DNA of 7,660 nt from a virus (taxonomy: Duplodnaviria; Heunggongvirae; Uroviricota; Caudoviricetes). The position numbers and the translations under genes are program-made. Positions 1-7,660 of the stretch are shown one piece after another; positions within the stretch are counted from its first letter, which is position 1, and every line of letters begins with the position of its first letter. The stretch is taken from the IMG/VR virus record IMGVR_UViG_2703718802_000005. One strand, 5' to 3'. The notes under the pieces are model-generated. The model did not search any database, had not been told where the DNA came from, and worked only from the letters and a program-made list of their open reading frames with translations.

Positions 1-1439
1 CTGGAGATTCAGGGGGCCAGTCTACTGCATTACGTGCTAATACAAAGCTCTTGAGAATCTTTAGAGAACAAAGAAACGCGGATGAACCAGAGCTTATTAT
101 TAAAGAATCTACATTTCCCCAACTCACTAATTCTGATCTTACAGATGCGCTTAATATTATGTGCCATTTATACAATGGTTTTGATGAAGGAAATATCAGC
201 CTGAAAACCTGGGGGGCGATGCAAGAAGTACAGACAACATCAACCTTTATCAGCCCGAGACCGGGAACCTGGAAAACAACTGAACTGGCAAAGTTTGTAG
301 AAGATGATTTATTTAATATTCTGACTGAATGTAAAGCCTGGAGTTCACCAATTCCAGCAGAAGCCCGACAGGGGTATTGCCACCAGGATCTCTCTGTTGC
401 ACACTCCTGCACCTCAGAGTTACTGGCACACCTGAATCAATACCATGAAATTGATGAATCAGCAATACTTGCCAGAGTTATTAGTATGACGATTAACGGA
501 TTCTACAAGAAAAAAAATACAGACCTTACGGAATGGCTATCCCCTTTTAAAGAGGAACATAAAATATTCAGGGATTGTCCGGAGCAAAATACCGGGGATG
601 TAATCAGACTGAAAGAGCAACTGTTGAAAACAGGACGTACAGAATTCGTGAATAATTTGTGTCAAGTCGCCAACTGGTATGAAATTAAGTCAATATACGA
701 TGAATACGTCCGTCTTTATGCCAATGAAATCATTAGTTGGTTCAACAAAACCATGGAGTATTTTAAACCAACAGATTTTATCCGATATACATGGAAATTC
801 GCAACAGTTACTCCGGATAAAGATACAGAAACTGGGCATACAACTGCATGGGAAAAGGATTATTGCCAGATAACCATACAACGTGATGAACTTCTGAGGT
901 TGATTCACACTAATACCCTTCAGGATGCAGTAATTTATCTTTGTCATTGTCTGCAGGAGAAATACAAGAAATCATCCCAGAATGAGACAGAGTTTCCAGG
1001 AATAAAACCTCCGGCATCAGAGAGTGAAATTAATATAACAGATAATTTTGAATTTCATTCTCTTATGGAGCTCAGTAAAGATAATGAGAAGCGGCTGGAA
1101 ACATTTCAAAAATGGTATGAAAAAAATAAAGTTTTGTTAGAAAGTCATAAACAAAAACGAACAGAGAAGATTGACGTTGCCGTACGACTTGTAGGGCTGA
1201 AAGCCTATGATCTGCATGAAGGGATTCCGGATAGGCCAAAACGAAAAGTTAAAGATGGCATAAATGAAGACATCAAAGCCGATACCAGTTTACGCCTGTC
1301 AAAGACAAATATAAGTGATACGTCGCTAAACCGTTATCGCCGCACTGTTAAGGAGATTATCAATAACGAAATCGACGTATTCCTGTTGGAACAGAAGAAA
1401 AAAATAAAAGATTTCCCTACAGTGAAGATAGAGATGTGA
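1..1439 (+). CDS. Hypothetical protein, C-terminal part (462+ codons); probably 5'-truncated by the window edge
   Basis: Track ORF 51..1439. The same frame (codon phase from nt 3) has no stop back to nt 1, and the first start-like codon at 51 is TTG with no Shine-Dalgarno, so the gene most likely begins upstream of the window. AT-rich (roughly 35-40% GC by eye) with a Lys/Glu/Asn-rich product; no catalytic motif recognised. Stop TGA at 1437-1439 is followed by an intrinsic terminator. Confidence 0.6.
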   Translation, partial: GDSGGQSTALRANTKLLRIFREQRNADEPELIIKESTFPQLTNSDLTDALNIMCHLYNGFDEGNISLKTWGAMQEVQTTSTFISPRPGTWKTTELAKFVEDDLFNILTECKAWSSPIPAEARQGYCHQDLSVAHSCTSELLAHLNQYHEIDESAILARVISMTINGFYKKKNTDLTEWLSPFKEEHKIFRDCPEQNTGDVIRLKEQLLKTGRTEFVNNLCQVANWYEIKSIYDEYVRLYANEIISWFNKTMEYFKPTDFIRYTWKFATVTPDKDTETGHTTAWEKDYCQITIQRDELLRLIHTNTLQDAVIYLCHCLQEKYKKSSQNETEFPGIKPPASESEINITDNFEFHSLMELSKDNEKRLETFQKWYEKNKVLLESHKQKRTEKIDVAVRLVGLKAYDLHEGIPDRPKRKVKDGINEDIKADTSLRLSKTNISDTSLNRYRRTVKEIINNEIDVFLLEQKKKIKDFPTVKIEM

Positions 1440-2159
1440 TTCGACCTTTATGGGGAAAATGCCTGACCGGACAGTAACTCCCTGAGGGGATAACAGCCCG
1501 GTTATCCCCTTTTCGTTATGCCTCGGTATACCGGAGTTCCAGGGACACGAGACAATCGGCAAATTATGCGGCTTTTCCATTAACAGATTCGGCCACAAGA
1601 ACAACACCATGTTTGTTTCGATCAGGATGTTCACTCCAGATTTCTGATTCAGGGATACTTCCCCATCATAGCAGATCCGATCACCATCAAACGGATAATA
1701 CCGTGCGGAATTTGTATCTAAGATAAACACCTTAAGATTCGTTGAACGACGCGCTATATGCTGCCAGAGGGCTTTACCTCCTTCATATTGCTCGTTATCA
1801 CTTAATAGTATAACGCCTGCTTTTGTGGCTATTGTTTCATAAACAAACGTAGCAAGGCCAACATCACGTACAGCGCCATCGACAACAATCCCTTCAATCT
1901 GAGCAACGTCCTGTTCTTCCCAGAATTTCCGGGCAAACACCCCTTCAAGCTGTGAACGACGCTGAAGCTCCAGAGTGGCAACAACCTTATGGCGAATATC
2001 ACCATCAATAACAGAAGGTGCAGCTTCGATTACCGCAGCGAACGGAGTCTTTGGATCCCAGATGATCTGGTAAAGCACGCCCTGAATAGTTACTCCATCC
2101 AGTATCGAAAAACGGCGGGCTACAGTAGCAGGGGAGTAAGACATTGGAATGACAGCCAT
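1326..2159 (-). CDS. Hypothetical protein (277 codons as encoded); C-terminal ~40-75 codons doubtful
   Basis: Track ORF; ATG at 2157-2159 with only a weak upstream AGG. Body is moderate-GC. The 3' end overlaps the plus-strand ORF by 114 nt and reads through its terminator hairpin, translating to a low-complexity Phe/Leu-rich tail (EIFYFFLLFQQEY), which looks like non-native coding. An R-x-x-G-x-A motif (RDVGLA) could hint at a GNAT-like fold; this is a weak guess. Confidence 0.45.
   Translation of the reverse strand: MAVIPMSYSPATVARRFSILDGVTIQGVLYQIIWDPKTPFAAVIEAAPSVIDGDIRHKVVATLELQRRSQLEGVFARKFWEEQDVAQIEGIVVDGAVRDVGLATFVYETIATKAGVILLSDNEQYEGGKALWQHIARRSTNLKVFILDTNSARYYPFDGDRICYDGEVSLNQKSGVNILIETNMVLFLWPNLLMEKPHNLPIVSCPWNSGIPRHNEKGITGLLSPQGVTVRSGIFPIKVESHLYLHCREIFYFFLLFQQEYVDFVIDNLLNSAAITV
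1486..1517 (+). terminator. Rho-independent terminator downstream of the 1..1439 ORF
   Basis: Perfect 9-bp stem GGGGATAAC (1486-1494) / GTTATCCCC (1501-1509) with 6-nt loop AGCCCG, followed by TTTTCGTT. On the minus strand the same hairpin is not followed by a T-run, so it is unidirectional. Confidence 0.8.
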
Positions 2160-2686
2160 TTTATGGCCTAAAATTTGAAAACATTAGTATCAATACTGAC
2201 CTCATCAGTCTGAGCATATATTGATAAAGTTTTTATGTTTACACTCAATAAATACCTTGCCAAACAACTAATATCGATGTCTACATTGCCATTCGACATG
2301 CTTACAATTTTTGTCAACAAGAAAGTGAATTTATATCAACGGTAAGAAGTAAACACGAGGACACCAAAACTAAATGTACACACTTTTGTGCTTTGTGTCC
2401 CCTGTGTGTACCCAAATGACAAACTGCAAGGAAATCTAGGCACACACTTATCTAACTTATTGATTTAAATGGTGCGATAATAGGAACAATACACATAGGC
2501 GATAAGCTTTGTTTTTGTTGCCTTTTTTATTGTTCATTTTTTATAGATACCCCCAAAAGTACCCCCATATCTTTTTCCGCCCCTGAAATTTGGTTGTTAT
2601 TCATACAGCATATCAGGCGGTAACGCTCTCCCTTTAACCCACTTATTGTATGATAGTGCTATCCCACAATAAGGAATCAGCCAGCC

Positions 2687-3046
2687 ATGAGAATGACCAG
2701 CCGTAAAAAAGAGATACTCAGTTATTTTGAGCCGGATAACCTAGAATGGGTGACAGGTGAGATTGGTGCGCCGCCGTTCGATGTGTCGGGCGTGGCCTAC
2801 CTGCTTCATGGCATGGTGTCGTTCGATAAGCGCCACCAGCTCGAATCAACCCGGCGCACACTGGAAAGCATGGTTGCTGGTGGACTGCTTGAGCGGGTGA
2901 CAGTGTATGAATCGCGTCAGGTACGGCGCGGCGGTGAGACTAACGCAACGGTCGTGCGCTACGGTTTACCCGGTCACTGCGCTGTTATGCGCGATACTGG
3001 CGGCGCTGATAACGCAATATCAGGCGAATACATGCGGGTCAGTTAA
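2687..3046 (+). CDS. Hypothetical small protein (119 aa), possible winged-helix DNA-binding protein
   Basis: Track ORF; ATG 2687 preceded by AAGGA about 12 nt upstream. Clearly more GC-rich than its flanks by eye. Segment TRRTLESMVAGGLLERVTVYE resembles a recognition helix plus wing (pattern-based guess). Stop TAA at 3044-3046 overlaps the convergent gene by 8 nt. Confidence 0.45.
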   Translation: MRMTSRKKEILSYFEPDNLEWVTGEIGAPPFDVSGVAYLLHGMVSFDKRHQLESTRRTLESMVAGGLLERVTVYESRQVRRGGETNATVVRYGLPGHCAVMRDTGGADNAISGEYMRVS

Positions 3047-3581
3047 GAGCCTGCAATCTGTCGTTAATGTTGTTCAGGTCGTAAACCCGGCGTTCAATAT
3101 CCAGCATCAGGAAATCGTGGATCTCGGCCTGTTCAGGATTATCAGACTCTCTGGCCTGTAAGAGCAATTCATTGTAACCATGCAAACCACCCGAATTTTC
3201 CGCCGGGGTAGTGCCCTTCCCGCGCAAACAGCTAACAGGCTGGATACTGGTATCATGTGTTTGCTTCTCCAGCACAACAAGGCAATCCCACCAGTCGCCA
3301 AAGTCATACGTGTAAACCAGCTTGTCACCCTCATTCTGGAGCGCCGCCCATAGTGGCGTGATTGCCGCGTTACCCATGCTTTCATCCTCACCCCATACGC
3401 GATACTCGCTACCTGGATCACCTTTACGCCCTTTCTCGAACATATACAGGTGTTCGTCATTCCAGCCAAAAGCTAACTGGATCACGGCATGAAGTTTACT
3501 AAAGGGGATTTGCTCTGGAACCAGCACACGCCGCCATATTGGTGGTTTGCTGTCTCGGATGGTTATCTTTATCTGGTACAT
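3039..3581 (-). CDS. pRiA4b ORF-3-like family protein (PF07929-like), 180 aa
   Basis: Track ORF; ATG at 3579-3581. N-terminal IKITIRDSKPPIWRRVLVP and central YTYDFGDWWD match the IWRR / YDFGDxW signature I recall for the plasmid pRiA4b ORF-3-like family. No strong Shine-Dalgarno; lies 43 bp downstream of the toxin-candidate gene on the same strand. Confidence 0.75.
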   Translation of the reverse strand: MYQIKITIRDSKPPIWRRVLVPEQIPFSKLHAVIQLAFGWNDEHLYMFEKGRKGDPGSEYRVWGEDESMGNAAITPLWAALQNEGDKLVYTYDFGDWWDCLVVLEKQTHDTSIQPVSCLRGKGTTPAENSGGLHGYNELLLQARESDNPEQAEIHDFLMLDIERRVYDLNNINDRLQALN

Positions 3582-3624
3582 GCGTCGTGAACCAATAGTG
3601 TACGTTTAGGTGGGTATTTTTCTG

Positions 3625-4059
3625 CTACTGACCAGGATAGAGCTGATGTGCCGGGTCAAGCCAGACAATATGGAATACATTACCGATGAAAAATCCATGT
3701 ATGCGACCATATTCATTGCGCGATATGGCAAATTGATAAGGTGTATAACTCTGAAACTGTTCATTCAAATGCTGAAATCCCTTAGGTTCAGATGTAGTTT
3801 GCCAATCAATCGGATGTGACTTCAACGAACCACCGCGATCGGTGGTGAACTCTCGTTCAGTCATAGTGGAAAGGTCTTTGAGGCGGTCTAACACCTTGCA
3901 AAAATAAACAGGATTCTGAGCGCTGAAAGTAAATTTCTCATGCGCCGCATCGATATACCGAAAAGAAAAGTTGATGGTCGTTATGCCTGAACCTGTTCCC
4001 CCAGGCACTATTTTTGTTTGCGAGGGTGCAATCTTCGACGCCCTGATTCTTTTCGCCAT
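3625..4059 (-). CDS. Toxin-candidate partner of the Panacea-domain antitoxin-like gene; 144 aa, fold not recognised
   Basis: Track ORF; ATG at 4057-4059 lies 2 nt after the TAA stop (4062-4064) of the upstream same-strand gene, a translationally coupled antitoxin-then-toxin layout. No family recognised by eye; notable C-terminal segment GRIHGFFIGNVFHIVWLDPAHQLY and N-terminal Gly-rich PGGTGSG. Confidence 0.6.
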   Translation of the reverse strand: MAKRIRASKIAPSQTKIVPGGTGSGITTINFSFRYIDAAHEKFTFSAQNPVYFCKVLDRLKDLSTMTEREFTTDRGGSLKSHPIDWQTTSEPKGFQHLNEQFQSYTPYQFAISRNEYGRIHGFFIGNVFHIVWLDPAHQLYPGQ

Positions 4060-4061
4060 AT

Positions 4062-4517
4062 TTAGGAAGCCATCGAACGATAAAACTCAGCCGTTACACT
4101 TTTATCAATAACATTCTTGCACGGCGCATCTGATGGAACCCCTTCACGGGCCTCCAGCCACGGCTTTTCTTGGTGCGTCATCTGCTCCAGCTCATAAGCT
4201 GTATAACCGCCAAATACCTCATAGATTTCCTTTAGATGCTTTGACACATTCGCAGGTAACTCAGGGCAGGCAATCTCTTCGTCTATTGAGCGCCATTTGT
4301 AATCTGCAAATCTGGTATACAAATCTCTGGCTACAGGGCCATGTACCCATGCTTCAAACTTGTCAGCAACCAGTTCTTCGCCATCATTCAGCGCCATGAA
4401 CCAAGCATCAGCATAGAACACCATTTTTTGCAGTTTCAGCGGCGTCATAACATCCCCATGCTCTTGAGCAAAGCAAAGCAGGTAATCCGCTACGCTGTTA
4501 AGGGTTGTAACTGCCAT
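4062..4517 (-). CDS. Panacea (DUF4065) domain protein, PanA/SocA-type antitoxin-like, 151 aa
   Basis: Track ORF 4062..4748 in frame; start placed at ATG 4515-4517 because AGGAG sits 8 nt upstream, whereas the ORF-opening ATG at 4748 has no ribosome-binding site. Product contains TPLKLQKMVFYADAWFMAL and FEAWVHGPVARDLYTRF, matching the conserved core I recall for Pfam PF13274 (DUF4065/Panacea; GepA-like 'phage-associated protein'). Confidence 0.8.
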   Translation of the reverse strand: MAVTTLNSVADYLLCFAQEHGDVMTPLKLQKMVFYADAWFMALNDGEELVADKFEAWVHGPVARDLYTRFADYKWRSIDEEIACPELPANVSKHLKEIYEVFGGYTAYELEQMTHQEKPWLEAREGVPSDAPCKNVIDKSVTAEFYRSMAS

Positions 4518-4838
4518 TATCCAATCTCCTGCCGTATGTTTTCGTCTATAACTGTCCACTACCGTTAATAATCGCATATAACCACGGGTATTGCCCATCG
4601 TAAAATGCCATTTAAAGATTCTGCGTGATGGCTCACCATCCACCGCGCAAGATACCCGGTGCGTTTGGCTGATAATCCGCAATTTGGTTGAAACCGTCCT
4701 GGAAACCTCAAGTTTGGAAACCAGCGACTTGCATCGTAGCTTTGCCATTCGGCGGTCATAGTTACTGCTATATCCCTTTATTGGCGAGACCTGCGAGAGG
4801 TTTTGTTGTTCGAATATATAAAGGTGAATAAAGGTAAT

Positions 4839-5024
4839 CTACCTGCGCGGCGCAGGCTTCTTCCACTGGTAGGCGGGTGATCGCATCATTTCGCGAAATT
4901 TGTCACGCCGGGCTATATTGGCATTAACTGAGCGTTCTATCTCCCGTTGATCTGCCGGGGTTAGCTGGTGGCCTTCGTGCTCCAGTTTGGCGGTGGTCAA
5001 TAAAGCTATTTCGCGTGGTGTCAT
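4839..5024 (-). CDS. Small hypothetical protein (61 aa), basic C-terminus
   Basis: Track ORF; GAGGG about 8 nt upstream of the ATG; same strand as the downstream antitoxin/toxin cassette. No family recognised. My manual count of the start codon here differs by 1 nt from the track; track coordinates used. Confidence 0.35.
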   Translation of the reverse strand: MTPREIALLTTAKLEHEGHQLTPADQREIERSVNANIARRDKFREMMRSPAYQWKKPAPRR

Positions 5025-5250
5025 ACGTCATACCCTCTGGAAGGATGAAACACGCCCGGATTAAATTTCATTTTTCGCGGGTATAAAAAAACGATGGGGC
5101 GGGCAGTCCCGGATAGTCAGGGCTGTAGAGATTTGACTACCCCCTCCCCACTGGATTCAGGTTACTGCTATTCCGTTAAGCGCTGCTTACGGGGATAGCT
5201 GCGTTGTGATTTTGACCATTCAGGTCGCCGCTATTTCCTCACCGATTGGG

Positions 5251-5280
5251 TGCTACGCGCGCGCGTACTTGTCCCGAAAT
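5251..5280. repeat. Copy 1 of dispersed ~25-bp repeat with palindromic alternating-CG core
   Basis: TGCTACGCGCGCGCGTACTTGTCCCGAAAT; core TACGCGCGCGCGTA is a perfect palindrome. Same motif recurs at 6643-6670 and 6931-6956. Confidence 0.85.
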
Positions 5281-5321
5281 ACCAGAAACCGCCAGCCAGA
5301 GGATGATTTCCCTCTGGTGGT

Positions 5322-5603
5322 CTACCTTTGCCTCTTGCCGCCATTTAACCGGAAGGCGTTACCGTTCGGTTGCGCTATCCCCATGCGGTGTTGCGTTTCG
5401 GTAACAGCTTTATGCAGGTCGCCAAATTCCTCAACCTTCACGGGCGGGCGCTTCACGTTCTCCAGACACGTTTCACGGCGGCGCTTTATCCATTCCCGAT
5501 CATCGTCCTCGCTGCATAACAGCATGACTTCCATCCATCGTGCGGCAGCTCTCCGGTATAGCCCTTTTGACTCCAGCTCTTCAGCTTTCCTGTCCCTTAT
5601 CAT
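5322..5603 (-). CDS. PerC-family transcriptional activator-like protein (93 aa)
   Basis: Track ORF; GAGG 5 nt upstream of ATG (5601-5603). Segment AEELESKGLYRRAAARWMEVM matches the conserved core I recall for PerC/Pch-family regulators (Pfam PF06069) found on enterobacterial mobile elements. The opposite-strand ORF 5206..5625 is judged spurious. Confidence 0.7.
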   Translation of the reverse strand: MIRDRKAEELESKGLYRRAAARWMEVMLLCSEDDDREWIKRRRETCLENVKRPPVKVEEFGDLHKAVTETQHRMGIAQPNGNAFRLNGGKRQR

Positions 5604-5640
5604 TTCTGCCTCTCAGATTATATAGATAAGCAAAAAGGTG

Positions 5641-5667
5641 TTGGTTCAGTTGGTTCAGTTGGTTCAA
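5641..5667. repeat. Three tandem 9-bp direct repeats TTGGTTCAG (third copy TTGGTTCAA); iteron/operator-like
   Basis: Directly visible at 5641-5649, 5650-5658 and 5659-5667, in the divergent intergenic region between the PerC-like gene (minus) and the RHH-like gene (plus). Confidence 0.85.
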
Positions 5668-5709
5668 TTTGTAAAGATCGTTGTTTTTATTATGTTTTTT
5701 CTAAAATAT

Positions 5710-5760
5710 TGAACCAACATCAACTCATTTTGAACCAACACAGCCCAGCTCTGAACCAAC
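5710..5760. repeat. Three copies of TGAACCAAC (reverse complement of the tandem repeat core) at exact 21-bp spacing
   Basis: Copies at 5710-5718, 5731-5739 and 5752-5760, i.e. two helical turns apart. Separated from the tandem array by an AT-rich spacer (5668-5708, includes GTTTTTATTATGTTTTTT). Confidence 0.85.
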
Positions 5761-5814
5761 AACACAGCGATAGCTTTGTGATTGGCCCGTTATTTTCTGG
5801 CTGATATTTGAGCG

Positions 5815-5845
5815 TATAACAGTGTTATACAGTGATATACTGTAT
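5815..5845. promoter_or_regulatory. Operator-like dyad upstream of the RHH-like gene
   Basis: Perfect inverted repeat ATACAGT-GATAT-ACTGTAT (5827-5845), preceded by a direct half-site repeat TATAACAGTG (5815-5824). Ends 18 nt upstream of the ATG at 5863, where an autoregulatory operator would sit. Confidence 0.4.
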
Positions 5846-5862
5846 GGATATTACTCACTGAT

Positions 5863-6318
5863 ATGGTCTTTGCAATGAGCAAATCTAATCTGGTCGCGTT
5901 CCGCATCCCATCTGAATTGCAGGATGAGTTTAATCGGTCTGTTCTCGCTTCTGGAGGGGATAAAACCTCCTGGCTTGTTGATGCGATTCGCATGAAGCTG
6001 GGACAGCCGGAAAAGTCTATTGATTCACGAATGCTTGGGCTGGTGGAGCGCATGGAAAAAGCTGCTGCGTCGCTTATTGCCGGAAAGCCGAACATCCCAC
6101 CAAAGCCATATAACGAAACGGCAGTTATAAAGATCATTGCCGATACCATCCGACAGGGATTTGATAATGGGCGTGTGATAGCTGAACGGATCAATGAAGC
6201 AGGCTATCAAACAAAAGCTGGTAAAGCGTGGGATAAAGATATTTACAGCGCGTGGAAGCGTCAGGGAAGCAATGCTGAAAAGTTAAAAGCGGTGATTGAT
6301 TGTAAGGTCAGCGTATAA
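5863..6318 (+). CDS. Hypothetical protein with N-terminal ribbon-helix-helix-like DNA-binding region (151 aa)
   Basis: Track ORF. N-terminus VAFRIPSELQDEFNRSV...KTSWLVDAIRMKL has the strand-helix-helix pattern of CopG/Arc-type RHH domains (pattern-based). Weak Shine-Dalgarno, so start is uncertain between ATG 5863 and ATG 5875. Opposite-strand ORFs 5790..6194 and 6025..6210 are judged spurious. Confidence 0.55.
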   Translation: MVFAMSKSNLVAFRIPSELQDEFNRSVLASGGDKTSWLVDAIRMKLGQPEKSIDSRMLGLVERMEKAAASLIAGKPNIPPKPYNETAVIKIIADTIRQGFDNGRVIAERINEAGYQTKAGKAWDKDIYSAWKRQGSNAEKLKAVIDCKVSV

Positions 6319-6397
6319 ACATGAGTGCCCATTGGAAAGCTGCTTGGGCCAATACCTTTATACACCAGCAGGTGGTGACGATAGGTGAGGATCAGGA

Positions 6398-6619
6398 ATG
6401 AAAGGCAGAACGCCACACATTGAACATCAAGCCAACCACTTCTCGGATGTTCGCAATGAGATGATTGCCATTCGCGGTGATATGCACGGCTTGGAGCGTC
6501 GAATTATTGATAAGATTGATGAAAATAGAGATAAGGCCAGTGAAAATCAAAAGTGGATCATCGGCCTGTTGATTTTATCAATTCTTATCCCGCTACTTAT
6601 CGCATTGGTCACAAAATGA
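6398..6619 (+). CDS. Small tail-anchored membrane protein (73 aa), XhlA/holin-like architecture
   Basis: Track ORF; GAGGA about 6 nt upstream of the ATG. Charged N-terminal region followed by a single C-terminal hydrophobic helix WIIGLLILSILIPLLIALV. Assignment is by architecture only, not sequence family. Confidence 0.55.
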   Translation: MKGRTPHIEHQANHFSDVRNEMIAIRGDMHGLERRIIDKIDENRDKASENQKWIIGLLILSILIPLLIALVTK

Positions 6620-6642
6620 ATATCCAATGTGTATGCTGTCGA

Positions 6643-6670
6643 TGCTACGCGCGCGTACTTGTCGCAAAAT
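6643..6670. repeat. Copy 2 of dispersed ~25-bp repeat
   Basis: TGCTACGCGCGCGTACTTGTCGCAAAAT; palindromic core TACGCGCGCGTA. Begins 24 nt after the stop of the 6398..6619 gene. Confidence 0.85.
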
Positions 6671-6901
6671 ATCAGGCAAAGGCCAGATTCAGAACGTCGT
6701 GATAACCACCAGCACAACATGAGATGTCATGTAACGCGATTTATCACGTCAGATACATGTGATTGGTGTACCCGCATAAAACATTGTCATAGCGCGTCCT
6801 GTGCGCATATACGCCGATAATCAACACATCACCACCACTCTGTCTCATGTAGAGAACACTTTTATGGTATCCCCCGCCATCGTGTGCGTACTGGTCGGAC
6901 G

Positions 6902-6925
6902 CAGTTGCAAAAAATTTTGCAACTG
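6902..6925. repeat. Perfect 11-bp inverted repeat CAGTTGCAAAA-AA-TTTTGCAACTG
   Basis: Directly visible; no T-run follows on either strand, so more likely a protein-binding dyad than a terminator. Immediately precedes repeat copy 3. Confidence 0.8.
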
Positions 6926-6930
6926 ATACC

Positions 6931-6956
6931 CCTCGCGCGCGTACTTGTCTCGAAAT
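6931..6956. repeat. Copy 3 of dispersed ~25-bp repeat
   Basis: CCTCGCGCGCGTACTTGTCTCGAAAT. Degenerate relatives GTGCGTACTGGTC (about 6884-6896) and GCGCGTACTGTAAC (about 7017-7030) lie nearby. Confidence 0.8.
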
Positions 6957-7142
6957 TGGTGTTTTGCTGTGGCAGTGATATCAGAAAAATCTTCCTGTTT
7001 CACATAAAGCGGATATGCGCGTACTGTAACGACCCCATCAACTGGGAGCGGATTTGAAATCCCGACCCAAGCTATGTACCAAATGCCATGTCTTGGATAT
7101 ATGATGATTGCCATTCTAAACAAAGCTAAAGGGAGGGTTGGT

Positions 7143-7493
7143 GTGAATGCTCAGGCTGTCATCATGGTTTTACTTGGTCTGATTGTCGCAAAACTATATC
7201 CAGACTGGTGGAAAGGGGTATTAGCAACTGTCGCCATCTATTTGCTTTTATCCGTCGTTAAGCGATCGTTCGTTAAGACCGTAAATCAAGCAAAACGTTT
7301 CTCATTTAAGAATTTAATAAACTATATTACTGGGCTTATTTTTTGCCTTTCAATTTTGATCGCTTCAGCTTTTTTGCCCGTATCAATAGCTAATTTTTTT
7401 GGCGCACCATATGAGGTAGGTTATCTATTCTCTGTTTTTTGTCTTGTTCTTTCCCTTCTTTACCTATGGATGAGAGCAAAGAACAAAAATTAG
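7143..7493 (+). CDS. Hypothetical multi-pass membrane protein (about 116 aa from the preferred start)
   Basis: Track ORF 7074..7493. Preferred start is in-frame GTG at 7143, preceded by GGAGG (7132-7136) with a 6-nt spacer; alternatives are ATG 7074 (no SD) and ATG 7164. AT-rich; product has about four hydrophobic helices (AVIMVLLGLIVA, VLATVAIYLLLSVV, ITGLIFCLSILIASAFL, YLFSVFCLVLSLLYLW). Stop TAG at 7491-7493. Confidence 0.5.
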   Translation: MNAQAVIMVLLGLIVAKLYPDWWKGVLATVAIYLLLSVVKRSFVKTVNQAKRFSFKNLINYITGLIFCLSILIASAFLPVSIANFFGAPYEVGYLFSVFCLVLSLLYLWMRAKNKN

Positions 7494-7660
7494 CCATCCA
7501 TGGCTAACCAGTTATTGAGATTCTTTTTGTGATGCCTGTGCGACTCTGGTGAGCGATTGTGTGACCGTACTGATCGCTCTGTCATATGCTGTGCTACCTT
7601 TTGGCGTATTTGCCAGACGTAACAAGGCATTTCGGTAAGCGTAAACTGACCGCCGTATGT

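Follow-up and report, generated by a model that had tools for sequence, protein, structure and literature searches.

The reading frame at the left edge of the window

The window, a term we use for the whole analysed stretch of 7,660 nucleotides, opens on its forward strand with a long reading frame (frame 3), which extends without a stop from base 3 to a termination codon at 1437-1439 and comprises 478 sense codons. Its longest start-to-stop ORF (51-1439) begins with the first TTG at position 51 and encodes 462 residues, in accordance with the at least 462 codons counted in an earlier sequence-only reading of this DNA. Throughout, LARGE serves as working name for this orphan gene and its product, which encompasses 543 codons when intact, and p198 for the convergent gene located 3' of it. 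The region 25-1439 has a GC content of 38.5% (GC3 35.7%) compared to 44.7% in the whole window and 29.6% of the residues of the protein encoded by the ORF are charged, which is in line with the previous description of the sequence as AT-rich and charged. Its additional description as low-complexity does not hold, as SEG masks no part of the translated ORF, with each stretch of 12 residues reaching at least 2.2 bits, and as AlphaFold predicts a folded and mostly helical protein. The same protein contains no hydrophobic segment (with a maximum of 0.8 in a 19-residue Kyte-Doolittle scan).

The open left end of the frame had been ascribed to a truncation of the gene at the edge of the window, an interpretation that is contradicted by the identity of the first bases. 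Positions 1-24 (CTGGAGATTCAGGGGGCCAGTCTA) are the exact reverse complement of TAGACTGGCCCCCTGAATCTCCAG, the 24 bases with which the annotated IS2A of E. coli K-12 MG1655 begins, and constitute the terminal 24 nucleotides of the left inverted repeat of this IS3-family element on the reverse strand, with a sequence that is identical to the terminus of IS2. The 53-nt end of IS2 is found at 20,354 sites across E. coli genomes, where it adjoins an IS3-family transposase. Since bases 1-24 belong to IS2, the open frame begins with eight 'codons' that are insertion sequence read by chance. The remainder of the element is located beyond the left edge of the window, as are its other junction and the 5-bp target duplication, and its transposase genes are oriented away from the ORF. 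The homology to intact LARGE alleles breaks at 24/25, within codon 60 (Ser) of 543. The adjacent region 25-1439 on the forward strand is 99.8% identical to the gene of E. coli RM10410 (L001:11826-13457; WP_170990348, 543 aa), with the match starting at base 21/25, and it represents a LARGE pseudogene, which starts at base 2 of codon 60 and is cut short by a stop that results from a frameshift. In a megablast search of 5,426 complete E. coli genomes, 690 contain a match, all alignments beginning at base 21-25 and none at base 1. Neither these complete genomes nor the representative genomes of GTDB contain the exact junction between IS2 and LARGE, which is thus private to the source lineage. In the way the left terminus exactly abuts LARGE, the site resembles other IS2 insertion pseudogenes of E. 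coli and shows the typical gene disruption by an IS3-family element, with nothing unusual about it.

A second lesion is found close to the 3' end of the frame. As revealed in the DNA alignment with the alleles of strains RM10410 and F8, a run of eight adenines in intact alleles is shortened to seven (1398-1404, forward strand), and this 1-bp deletion leads to a -1 frameshift near codon 519, which produces the stop at 1437-1439. The frameshift replaces the conserved tail ...NKRFPYSEDRDVIRPLWGKCLTGQ by IKDFPTVKIEM, and the lost C-terminus contains Pro 534 and Trp 536 of a P-L-W motif, both of which are invariant in the family. Alignment with intact alleles places the out-of-frame rest of the ancestral coding sequence at 1440-1477 (forward strand), with the ancestral TAA stop at 1475-1477. 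Among 308 complete E. coli genomes, just two share the shortened run, which carries the PGAP label 'frameshifted' in strain HB37. Insertions of IS5, IS1 or IS256 are found in LARGE of other strains. The view that LARGE would be intact and functional at this site and simply run off the edge of the window draws on the frame being open to base 3, but we consider it virtually untenable, barring a chimeric source assembly at this point, in light of the IS2 terminus at bases 1-24, the frameshift that removes the conserved tail and the absence of a sequence that would be continuous across the junction in any (0/5,426) of the complete E. coli genomes.

The LARGE remnant is followed by a hairpin resembling an intrinsic terminator (1484-1511, forward strand), which was detected in a terminator scan and which consists of an 11-bp stem with a 6-nt loop followed by TTTTCGTT. 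The presence of a GC-rich hairpin and a U tract just past the stop, at a distance of 7 nt from the ancestral TAA, agrees with a rho-independent terminator, and the predicted folding energy of -20.6 kcal/mol (z = -3.8 compared to shuffled sequences) bears out its previous designation as strong. In strain F8 the stem is kept and the loop is different. A search of the window against Rfam gave no match. The hairpin separates LARGE from the convergent p198 (1564-2159, reverse strand), which is a pseudogene carrying a 1-bp deletion near 1659, where its tblastn match splits between two frames. The DNA alignment shows that this deletion is shared with RM10410, where the gene is annotated as 'frameshifted', whereas the intact protein contains 198 amino acids in F8 and in a further locus (L005). 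It belongs to the PHROG family phrog_7522 (E = 1e-105), which has no assigned function. A 277-aa ORF at 1326-2159 was rejected as a gene and is an artefact of the p198 frameshift.

The region 25-1439 very probably corresponds to 88% of an accessory gene, counted from its 3' end, which forms part of an Escherichia island at the tRNA-Thr gene thrW and whose copy in the source strain is dead. The insertion of IS2 at codon 60 severs an invariant N-terminal helix from LARGE and the deletion in the A8 run strips the protein of its invariant C-terminal P-L-W tail, the convergent partner p198 is frameshifted and the island has lost its integrase. The window holds an ordinary decaying pseudogene module that was hit three times. 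This state, with IS2 at codon 60, the frameshift in LARGE and the one in p198, had escaped the sequence-only reading.

Genomic setting of the island

In the E. coli strains RM10410 and HB37, a gene encoding a YfjI/DUF3987 protein and an HTH gene of the AlpA type point away from LARGE, from which they are separated by about 700 bp, whereas the convergent p198 on its other side is followed, after about 310 bp, by thrW-proA-proB. In other E. coli strains, E. albertii and Salmonella, the module adjoins yqjH/yqjI/aer and a 438-aa P4-type integrase is encoded directly after p198. Intact LARGE homologues are thus surrounded by the hallmarks of an integrative island, namely a P4-type integrase (Arm-DNA-bind_3 + Phage_integrase), alpA, DUF3987 and a fixed site. 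Of the genes of such a CP4-57-like island, the window itself keeps just LARGE and p198. Its identity to RM10410 extends up to the partial 3' end of a tRNA-Thr at about 2470-2485, where it gives way to a different block. The sequence past about 2485 is 99.9% identical across many genomes. In strain F8 it is part of a second integrative element, which encodes an integrase of its own as well as a TOPRIM-DUF927 primase and ejection proteins. The location at the partial tRNA-Thr end next to this second element therefore places the LARGE copy of the window in the remnant of an older island, which lacks an integrase and lost its place at thrW to the second element. The presence of three inactivating lesions fits this view.

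Among complete E. coli genomes, about 13% contain LARGE, in each case beside one particular P4-type integrase or a remnant of it, and this integrase subtype in turn nearly never occurs without p198 and LARGE (701 compared to 690 genomes). The suggestion that the ORF would be horizontally acquired cargo is thus well founded, given its residence in an island with P4-type integrase, AlpA and DUF3987 at thrW or near yqjH and the occurrence of relatives on conjugative plasmids and in an ICE.

The LARGE family and its exchangeable neighbours

The family is small. A word-indexed search of 5.8 billion proteins retrieved 8 clusters and an exhaustive HMM search of 1.84 billion representatives 43 relatives, about 15 of which are full-length with 490-548 amino acids. 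Most originate from Enterobacterales, where they reside on islands, plasmids and ICEs, and a few from other Gammaproteobacteria. The additional relatives found by profile search, from E. coli, Klebsiella, Serratia, Dickeya and Vibrio, are all annotated as 'hypothetical protein' and contain neither Pfam domains nor fusions. Among the representatives of 185,579 species, LARGE was detected just in E. albertii and Siccibacter colletis, and none of 50,697 phage genomes contains it. It is found on 18 plasmids, 8 of which are conjugative, and its matches in IMG/VR are located at the edges of predicted proviruses.

The intact protein has no match in Pfam, NCBIfam, PHROGs or PADLOC, and a Pfam search with all 21 members and their C-terminal segments gave only scattered noise. 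Similarly, none of the defence HMMs of PADLOC-DB 2.0 matches the 543-aa LARGE or p198 at E ≤ 0.1. Sequence-profile searches against the PDB, covering the whole protein, its mid domain and its C-terminal domain, returned a short Walker-A'-like match to Etk/Wzc (E 0.013) and a match to connectase (E 0.7), both of which were rejected as chance because the LARGE family does not contain a P-loop. A structure predicted by AlphaFold from an alignment of 21 sequences reached a pLDDT of 82.5 and a pTM of 0.83, compared to a pLDDT of 50 with 7 sequences. This confident model suggests a multi-domain protein that contains some 20 helices as well as a small beta-hairpin (316-344) and that has a flexible tail. 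Foldseek did not find a significant match for it in the PDB or among the viral structures of BFVD. Across the 21 sequences, whose identity drops to 19%, 18 positions are invariant, including Glu 30, Gln 31, Arg 40, Asp 113, Arg 174, Tyr 177, His 179, Trp 316, Asp 455, Ser 490, Arg 496, Pro 534 and Trp 536, and a basic C-terminal domain is present in all members. A literature search for the LARGE accessions, yfjH and glycine-zipper defence proteins returned nothing specific. The protein hence retains its status as an orphan without assignable motif in Pfam, NCBIfam, PHROG, PADLOC and the PDB and without fold relative.

In each of the more than 30 loci examined, LARGE is divergent from an upstream partner whose identity depends on the clade, and three classes can be distinguished. 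Class I, with 57-100% identity to E. coli LARGE, carries alpA-DUF3987 upstream and p198 and int downstream. In class II, with about 42% identity, which comprises plasmids of Klebsiella, Citrobacter and Raoultella, an ICE where the gene is located beside a Pycsar system, and Siccibacter, the partner is a very acidic protein of about 150 amino acids, which is about 65-85% identical between loci. The distant class III (20-37% identity) contains a Gly/Ala-rich glycine-zipper membrane protein of 99-108 amino acids, which is 68-86% identical between loci and which is followed in three loci by a protein of 88-91 amino acids. For the acidic, the glycine-zipper and the 88-91-aa proteins no family assignment was found, and tblastn searches for the three in the Escherichia loci gave no match. 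The glycine-zipper family is wider than LARGE and comprises 148 clusters. In a single look-up, a homologue from Xanthomonas was found to adjoin Shedu and a reverse transcriptase at a site without LARGE, which is suggestive.

The intergenic regions of classes II and III, with a length of 330-375 bp, are homologous beside the start codon of the partner, whereas the coding sequences of the partners are unrelated. This implies that the conserved unit consists of LARGE and its control region and that the output gene has been exchanged. An inverted repeat, aATCAAGtTAa-N12-TTAnCTTGAT, is found in eight of nine aligned class II/III loci. Its exact core, ATCAAG-N20-CTTGAT, occurs six times in 557 kb of fetched loci, with three of the six within about 6.6 kb of class II/III intergenic DNA. 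The proximal arm overlaps with a -35-like TTGATA of the predicted partner promoter in two loci (L016 and L037), and the repeat could consist of back-to-back -35 elements or be bound by a different factor. In loci L019 and L018 it is degenerate or missing, and the surrounding DNA has a GC content of 27-31%, where chance palindromes are common. A stem in the 5'-UTR of class II/III loci has arms that differ by clade and stay complementary (CGAGG/CCTCG compared to CAGAGC/GCTCTG). The class I intergenic region of Escherichia shows no similarity to the control region of classes II and III and the inverted repeat was not found in it.

Between Escherichia alleles, the dN/dS of LARGE amounts to 0.2-0.5, compared to 0.03-0.08 for int, 0.05-0.18 for p198 and 0.11-0.2 for alpA. 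Intact LARGE is thus a real coding gene under purifying selection, with a constraint that is much weaker than for int, p198 or alpA. Its dS of 0.3-1.2 follows that of alpA, unlike the near-identical int/p198 block. LARGE and the intergenic region upstream of it have a mosaic structure and diverge far more strongly than int/p198, and the allele of F8 changes donor in the middle of the gene.

Function of intact LARGE

In light of the constant divergent arrangement and of an operator-like repeat that is inherited together with the gene, we consider it most likely, albeit at somewhat below even odds, that intact LARGE responds to a signal and regulates the divergent promoter by binding to DNA. Besides the constant divergence, this assignment draws on the control region shared between classes II and III, on the dS that LARGE has in common with alpA, on the mosaic divergence of LARGE and its intergenic region, on the joint travel of int, p198 and LARGE and on the precedent of the PIME1 elements described below. 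Several observations are less favourable, among them the AT-rich setting and incomplete conservation of the inverted repeat and the lack of similarity between the intergenic region of class I and that of classes II and III. Neither the Pfam scans of each member nor the PDB profile search detected an HTH or other DNA-binding profile in the C-terminal domain, a size of 540 residues would be unusually large for a regulator and would count against it, and the dN/dS of 0.4-0.5, the independent IS insertions and the Pycsar and RM neighbours fit a protein involved in conflict or defence equally well. For the combined interpretation, in which the copy of the window is a dead island gene and its intact counterpart a regulator, we estimate a probability of about 45%, and it provides our best explanation of the whole.

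The sequence-only reading had noted that large AT-rich genes of this kind sometimes act in defence. In such a scenario, intact LARGE would be an anti-phage protein of the abortive-infection type, working alone or with a small partner, for example as sensor of a glycine-zipper effector, which travels as cargo inserted between int and alpA and whose copy in the window has been inactivated. The accessory position beside a P4-type island integrase would suit this role, as would the fact that the same slot in CP4-57 holds the unrelated yfjH, and the neighbourhoods point loosely in the same direction, with a distant homologue adjoining a Pycsar system in an ICE, a plasmid-borne copy with an RM system and a DUF4145 gene in its vicinity, and the family of the glycine-zipper partner also found beside Shedu and a reverse transcriptase in Xanthomonas. 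The patchy, mobile and rare distribution, the elevated dN/dS and mosaic alleles and the repeated disruption by insertion sequences in other strains are in line with it as well. However, LARGE, p198 and the partners do not match any PADLOC model at E ≤ 0.1, no enzymatic or effector domain was detected in LARGE, and the gene was not found in any of the 50,697 phage genomes. Moreover, the partner is always divergent and never co-transcribed and it changes by clade while the control region stays, and the integrase subtype hardly ever occurs without LARGE, unlike expected for a freely swapped cargo slot. The earlier suggestion has loose neighbourhood evidence in its favour, but no defence model supports it and the synteny fits a regulator better than a defence protein, and we regard such a role as rather doubtful.

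A more specific variant, in which LARGE would be an RNase toxin of the HEPN type, appears very improbable. HEPN domains are common among the Abi proteins of mobile elements, and the protein does contain a motif with the spacing of the catalytic Rx4-6H signature, Arg 174-x4-His 179 (RQGYCH), whose R174-QGYC-H179 is invariant in the 21 sequences and located in a helical region. The motif is thus found, but a HEPN fold or profile is not: scans of each member against Pfam gave no HEPN family at E ≤ 1, and the PDB profile search with residues 140-236 returned just a short Etk/Wzc match ('DADLRRGYSH'), which is probably due to chance. Additionally, the residue following Arg 174 is Gln, Lys, Leu or Met, instead of the usual Asn, Asp or His, and in the predicted model Arg 174 appears to close a short helix rather than to open the motif helix.

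If LARGE acts as a regulator, it would be soluble and located in the cytoplasm, with a large N-terminal body that is acidic and helical and predicted to adopt a novel fold, and with a basic C-terminal domain that may resemble a helix-turn-helix. Mobile elements would have wired different outputs to LARGE and its upstream control region, which would be an alpA-DUF3987 operon for excision and replication in Escherichia islands, the acidic protein of about 150 residues on plasmids and ICEs, and the glycine-zipper membrane protein in distant relatives. In the islands of Escherichia, position and role would make LARGE comparable to a master regulator and the counterpart of alpA, and its fast mosaic evolution may reflect changing input signals. 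In a speculative and on balance unlikely extension of the regulator model, LARGE and its control region of about 340 bp would form a portable sensor-switch cassette with a hitherto unseen fold that can be plugged before varied outputs. It would thereby define a new class of regulators carried by mobile elements, which phage or a competing element might trigger, with the same sensor driving either island induction or an effector of the abortive-infection type.

The family is in this respect of larger interest than the copy found in the window. It consists of proteins of about 540 residues without relatives in sequence or fold, which are restricted to mobile elements and nevertheless present in about 13% of the complete genomes of E. 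coli, and it combines a predicted novel fold with an unusual synteny, where the same sensor would be retained while its output is swapped. To our knowledge, the signals inducing CP4-57-like islands are not known. If LARGE switches the alpA-dependent induction of the island, or a toxic membrane protein elsewhere, it would fill the missing regulatory part of these islands, and it would, if true, provide a new sensor module for studying the conflict between mobile elements and phages.

The proposed role finds its closest parallels in the regulators of other integrative elements. [quoted passage not shown] LARGE resembles Stl in its location between the two, in its divergent orientation, in being more variable than the integrase and in its proposed function as induction switch. 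It differs in that it shows no similarity in sequence or fold, is about twice the size of Stl and is devoid of a detectable HTH profile, and in the opposite orientation of the integrase in LARGE islands, in the occurrence of relatives outside islands with other partners and in that neither helper phage nor inducer is known for LARGE islands. In the integrative mobilisable PIME1 elements, which carry int and alpA, the regulatory region contains a regulator of the LuxR family that is likewise divergent from alpA and is essential for excision (bioRxiv 10.64898/2026.01.12.698999). In contrast to the PIME1 regulator, LARGE does not match the LuxR/GerE families in Pfam, and its island contains DUF3987/YfjJ genes instead of the repA/trb genes of PIME1. 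The third parallel concerns YfjH of the K-12 cryptic prophage CP4-57 (intA-yfjH-alpA-yfjI-yfjJ), which occupies the same slot in the same orientation, is divergent from alpA and shares the DUF3987/YfjJ backbone. As a homologue of LARGE, YfjH was rejected on the basis of an hhalign probability of 0.07%; it contains 318 residues and its start is located 44 bp from the start of alpA, compared to about 700 bp for LARGE.

Junction of two elements at thrW

The sequence TGGTG-CGATAATAGGA at window position ~2470-2485, within a junction region spanning 2160-2490, is an att-type repeat that copies part of the 3' end of the tRNA-Thr gene thrW. From ~2470-2485 onward the window diverges from E. coli RM10410, to which it is identical before that point, and this position is the boundary between two integrative elements residing in tandem at thrW.

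The block at window 2453-7634, which is found with 99.9% identity in many E. coli genomes and bears no relation to the remnant of the orphan gene LARGE, is the cargo end of the second, satellite- or prophage-like element. In strain F8, the matching block runs on into genes for injection/ejection proteins, a TOPRIM-DUF927 primase, ash, antA/B and an integrase. Among its genes in the window, four on the minus strand encode a plasmid pRiA4b ORF-3 family protein (3039-3581, Pfam E = 6e-42), a PerC-family transcriptional activator (5322-5603, Pfam E = 1e-30), and a 144-aa protein together with a Panacea/SocA-domain protein (Pfam E = 2.7e-17), the latter two being located 3 nt apart (3625-4059 and 4062-4748). 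The 144-aa protein shows weak matches to the MAG6450 family and to phrog_8366, and both proteins probably form a PanA-type antitoxin/toxin pair.

Disruption of LARGE and repeats upstream of the gene

In the E. coli genomes H6, H7 and H111, LARGE is split by independent IS5, IS1 and IS256 insertions, which hints at a frequent inactivation of the gene across strains. In RM10410, the ~690-bp AT-rich intergenic region between alpA and intact LARGE, which corresponds to sequence upstream of the window's IS2 end, contains three perfect direct repeats of AAATAAAAACA with a spacing of exactly 20 bp (L001:11322-11372). These repeats may be binding sites; the triple repeat was not seen in the other Escherichia-type (class I) alleles examined.

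Divergent partners of LARGE homologues

Class II LARGE homologues have, as their constant partner in divergent orientation, an extremely acidic, D/E-rich protein of ~150 aa (L004:3356-3805, L014:7158-7619, L037:6173-6622), which is without family assignment and whose putative role could possibly be DNA-mimic-like or that of an inhibitor. Such pairs are carried by IncFII plasmids, by an ICE and by the chromosome of Siccibacter.

Distant LARGE homologues are paired divergently with a Gly/Ala-rich glycine-zipper membrane protein of ~105 aa (L016:7304-7627, L017:7344-7667, L018:4891-5217, L019:1261-1560, L021:2274-2588), a conserved family of 148 clusters with no match in Pfam or NCBIfam. In Xanthomonas (L022), the glycine-zipper protein occurs without LARGE on a mobilisable element, where it lies next to a gene of the Shedu type (SduA_C domain) and to a reverse transcriptase.

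Follow-up and report, generated by a model that had tools for sequence, protein, structure and literature searches.

The complete genome closest to the locus considered here is that of Escherichia coli RM10410, which carries the same gene with the same 1-nt deletion in the same island beside tRNA-Thr. Its copy (FS611_RS01275) is labelled 'hypothetical protein, frameshifted' by PGAP, the annotation pipeline of NCBI, which means that the lesion is already known from a public genome. The neighbouring gene of RM10410 is unlike that of the window, the window being the whole stretch of 7,660 nt that was analysed (IMG/VR record IMGVR_UViG_2703718802_000005): in RM10410 it retains a run of eight A residues (A8), is free of IS2 and is intact at 543 aa, and the shifted ORF on the opposite strand comprises 266 codons. 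Intact members of the family are represented by WP_047643993.1, by gp016 of SJ46 (YP_009293473.1) and by phrog_7522. Over residues 1–167 they are 88–98% identical to the window product, and in the island lineages their genes occupy the same convergent position beside a gene for a protein of 5xx aa. They end in ...VNGKAA at 198 aa, whereas the window product has 110 unrelated residues in place of the last 31. More distantly, the 198-aa protein can be compared with the GNAT superfamily examples Hat1 (1bob) and AtaT (6gtp), with which it shares an identity of 7–17% and from which it differs by an N-terminal β-rich extension.

Set against these systems, the 277-codon minus-strand ORF of the window is, with a probability of about 95%, a frameshifted pseudogene of a 198-aa GNAT-fold accessory gene. 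Both genes of the locus are ordinary frameshifted pseudogenes, one of them also struck by IS2, and they lie in a decaying E. coli genomic island beside tRNA-Thr.

Apparent overlap and native layout of the convergent pair

According to the ORF list, the minus-strand ORF closes at a TAG at 1326–1328 and overlaps the plus-strand ORF at 51–1439 by 114 nt (1326–1439). The original prediction started from this arrangement, and its description is accurate in that the minus frame stays open until 1326, shares 114 nt with its neighbour and runs through a hairpin, although the hairpin is placed at 1484–1511 in our scan and not at 1486–1509. The tail of the product had been described as rich in Phe and Leu, which agrees with the abundance of Leu, Phe and Val in the last 40 residues of the 277-aa product. 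The features of the region are as follows.

1–24, minus strand: left inverted-repeat end of IS2, identical at 24/24 positions to bases 1–24 of K-12 IS2A and abutting the truncated plus-strand gene
25–1477, plus strand: remainder of the plus-strand gene (543–545 aa when complete), its 5' end cut off or interrupted by IS2 and its frame shifted near the 3' end
1326–2159, minus strand: the 277-codon ORF as found, with residues 1–167 native and residues 168–277 out of frame and without homologues
1398–1404: second frameshift site, A7 in the window and A8 in 115 of 117 genomes
1475–1477, plus strand: native TAA stop of the plus-strand gene, reached if the run is A8
1484–1511, plus strand: terminator-like hairpin inside the native 86-nt spacer, with a T-run after the stem on this strand only
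1564–1566, minus strand: native TAA stop of the minus-strand gene, readable in the other frame
1564–2159, minus strand: the true minus-strand gene, 596 nt here and 597 nt when intact, for a 198-aa GNAT-fold protein of phrog_7522 (WP_047643993.1 in ET565)
1567–1659, minus strand: the native last 31 codons (SIPESEIWSEHPDRNKHGVVLVAESVNGKAA), intact and now in the other frame
1659–1660: frameshift site of the minus-strand gene, TT in the window and TTT in the other genomes examined
2470–2485, minus strand: 3'-end remnant of tRNA-Thr without one C, forming the right edge of the island and an attachment-site repeat, with a second island after it

When both deletions are undone, the locus is an ordinary convergent pair with stops at 1477 and 1564, an 86-nt spacer and zero overlap. 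The spacer contains the hairpin, which a consensus scan describes as an 11-bp stem-loop followed by TTTTCGTT on the plus strand. Its free energy as RNA is -20.6 kcal/mol (z = -3.8 compared to shuffled sequences), and the GC-rich stem starts 7 nt downstream of the native plus-strand stop, so that on the plus strand it has the features of an intrinsic terminator. No RNA family was found in the window with Rfam at gathering thresholds. In the four lineages compared (the window, ET565, L010 and L016) the stem is kept while the loops differ, and L016 carries a compensatory change in the stem (GATAGC/GCTATC, compared to GATAAC/GTTATC in the window). Judged from these sequences, the conservation of the stem and the compensatory change would fit a functional terminator. 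As in the intrinsic terminators that are shared by convergent genes, a GC-rich 11-bp stem and a T-run follow the plus-strand stop, but in contrast to those terminators the minus-strand stem has no U-tract. The hairpin may for that reason terminate the minus-strand gene poorly. Transcripts presumably still end at it.

The 1-nt deletion in the minus-strand gene lies at 1659–1660. The minus strand reads GGGGAAGT at this site and GGGGAAAGT in genomes without the deletion, the coding-strand purine run GGGGAAAG having become GGGGAAG. A three-way DNA alignment on the coding strand places the loss in both the window and RM10410, each being without one A of GGGGAAAGT compared to ET565, in which the homologue is an intact 597-nt gene for a 198-aa protein. 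When the 277-aa product is aligned with 11 homologues, similarity stops at Glu167; the homologues share a further 31 residues, corresponding to the native gene end at 1564, and then end, and none of them shares the tail. Re-insertion of one T at 1659–1660 yields the full 198-aa product with a C-terminus identical to that of the homologues. The loss of similarity after residue 167, the repair by a single T and the 'frameshifted' label in RM10410 together bear out the pseudogene interpretation, which was one of the two offered by the original prediction.

The native length is well defined across the family. The 157 homologues from a large protein collection are mostly 198 aa long, or 208–210 aa where an upstream start has been called, and an exhaustive profile-free search returned 280 clusters at 50% identity, mostly of 195–220 aa. 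As the matches in the latter search extend to query residue ~190, the lost segment belongs to the conserved domain. Residues 168–198 include the conserved IWSEHP motif, the near-invariant W175 and the final β strand (186–192) of the predicted fold. Their loss should, on the model and the alignment, destabilise the fold, and we infer that the product has lost its function. Mechanistically, the deletion would shift the reading frame after Glu167, and a ribosome would pass the native TAA at 1564–1566 out of frame. Translation would then continue across the spacer and the terminator hairpin and into sequence antisense to the 3' end of the neighbouring gene, ending at the chance TAG at 1326–1328.

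The plus-strand gene carries a lesion of the same type. Its run of seven A residues (A7, 1398–1404) produces a premature TGA at 1437–1439, the native stop being at 1475–1477, and pairwise comparison shows A8 at this site in RM10410, L73 and ET565. A7 is found in two of the 117 complete genomes, HB37 and STEC379, and the HB37 copy is also flagged 'frameshifted' by PGAP. With A8 restored, the C-terminus reads ...QKKKNKRFPYSEDRDVIRPLWGKCLTGQ. Serratia, Klebsiella and Vibrio homologues with identities as low as 33–40% keep the native ending NKRFPYS...PLW.KC, including its P, S and PLW.K columns. Because this C-terminus is conserved in such distant homologues, the ending IKDFPTVKIEM of the window is an artefact of the frameshift. 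The stop at 1439 had been taken at face value in the original prediction, which overlooked that it too results from a frameshift.

At the other end of the gene, window positions 1–24 match the reverse complement of the IS2 left end exactly, with the body of the element beyond the window. This end was identified against K-12 IS2A; a pattern search among the E. coli loci compared did not match it. The neighbour is damaged independently of the minus-strand gene, the change from A8 to A7 moving its stop from 1475–1477 to 1437–1439 and an IS2 copy ending at base 24. With one 1-nt deletion in each gene, the 114-nt overlap is the joint product of the two.

Length of the shifted frame and spread of the deletions

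From codon 167 on, the shifted frame contains 111 stop-free codons, a length reached by ~0.2% of mononucleotide shuffles (shuffle mean 17.6). This improbability could hint at something further. The possibility that the shifted frame holds a conserved overlapping ORF was considered and rejected, as this frame closes at different points in other genomes: codon 226 in ET565 and codon 266 in both L73 and RM10410, compared to 277 in the window. Since the length varies between lineages, the long run reflects contingency and not conservation. Only the A7 deletion, which takes the minus-strand frame beyond a double stop, allows the window to attain 277 codons. Over its final 38 codons the frame runs codon-aligned and antisense to the plus-strand gene, where only the sense codons TTA, CTA and TCA give rise to stops.

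The initial 2.5 kb of the window has some match in 987 of 5426 complete E. coli genomes, and in 257 of these the match extends over at least 80% of the query. Of the 224 complete E. coli genomes matched by a 61-mer with the minus-strand deletion at its centre, RM10410 alone matches exactly; among the matches listed, every one outside RM10410 spans 62 nt, i.e. contains the extra base, and none ranks in between. Over positions 25–2485, one substitution and two 1-nt indels separate the window from RM10410; a further gap at position 24 arises from the alignment at the IS2 junction. The exact 277-aa product, for which both deletions are needed, occurs on 5 contigs that derive from three or more separate sequencing samples. 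Three of these contigs (in GCA_000752175.1 and in the assemblies of ERR6099529 and ERR13865230) are 99.9% identical to window positions 1–2485, a match that includes the IS2 end. The recurrence of the product in assemblies of separate samples indicates that the lesions are inherited in a lineage. The likely order of events is that the change from TTT to TT, which is common to the window and RM10410, came first and that the change from A8 to A7 and the IS2 insertion came later.

Island context and alternative origins of the read-through

Convergent pairs with the hairpin are found in at least three diverged island lineages, whose 5xx-aa proteins are 57–68% identical to that of the window. An integrase adjoins the pair in L010–L012, and lies beside the 198-aa gene in two of the island lineages; a tblastn search of the window found no remnant of the L010 integrase at 2160–2470. 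ARAGORN reported no tRNA in the window. Compared to the island variant L010, DNA identity is 53–87% across the plus-strand gene and spacer and 90–100% at 1561–2160, with none beyond 2160. The mosaic boundaries coincide with the ends of an intact GNAT-like gene; nothing is truncated by them and the read-through is not caused by them. Both genes also occur separately, the 198-aa gene in the P1-like phages SJ46 and RCS47, and the 540-aa gene inside P2-like Klebsiella prophages, between the Phage_tail_S tail gene and the baseplate genes. The ~540-aa partner is an orphan family and an extra accessory gene in these P2-like prophages. The defence hotspot of P4-like satellites, in which cargo is located between psu and int (PMC9122126), was considered as a setting and rejected, there being no psu among the annotated neighbours and no PADLOC match. 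The paper on this P4/P2 hotspot mentions neither GNAT nor the present locus (PMC9122126).

The other interpretation offered by the original prediction was a recombination or insertion junction, at which acquisition of the AT-rich plus-strand gene would have replaced the native 3' end of the minus-strand gene, the tail being sequence from beyond the breakpoint. A compositional change, from which this was argued, does exist, but it is modest and not sharp: the GC content is 38.7% in the plus-strand gene (25–1477), 54.7% in the spacer (1478–1563) and 46.0% in the minus-strand gene (1564–2159). The GC difference between the two genes, the step in identity to L010 at ~1560 and the occurrence of each gene alone in phages would all agree with a junction, and a heterogeneous origin is partly borne out by the mosaic boundary at ~1560. 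It explains the GC step but not the read-through, as the divergence step falls at the native stop and not within the gene. The window still encodes the native 31 C-terminal codons and the stop, at 1564–1659 in the other frame, and a single inserted base repairs the gene; with the native 3' end in place, a junction is refuted as the cause of the read-through. Furthermore, positions 25–2485 are collinear with the other E. coli genomes aligned, so that no junction from acquisition of an AT-rich segment is apparent, and the same pair with the same hairpin recurs in the diverged lineages described above. A junction is therefore a very improbable source of the extended ORF.

The frameshift reading itself has to be separated from two other accounts of the missing bases. 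If they were errors of sequencing or assembly, both genes would be intact in the organism. Each lesion is the loss of a single nucleotide from a homopolymer run, a common type of assembly error, and indels make up two of the three real differences between the window and RM10410. Nevertheless, the two-T allele is also present in the complete genome of RM10410, and the 277-aa product, with its need for both deletions, is carried by the five contigs, three of them 99.9% identical and from separate samples, which leaves little probability for an artefact. Functional read-through, in which a programmed or phase-variable shift would make the gene alternate between the 198-aa enzyme and either a longer isoform or an off state, is extremely unlikely. 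In its favour, another allele lineage (P0100, P0117; L016, L017) has independently lost 1 nt from the same purine tract, a recurrence that points to a minor mutational hot spot. But the purine tract is only 3–5 nt long, with a run of 2–3 nt at the deletion, whereas known contingency repeats are far longer. Moreover, the allele is found in only one of the 224 complete genomes, the tails vary between lineages in both length and sequence, no slippery heptamer is evident at the frameshift site, and the neighbouring gene is broken too.

The intact 198-aa protein and the meaning of the locus

AlphaFold2 with an alignment of 81 sequences gives a confident model of the intact protein (pLDDT 92, pTM 0.88), which has the α/β fold of GNAT proteins, and the viral proteins related to it in structure carry the annotation 'NAT_SF domain'. 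The loop R98-D-V-G101-L-A103 (residues 98–103) precedes a long helix and was compared with motif A (Q/R-x-x-G-x-G/A), the acetyl-CoA pyrophosphate loop; it is invariant in close relatives, and only G-x-A is the majority in the deep alignment. On this predicted structure, the protein probably works as an acyl-CoA-dependent transferase. In sequence searches the 198-aa protein has no match in Pfam or NCBIfam, including the curated GNAT models, and a profile search of PDB sequences found no credible relative. Among the 81 aligned sequences, four distant relatives match Pfam Acetyltransf_1, weakly (best E = 6e-4). PADLOC returned nothing significant for the protein, and PHROGs returned phrog_7522 alone, whose function is not annotated. 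A literature search for 'pmgF' yielded solely unrelated uses of the string. The plus-strand protein (545 aa) has nothing significant in Pfam, NCBIfam, PADLOC or PHROGs, and no tblastn match in the phage collection.

The 277-aa and 462-aa ORFs should both be annotated as frameshifted pseudogenes. The 114-nt overlap should be taken neither for an overlapping-gene arrangement nor for an island boundary, and the significance of the finding is mainly one of annotation hygiene: two independent homopolymer deletions can jointly build a long spurious ORF across a terminator. Beyond this, the two genes belong to uncharacterised families borne by phages and islands, one of which has a confidently predicted GNAT fold that lies outside the curated sequence models. 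A more speculative and, on balance, unlikely possibility is that the GNAT-fold gene is a self-contained mobile cassette and that it, its ~540-aa partner or the pair has an uncharacterised role in phage–host or phage–phage conflict. The cassette idea has its basis in the 90–100% DNA identity of the gene amid neighbours at 53–87% and in its carriage, alone, by P1-like phage-plasmids. If this were true, selection for loss or a mutational hot spot, and not neutral decay, would lie behind the recurrent 1-nt deletions in the purine tract.

Possible sequence exchange and mutation of the GNAT-fold gene

The GNAT-fold gene (window 1561-2160) shares 90-100% DNA identity and 194/198 aa with its counterpart in the diverged island lineage L010 (6722-7318), whereas the adjacent genes of the two islands, which belong to the 5xx-aa (~540-aa) orphan family, share a DNA identity of just 53-87%. 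Homology between the window and L010 breaks off sharply at both ends of the GNAT-fold gene. At the sequence level, the gene looks like a cassette that was swapped by recombination between two island types.

A separate allele lineage, found in the diverged island L016 (3001-3651) and in L017 and encoding a product of 216 aa (P0100), has a 1-nt deletion of its own in the purine tract (GGAAAAGC) that is also hit in the window, and here too the native C-terminus can be read in another frame. This second deletion suggests that the purine tract is a small mutational hot spot.

The full gene of 198/210 aa is also present in the P1-like phages SJ46 (L004 3465-4097) and RCS47, where it follows the tail-tube genes. 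The counterpart in P1 and P7, annotated as PmgF or Upf52.1, is limited to residues 4-66 with ~44% identity, so that P1 pmgF (NC_005856 53170-53364) may be a short relative or remnant of the GNAT-fold family.

The ~540-aa orphan family and the IS2 end

The ~540-aa family, for which no match was found in Pfam, PHROG or PADLOC, also occurs inside P2-like prophages on Klebsiella contigs (L007-L009; gene 5001-6623 of L007). Here, the gene is an opposite-strand insert flanked by a tail gene (Phage_tail_S) on one side and the baseplate genes on the other, and is not accompanied by a GNAT-fold partner. In the window, the plus-strand family member is truncated at its 5' end and directly adjoins the terminal 24 bases of an IS2 element (1-24), which are the exact reverse complement of the left end of K-12 IS2A. 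This junction is common to three contigs from other assemblies (L013-L015).

Probable tandem islands beside tRNA-Thr and apparent decay of the first island

Similarity of the window to strain RM10410, the closest complete genome, stops at 2485, at the end of a tRNA-Thr remnant that marks the edge of the first island. The second element, in the part of the window that extends rightwards to 7660, starts at ~2453 and shows 99.9% identity with other E. coli strains.

Features at the right edge of the first island and in the second element
2470-2485, tRNA-Thr 3'-end remnant (16 nt, lacking one C), edge of the first island
3039-3581, pRiA4b ORF-3 family gene, second element
3625-4059, 144-aa gene, neighbour of the Panacea/SocA-domain gene, second element
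4062-4748, Panacea/SocA-domain gene, second element
5322-5603, PerC-family gene, second element

Taken together, the remnant, the end of the RM10410 similarity and the start of the second element indicate two islands in tandem beside tRNA-Thr. An AT-rich stretch of 310 nt (2160-2469; 33% GC) without annotated genes separates the remnant from the GNAT-fold gene start. This stretch is not similar to phage SJ46 or to either of the integrase-bearing islands (L010 and L016); no integrase remnant was found beside tRNA-Thr in the window.

In various strains, further genes of the first island are annotated as frameshifted or partial.

First-island genes annotated as frameshifted or partial
L003 (strain L73) 1218-2848, 5xx-aa gene
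L006 (strain HB37) 2545-3977, YfjI
L002 4571-4795, DUF3987 fragments

The first island as a whole appears to be decaying.

Follow-up and report, generated by a model that had tools for sequence, protein, structure and literature searches.

Positions 3584 to 4836 of the window (the whole stretch of DNA analyzed, 7,660 nt) are likely a self-contained two-gene PanAT type II toxin-antitoxin (TA) module with a candidate toxin that would cleave mRNA, next to which a pRiA4b ORF-3-like gene stands as a bystander. The pair is an ordinary example of a widespread module. PanAT pairs have been validated as type II TAs, and the RelE/HigB/YoeB-like PanT clusters T14 and T28 have been catalogued (Kurata et al. 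2022, PNAS, PMC8832971). The locus resembles these systems in having a Panacea/DUF4065 antitoxin gene first, with an unrelated small toxin gene abutting or overlapping it, and in being conserved as a pair across phyla and frequent in prophages; toxin partners of the RelE/HigB/YoeB type are likewise known already. It differs in that the 144-aa candidate toxin belongs to a family for which there is no Pfam model.

Gene layout and linkage of the pair

The preliminary description had reported three tightly spaced genes on one strand, and the corresponding open reading frames (ORFs) and spacings are borne out (Table 1). Read directly from the sequence, the junction of panA and the 144-aa gene consists of TAA, the two nucleotides AT, and ATG, and 43 nt lie between the TAG of the 144-aa gene and the ATG of the pRiA4b gene. 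These three genes are also annotated in RefSeq, in 23 Escherichia coli genomes. With 2 nt between them on the same strand, panA and the 144-aa gene fall within the spacing of ≤100 nt by which PanAT pairs are recognized (Kurata 2022). Rfam and tRNA scans of the whole window returned no RNA genes, and scans of positions 2600 to 5700 returned no promoters, terminators, or repeats beyond shuffled expectation. Among the ten window proteins submitted to PADLOC, no defense-system model was matched except for a weak match to NsnC, considered below.

Table 1. Features of the locus and their positions in the window
Feature	Positions	Strand	Description
panA	4062..4517	minus	Standalone Panacea/DUF4065 antitoxin, 151 aa, without an additional N-terminal domain
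panT candidate	3625..4059	minus	144 aa; predicted RelE/ParE-superfamily (BECR) fold; disordered basic N terminus of ~28 aa
pRiA4b ORF-3-like gene	3039..3581	minus	180 aa, PF07929; apparent island-backbone resident, adjacent bystander
Leader/promoter region upstream of panA	4518..4836	minus	Travels with the pair; proximal part (4518-4640) read as conserved noncoding
Spacer between panT candidate and pRiA4b gene	3582..3624	minus	43 nt; part of the inserted segment
Convergent 119-aa gene	2687-3046		Overlaps the 3′ end of the pRiA4b gene by 8 nt; its constant companion

The product of the first gene matched PF13274 over residues 29 to 120 (E = 8.4e-18; 65.8 bits against a cut-off of 25.7 bits), which confirms the Panacea/DUF4065 core that had been recognized from the letters. 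It also matched phrog_1281 (E = 8.5e-36) and, under the cut-off, the NCBIfam model SocA_antitoxin (E = 4e-16). The longest ORF for this gene extends to 4748 (228 aa). We place the start at 4517 because GGAG stands 9 nt before this ATG, relatives are ~150 aa long, and no third-codon-position bias is seen farther upstream. The N-terminally extended, 228-aa form beginning at 4748 was rejected, since its upstream part is conserved without codon periodicity and the extension is missing in relatives. Compared with an Enterobacter relative (L008), positions 4518 to 4640 are 85% identical without gaps, with substitutions distributed 6/4/8 across the codon phases, versus 26/16/62 in the PanA coding region of the same comparison. 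Judging from this substitution pattern, 4518-4640 is a conserved noncoding leader belonging to the pair. A consensus promoter scan of the minus strand of the leader (4518..4836) gave nothing convincing.

To the idea of a Panacea-type pair, the survey of homologous loci added an obligate linkage. The survey covered 80 loci from six or more phyla. In 78 of them, and in 14 of 15 viral contigs, a Panacea gene lies directly upstream of the 144-aa homologue on the same strand; the two exceptions among the 80 are truncated by a contig end. Gaps between the two genes at the 78 loci mostly range from −122 to +12 nt, with modes at −20, −26, and −17; at the few loci with gaps of 136 to 170 nt, the toxin ORF is broken. 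The same arrangement was seen when single loci in Nostoc, Stutzerimonas, E. coli, Proteus, Salmonella, and Enterobacter were inspected. Pairwise identities of PanA and of the 144-aa protein are strongly correlated (r = 0.91), and such codivergence supports a predicted interaction between the two proteins. These data support the view that panA and the 144-aa gene behave as a PanAT toxin-antitoxin pair; the part of the earlier proposal for which no support was obtained is the pRiA4b-like protein as third component.

Predicted fold and invariant residues of the candidate toxin

A Pfam search with the 144-aa protein found no match, and searches with 50 relatives turned up none of the RelE, ParE, HigB, YafQ, and YoeB Pfam families at E ≤ 5. 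A profile search against PDB sequences yielded chance matches only, to beta-secretase. An AlphaFold2 model was obtained with a pLDDT of 84.7 and a pTM of 0.75; in a Foldseek search with this model, RelE/ParE-superfamily toxins topped the list (best E = 0.048, probability 0.96), and the model displays the RelE-like alpha/beta fold. By this prediction the protein has a RelE/ParE-superfamily (BECR) fold, superseding the first impression that its fold was unrecognizable. The best structural neighbors are the RelE, HigB, YoeB, and YafQ interferases, with which the predicted core shares helices followed by an antiparallel sheet and which, like the 144-aa family, have conserved His/Arg/His/Tyr residues close to the C terminus. 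The family differs from these interferases in showing no similarity to them at the sequence level. The window protein also exceeds them in length by ~50 residues and has an additional N-terminal strand and a basic, disordered N terminus; its partner is a Panacea protein, whereas RelE-type toxins are partnered by RelB/HigA/YefM/DinJ-type antitoxins.

Across 50 sequences of the family, R59, H82, T89, Q109, R119, H121, D135, H138, and Y141 are invariant. Among these, His82, Arg119, His121, His138, and Tyr141 appear to resemble the His/Arg/His/Tyr active sites of YafQ-, YoeB-, and HigB-type mRNA interferases. The weak PADLOC match (E = 0.027) links the 144-aa protein to NsnC, in its C-terminal part; that domain has been described as a BECR RNase of the YafQ type carrying an H-R-H triad (PMC12065111). 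By analogy with these enzymes, the candidate toxin probably acts as an RNase. ParE gyrase poisons share the fold predicted for the candidate toxin. A ParE-like gyrase poison in place of an RNase would leave the two-gene TA logic unchanged with another target, and we consider it very unlikely.

The family is large, with 392 matches in a collection of one genome per species, and its members are annotated as hypothetical in every record examined. All 50 relatives match the C-terminal 60 positions of NCBIfam NF046006 (MAG6450_fam; "MAG6450 family protein," a conserved hypothetical protein of Mycoplasma), with a best E value of 7e-8. However, every score of the 144-aa family lies under the curated cut-off of 40 bits (30.3 bits for the window protein), and MAG6450 itself is without known function. 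A widespread, Panacea-partnered family of candidate toxins lacking a Pfam model gains a predicted fold and a testable site (H82, R119, H121, H138, and Y141).

The pRiA4b neighbor and the inserted segment

The third gene had been assigned to the pRiA4b ORF-3-like family, and the PF07929 profile bears this out (E = 5.7e-42; 143.8 bits against a threshold of 26.6 bits). Its product is related to PDB entry 2i1s (MM3350, function unknown; E = 1.7e-21). The locus belongs to a prophage-like, P22-related island of E. coli and sits at its edge, flanked by a gene for a P22 gp16-type injection protein and by SieA-like genes. At the insertion, the cargo forms a string of PerC, a 61-aa gene, the pRiA4b gene, and the 119-aa gene. 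In E. coli ET565, an Abi gene occupies a nearby slot. At this edge, the island has a cargo slot in which TA and Abi genes are swapped.

Alignment with ET565 places the pair within a discrete indel. Window positions 3584 to 4836 (1,253 bp) are missing from that genome, which has 116 bp in their place, and the indel comprises panA, the 144-aa gene, and their own upstream region of ~320 bp, with its boundary at the pRiA4b ATG. The 43-nt spacer (3582..3624), which contains no terminator-like site, takes the place of the AGGA that natively serves the pRiA4b gene as ribosome-binding site. In the scan of positions 2600 to 5700, no flanking direct repeats were found as a mark of transposition. Among 5,426 complete E. 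coli genomes, the pRiA4b gene was found in 374 and the pair in 23; in 340, the pRiA4b gene directly follows the upstream 61-aa gene, leaving an empty junction. The pRiA4b gene is thus about 15 times more common without the pair than with it in this species (340 versus 23).

The preliminary description had extended the pair by the pRiA4b-like protein as a cassette component. The comparative data do not support this extension, since the neighborhood is not co-conserved: a PF07929 gene follows the pair at 1 of 80 genomic loci (Atlantibacter, in the same island) and in 0 of 14 viral contigs, and is absent near alleles P0004, P0005, P0006, P0008, P0018, P0027, P0033, and P0098. Four closer enterobacterial alleles (70 to 81% identity) come from Enterobacter, E. 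coli, and Salmonella and from a metagenome, and a PF07929 gene is missing beside each. Because the pRiA4b gene is not co-conserved with the pair and the pair forms a discrete indel ending at the pRiA4b ATG, we read the pRiA4b gene as a resident of the island and a bystander rather than a part of the module. PF07929 is still a family of unknown function, and the locus offers no evidence tying it to toxin-antitoxin biology.

A three-component system, with the pRiA4b ORF-3-like protein as a functional PanAT accessory (it could serve as a sensor, a chaperone, or a second effector), is very unlikely. Several observations are in its favor. The pRiA4b gene lies 43 nt downstream in all 23 pair-bearing E. 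coli genomes and in 10 of 10 contexts examined for the exact toxin allele, so that a lineage-specific interaction is conceivable. In Atlantibacter (L007), a divergent pair (PanA 81%, toxin 69%) precedes a pRiA4b gene that is 98% identical. Expression of the pRiA4b gene may now depend on the module, because the spacer has no terminator and the gene's own ribosome-binding site has been replaced by the insertion. Kurata et al. (PMC8832971) allowed for occasional accessory third genes; they nevertheless found these only in a small fraction of each PanAT cluster and concluded no general role. Against such a system stand the near absence of PF07929 after the pair, its absence from the closer alleles, and the 340 E. 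coli genomes that hold the gene without the pair, and a single insertion into a pRiA4b-bearing backbone, followed by allelic recombination within it, accounts for the adjacency. Tripartite TAs (TAC chaperone modules, paaR-paaA-parE, and mazEF-mazG) likewise consist of three codirectional genes with short spacers, but in these the third gene and the pair are conserved together, whereas the pRiA4b gene follows its pair at one locus in 80.

Proposed mode of action and relation to known PanT proteins

In the bystander reading that we prefer, the module would consist of the conserved noncoding leader, panA, and a toxin gene that begins 2 nt after panA and is translationally coupled to it. The candidate toxin would most likely arrest growth by cleaving RNA, probably ribosome-bound mRNA. 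Standalone Panacea proteins have been shown to neutralize toxins directly (Ernits et al. 2023, PMC10440598), and by analogy with these antitoxins we infer that PanA binds and neutralizes its toxin directly. The module would have been inserted into the string of PerC, 61-aa, pRiA4b, and 119-aa genes at the island edge, where its role is probably abortive infection or superinfection defense, or else stabilization (addiction) of the element. The pRiA4b gene would be a preexisting neighbor, into which read-through from the module promoter may occur without giving it a functional part.

Among the closest known systems is that of Salmonella phage vB_SemP_Emek, whose genome was located by tblastn of PanA and whose PanT (YP_006560566.1) is a member of cluster T1. 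The match is remote: a profile of the 144-aa family aligned with Emek PanT at an hhalign probability of 94.7% (E = 6e-8), and tblastn of the window protein against the INPHARED phages gave no match. Emek PanT is likewise linked to a PanA, and its module occupies the matching place in a P22-like genome, just past the ejection-protein genes. It shares with the 144-aa family an FSF.Y motif, a central helix, and a C-terminal F..WLD...LY motif, but lacks equivalents of H82, R119, H121, and H138. The 61-aa gene downstream of the Emek module was considered as a counterpart of the 61-aa gene in the window and rejected, the two proteins being unrelated. In Nostoc carneum, the gaps listed under clusters T1 and T27 (10 and −29) do not fit the gap of −20 at the locus of the 144-aa homologue, where position +30 is an ATT codon. 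In the accessible parts of the text and supplement of both PanAT papers (PMC8832971 and PMC10440598), the identifiers WP_032283080, WP_001371753, and WP_001678051 and the terms pRiA4b, PF07929, and MAG6450 do not occur.

In E. coli assays, Emek PanT and an E. coli member of T1 received the score "not Toxic," and 8 of 25 tested PanTs were nontoxic (Kurata et al. 2022, PMC8832971). Panacea has also been proposed to be primarily a sensor (Ernits et al. 2023, PMC10440598). Each of these points would fit a conserved pair that is not a growth-arresting TA, in which the 144-aa protein is nontoxic alone (being either an effector that needs a phage cue or a protein that serves some other function) and has PanA as its sensor or partner instead of its antidote. 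We regard such a pair as unlikely. Type II TAs typically show such a strictly antitoxin-first arrangement with overlapping genes, and the predicted toxin-type fold comes with an invariant His/Arg/His/Tyr set that is missing in the nontoxic Emek protein; moreover, the relation to T1 is a remote profile match.

A reading that joins several of these elements appears highly unlikely. It would make the 144-aa family an unnamed, phage-borne RNase of the RelE/BECR fold that hardly ever occurs without a Panacea gene in front of it and that retains the full His/Arg/His/Tyr site, unlike its degenerate, nontoxic T1 relatives; the protein would cause abortive infection upon a phage trigger sensed by PanA, and the pRiA4b protein would have been recruited as a modulator in the E. 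coli/Atlantibacter island lineage. Under the two-gene TA reading preferred here, T1, the largest PanT cluster, includes nontoxic relatives that may be so because they lack putative active-site residues of the H82/R119/H121/H138 type.

A two-gene unit across phyla

The window comes from an E. coli-type chromosomal, prophage-like island. Three co-directional genes lie on the minus strand at the place given in the preliminary description, the E. coli RefSeq annotation has the same genes, and Pfam confirmed both the Panacea core of the first gene (panA) and the assignment of the third to the pRiA4b family (see table below). The first junction reads TAA, "AT", ATG, and 43 nt separate the second gene from the third.

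Coordinates of the genes discussed, with their family matches
Feature	Coordinates	Strand	Product
panA (gene 1)	4517..4062	-	151 aa; PF13274 SocA_Panacea, E=8.4e-18
144-aa gene (gene 2)	4059..3625	-	Pfam: none
pRiA4b (gene 3)	3581..3039	-	180 aa; PF07929 PRiA4_ORF3, E=5.7e-42
PerC-family regulator	5603..5322	-	PF06069, E=1.2e-30
61-aa gene	5024..4839	-	phrog_7271
119-aa gene	2687..3046	convergent to pRiA4b	no family

Homology searching returned 209 relatives of the 144-aa protein, every one unnamed, and a scan limited to a single genome for each species gave 392 matches. Neighborhood counts refer to 80 loci fetched from these 392 (Enterobacterales, other Gammaproteobacteria, Cyanobacteria, Desulfobacterota, Bacteroidota, Binatia, Acidobacteriota, and Gemmatimonadota). 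In 78 of the 80 loci, the gene immediately 5′, in the same orientation, was a Panacea gene; a contig end cuts the other two. The typical PanA-toxin junction is an overlap of 17 to 26 nt or a gap of 2 to 12 nt, pairwise identities of PanA and toxin are correlated (r = 0.91), and 14 of 15 IMG/VR viral contigs carry the same pair. The Panacea gene and the 144-aa gene are an obligate two-gene unit across phyla.

Some alleles of the pair lie in toxin-antitoxin-rich surroundings (L090-L092, L124, L127), with Phd/Doc and HipA in Proteus/Providencia, PemK in E. coli, and hok/gef and PIN in Salmonella. Among phages, the closest Panacea protein (46% identity; Cylindrospermopsis raciborskii virus RM-2018a, L095, 1983-2948) has an annotated CRISPR array behind it, not a toxin gene, and that locus has no 144-aa homologue.

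pRiA4b as a backbone gene beside the pair

The preliminary description had proposed pRiA4b as the third component of a cassette. We searched for PF07929 in two ways, running phmmer on every ORF in the 80 loci and scanning the nearest downstream ORF with Pfam, and found it in one locus only, an Atlantibacter copy of the same island (L007). The remaining downstream neighbors were mixed in family, strand, and size, with nap genes following the pair in Enterobacter BIGb0383. PF07929 was absent beside alleles 70-81% identical (Enterobacter, metagenome, E. coli, and Salmonella) and beside those in lambdoid prophage, Proteus/Providencia prophage, Stutzerimonas, and Nostoc. pRiA4b lies downstream only of the exact window allele (10/10 contexts) and the Atlantibacter allele.

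In E. coli ET565 (L002), the 61-aa gene is followed directly by pRiA4b, and by BLAST 116 bp there correspond to 1253 bp of the window (3584-4836), comprising the spacer, the toxin gene, panA, and ~320 bp upstream, with the pRiA4b ATG as right boundary. Among 5426 complete E. coli genomes, 374 carry pRiA4b, 340 have the empty 61-aa/pRiA4b junction, and 23 have the pair, all ≥99.9% identical. The two-gene part of the proposal is supported, whereas the three-gene reading is not: pRiA4b is a resident backbone gene, and the PanAT module was inserted beside it. The AGGA ribosome-binding site preceding the pRiA4b ATG in "empty" islands (L002 6565-6600) is gone from the window (3582-3600). What precedes the start codon in the window (TTCACGACGC) contains no obvious Shine-Dalgarno, so translation of pRiA4b may be lower. 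PF07929, a family with no known function, is common cargo on mobile elements; its one structure (2i1s) comes from structural genomics.

Between the window and L007, flanks are 95-100% identical and 4448-3655 is 52-85% identical. Within this mosaic (L007 2909-5599), the leader and first ~23 panA codons likewise show 95-100% identity; the divergent tract spans the remainder of panA and the bulk of the toxin gene. Protein identities are 81% (PanA), 69% (toxin), and 98% (pRiA4b). The pattern looks like allele replacement via recombination, or diversifying selection on interacting parts; the confinement of the pRiA4b adjacency to these two alleles fits a single insertion into a pRiA4b-bearing backbone with allelic recombination afterwards.

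The backbone runs from the PerC-family regulator through the 61-aa gene and pRiA4b to the convergent 119-aa gene. The first two head the co-directional string, and PerC likewise lies 5′ of the pair in an Enterobacter element without pRiA4b (L121). Flanks in related genomes hold genes for P22 gp16/gp20-type ejection proteins, a SieA-like protein, AlpA, and primase; core genes begin right after the 119-aa gene, the final island gene, at several chromosomal sites. The 3′ ends of pRiA4b and the 119-aa gene overlap by 8 nt (3039-3046), and the two are constant companions at the extreme island edge; in a sole related locus (L122), pRiA4b is swapped out, yet a gene of 119-aa length remains. An AT-rich stretch (2200-2600; GC about 0.35, ~500 nt) between a 277-aa ORF (phrog_7522) and the 119-aa gene has no convincing ORF. 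In place of window 6274-6638, ET565 has ~1.4 kb with an "Abi family protein" gene (L002 8108-9512); two or more neighboring slots of the island thus exchange defence-type cargo.

Predicted fold of the 144-aa protein

No fold had been recognized for this protein. Pfam indeed gave no match, but the AlphaFold2 model (pLDDT 84.7) predicts ~28 disordered N-terminal residues, then helices and a three-stranded sheet, for which Foldseek top ranks were, weakly, RelE/ParE-superfamily toxin families. No sequence-level link joins the 144-aa family to that superfamily. PADLOC weakly matched the C-terminal part of NsnC, where a YafQ-like BECR RNase domain with an H-R-H triad has been described (PMC12065111), and R59, H82, T89, Q109, R119, H121, D135, H138, and Y141 are invariant in 50 relatives. 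All 50 match NCBIfam MAG6450_fam below cut-off; MAG6450 has no known function. We infer a RelE-type RNase, with ParE-type activity a minority alternative.

PanAT systems were defined, with nine pairs validated, by Kurata et al. 2022 (PMC8832971), whose 88 toxin clusters include RelE/HigB/YoeB-like ones and who assign no general role to occasional third "accessory" genes. Two members of their cluster T1, the Salmonella phage Emek PanT and a protein from an E. coli prophage, were each scored "not Toxic" in E. coli. Emek PanT aligns to the 144-aa family profile (alignment probability 94.7%) but is without the family's invariant His/Arg residues; its pair lies just after ejection genes, as does the pair in this island. 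Standalone Panacea neutralises directly, and the domain has been proposed as a sensor (Ernits et al. 2023, PMC10440598). The locus is a two-gene PanAT module of known kind, with a predicted RelE-fold toxin candidate of an uncharacterised family.

Leader and regulation

The 123 nt 5′ of panA (4518-4640) are 85% identical, gap-free, to Enterobacter BIGb0383 (L008). Because substitutions there lack third-position bias (6/4/8 by codon phase, versus 26/16/62 in the coding region), this conservation indicates a non-coding leader of the module. More conserved than the panA coding region, and again without codon periodicity, the segment probably serves as operator or leader. PanA itself shows no obvious repressor domain. 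No promoter came out of the consensus scans, nor did any terminator in the spacer that separates gene 2 from gene 3, so read-through from the module into pRiA4b would be possible. The panA frame stays open for 77 codons further 5′ (4518-4748), and a 228-aa PanA is used in at least one gene call (L120).

Follow-up and report, generated by a model that had tools for sequence, protein, structure and literature searches.

In a 7,660-nt stretch of DNA from a virus record (hereafter, the window), a Panacea-domain gene is followed at once by an open reading frame for a 144-aa protein that is annotated simply as hypothetical. The question raised by this locus is whether the protein is the toxin partner of the Panacea protein and, if so, which fold it adopts and how it would act. 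An earlier, sequence-only reading had taken the protein for a toxin on account of its position, could not match it to any common toxin signature, and suggested that it may represent a new toxin domain family. The ORF is real: it is encoded on the minus strand, its sequence is identical to the one quoted in that reading, and a chance ORF is ruled out by the 209 homologs recovered in one search. The features of the pair are as follows:

3625..4059, minus strand: PanT toxin candidate of 144 aa (RefSeq WP_032283080.1, "hypothetical protein"), with a predicted RelE/HigB-like (BECR) fold
4060..4064, minus strand: panA stop codon TAA (4064-4062) and 2-nt spacer, with the toxin ATG next (TAA-AT-ATG)
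4062..4517, minus strand: panA, encoding a standalone Panacea (DUF4065/SocA-like) antitoxin of 151 aa (RefSeq WP_001371753.1, "Panacea domain-containing protein")
4526..4530, minus strand: Shine-Dalgarno sequence AGGAG, 8 nt before the panA ATG, as read from the sequence

A standalone Panacea protein precedes the toxin candidate

The panA product scores 64.1 bits with Pfam PF13274 (SocA_Panacea; cut-off 25.7) and carries no additional domain. A longer Panacea ORF of 228 aa (start at 4748) was rejected in favor of the ATG at 4517, which is favored by the RefSeq annotation, the 150-152-aa length of homologs, and the AGGAG. The gene order on which the prediction of a toxin had been built is confirmed, with the toxin ATG lying 2 nt past the panA stop codon. 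A Shine-Dalgarno sequence is found for panA only, and the toxin ATG has no ribosome-binding site of its own; taken with the 2-nt spacer, this suggests that translation of the toxin is coupled to that of panA. A promoter scan of the minus strand detected neither a sigma-70-like site nor an operator ahead of panA, and scans with Rfam and for tRNAs returned nothing for the window.

The pairing was surveyed in 80 species-representative loci, whose six-frame ORFs were searched with the window PanA. Two of these loci begin at a contig end, and every locus with upstream DNA (78/78) has a PanA homolog immediately upstream on the same strand, with E-values from 1e-9 to 1e-85. The taxa covered include Enterobacterales, other Gammaproteobacteria, many cyanobacteria, and Chlamydiae and Chloroflexia MAGs. 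At these loci, PanA ends at or overlaps the start of the toxin-like gene, the overlap being seen in cyanobacterial homologs, and the same PanA-toxin pairing occurs amid unrelated flanks in Nostoc, Stutzerimonas, and Yersinia. The two products contrast in charge, with the toxin candidate being basic (pI 9.3) and PanA acidic (pI 4.7). The 78/78 pairing, this basic/acidic contrast, and the discrete cassette described below give good contextual support to the view that the 144-aa protein is the candidate toxin partner of a Panacea antitoxin.

When 1.84 billion cluster representatives were searched exhaustively with HMMER, 1272 representatives of 50%-identity clusters fell into the toxin-candidate family at E<=1e-3, of which 694 also pass a threshold of E<=1e-10. 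Among 5426 complete E. coli genomes, the same DNA is found without differences in the chromosomes of 23, and 4 further genomes carry toxin-candidate alleles that are 68-73% identical. A tblastn search with the toxin candidate found zero matches in 50,697 phage genomes and three matches in plasmids, all weak. Many of the copies annotated in Klebsiella, Enterobacter, Proteus/Providencia, and Salmonella consist of the C-terminal 61 or 89 residues only, and one 61-aa C-terminal form is present on 93 contigs. These truncated copies suggest that the 5' half of the gene is often disrupted, and the commonness of 61- and 89-residue alleles implies that the toxin gene is frequently dispensable; frequent truncation is also a typical fate of genuine toxin genes.

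The pair is a self-contained cassette in a prophage-derived island

The surroundings of the pair comprise the following features:

1-1439, plus strand: 3' part of a gene for a 543-aa hypothetical protein, which runs beyond the left end of the window
1326-2159, minus strand: ORF with a match to phrog_7522 (E 2e-105) and a RefSeq annotation of 198 aa
2687-3046, plus strand: gene for a 119-aa hypothetical protein, convergent with the pRiA4b ORF-3 family gene and overlapping its 3' end by 8 nt
3039-3581, minus strand: pRiA4b ORF-3 family gene (PF07929, 143.8 bits)
3584..4836, no strand assigned: cassette of 1.25 kb (1253 bp), consisting of a 319-nt upstream region, panA, the toxin gene, and a 41-nt tail
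5322-5603, minus strand: PerC-family regulator gene (PF06069, 106 bits), with a resemblance to the ANR family as well
5863-6318, plus strand: 151-aa ORF
7074-7493, plus strand: gene for a 139-aa predicted membrane protein, adjoining the injection-protein gene

The window is part of a prophage-derived island that adjoins paoABCD/yagU and whose genes encode P22-type ejection/injection proteins, a TOPRIM-DUF927 primase, ash, and PerC. In a blastn comparison, the window and the island of E. coli ET565 are collinear apart from the cassette at 3584-4836, in whose place ET565 has 116 bp (5065-5180 of the ET565 locus). Because the cassette is absent from this otherwise collinear island, the panA-toxin pair represents a self-contained 1.25-kb unit. 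At the right junction of the cassette, AAGGTGAATAAAGG is common to the window and the ET565 locus, and the flanks show no direct or inverted repeats of note. The GC content is 0.43-0.47 across 3400-4800 versus 0.52-0.54 in the pRiA4b region (2600-3600), a drop that is consistent with mosaic origin.

Between the toxin gene and the pRiA4b ORF-3 gene downstream of it are 43 nt that contain no terminator. The pRiA4b ORF-3 gene was considered as a third component of the system and rejected, as it stays in islands without the pair and is not found beside the pair in other taxa. Approximately 350 more E. coli genomes match part of a 1.76-kb query (3039-4800) at 90-95%, and these partial matches most likely correspond to the pRiA4b ORF-3 gene.

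Divergent E. coli alleles are found at the outer edges of two other islands, both of which have PerC-family regulators. In Yersinia and Stutzerimonas, the pair sits inside integrase-bearing elements, those of Yersinia having a primase in addition. In its genomic context, the pair is small cargo, carried as a cassette where prophage- and satellite-derived islands have their distal ends. Such a cargo position fits superinfection exclusion, abortive infection, or island stabilization, any of which would be a plausible role. As a separate observation, each of the three E. coli islands has a PerC-family gene upstream of the PanAT pair, at a distance of no more than a few kb (at 10620-10907 and 9052-9348 in the other two).

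A divergent RelE/ParE-like fold is predicted

Searches by sequence give little indication of what the toxin candidate is. Pfam, including its RelE/ParE clan, has no family for the protein or for sets of 65 and 137 of its relatives, and the failure of the sequence-only reading to spot a signature by eye is thus understandable. Single-sequence and profile searches of the PDB return chance matches only, such as beta-secretase, and the sole match in PHROGs is phrog_8366, a family of unknown function. When the toxin family is aligned by hhalign to the HigB of Proteus vulgaris, the result is not significant with either a single HigB sequence or a 38-sequence alignment (E 0.16-0.17), and the Emek-type PanT family described below gives no signal against HigB.

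With the 65-sequence alignment as input, AlphaFold2 gives a model with a mean pLDDT of 83.5 and values of ~90 over residues 30-140. The model contains a short strand at 30-32, helices at 50-63, 68-73, and 100-104, and strands at 107-111, 119-125, and 128-135. This topology agrees with that of RelE/ParE proteins, in which a pre-strand and helices are followed by an antiparallel sheet and a C-terminal segment, here bearing the candidate active-site residues. Structural comparison with Foldseek, which the earlier reading had proposed as a check, returns HigB, RelE, and YoeB as the best matches, with a probability of up to 0.91 but a weak E-value (0.07, above 0.05). RNase members are ranked higher than ParE. 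Foldseek against viral structures gave nothing useful. The earlier failure to match the protein to a common toxin signature holds as far as Pfam is concerned, for the protein and for 137 relatives alike; the fold is predicted to be RelE/HigB-like. Overall, the model argues strongly for a divergent RelE/ParE (BECR) fold with two extras on the minimal architecture, namely a disordered basic N-terminal tail that is ~28 residues long and, where the helices give way to the sheet, an insertion of ~20 residues.

Homology to the phage Emek pair points to PanT cluster T1

In the listed part of Dataset S1 of Kurata et al. 2022 (PMC8832971), T1 ranks as one of the two largest clusters of PanT and accounts for 217 of the 1268 predicted pairs; its toxins are all given there as "hypothetical protein" with no domain and come from many phyla, including Mollicutes, cyanobacteria, and enterobacteria. 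One T1 toxin, that of Salmonella phage vB_SemP_Emek (YP_006560566.1), matches the profile of our toxin family as a single sequence with an E-value of 4.6e-10, and a 23-sequence alignment of the Emek branch aligns with the family at an hhalign probability of 97.9% (E 3.4e-13). The window PanA is likewise 41% identical to the Emek PanA (YP_006560565.1; E 2e-26). Because both the toxin and PanA are homologous to their counterparts in the Emek pair, we treat the window pair as a T1-type PanAT, with formal T1 membership being something we infer from sequence. The suggestion of a new toxin domain family is accordingly not supported, since a homolog had already been placed in T1 and labeled "mRNase" by Kurata et al. 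2022. The accessions of WP_032283080.1 and nine relatives are not among the listed rows of Dataset S1, and a look-up by accession in the Ernits 2023 supplement did not find the window protein or its relatives.

The two systems share their layout. As in the window, a standalone PanA comes first in Emek, followed by a tightly spaced or overlapping gene for a hypothetical toxin of ~140-160 aa without a CDD or Pfam domain, and both pairs are placed after a P22-type DNA-transfer gene, with that of Emek lying upstream of mnt/arc. The branches differ in that their toxins are only ~20% identical and in the details of their conserved residues: R119 and H138-x-x-Y141 in the window branch contrast with K136/R142 and a terminal LY-x-H in the Emek branch. 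The idea that the Emek homolog is non-toxic because it has lost its catalytic residues came from a single-sequence alignment and was dropped when the 23-sequence alignment of the branch overturned it, with H100, K136, R142, D153, Y159, and H161 being invariant in the branch.

The "mRNase" label given to the tested T1 toxins in SI Table S1 of Kurata et al. is a prediction (PMC8832971). Of the three T1 toxins assayed in that study, only the one from Clostridium cadaveris was toxic, and its PanA failed to neutralize it, while neither the E. coli MOD1 toxin nor that of phage Emek showed toxicity in E. coli (PMC8832971). In light of these mixed results, toxicity of the window protein is not to be assumed.

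Two further families resemble the toxin candidate. NCBIfam NF046006 (MAG6450_fam), which takes its name from MAG6450, a conserved hypothetical protein of Mycoplasma agalactiae, matches residues 80-140 of the window protein with 30.3 bits (E 4.9e-7), under the curated cut-off of 40. The same family is matched by all of the relatives (137/137) with a best E-value of 3e-9, at scores below or near the cut-off. The Emek PanT matches this profile over its full 103 positions, whereas the window protein does so through its C-terminal 60 residues only. Mollicutes pairs, from Spiroplasma, are present in the listed part of T1 (PMC8832971). Two surveys of RelE/BECR proteins (PMC11980606 and bioRxiv 10.64898/2026.08.28.747851) make no mention of Panacea, DUF4065, or MAG6450.

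The second resemblance is to NsnC of the Menshen system. Of the 137 relatives, 50 match the PADLOC NsnC model within its C-terminal 75 positions, with a best E-value of 1.4e-5 and a value of 0.027 for the window protein, and every other PADLOC model is matched by at most one of the 137. According to Li et al. 2025 (NAR, PMC12065111), the C-terminal part of NsnC is an RNase domain of the BECR fold, PB-BECR1; it contains an H-R-H triad, and the structure nearest to it is that of YafQ. NsnC differs from the window protein in combining PIN-like and BECR domains and in working with NsnA (ParB-like, ParB-DUF262) and NsnB (an ABC ATPase), whereas the window protein is a lone 144-aa single domain with a Panacea partner. 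There are no Menshen genes nearby, its neighbors being PanA and the pRiA4b ORF-3 gene.

Conserved residues outline a putative active site

Three segments of the toxin gene are relevant to its putative mechanism:

3637..3708, minus strand: C-terminal beta-hairpin and tail GRIHGFFIGNVFHIVWLDPAHQLY (codons G118-Y141), carrying R119, D135, H138, and Y141
3814..3816, minus strand: codon of H82 in the LK-S-HPIDW motif, a candidate general base and the putative equivalent of HigB His54 and YafQ His50
3976..4059, minus strand: N-terminal tail (codons 1-28), basic, variable, modeled with low confidence, and containing PGGTGSG

Conservation was read first from 65 relatives and next from 137 sequences that each represent a 50%-identity cluster. 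Two elements had been singled out as conserved-looking from the letters of this protein. The C-terminal one, GRIHGFFIGNVFHIVWLDPAHQLY, proves to be the most conserved part of the family across the 137 diverse representatives: W133, D135, and H138 are kept in all of them (137/137), G118 and R119 in 136 each, H121 in 119, and Y141 in 112, with F in another 12. The other, PGGTGSG, is not a conserved element and sits in the variable basic N-terminal tail, where the alignment has no consensus. Residues 1-28 of this tail have pLDDT values of 52-55 in the AlphaFold model and a pI of 12, and the median net charge of the tail is +4 in the 137 relatives. Outside the C-terminal segment, position 82 is H in 131/137 relatives, and further conserved positions are F31, S32, Y52, R59, R/K80, and Q109.

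In their chemistry, the conserved residues H82, R119, D135, H138, and Y141 resemble the HigB active site. The histidine at position 82 lies within an H-P motif that resembles the KLHPL of HigB, and R119 is placed on the middle strand. In the hhalign register against HigB, which is not significant, H82, R119, and H138 fall on HigB His54, Arg73, and His92, and D135 and Y141 adjoin the Asp90-Tyr91-His92 cluster without lying exactly on it. YafQ, for its part, works with His50 and His87. HigB cuts A-site mRNA, with His54 proposed as the general base, Arg73 acting on the scissile phosphate, and Asp90-Tyr91-His92 at the C-terminus (PMC5027501); four of its five proposed catalytic residues are essential by mutation, and the effect of R73A is modest (PMC5027501). 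Because our register stems from a non-significant alignment and a predicted fold, the assignment of H82, R119, D135, H138, and Y141 to an active site is one that we infer. Compared with HigB (Proteus vulgaris, PDB 4MCT/4PX8), YafQ, and RelE-like toxins, the window protein is ~50 residues longer, owing to the N-terminal tail and the 20-residue insertion, and the His/Tyr spacing in its C-terminal tail is unlike that of HigB and YafQ. The antitoxin also differs, being a Panacea protein rather than the HigA, RelB, or DinJ of RelE-like systems.

Taking context, predicted fold, and conserved residues into account, we consider the 144-aa protein to be, more likely than not, a RelE/HigB-like endoribonuclease toxin that forms the second gene of a PanAT module and is neutralized by PanA through direct binding. 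As an endoribonuclease of the HigB/YafQ type, it would most probably cut mRNA on the ribosome and thereby stop translation. In this mechanism, H82 would serve as the general base, R119 would steady the scissile phosphate, and D135-x-x-H138-x-x-Y141 of the C-terminal tail would form an acid/positioning cluster. The acidic standalone PanA, encoded upstream and translationally coupled, would bind the toxin and render it inactive, as in type II neutralization. Standalone Panacea antitoxins are reported to neutralize through direct contact (PMC10440598), and PanA-PanT complexes have been recovered by pull-down (PMC8832971).

Alternative readings

The BECR fold is compatible with more than one activity. 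The toxin could be an RNase that acts off the ribosome on tRNA, rRNA, or free mRNA, in the manner of colicins E5 and D, Ntox-type BECR domains, and the presumed action of NsnC, and not an A-site mRNA interferase of the RelE/HigB type; we regard this as unlikely. ParE, which shares the fold, poisons gyrase and does not cut RNA, and this counts against reading an RNase from the fold. That the window protein itself is a ParE-like gyrase poison, with DNA gyrase rather than RNA as its target, nevertheless appears highly improbable. RNase members outrank ParE, and ParE-type toxins are not known to be organized around a conserved His/Arg/His/Tyr set at the RNase active-site positions, which is a set that the toxin family has kept. 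In addition, its T1 relatives are labeled mRNase by Kurata et al.

A different kind of alternative keeps the fold but not, under normal conditions, the activity as a self-acting toxin: the protein may depend on a phage trigger through PanA as a sensor, may have a host-specific target, or may be an RNA-binding or regulatory partner of PanA. One argument for this comes from the assays of Kurata et al., in which two of three T1 PanTs were non-toxic in E. coli, including the E. coli and Salmonella-phage members, and the C-terminal 61- and 89-residue alleles common in Klebsiella, Proteus, and Salmonella point the same way. Truncated genes are, however, also typical of real toxins, and the candidate catalytic residues are near-invariant over more than 130 diverse clusters, and PanA adjacency is 100% (78/78 loci). 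Such retention of residues and unfailing adjacency are expected where an active toxin always needs its antidote, and we consider a protein that is not self-acting to be quite unlikely.

The reading of a RelE/HigB-like endoribonuclease neutralized by PanA is the one we prefer. It may be extended, in a joint proposal that we offer tentatively and hold to be unlikely as a whole, to the T1/MAG6450-like PanTs, the window protein included, as a separate branch of BECR RNases that has its own catalytic layout, uses the N-terminal tail as a handle for Panacea, and releases the toxin only on phage infection. The layout of this branch would combine a His from the long insertion before the sheet with the D-x-x-H-x-x-Y tail. 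If true, release only on phage infection would explain why T1 relatives are non-toxic in simple induction assays.

Cyanophage homologs and implications

The locus at 1483-2448 of the cyanophage CrV-01T (Cylindrospermopsis raciborskii virus RM-2018a, MH636380) has the phage PanA that is closest to the window PanA (46% identical). An unannotated ORF follows this PanA gene, and its residues 34-98 match residues 2-65 of the toxin (hhalign E 1.9e-15); the ORF then continues into an annotated CRISPR array. Phage Cr-LKS4 has the same order at 1495-2383, with PanA followed by a CRISPR array. As CrV-01T keeps PanA together with the N-terminal half of the toxin only, its PanA may be an orphan antitoxin that acts in counter-defense.

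The PanAT system, the RelE/BECR fold, and T1 as a cluster of predicted mRNases have all been described before, and the pair opens no new category of system; the toxin family itself is unnamed and has no Pfam model. What changes is that a "hypothetical" protein gains a predicted structural and mechanistic label, which by homology extends to T1, and that five specific residues (H82, R119, D135, H138, and Y141) are proposed as targets for mutation. If the reading of a phage-released BECR branch is true, the cyanophage PanA beside its decapitated toxin would be a case of counter-defense by an orphan antitoxin. If the RNase prediction is true, T1-type PanAT modules would join the RelE/HigB class of translation-targeting toxins and would become testable as cargo that P22-like prophages and phage satellites carry for superinfection exclusion or abortive infection, with E. 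coli, Klebsiella, Salmonella, and cyanobacteria being the hosts concerned.

Follow-up and report, generated by a model that had tools for sequence, protein, structure and literature searches.

Genes and repeats at the locus

The window (the whole stretch of DNA analysed here, 7,660 nt) contains an array of 9-bp repeats that occupies the 271-bp intergenic region between two divergent genes. On the minus strand, at 5322-5603, lies a PerC-family regulator gene (Pfam PF06069, E 1.2e-30), with its transcription directed away from the array's tandem arm; PerC has been noted as an accessory gene encoded by the PICIs of E. coli (PMC6092414). On the plus strand, at 5875-6318, a gene for a 147/151-aa protein (RefSeq annotation), which the preliminary description called RHH-like, is transcribed away from the phased arm. 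A Pfam search of the 151-aa protein returned no family even at E<=10, the comparison with PHROGs gave a weak match to phrog_30270 (function unknown), and a single-sequence AlphaFold model was unusable (pLDDT 39). Approximately 30 nt upstream of this gene, at 5817-5843, are operator-like repeats, TAACAGTGTTATACAGTGATATACTGT, which are not iterons.

The array consists of two arms around a centre. The tandem arm (5640-5666) contains GTTGGTTCA three times head-to-tail with a period of 9 and a match of 100%, equivalent to three iterons reading TGAACCAAC on the minus strand at 9-bp spacing, and is abutted by a conserved TTTACAAAT motif. The centre (5667-5709), a presumed DNA-unwinding segment, is 43 nt long and 84% A+T. 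In the phased arm (5710-5760), which is inverted relative to the tandem arm, TGAACCAAC is found on the plus strand at 5710-5718, 5731-5739, and 5752-5760, with a spacing of 21 bp and 12-nt spacers between iterons. The preliminary description had this layout right: its tandem repeats, read as TTGGTTCAG at 5641-5667, are the GTTGGTTCA array taken one base later, its AT-rich stretch of roughly 40 bp is the centre, and its three reverse-complement cores with 21-bp phasing are exact. When up to one mismatch was allowed, the window contained 11 matches to the 9-mer against 2.0 +/- 1.4 expected, a number reached by none of 200 dinucleotide shuffles of the window. Exact matches numbered seven, six of them within the array and the seventh at 736-744.

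A scan of positions 5500-5950 for sigma-70 promoters and terminators returned nothing at threshold, and an overlap of iterons and promoter is therefore not claimed. The single-strand fold of the array was trivially favourable (z -4.7). An RNA explanation of the array was rejected, since Rfam, searched with the whole window at E<=0.1, returned zero matches, C4/isrK RNA included, and a hairpin cannot explain runs of repeats in the same orientation or the covariation with a protein described below. A partition centromere of the ParR-parC type was rejected because the annotation of the element lists no NTPase gene (neither ParA nor ParM) and the arrays are not linked to the small protein.

The satellite and its boundaries

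The window sits in a PICI-type satellite of E. coli of approximately 18 kb, integrated at the tRNA-Thr gene thrW. Its genes include a P4-type integrase with an Arm-DNA-bind_3 domain, AlpA (PF05930), Ash, a primase-helicase (Pri-Rep), captured P22 ejection genes, and PerC. The features that define Gram-negative PICIs were all found: an integrase with thrW att cores, alpA beside int, pri-rep farther downstream, genes that mostly run in one direction, no complete virion gene set, and a size near the usual ~10-20 kb (approximately 18 kb in strain F8; in strain ET729, whose copy has suffered a deletion, approximately 9 kb).

The thrW att core is 21 nt long. The only exact att repeats in F8 are the outermost pair, 32.7 kb apart, and the inner, degenerate attR came to light through comparison with ET729, which carries a deletion. 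This attR (AATGGTGC-GATAATAGGA, 2468-2485) is the distal end of the satellite, and the switch from island to chromosomal flank in ET729 coincides with it; the satellite thus spans approximately 2468-7660 of the window and runs past its right edge. ET729 has kept an array of the window's type and has lost both Pri-Rep and the array beside it, so that the window-type array is an orphan in some genomes. Overall, the thrW locus is mosaic, being composed of islands and IS elements.

The Pri-Rep gene and its own array

The preliminary description saw no primase or initiator gene in the window and proposed that one be sought beyond it. The window indeed lacks such a gene, and the search past its edge was successful in the closest complete genomes: approximately 6 kb away lies the gene for Pri-Rep, a fused primase-helicase of 918 aa in which a Zn-ribbon/TOPRIM primase (Zn_Ribbon_Prim and Toprim_3) is joined to a DUF927 helicase. 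The DUF927 core matches PDB 8tch, a solved staphylococcal structure entitled 'Pathogenicity island protein' (E 1.4e-11), as well as PDB 5dgk, the SCCmec helicase (Cch), and the helicase module is of the SaPI-Rep/Cch type. A profile of the C-terminal 150 residues found no significant relative among PDB sequences.

Strain F8 has 12 exact copies of the 9-mer in 48 kb, where 0.4 would be expected, and strain 2273-PO3 has 12 in 31 kb; in both genomes every copy belongs to one of two arrays. The two arrays of these closest complete genomes are the array of the window and a mirror image of it located 3' of Pri-Rep. The latter (the proximal array) begins 25 nt past the Pri-Rep stop codon, whereas the distance from that stop codon to the window's array is approximately 6.2 kb in F8 and 10.5 kb in 2273-PO3, with the captured phage late genes lying between the two units. 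Both arrays have the same iterons, the inverted 3+3 layout, and a 43-nt centre, and an identical stretch of 44 bp, running from AAAAGG across the three copies as far as ATTTGTAAAG, is present in each. Similarity starts just 7 nt ahead of the first iteron; the flanks are unrelated, and the spacing of the phased arm is 21/21 in the window's array versus 11/21 in the proximal one. Pri-Rep and both arrays share one att-bounded element. The element from which the window came probably carries Pri-Rep also, judging from its nearest relatives and from the right end of the window, which enters an ejection-protein gene. The Pri-Rep 3' end with the proximal array is present in approximately 6% of complete E. 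coli genomes.

Covariation and conservation in Enterobacterales

In nearly all of approximately 60 full-length Pri-Rep homologues from Enterobacterales, an array directly follows the stop codon, and 57 loci with an array following a homologous Pri-Rep were used for comparison. The grammar of the array is constant across these 57 loci, and the repeat itself exists in eight sequence types, which covary with the C-terminal 35 or so residues of Pri-Rep (53 loci). More precisely, the type tracks residues ~889-903, with RKSPRI corresponding to TGAACCAAC and GRVRE to TGAGACAAC. The motif RG[YF]QRKSPR[IV] was present in 36 of 36 TGAACCAAC loci, even where the body of the protein was just 54% identical, and RGYQGRVRE in all five TGAGACAAC loci, where the body was up to 95% identical to that of the other type. 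Full discrimination between these two types is confined to 7 of 756 alignment columns, five of which are residues 891-896; of the 20 most informative columns, 19 fall in residues 820-903. Each of the eight iteron types has its own C-terminal motif. As far as covariation can test it, iteron specificity would therefore reside in the C-terminal domain of Pri-Rep.

Distal units like that of the window were compared in seven genera. Their iterons are 91% identical against 45% for spacers and flanks. The 9-mers keep their phase between genera, the tandem arm is invariant or nearly so, and the centre is exactly 43 nt in all eight units, with 72-88% A+T and a mean identity of 70%. By this comparison, the iterons and the length of the centre are under purifying selection. 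A conserved TATATA-like box is found beside the tandem arm of distal units and is absent from the proximal array.

The two units are contiguous in 28 of the 57 relatives, where they form one origin of approximately 260 bp, and in the compact relatives PerC follows directly after the double array. In another 19 of the 57, the 10 kb examined contain the proximal unit alone, so at least some elements can do without a distal one. Every distal unit identified to date carries TGAACCAAC iterons, and covariation of a second unit with the other types is accordingly documented for adjacent doubles only.

Homologues of the 151-aa protein in other genera are 30-79% identical to it (64-68% for near-full-length ones) and occur with or without an upstream array. 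At the position of the window's operator-like repeats, these loci have two to three tandem TGTCTTAC repeats, whether the iteron array is present or absent.

Interpretation of the array

We consider the array to be a complete origin-type unit of the thrW-integrated PICI-type satellite, with the 9-mers as predicted sites of its cognate initiator, and put the probability of this at roughly 0.7. The proposal that iterons flanking a meltable AT-rich segment mark a satellite origin, made from the window alone, thus gains support from comparative evidence. The window's unit is best read as the distal of two, approximately 6 kb from the copy beside the Pri-Rep gene. This reading draws on the anatomy of the array, its pairing with a Pri-Rep gene, the covariation of protein and iteron, and the purifying selection seen in sequence alignments. 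Binding and melting by Pri-Rep are predicted steps, and the distal unit may either initiate replication or just cooperate with the proximal unit.

The initiator would combine a P4-alpha-like primase, a self-loading DUF927 helicase, and a C-terminal DNA reader (residues 889-903). By analogy with SaPI Rep, Pri-Rep assemblies would bind both arms after induction, melt the AT-rich centre independently of ATP, and load themselves as helicase, with the fused primase priming synthesis. A more elaborate model is offered tentatively, as possible rather than probable. It envisages a bipartite origin of two mirror-image Pri-Rep loading units, adjacent or with up to ~10 kb of captured phage late genes between them, which communicate by Pri-Rep looping, so that a logic like that of P4 ori/crr would have arisen a second time, now with a helicase of the SaPI type. 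In this model the distal unit might couple initiation to expression of the virulence regulator PerC and the 151-aa protein, and the eight iteron/C-terminus pairs might serve as a natural incompatibility code by which several such satellites can coexist in one cell.

The preliminary description named as its alternative a multi-site operator controlling the divergent PerC-like and RHH-like promoters, which would be bound by the 151-aa protein or by PerC. Such a role is suggested by the intergenic position between the two genes and by the distal unit preceding the 151-aa homologue by 60-70 bp in several other genera (L013, L020, L021, L026, and L060), but it is highly improbable, because the 151-aa gene has separate operator-like repeats of its own. 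Where array and gene are both present, the TGTCTTAC repeats sit between them, and in three loci (L022, L024, and L040) the 151-aa homologue has no upstream array and keeps two to three proximal TGTCTTAC copies. Conversely, the same array stands beside Pri-Rep, where there are no divergent genes, and arrays of all types are found in many loci without a homologue of either the 151-aa protein or PerC within 10 kb. Iteron type tracks residues of Pri-Rep, not of PerC or the 151-aa protein, and the latter has no DNA-binding family assignable in Pfam.

Two further explanations were weighed. According to one, which is unlikely, the array binds Pri-Rep without initiating and acts in cis as an auxiliary or control site: in one version as a partner like P4 crr that pairs with the proximal unit by looping, in another as a copy-control locus (handcuffing or titration) like P1 incA or F incC. 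Pri-Rep bound there might also modulate the adjacent promoters of PerC and the 151-aa gene, in keeping with the filling of the divergent intergenic region by the array and with the TATATA-like box beside the distal tandem arm; the consensus scan, however, revealed no sigma-70 promoter overlapping the array. The positions of the crr and ori clusters of P4 (NC_001609) match those seen here. An accessory role would also fit the 19 relatives without a second unit within 10 kb, but the array has retained the full grammar of an origin, including the invariant 43-nt AT-rich centre and TTTACAAAT, neither of which pure titration would require. Handcuffing is established for RepA-type proteins, whereas the initiator here is a helicase-type Rep. 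The other explanation, to which we give very little credence, is that the array is a non-functional relic, either one half left over after phage late genes were inserted into an ancestral double origin, or the remaining origin of a decayed tandem element. The contiguity of the units in 28 relatives does make the split state look derived, and both the large deletion tolerated by the region in ET729 and the mosaic nature of the thrW locus are compatible with a relic. Nevertheless, the split units of seven genera have near-perfect iterons and a centre of invariant length beside spacers and flanks that have drifted, which points to purifying selection and not to decay. The tandem-element version was rejected: no remnant of a primase gene adjoins the array, the short similarity to the proximal array ahead of the first iteron leaves no trace of one, and the array-PerC junction is ancestral, since compact double origins (L004, for example) have it too.

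Implications

Virulence and defence genes travel at high frequency on PICI-type satellites, which are defined in part by their replication module. If the origin reading is true, placing the ori immediately 3' of rep is an incomplete rule for a widespread family of enterobacterial satellites, since a full second origin unit would lie kilobases away, beyond cargo genes, which matters for the annotation of satellites and for the design of minimal replicons. The eight iteron types, matched to a few residues (~889-903), would constitute a testable recognition code that bears on how SaPI-type Reps read DNA and on how co-resident satellites avoid cross-talk. The occurrence of positions like those of P4 ori and crr despite a different helicase suggests a convergent solution, and the cis requirement for crr, long unexplained, would become approachable in a second system. 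The kind of element is already known, and the result refines existing knowledge without adding a new principle.

Comparison with known systems

Auxiliary arrays that bind the initiator outside the main origin are known from iteron plasmids (P1 incA, F incC, and the alpha, beta, and gamma origins of R6K), where they act in cis or in trans via initiator-mediated pairing. The initiators of these plasmids are winged-helix proteins of the RepA/pi type with no helicase activity, and the control arrays have no origin-like AT-rich centre. The second array of the satellite, by contrast, repeats the entire origin unit in mirror image.

The preliminary description recommended comparison with the origins of P4-like satellites and PICI-type islands, which proved apt. 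P4 has two clusters of the same alpha-binding repeats, with crr immediately 3' of alpha and ori 4.7 kb away in the intergenic region between a divergent regulator gene and a late operon (GenBank NC_001609 annotation). The satellite likewise has two separated clusters, one directly 3' of the primase-helicase gene and the other in a divergent intergenic region by a small regulator gene, and it shares with P4 a P4-type integrase and an AlpA/Vis-family gene. Its N-terminal Zn-ribbon/TOPRIM primase resembles that of P4 alpha (33% identity, E 2e-41), the alignment being confined to the primase domain (residues 7-361). Alpha carries a D5-type SF3 helicase and a C-terminal domain that binds type-1 repeats, whereas the helicase module of the satellite is DUF927 (MCM/Cch-like), so that Pri-Rep is not an alpha-type protein. 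The type-1 octamer of P4 is TGTTCACC, and P4 has 120-bp direct repeats; in the satellite each unit has TGAACCAAC arranged symmetrically, with three copies on either side of a 43-bp AT centre. The element does not have the gene set of a P4-like satellite, as judged from the annotation of F8 and 2273-PO3, in whose elements sid, delta, psu, epsilon, and CI RNA are not annotated, and from the Rfam search of the window, which gave no match.

The layout fits the validated grammar of PICI and SaPI origins, in which short iterons form two sets of opposite orientation around an AT-rich region (PMC6092414, PMC9371898), here three minus-strand and three plus-strand copies of TGAACCAAC. The pri-rep-ori module of EcCICFT073 has been validated, its rep-ori maintaining a plasmid (Fillol-Salom et al. 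2018, PMC6092414), and the Rep-ori systems of SaPI1, SaPI5, and SaPIbov1 have been described by Qiao et al. 2022 (PMC9371898) and by Ubeda et al. cited there; autonomous replication from Rep-ori and binding and melting of the ori have been shown for EcCICFT073 and the SaPIs only (PMC6092414, PMC9371898). SaPI Reps read their iterons via a C-terminal winged-helix domain (PMC9371898), and the C-terminus of Pri-Rep likewise appears, by covariation, to set iteron specificity. A Rep-type, self-loading helicase is encoded by the same element, to judge from its domains and its matches to 8tch and 5dgk, and is fused to a primase as in SaPI5 and the PICIs of E. coli. The element as a whole resembles PICIs: it carries int and alpA, most of its genes point the same way, PerC is part of its cargo, and it has captured late genes. 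The EcCICFT073 ori has a mirrored double layout as well, though its iteron differs, and the Pri-Rep of that island (D5_N/DUF5906/Pox_D5) shows no detectable similarity to the allele of the satellite. The iterons of SaPIs are penta- or hexanucleotides, in contrast to the 9-mer TGAACCAAC. In SaPIs the ori is immediately 3' of rep (PMC9371898), a place taken here by the proximal twin, and the window's unit, 6-10 kb from the rep gene, is in this respect unlike every characterised PICI or SaPI ori. No description of a split origin for PICIs was found in the searchable literature. The split layout appears to be new, and the kind of origin is one already known.

Structure of the iteron array

The array lies between the PerC gene (5322-5603, minus strand) and a gene for a 151-aa protein (5875-6318, plus strand). 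It comprises a tandem arm of three head-to-tail copies of GTTGGTTCA (5640-5666), an AT-rich centre of 43 nt with 84% A+T (5667-5709), and a phased arm of three copies of the reverse complement, TGAACCAAC, starting at 5710, 5731, and 5752 with an exact spacing of 21 bp. The tandem triplet, AT-rich spacer, and 21-bp phased inverted copies noted in the preliminary description were all recovered, its TTGGTTCAG at 5641-5667 describing this array shifted by one base. With at most one mismatch allowed, 11 matches were counted in the window versus 2.0 expected, a number reached by none of 200 dinucleotide shuffles, and six of the seven exact 9-mer copies in the window fell inside the array. No consensus promoter or terminator overlapping the array was found in a scan, and a search of the window gave no Rfam match.

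Host element and second array

Positions 5300-6320 were 100% identical to several complete E. coli chromosomes, and the full window matched E. coli strain F8 with 95% identity over 95% of its length. In strains F8 and 2273-PO3 the region is part of an island at the tRNA-Thr gene thrW, adjoining proA. From the tRNA outward, this island carries genes for a P4-type integrase, AlpA (PF05930), an AntA/B-like protein, a DUF4222 protein, Ash, several small ORFs, a 918-aa 'TOPRIM and DUF927' protein, P22-type ejection proteins (Inj_translocase), several hypothetical proteins, and, on the opposite strand, the 73-aa and 151-aa proteins of the window; these are followed by the array and, beyond it, PerC, a 61-aa gene, a Panacea/SocA pair, a pRiA4b-ORF3 gene, and a 119-aa gene.

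The exact 9-mer was present 12 times in 48 kb of F8 (0.4 expected) and 12 times in 31 kb of 2273-PO3, in both cases entirely within two arrays. The second array, a mirror image of the window's array, begins 25 nt past the stop codon of the 918-aa gene, which is a primase gene of the kind that the preliminary description proposed looking for beyond the window. The 918-aa protein contains a primase zinc ribbon, Toprim_3, and DUF927; its first ~360 residues were 33% identical to the P4 alpha primase domain (E 2e-41), and the DUF927 core matched the solved structures 8tch ('Pathogenicity island protein', E 1.4e-11) and 5dgk ('Active helicase', SCCmec Cch helicase). On this basis it was classed as a fused primase and SaPI-Rep-type helicase (Pri-Rep); the reference PICI EcCICFT073 has a D5-type Pri-Rep with no relationship to this protein. 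We infer the presence of Pri-Rep in the window's own genome from the nearest complete relatives.

Both arrays have an identical 44-bp block, AAAAGG-(GTTGGTTCA)x3-ATTTGTAAAG, a 43-nt AT-rich centre, and three inverted copies. They differ in their flanks, which are unrelated, in the sequence of the centre, and in phased-arm spacing (11/21 in the twin vs 21/21 in the window). Shared iterons and layout combined with these differences suggest that binding sites were conserved, and not that a block was duplicated recently. The P22-type DNA ejection/injection genes sit exactly between the two units (F8 27756-31297; 2273-PO3 17721-22889); this cargo varies by strain, including Inj_translocase and, in 2273-PO3, also a lytic transglycosylase-domain protein, and ejection proteins are unusual 'late zone' cargo for a PICI.

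A ~9-kb deletion derivative of the satellite, bordered directly by thrW and the chromosomal flank, was found in strain ET729 (locus L083, 21321-21900). It exemplifies E. coli strains that retain the array after loss of Pri-Rep: it keeps int, AlpA, Ash, and the PerC/array/151-aa module without Pri-Rep, the proximal array (that next to Pri-Rep), or the ejection genes, and annotated fragments of the flanking genes mark the deletion joint. Alignment of ET729 with the window placed the start of island DNA at a degenerate thrW att core, AATGGTGC-GATAATAGGA, at 2468-2485, which marks the distal end of the satellite; the array is thus inside one att-bounded element of ~18 kb. Positions 1-2467 are part of another island next to it; no Pfam family was found for the 462-aa and 277-aa ORFs encoded there.

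About 20 nt inside the att core, 2.6 tandem copies of the 15-mer CTTTTTTATTGTTC were noted (2507-2544), which could be integrase arm-type or other recombination-directionality sites. A 144-aa ORF and a 228-aa Panacea/SocA-domain ORF (3625-4748, ~1.2 kb) are present in the window, F8, and ET729 and absent from 2273-PO3, where only ~120 bp separate the pRiA4b and 61-aa genes; the pair looks like a toxin-antitoxin or defence-type cargo module inserted within the satellite.

Repeat types and the Pri-Rep C-terminus

A comparative set of 77 Enterobacterales loci with Pri-Rep relatives was obtained by scanning one genome per species. Nearly all full-length homologues were followed by an array of 4-13 repeats, the first one 25-50 nt past the stop. 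The grammar was constant, with two to three tandem copies (9-bp spacing), an AT-rich centre of ~43 nt, and inverted copies (11/21-bp spacing), and the repeats were of eight types (TGAACCAAC, TGAGACAAC, TAACCCGT, TGAACCGAC, AAACCGAC, TACCCGAC, TAACCCAC, and TTATCCCA).

Repeat type varied with the last ~35 residues of Pri-Rep. RG[YF]QRKSPR[IV] was found in all 36 TGAACCAAC loci, despite identity down to 54% in the remaining protein, and RGYQGRVRE in all five TGAGACAAC loci, whose helicase body is up to 95% identical to that of TGAACCAAC-type proteins. Among pairs of matched body identity (0.7-0.8), the last 45 residues were 70% identical for the same repeat type vs 50% for different types. In an unbiased scan, 7 of 756 alignment columns fully separated the TGAACCAAC and TGAGACAAC types, five of them being residues 891-896, and 19 of the 20 columns most informative for all eight types were within residues 820-903. 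This correspondence is strong, indirect evidence that the Pri-Rep C-terminus reads these repeats.

Loci of every iteron type (L003-L064) have a conserved motif resembling TCACA(Y)R(Y)G, in many cases the palindrome CACATGTG or CACGTG, in the ~25 nt that separate the first tandem iteron from the Pri-Rep stop; this motif is absent from the window's distal unit. Yersinia pekkanenii (L034) has three array regions within 6 kb (8154-8414, 12736-12996, and 13917-14207), apparently with a duplicated segment, and in an Erwinia MAG (L062, 3988-4050) the tandem arm has grown to seven copies, so both iteron number and unit number are plastic. Contig CACSKA010000004.1 (L005), labelled Chryseobacterium sp. 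18061, has TGAACCAAC double arrays and encodes a Pri-Rep with 79% identity to that of E. coli; its Bacteroidota label most likely reflects contamination or mislabelling by an Enterobacterales genome.

Arrangement and conservation of the second unit

Array-bearing loci, defined by at least three iteron copies 3' of the Pri-Rep stop, numbered 57. Two contiguous mirror-image units (~260 bp, typical orientation ---+++++-+++) were present in 28, and a proximal and a distal unit 0.9-9 kb apart, the E. coli arrangement, in 10. Within the available sequence the proximal unit alone was detected in the other 19, including L042 and L049, which have a second unit within 0.2-0.5 kb; one unit appears to suffice for about a third of relatives. 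The compact relatives L009 and L011 have the order Pri-Rep, double array, PerC, 61-aa gene, pRiA4b gene, and in L004 the second unit has its tandem arm directly against PerC, the junction seen in the window. The E. coli layout looks like this compact layout with ~6 kb of late-gene cargo between the two units.

Eight distal units from Escherichia, Rosenbergiella, Chimaeribacter, Pantoea, Cedecea, Leclercia, and Serratia were aligned; all those recovered were of the TGAACCAAC type. Mean pairwise identity was 91% at iteron positions, 45% in inter-iteron spacers and 60-nt flanks, and 70% in the AT-rich centre, which was exactly 43 nt in all eight, so the repeats are conserved in homologous loci, contrary to the outcome that the preliminary description named as refuting. 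The Pri-Rep 3' end with the proximal array was found in 328 of 5,426 complete E. coli genomes (at least 80% coverage), and a PerC/array/151-aa module of the window type in 115 genomes at the same coverage, with partial matches in 637. At the sequence level, repeats, phasing, and centre length are under purifying selection, and the window's array and its mirror-image twin are both built from a repeat covarying with the Pri-Rep C-terminus.

Origin and operator interpretations

The preliminary description favoured a satellite replication origin, with an operator for the divergent PerC and 151-aa promoters as the alternative. The latter is disfavoured: the distal unit is often 60-70 bp upstream of a 151-aa homologue, but many array-bearing loci lack PerC and many lack the 151-aa gene. 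Moreover, no iteron array precedes the 151-aa homologues of L022, L024, and L040. Most 151-aa homologues examined have a proximal motif of their own, which lies between array and start codon at loci with both, and the iterons are therefore not the conserved operator of this protein. Its operator-like repeats, ~30 nt upstream of the start, are ACAGTGTTATACAGTGATATACTGT (ACAGTG/ACTGT) in E. coli (window 5817-5843) and Serratia (L061), two to three tandem copies of TGTCTTAC in most other genera, and three to four copies of ATCCGTTAT in Enterobacter (L004, ~19990-20080); such repeats were also noted ahead of the 151-aa homologues in L020, L021, L022, L024, L026, L040, and L060. Such variable repeats suggest an autoregulated DNA-binding protein whose specificity differs between variants. 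Its RHH-like label in the preliminary description was not confirmed: the protein had no Pfam family and only a weak match in PHROGs, and its single-sequence model (pLDDT 39) was unusable. A conserved TATATA-like box stands beside the tandem arm in distal units only, and Pri-Rep on the array may affect both divergent promoters as a secondary effect.

The origin interpretation was supported in a sharper form, in which a PICI-type satellite at thrW has its origin next to Pri-Rep and the window's array is the distal twin of that origin. The probability that it is a cognate Pri-Rep site array was put at about 0.85. By homology with SaPI Rep, Pri-Rep hexamers would occupy both arms of the array, melt its 43-bp centre, and load themselves onto the DNA, after which the fused primase would prime synthesis. 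The chances that the distal unit initiates replication itself are roughly even, and it may instead serve the proximal unit as a partner, either crr-like or by handcuffing; since the whole origin grammar is conserved, beyond mere binding sites, a functional origin unit is favoured.

Comparison with PICI and P4 origins

SaPI Rep is a helicase that loads itself and recognises iterons through a C-terminal winged-helix domain, and its binding and melting are ATP-independent; the SaPI origin directly follows rep and has 6-12 iterons, divided equally between the two sides of an AT-rich region and oriented oppositely (PMC9371898). The rep-ori of EcCICFT073 supports plasmid maintenance, and PICIs encode PerC homologues (PMC6092414). 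A recognised class of GN-PICIs has DUF927/Zn-ribbon primases together with captured phage genes that form a 'late zone' (PMC10111431). In the EcCICFT073 sequence, the origin starts ~14 nt past the pri-rep stop, and CTGTCTACC is repeated there in a double, mirrored layout whose outer ends carry the tandem 9-bp copies; a PerC-family gene (CFT073, L081 16960-17208) follows ~0.7 kb downstream, with a small ORF and an SSB gene in between. The order of origin then PerC recurs among unrelated Pri-Rep alleles.

The window's array is thus like PICI-type origins in anatomy, initiator type, and host element, but lacks one of their defining features, adjacency to rep, which its proximal twin has. Membership of the P4 family does not hold for the satellite, which has another helicase module and repeat sequence and no sid, delta, or psu. 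According to the GenBank annotation, P4 crr is directly 3' of the alpha gene, with two 120-bp repeats of five alpha-binding type-1 octamers each, and the P4 ori, with six type-1 octamers, is 4.7 kb from crr between the divergent ORF88/vis and sid genes; this separated pair is a close precedent for the separated units described here. No description of a split or duplicated PICI origin was found in the searchable literature, of which coverage was partial. This kind of origin is already known; what is new is the series of eight matched recognition types and, apparently, the splitting of the origin into two units.

Follow-up and report, generated by a model that had tools for sequence, protein, structure and literature searches.

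Independently exchangeable genes, probably from a P22-like immunity and exclusion region, at the end of an EcCIMP1-like phage satellite of Escherichia coli

Genes and features of the locus

The DNA analyzed here (the window) is a stretch of 7,660 nucleotides from the IMG/VR virus record IMGVR_UViG_2703718802_000005. The following genes and features are relevant for its right-hand part:

5258-5285: repeat copy 1, near perC
5640-5764, no strand assigned: iteron cluster between perC and ORF1, with 3-4 copies of GTTGGTTCA, an AT-rich spacer, and then three inverted copies TGAACCAAC at 21-bp spacing
5814-5845, plus strand: two overlapping palindromes that resemble operators (GTATAAC-N3-GTTATAC and ATACAGT-N5-ACTGTAT), located 30-60 bp before the start of ORF1
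5875-6318, plus strand: ORF1 (147 aa), with a ribbon-helix-helix-like (RHH-like) N-terminus and a helical HTH-like C-terminal domain, at the Mnt position of the arm
6285-6639, no strand assigned: variable slot A, comprising the last 11 codons of ORF1 and ORF2, swapped as a cassette between islands
6398-6619, plus strand: ORF2 (73 aa), with a cytoplasmic coiled-coil-like head, a C-terminal TM helix (residues 54-72) and a good Shine-Dalgarno sequence (GTGAGGA)
6639-7142, no strand assigned: island-specific non-coding module (the gap), with the translation start signals of slot B at its 3' end
6648-6675, minus strand: repeat copy 2, which reads ATTTTGCGACAAGTACGCGCGCG on the minus strand and abuts the right boundary of slot A
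6884-6896: degenerate repeat copy
6902-6925, no strand assigned: perfect palindrome CAGTTGCAAAA-AA-TTTTGCAACTG, with 11-bp arms and a 2-nt centre
6934-6961, minus strand: repeat copy 3
7143-7493, plus strand: ORF3 (GTG start, 116 aa), predicted to have four TM helices; it represents one of the alleles of slot B (7146-7492), the slot at the sieA position
7488-7509, minus strand: hairpin that resembles a terminator on the minus strand, between the converging stop codons at 7493 (ORF3) and 7512 (gene-16 homologue)
7512-7660, minus strand: 3' end of a gene for a DNA-ejection protein of the P22 gp16 family (injection / P22-gp16 family protein in the annotation of L001 and L002); the translation ends in ...QASQKESQ and the gene runs off the window

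The initial annotation listed three open reading frames on the plus strand, and these are present at 5863-6318, 6398-6619 and 7074-7493. For two of them, a start codon further downstream is most likely. ORF1 (listed from 5863) is assigned to ATG 5875 because all 41 homologues in alignment A4 begin with MSKS... at this position. ORF3 (listed from 7074) is assigned to GTG 7143 because a Shine-Dalgarno sequence (AGGGAGGG) is found at 7130-7137, 5 nt before this codon, because homologues have 116 aa, and because a cassette breakpoint is located at 7146. In addition, other copies have a 2-nt indel at 7136-7137, which would disrupt a reading frame of 139 aa. Scans of all three proteins against Pfam, PHROGs, NCBIfam and PADLOC returned nothing above threshold. 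In a tblastn comparison with 50,697 phage records, ORF1 and ORF3 had no match and ORF2 had only weak matches to Klebsiella phages.

The window protein ORF1 has no Pfam match above threshold. One of its 42 homologues matches RHH_1 weakly (E 0.074), and hhalign aligns its residues 7-49 with residues 8-50 of P22 Mnt, also a weak match (E 0.004, probability 8%). AlphaFold2 returns two helices, at low confidence for the monomer, and a homologue is called "Arc-like DNA binding domain protein" in one source. ORF1 may be described as a putative dimeric DNA-binding protein of the RHH type with an extra HTH-like domain, which probably represses its own promoter via the conserved palindromes at 5814-5845. 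In E. coli, Salmonella and Klebsiella, these palindromes have invariant half-sites but divergent spacers and flanks. No second copy of the operator occurs in the window within 2 mismatches.

A Kyte-Doolittle scan of ORF2 finds one hydrophobic segment, residues 54-72 of 73, and the protein is therefore tail-anchored, as had been proposed. It matches PHROG 6324 at 3e-11 and, weakly, a holin PHROG at 0.004. Among Pfam families, the window protein has no match at E up to 1 and does not reach the gathering score of XhlA (PF10779). Five of the 13 members of the ORF2 family match XhlA below threshold, the best E (4e-4) being obtained with an alignment that took in Kapi1_061, itself annotated as XhlA-like. 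Kinship of ORF2 with this XhlA-like protein was rejected, as identity is 22% and the Kapi1 protein lacks a TM helix. P22-like prophages encode a homologue with 83% identity to ORF2; its gene lies between the sieA slot and an Arc-family gene at the Mnt position (85 aa).

ORF3 was initially described as an AT-rich four-helix membrane protein. Its GC content is 37% (window: 44.7%), and four TM helices are also what we predict: the Kyte-Doolittle scan gives four hydrophobic segments, with Lys and Arg clustered in the central loop and in the C-terminal tail (a positive-inside charge placement), and AlphaFold2 gives four helices in a poor model (pLDDT 60). The family counts only 15 representatives among 1.84 billion. 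Relatives occur in prophages of E. coli S88 and Y. enterocolitica, where they occupy the sieA position and adjoin gene 16, and in an E. tarda island, again next to gene 16. Promoter prediction upstream of ORF3 gave no sigma-70 promoter.

A phage satellite with a P22-like arm

The mobile element that had been postulated can be named: the window covers the far arm of a phage-inducible chromosomal island (PICI) of the EcCIMP1 type, a phage satellite of E. coli. The island has the backbone genes (integrase at tRNA-Thr, AlpA-like HTH, DUF927 primase, perC), it shares 96% DNA identity with EcCIMP1 over common segments, and it is devoid of capsid and terminase genes. EcCIMP1 is a PICI of E. coli MP1; its helper, the P22-like phage Kapi1, induces and transduces it, and it confers superinfection immunity even though it has no known defence system (Pick, Stadel and Raivio 2025, PMC11773190). 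Helper-dependent excision and transfer were shown for EcCIMP1 itself only (PMC11773190).

The iteron cluster at 5640-5764 looks like a second ori-like site. A copy that is 84-90% identical is found just 3' of the primase gene in four loci (L001, L002, L013 and L007).

In P22, gene 16 is followed by sieA, which converges on it, and then by orf59a and mnt on the sieA strand. In the window, the gp16 homologue is followed by ORF3, which converges on it, and then by ORF2 and the RHH-like ORF1. True P22-like prophages code for an Arc-family gene at the Mnt position, a 123-aa gene, a homologue of ORF2, and a slot-B gene converging on gene 16. The ribosome-binding site and GTG context of slot B (CTAAGGAGGTTGGTGTG) is common to the window and these prophages. 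Both the arm and the ejection-protein genes would thus be derived from the immI/sieA region of P22-like phages and now reside in a satellite of the EcCIMP1 family.

Two exchangeable slots and a proposed role in superinfection exclusion

Comparison with L003, L004, L006 and L013 places the breakpoints of slot A at 6285 and 6639. The slot contains an Abi gene in L003, an ImmA/IrrE gene and a hypothetical gene in L004, and HTH / alpA_1 in L006 and L013. ORF2 would be a tail-anchored cargo protein in an exchangeable accessory or defence slot. The resemblance to abortive-infection systems that had been suggested is retained to the extent that the ORF2 slot holds Abi and ImmA/IrrE genes in sister islands; the reading of the locus as a single module is not.

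In the sister islands L002 and L005, a genuine SieA homologue of 204 aa replaces ORF3, exactly from start codon to stop codon. This allele matches P22 SieA (E 7e-8), the experimentally active SieA of E. coli HS1 (33% identity, E 7e-9) and the SieA-like PHROG 7745 (3.5e-4), and it has the RYPGEA motif; it is a SieA by sequence homology. ORF3 is in the position of sieA: it converges on gene 16 and, in terms of a P22-like element, is placed between this gene and gene 9/immI. It has no detectable homology to SieA types A, B or C (hhalign probabilities 0.5% and 0.1%). BLASTP against HS1 SieA gives an E of at least 28, PHROG 7745 is not matched, and the motif FxRYPxEAxxFNK is absent.

Superinfection exclusion, one of the functions considered initially, is the best reading for the last gene, given the sieA slot, the convergence on gene 16 and the swap with a SieA allele; its attribution to a three-gene module is not retained. 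We propose, at slightly below even odds, that ORF3 is a superinfection-exclusion protein that is non-homologous to SieA. It would be an inner-membrane four-helix protein, expressed from the sieA slot, that most likely protects the cell as SieA does: in the inner membrane, it would interfere with the gp20/gp16 conduit through which incoming P22-like phages deliver their DNA. This mechanism is suggested by position and allelic replacement. The sieA slot elsewhere holds other unrelated small membrane proteins or lipoproteins, and function is therefore not fixed by position alone. Candidates for exclusion are the alleles of the sieA slot: ORF3, the SieA-like 204-aa protein and the EcCIMP1 lipoprotein. 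If ORF3 excludes P22-like phages, it would offer an independent way of blocking the gp16/gp20 DNA conduit and could be used as a tool to study this conduit.

The gap and its repeats

With ORF3 starting at GTG 7143, the distance between ORF2 and ORF3 is about 520 bp (6620-7142), as had been noted. The gap is present in 545 of 5426 complete E. coli genomes (about 10%) at 95-99% identity, and copies differ by indels of 1-2 nt. In EcCIMP1, it is retained up to 7068. It is absent from true P22-like prophages, where ORF2 and the last-slot gene are separated by 57 bp. An Rfam scan of the window gave no credible match. RNA folding of the gap on both strands resulted in z-scores of -0.25 and -1.3, and it is therefore not structured beyond chance. 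The possibility that the gap is a decayed terS gene or contains a hidden ORF was rejected, as similarity to TerS is confined to 8-12 residues and the copies show the 1-2-nt indels. A 166-aa ORF in the equivalent region of the E. tarda island ("Terminase_2 (weak)") was considered as a relative and also rejected, as it has no similarity to the gap.

The gap had been thought to exert tight or conditional control over a harmful membrane protein. This was not confirmed: prophages lack the gap, and EcCIMP1 has the gap without ORF3. Being island-specific, non-coding and kept in islands without ORF3, the gap is therefore not considered to be the control region of ORF3. A more general version, in which the gap is a long leader or promoter region with conditional control of slot B and its repeats bind a regulator of the island or the helper, is unlikely. 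The gap is directly upstream of slot B and bears its ribosome-binding site, it is conserved in the 545 genomes, and it has the repeats and a perfect 24-bp palindrome. However, in prophages, the same slot is expressed with no more than 57 bp in front of it, EcCIMP1 has kept 6639-7068 in spite of a different slot-B gene on the opposite strand, one repeat copy is 1.4 kb away, downstream of perC, and no promoter is predicted.

The repeats merit separate consideration. The dispersed repeat reported initially is real: CGCGCGCGTACTTGTCnCnAAAT occurs at 5258, 6648 and 6934. Its 13-nt core has 4 matches (0.10 expected), a number reached in none of 200 shuffles. The description of the gap as packed with palindromes holds for one strong palindrome (6902-6925), the centre of which is flipped between AA and TT in other islands, and is overstated otherwise. 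For 9-bp stems, 3 were observed and 0.04 expected.

For all three repeat copies, terS is the best local alignment in the Kapi1 genome, with 0-2 of 150 shuffles reaching the score; this is a short match (17-19 nt) of partly post hoc significance. Copy 2 aligns to terS at 18873-18892, and TTTnGnGACAAGTACGCG is an exact match to terS at 18875-18892. The minus-strand translation of copy 3, AKHQFRDKYAR, compares with AKHEDFRDKYAK of Kapi1 TerS. The repeat motif is absent from phages with a P22-type TerS. A tandem P22-like prophage of strain TUM9803 was considered as a carrier and rejected, as the repeat is absent and its TerS is of the P22 type.

The gap repeats are a candidate mimic of a packaging (pac) site: they would be copies of a short segment of the small-terminase gene of the helper Kapi1, which is of the Sf6 type, and may act as pac signals. 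It is tempting to combine both proposals: ORF3 would represent a class of inner-membrane exclusion proteins, unrelated to SieA and interchangeable with it at the same locus of P22-like phages and satellites, and the 500-bp module together with the perC-side repeat would carry short decoys taken from terS of the helper. This combination is speculative, with odds well short of even. If true, the terS decoys would allow an Sf6-type headful terminase to package a satellite that has neither a terminase nor an Rpp gene. For the superinfection immunity reported for EcCIMP1 and for its packaging, the analysis offers candidates that are cheap to test, the one for packaging being the three-copy motif common to the island and the terS gene of the helper.

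Independent assortment of the three genes

The initial annotation combined a DNA-binding protein and two membrane proteins into one module. This could not be upheld, as the genes assort independently. Among the 5426 complete E. coli genomes, ORF1 is found in 361, ORF2 in 169, ORF3 in 229 and the gap in 545. ORF3 occurs without ORF2 (L003, L004) and without either ORF1 or ORF2 (L006, L036), the latter also for family members in S88 and Yersinia. ORF2 is paired with another last gene in L005 and L040-L042, and L005 has ORF1 without ORF3. The three genes are independently swappable pieces at the island end, copied from the immunity/exclusion region of P22-like phages. A type II toxin-antitoxin pair, formed by ORF1 with ORF2 or ORF3, was rejected on the same grounds: independent assortment is found in place of an obligate conserved pairing.

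It is rather improbable that ORF1 controls one or two harmful membrane proteins of the abortive-infection or toxin type, with ORF3 as a RexB-like or holin-like depolarizing effector and ORF1 as RHH antitoxin or regulator. RHH proteins are frequently antitoxins or repressors, and ORF3, being small and having four predicted TM helices and a basic tail, is similar in build to lambda RexB and to holins. Abi-family genes are found in slot A of sister islands, and an ORF2-like protein is found in the cI-operon position typical of exclusion genes. All this is countered by ORF3 being seen without ORF1 or ORF2 and ORF1 without ORF3 in the loci given above. Moreover, at E values up to 1, RexB families are absent from the Pfam matches of the ORF3 family, and the sole holin family among them is Phage_holin_3_6, in 2 of 14 members (E 0.063); ORF3 has no PADLOC match, and the operator motif of ORF1 was not found near ORF3.

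Even less probable is that the genes are neutral, hitch-hiking cargo or are decaying, without a selected function in the island. In many islands, the gp16-like gene next to them has become a pseudogene, and turnover of the slots is fast. Nevertheless, the frame of ORF1 is intact, with 64-82% identity across Enterobacterales, ORF3 is intact in 227 of the 229 carrier genomes, and cassette exchange keeps exactly to start and stop codons.

Finally, a lysis-related origin of ORF2 and ORF3, as remnants of an XhlA-like holin accessory protein and of a holin, without any part in exclusion, is very improbable: the holin PHROG match of ORF2 (0.004), the sub-threshold XhlA matches in 5 of 13 family members and the weak Phage_holin_3_6 matches in the ORF3 family speak for it, but every score is far below family thresholds, the annotation of the island in L001 and L002 contains no lysis genes (neither endolysin nor spanin), the lysis cassette of P22-like phages sits elsewhere, and the genes are directly 3' of the Arc-family/Mnt-position gene on the same strand and not in a late operon.

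The explanation that we prefer overall, with a probability of about 55%, is that the locus is the accessory arm of an EcCIMP1-family satellite, of P22-like immI/sieA origin, with three independent units and a separate gap module. One point against it is that EcCIMP1, the sole island studied experimentally, lacks ORF1, ORF2 and ORF3. According to the preferred explanation, the satellite imported a whole phage exclusion arm, which now serves as a cassette hotspot.

Comparison with known systems

EcCIMP1 shares with the window the integrase at thrW, alpA, the DUF927 primase, the ejection-protein genes and perC, as well as the conserved module at 6639-7068 and all three repeat copies. It differs in having alpA_1 where the window has ORF1 and ORF2, and a gene for a 232-aa lipoprotein-like protein where the window has ORF3. 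Its gp16 analogue is of another (lytic-transglycosylase) type, and it lacks the Panacea pair.

ORF1 resembles the Arc/Mnt repressors in its predicted N-terminal pattern of one beta strand and two helices (FR(I/V)P...), in its Mnt position, and in palindromic sites that overlap the upstream region of its own gene. However, similarity is sub-threshold only, and where Mnt has a coiled-coil tetramerization helix, ORF1 has a recombinase-like HTH domain at the C-terminus (HTH_62-like). ORF2 has the architecture of the XhlA family (PF10779), tail-anchored phage membrane proteins with a coiled-coil head and a single C-terminal TM helix, but it lacks a Pfam match and is not part of a lysis cassette.

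In P22-like phages, pac is located inside terS (gene 3 of P22, gene 1 of Sf6). Leavitt et al. reportedly mapped the Sf6 pac in 2013 to the part of terS that codes for the DNA-binding domain. TTTnGnGACAAGTACGCG corresponds to codons F58-A63 of the Sf6-type TerS gene of Kapi1, in the DNA-binding-domain part, whereas the island has three copies outside any terS gene.

A close parallel is the immI arm of P22 (mnt, orf59a, sieA and the converging gene 16), which has the same gene order as the plus-strand set of the window and the same convergent layout, with 22 bp between gene 16 and sieA. ORF3 is part of a satellite and is parted from ORF2 by the 500-bp island-specific insert, which distinguishes the locus from the sieA arm of P22. 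SieA proteins are longer (162-212 aa, ORF3: 116 aa) and have a long cytoplasmic loop and the FxRYPxEAxxFNK motif, both absent from ORF3. ORF3 shares with P22 SieA its place and orientation in the genome, including about 20 bp between the convergent stops with gene 16; a small ORF and an RHH repressor gene precede it; and it is, by prediction, a small multi-pass inner-membrane protein. Finally, a true SieA homologue is the alternative allele at exactly the ORF3 slot.

Genomic context

The region carrying the three genes of interest is a P22-type immunity/exclusion arm that was taken up by a satellite and serves as a cassette hotspot. The window is part of a chromosomal island present in many E. 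coli genomes. In order, the island carries an integrase at tRNA-Thr beside proA, an AlpA-like HTH protein, an antirepressor and a TOPRIM/DUF927 primase; P22 gp20- and gp16-family ejection-protein genes, ORF1-ORF3, perC and further cargo complete it. Across common segments, it is 96% identical to EcCIMP1, which bears out the earlier suggestion that the locus is carried by a mobile element. EcCIMP1 is a phage-inducible chromosomal island (PICI), for which induction and transduction by the P22-like phage Kapi1 were shown experimentally. Kapi1 lysogens gain added superinfection immunity from EcCIMP1, and no known defence system was found in it by PADLOC or DefenseFinder (PMC11773190).

Each island has two iteron clusters (window 5640-5764; L001, strain TUM9803, 24256-24342; L013, EcCIMP1, 19296-19403; L007, Salmonella, 14419-14505). 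The cluster between perC and ORF1 (window 5640-5764) consists of GTTGGTTCA repeats, an AT-rich spacer and inverted TGAACCAAC repeats with 21-bp spacing. The second, an 84-90% identical copy, lies directly downstream of the primase gene. The pair is reminiscent of the P4 ori/crr pair, and the iteron block is matched at 77% by Klebsiella phage P12620-1.

On the minus strand, 3625-4748 codes for a Panacea/SocA-domain protein (228-aa ORF, annotated as 151 aa) and then a 144-aa MAG6450-like protein. EcCIMP1 lacks this pair, which is probably toxin-antitoxin cargo of the PanA type. For two ORFs at 51-2159, one of 462 aa on the plus strand and one of 277 aa on the minus strand, NCBIfam and PADLOC gave no match, and this stretch occurs in few islands only, e.g., that of strain F8. 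In many strains (L001 20348-22163; L003, L004, L036), annotations mark the gp16-family gene as truncated or as a pseudogene; in others (L002, L006), it is intact. In strain TUM9803 (NZ_CP135671; L001, L037), one tRNA-Thr site harbours both the island and, in tandem with it, a complete P22-like prophage. This prophage is devoid of the immI/sieA region, with the tailspike gene directly after gene 16; its TerS is of the P22 type and lacks the repeat motif described below.

Klebsiella (L010-L012) and Salmonella (L007-L009) relatives retain ORF1 at their far end. In place of gp20/gp16, the former have a single 903-aa gene with a TMP_3 tape-measure-like match and the latter a single 989-aa gene without a Pfam match. 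The Klebsiella islands also have an Imm_superinfect (PF14373) gene. It seems that these satellites acquire DNA-delivery proteins and exclusion genes that suit the type of their helper.

The three genes and their start codons

The three plus-strand ORFs are found where the initial annotation had placed them.

Features of the region (window coordinates)
5875, plus strand: ORF1 (RHH-like), proposed ATG start
6285-6639: slot A, the exchangeable cassette holding ORF2
6398-6619, plus strand: ORF2, 73 aa
6620-7142: gap
7143, plus strand: ORF3, proposed GTG start
7146-7492: slot B, exactly the ORF3 coding sequence
7488-7509: hairpin
7512: end of the gp16 homologue, on which ORF3 converges

Two start codons need moving. 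For ORF1, the likely start is ATG 5875, where all aligned homologues have MSKS... For ORF3, it is GTG 7143, 5 nt past AGGGAGGG, because homologues of 116 aa are known, the cassette breakpoint is 7146, and the 139-aa frame would be broken by a 2-nt indel that other copies have at 7136-7137. The gap therefore spans 6620-7142, which agrees with the extent given initially.

ORF2 is tail-anchored, with one hydrophobic segment (residues 54-72). In ORF3, there are four such segments, and lysine and arginine cluster in the central loop and C-terminal tail; its low-confidence AlphaFold2 model has four helices, and its GC content is 37% versus 44.7% for the window. The description of a tail-anchored protein and an AT-rich four-helix one thus stands.

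ORF1 is a core gene of the island family across Enterobacterales. ORF1 fits the RHH pattern at its N-terminus, where it also gives a weak alignment to Mnt. Upstream, at a distance of 30-60 bp, are two palindromes that overlap. Across E. coli, Salmonella and Klebsiella, their half-sites do not vary, whereas spacers and flanks diverge. This phylogenetic footprint is typical of an autoregulatory operator.

Exchangeable cassettes and the sieA position

Comparison of sister islands revealed two exchangeable cassettes. Slot A is elsewhere occupied by an Abi-family gene, an ImmA/IrrE peptidase with a partner gene, or an HTH/alpA_1 gene. ORF2 itself has an XhlA-like architecture, with similarity that is sub-threshold only and seen in some homologues only. 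In a lambdoid immunity region, a more distant relative follows a cI-like repressor gene. Its contexts in the Mnt-side arm and on the cI side suggest that ORF2 is a lysogen-expressed accessory gene.

In L002 and L005, slot B codes for a protein of 204 aa that has four TM helices and shares the start and stop codons of ORF3. By sequence, it is a SieA homologue: it matches P22 SieA (E 7e-8), E. coli HS1 SieA (33% identity, E 7e-9) and a SieA-like PHROG, and has the NRYPGEAR motif. HS1 SieA excludes P22-like phages, as shown experimentally (PMC10883804). Sequence comparison detected no similarity between ORF3 and SieA. The ORF3 family is very small (15 representatives among 1.84 billion) and shares a conserved N-terminal helix, LLGLIVAKLYP. 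ORF3 therefore holds the SieA position while being outside the SieA family. Exclusion, one of the functions initially considered, is the best guess for this last gene. By analogy, ORF3 would act at the inner membrane and interfere with the gp20/gp16 conduit (probability about 0.45).

ORF3's place in EcCIMP1 (L013 12632-13330, strain MP1) is taken by an opposite-strand gene, whose 232-aa product has a lipoprotein signal (lipobox LAGC) and is a candidate for that island's unexplained superinfection immunity.

The gap and its repeat

The gap is conserved (95-99% identity). It is non-coding, because copies differ by 1-2-nt indels. An Rfam search gave no match for it, and RNA folding showed nothing unusual. 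True prophages lack the gap and have 57 bp between ORF2 and the slot-B gene; EcCIMP1 keeps 6639-7068 despite a different slot-B gene on the opposite strand. The gap is therefore an island-specific module and not, as first proposed, the control region of ORF3.

It had been described as packed with a dispersed repeat and palindromes. The repeat is real: three 28-nt copies start at 5258, 6648 and 6934, with a degenerate copy at 6884, and its core is non-random (4 matches versus 0.10 expected). Of the palindromes, a single one stands out (6902-6925, 11-bp arms). It is perfect, 24 bp long and 10 nt away from repeat copy 3; its centre is AA in the window and TT in other islands, as if flipped.

Read on the minus strand, the gap repeat is TTTnGnGACAAGTACGCG, which has a single exact match in the Kapi1 genome, at codons F58-A63 of the small-terminase gene (Sf6-type TerS). 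For all three copies, local alignment against the entire Kapi1 genome ranks this site first, with a score reached by 0-2 of 150 shuffles; copy 3 extends the similarity to AKH-FRDKYA. The motif was not found in P22, in prophages with P22-type TerS, or in the Salmonella and Klebsiella islands. The pac site of P22-like phages is inside terS, and Leavitt et al. (2013) reportedly placed Sf6 pac in the part encoding the DNA-binding domain. It is tempting to speculate that the repeat is a pac mimic, which would explain packaging of a satellite without a terminase gene; we consider this somewhat less likely than not, because the match is short and its evaluation partly post hoc. In the Edwardsiella tarda island (L038 5008-5508), an ORF of 166 aa that weakly matches Terminase_2 (small terminase) lies between the ORF3 homologue and the island far end, roughly the position of the repeat-bearing gap in E. 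coli.

Independent assortment

Occurrence among 5426 complete E. coli genomes
gap: 545
ORF1: 361
ORF3: 229
ORF2: 169
SieA-like allele: 103

With respect to INDEPENDENCE of the three genes, every combination occurs. This rules out an obligate three-gene module, the grouping made initially, and likewise a toxin-antitoxin pairing.

Comparison with the P22 immI arm

In P22, the convergent sieA lies 22 bp past gene 16; upstream on its strand follow the sieA promoter, some non-coding DNA, orf59a and mnt, which codes for an RHH repressor. This order recurs in the window: the gp16 homologue, convergent ORF3, then ORF2 and RHH-like ORF1 upstream on the ORF3 strand. True E. coli P22-like prophages have genes for Arc, an Arc/Mnt-type protein, a 123-aa protein, an ORF2 homologue (83% identical) and a small membrane protein. 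The last converges on gene 16 and has the same translation start context as ORF3, CTAAGGAGGTTGGTGTG. Prophages of E. coli S88 and Yersinia enterocolitica have an ORF3 relative as this last gene, and another adjoins gp16 in the E. tarda island.

Several further unrelated small proteins occupy the sieA slot in true P22-like prophages and Kapi1 (L040 6291-6620; L041 6291-6518; L034 32628-33170). Among them are a protein of 109 aa that combines a coiled coil with a single N-terminal TM helix, another of 75 aa that has two TM helices, and small secreted proteins bearing signal peptides. The slot thus forms a diverse and uncharted protein reservoir. In the captured P22-type arm of the window, the sieA slot has a non-homologous occupant.
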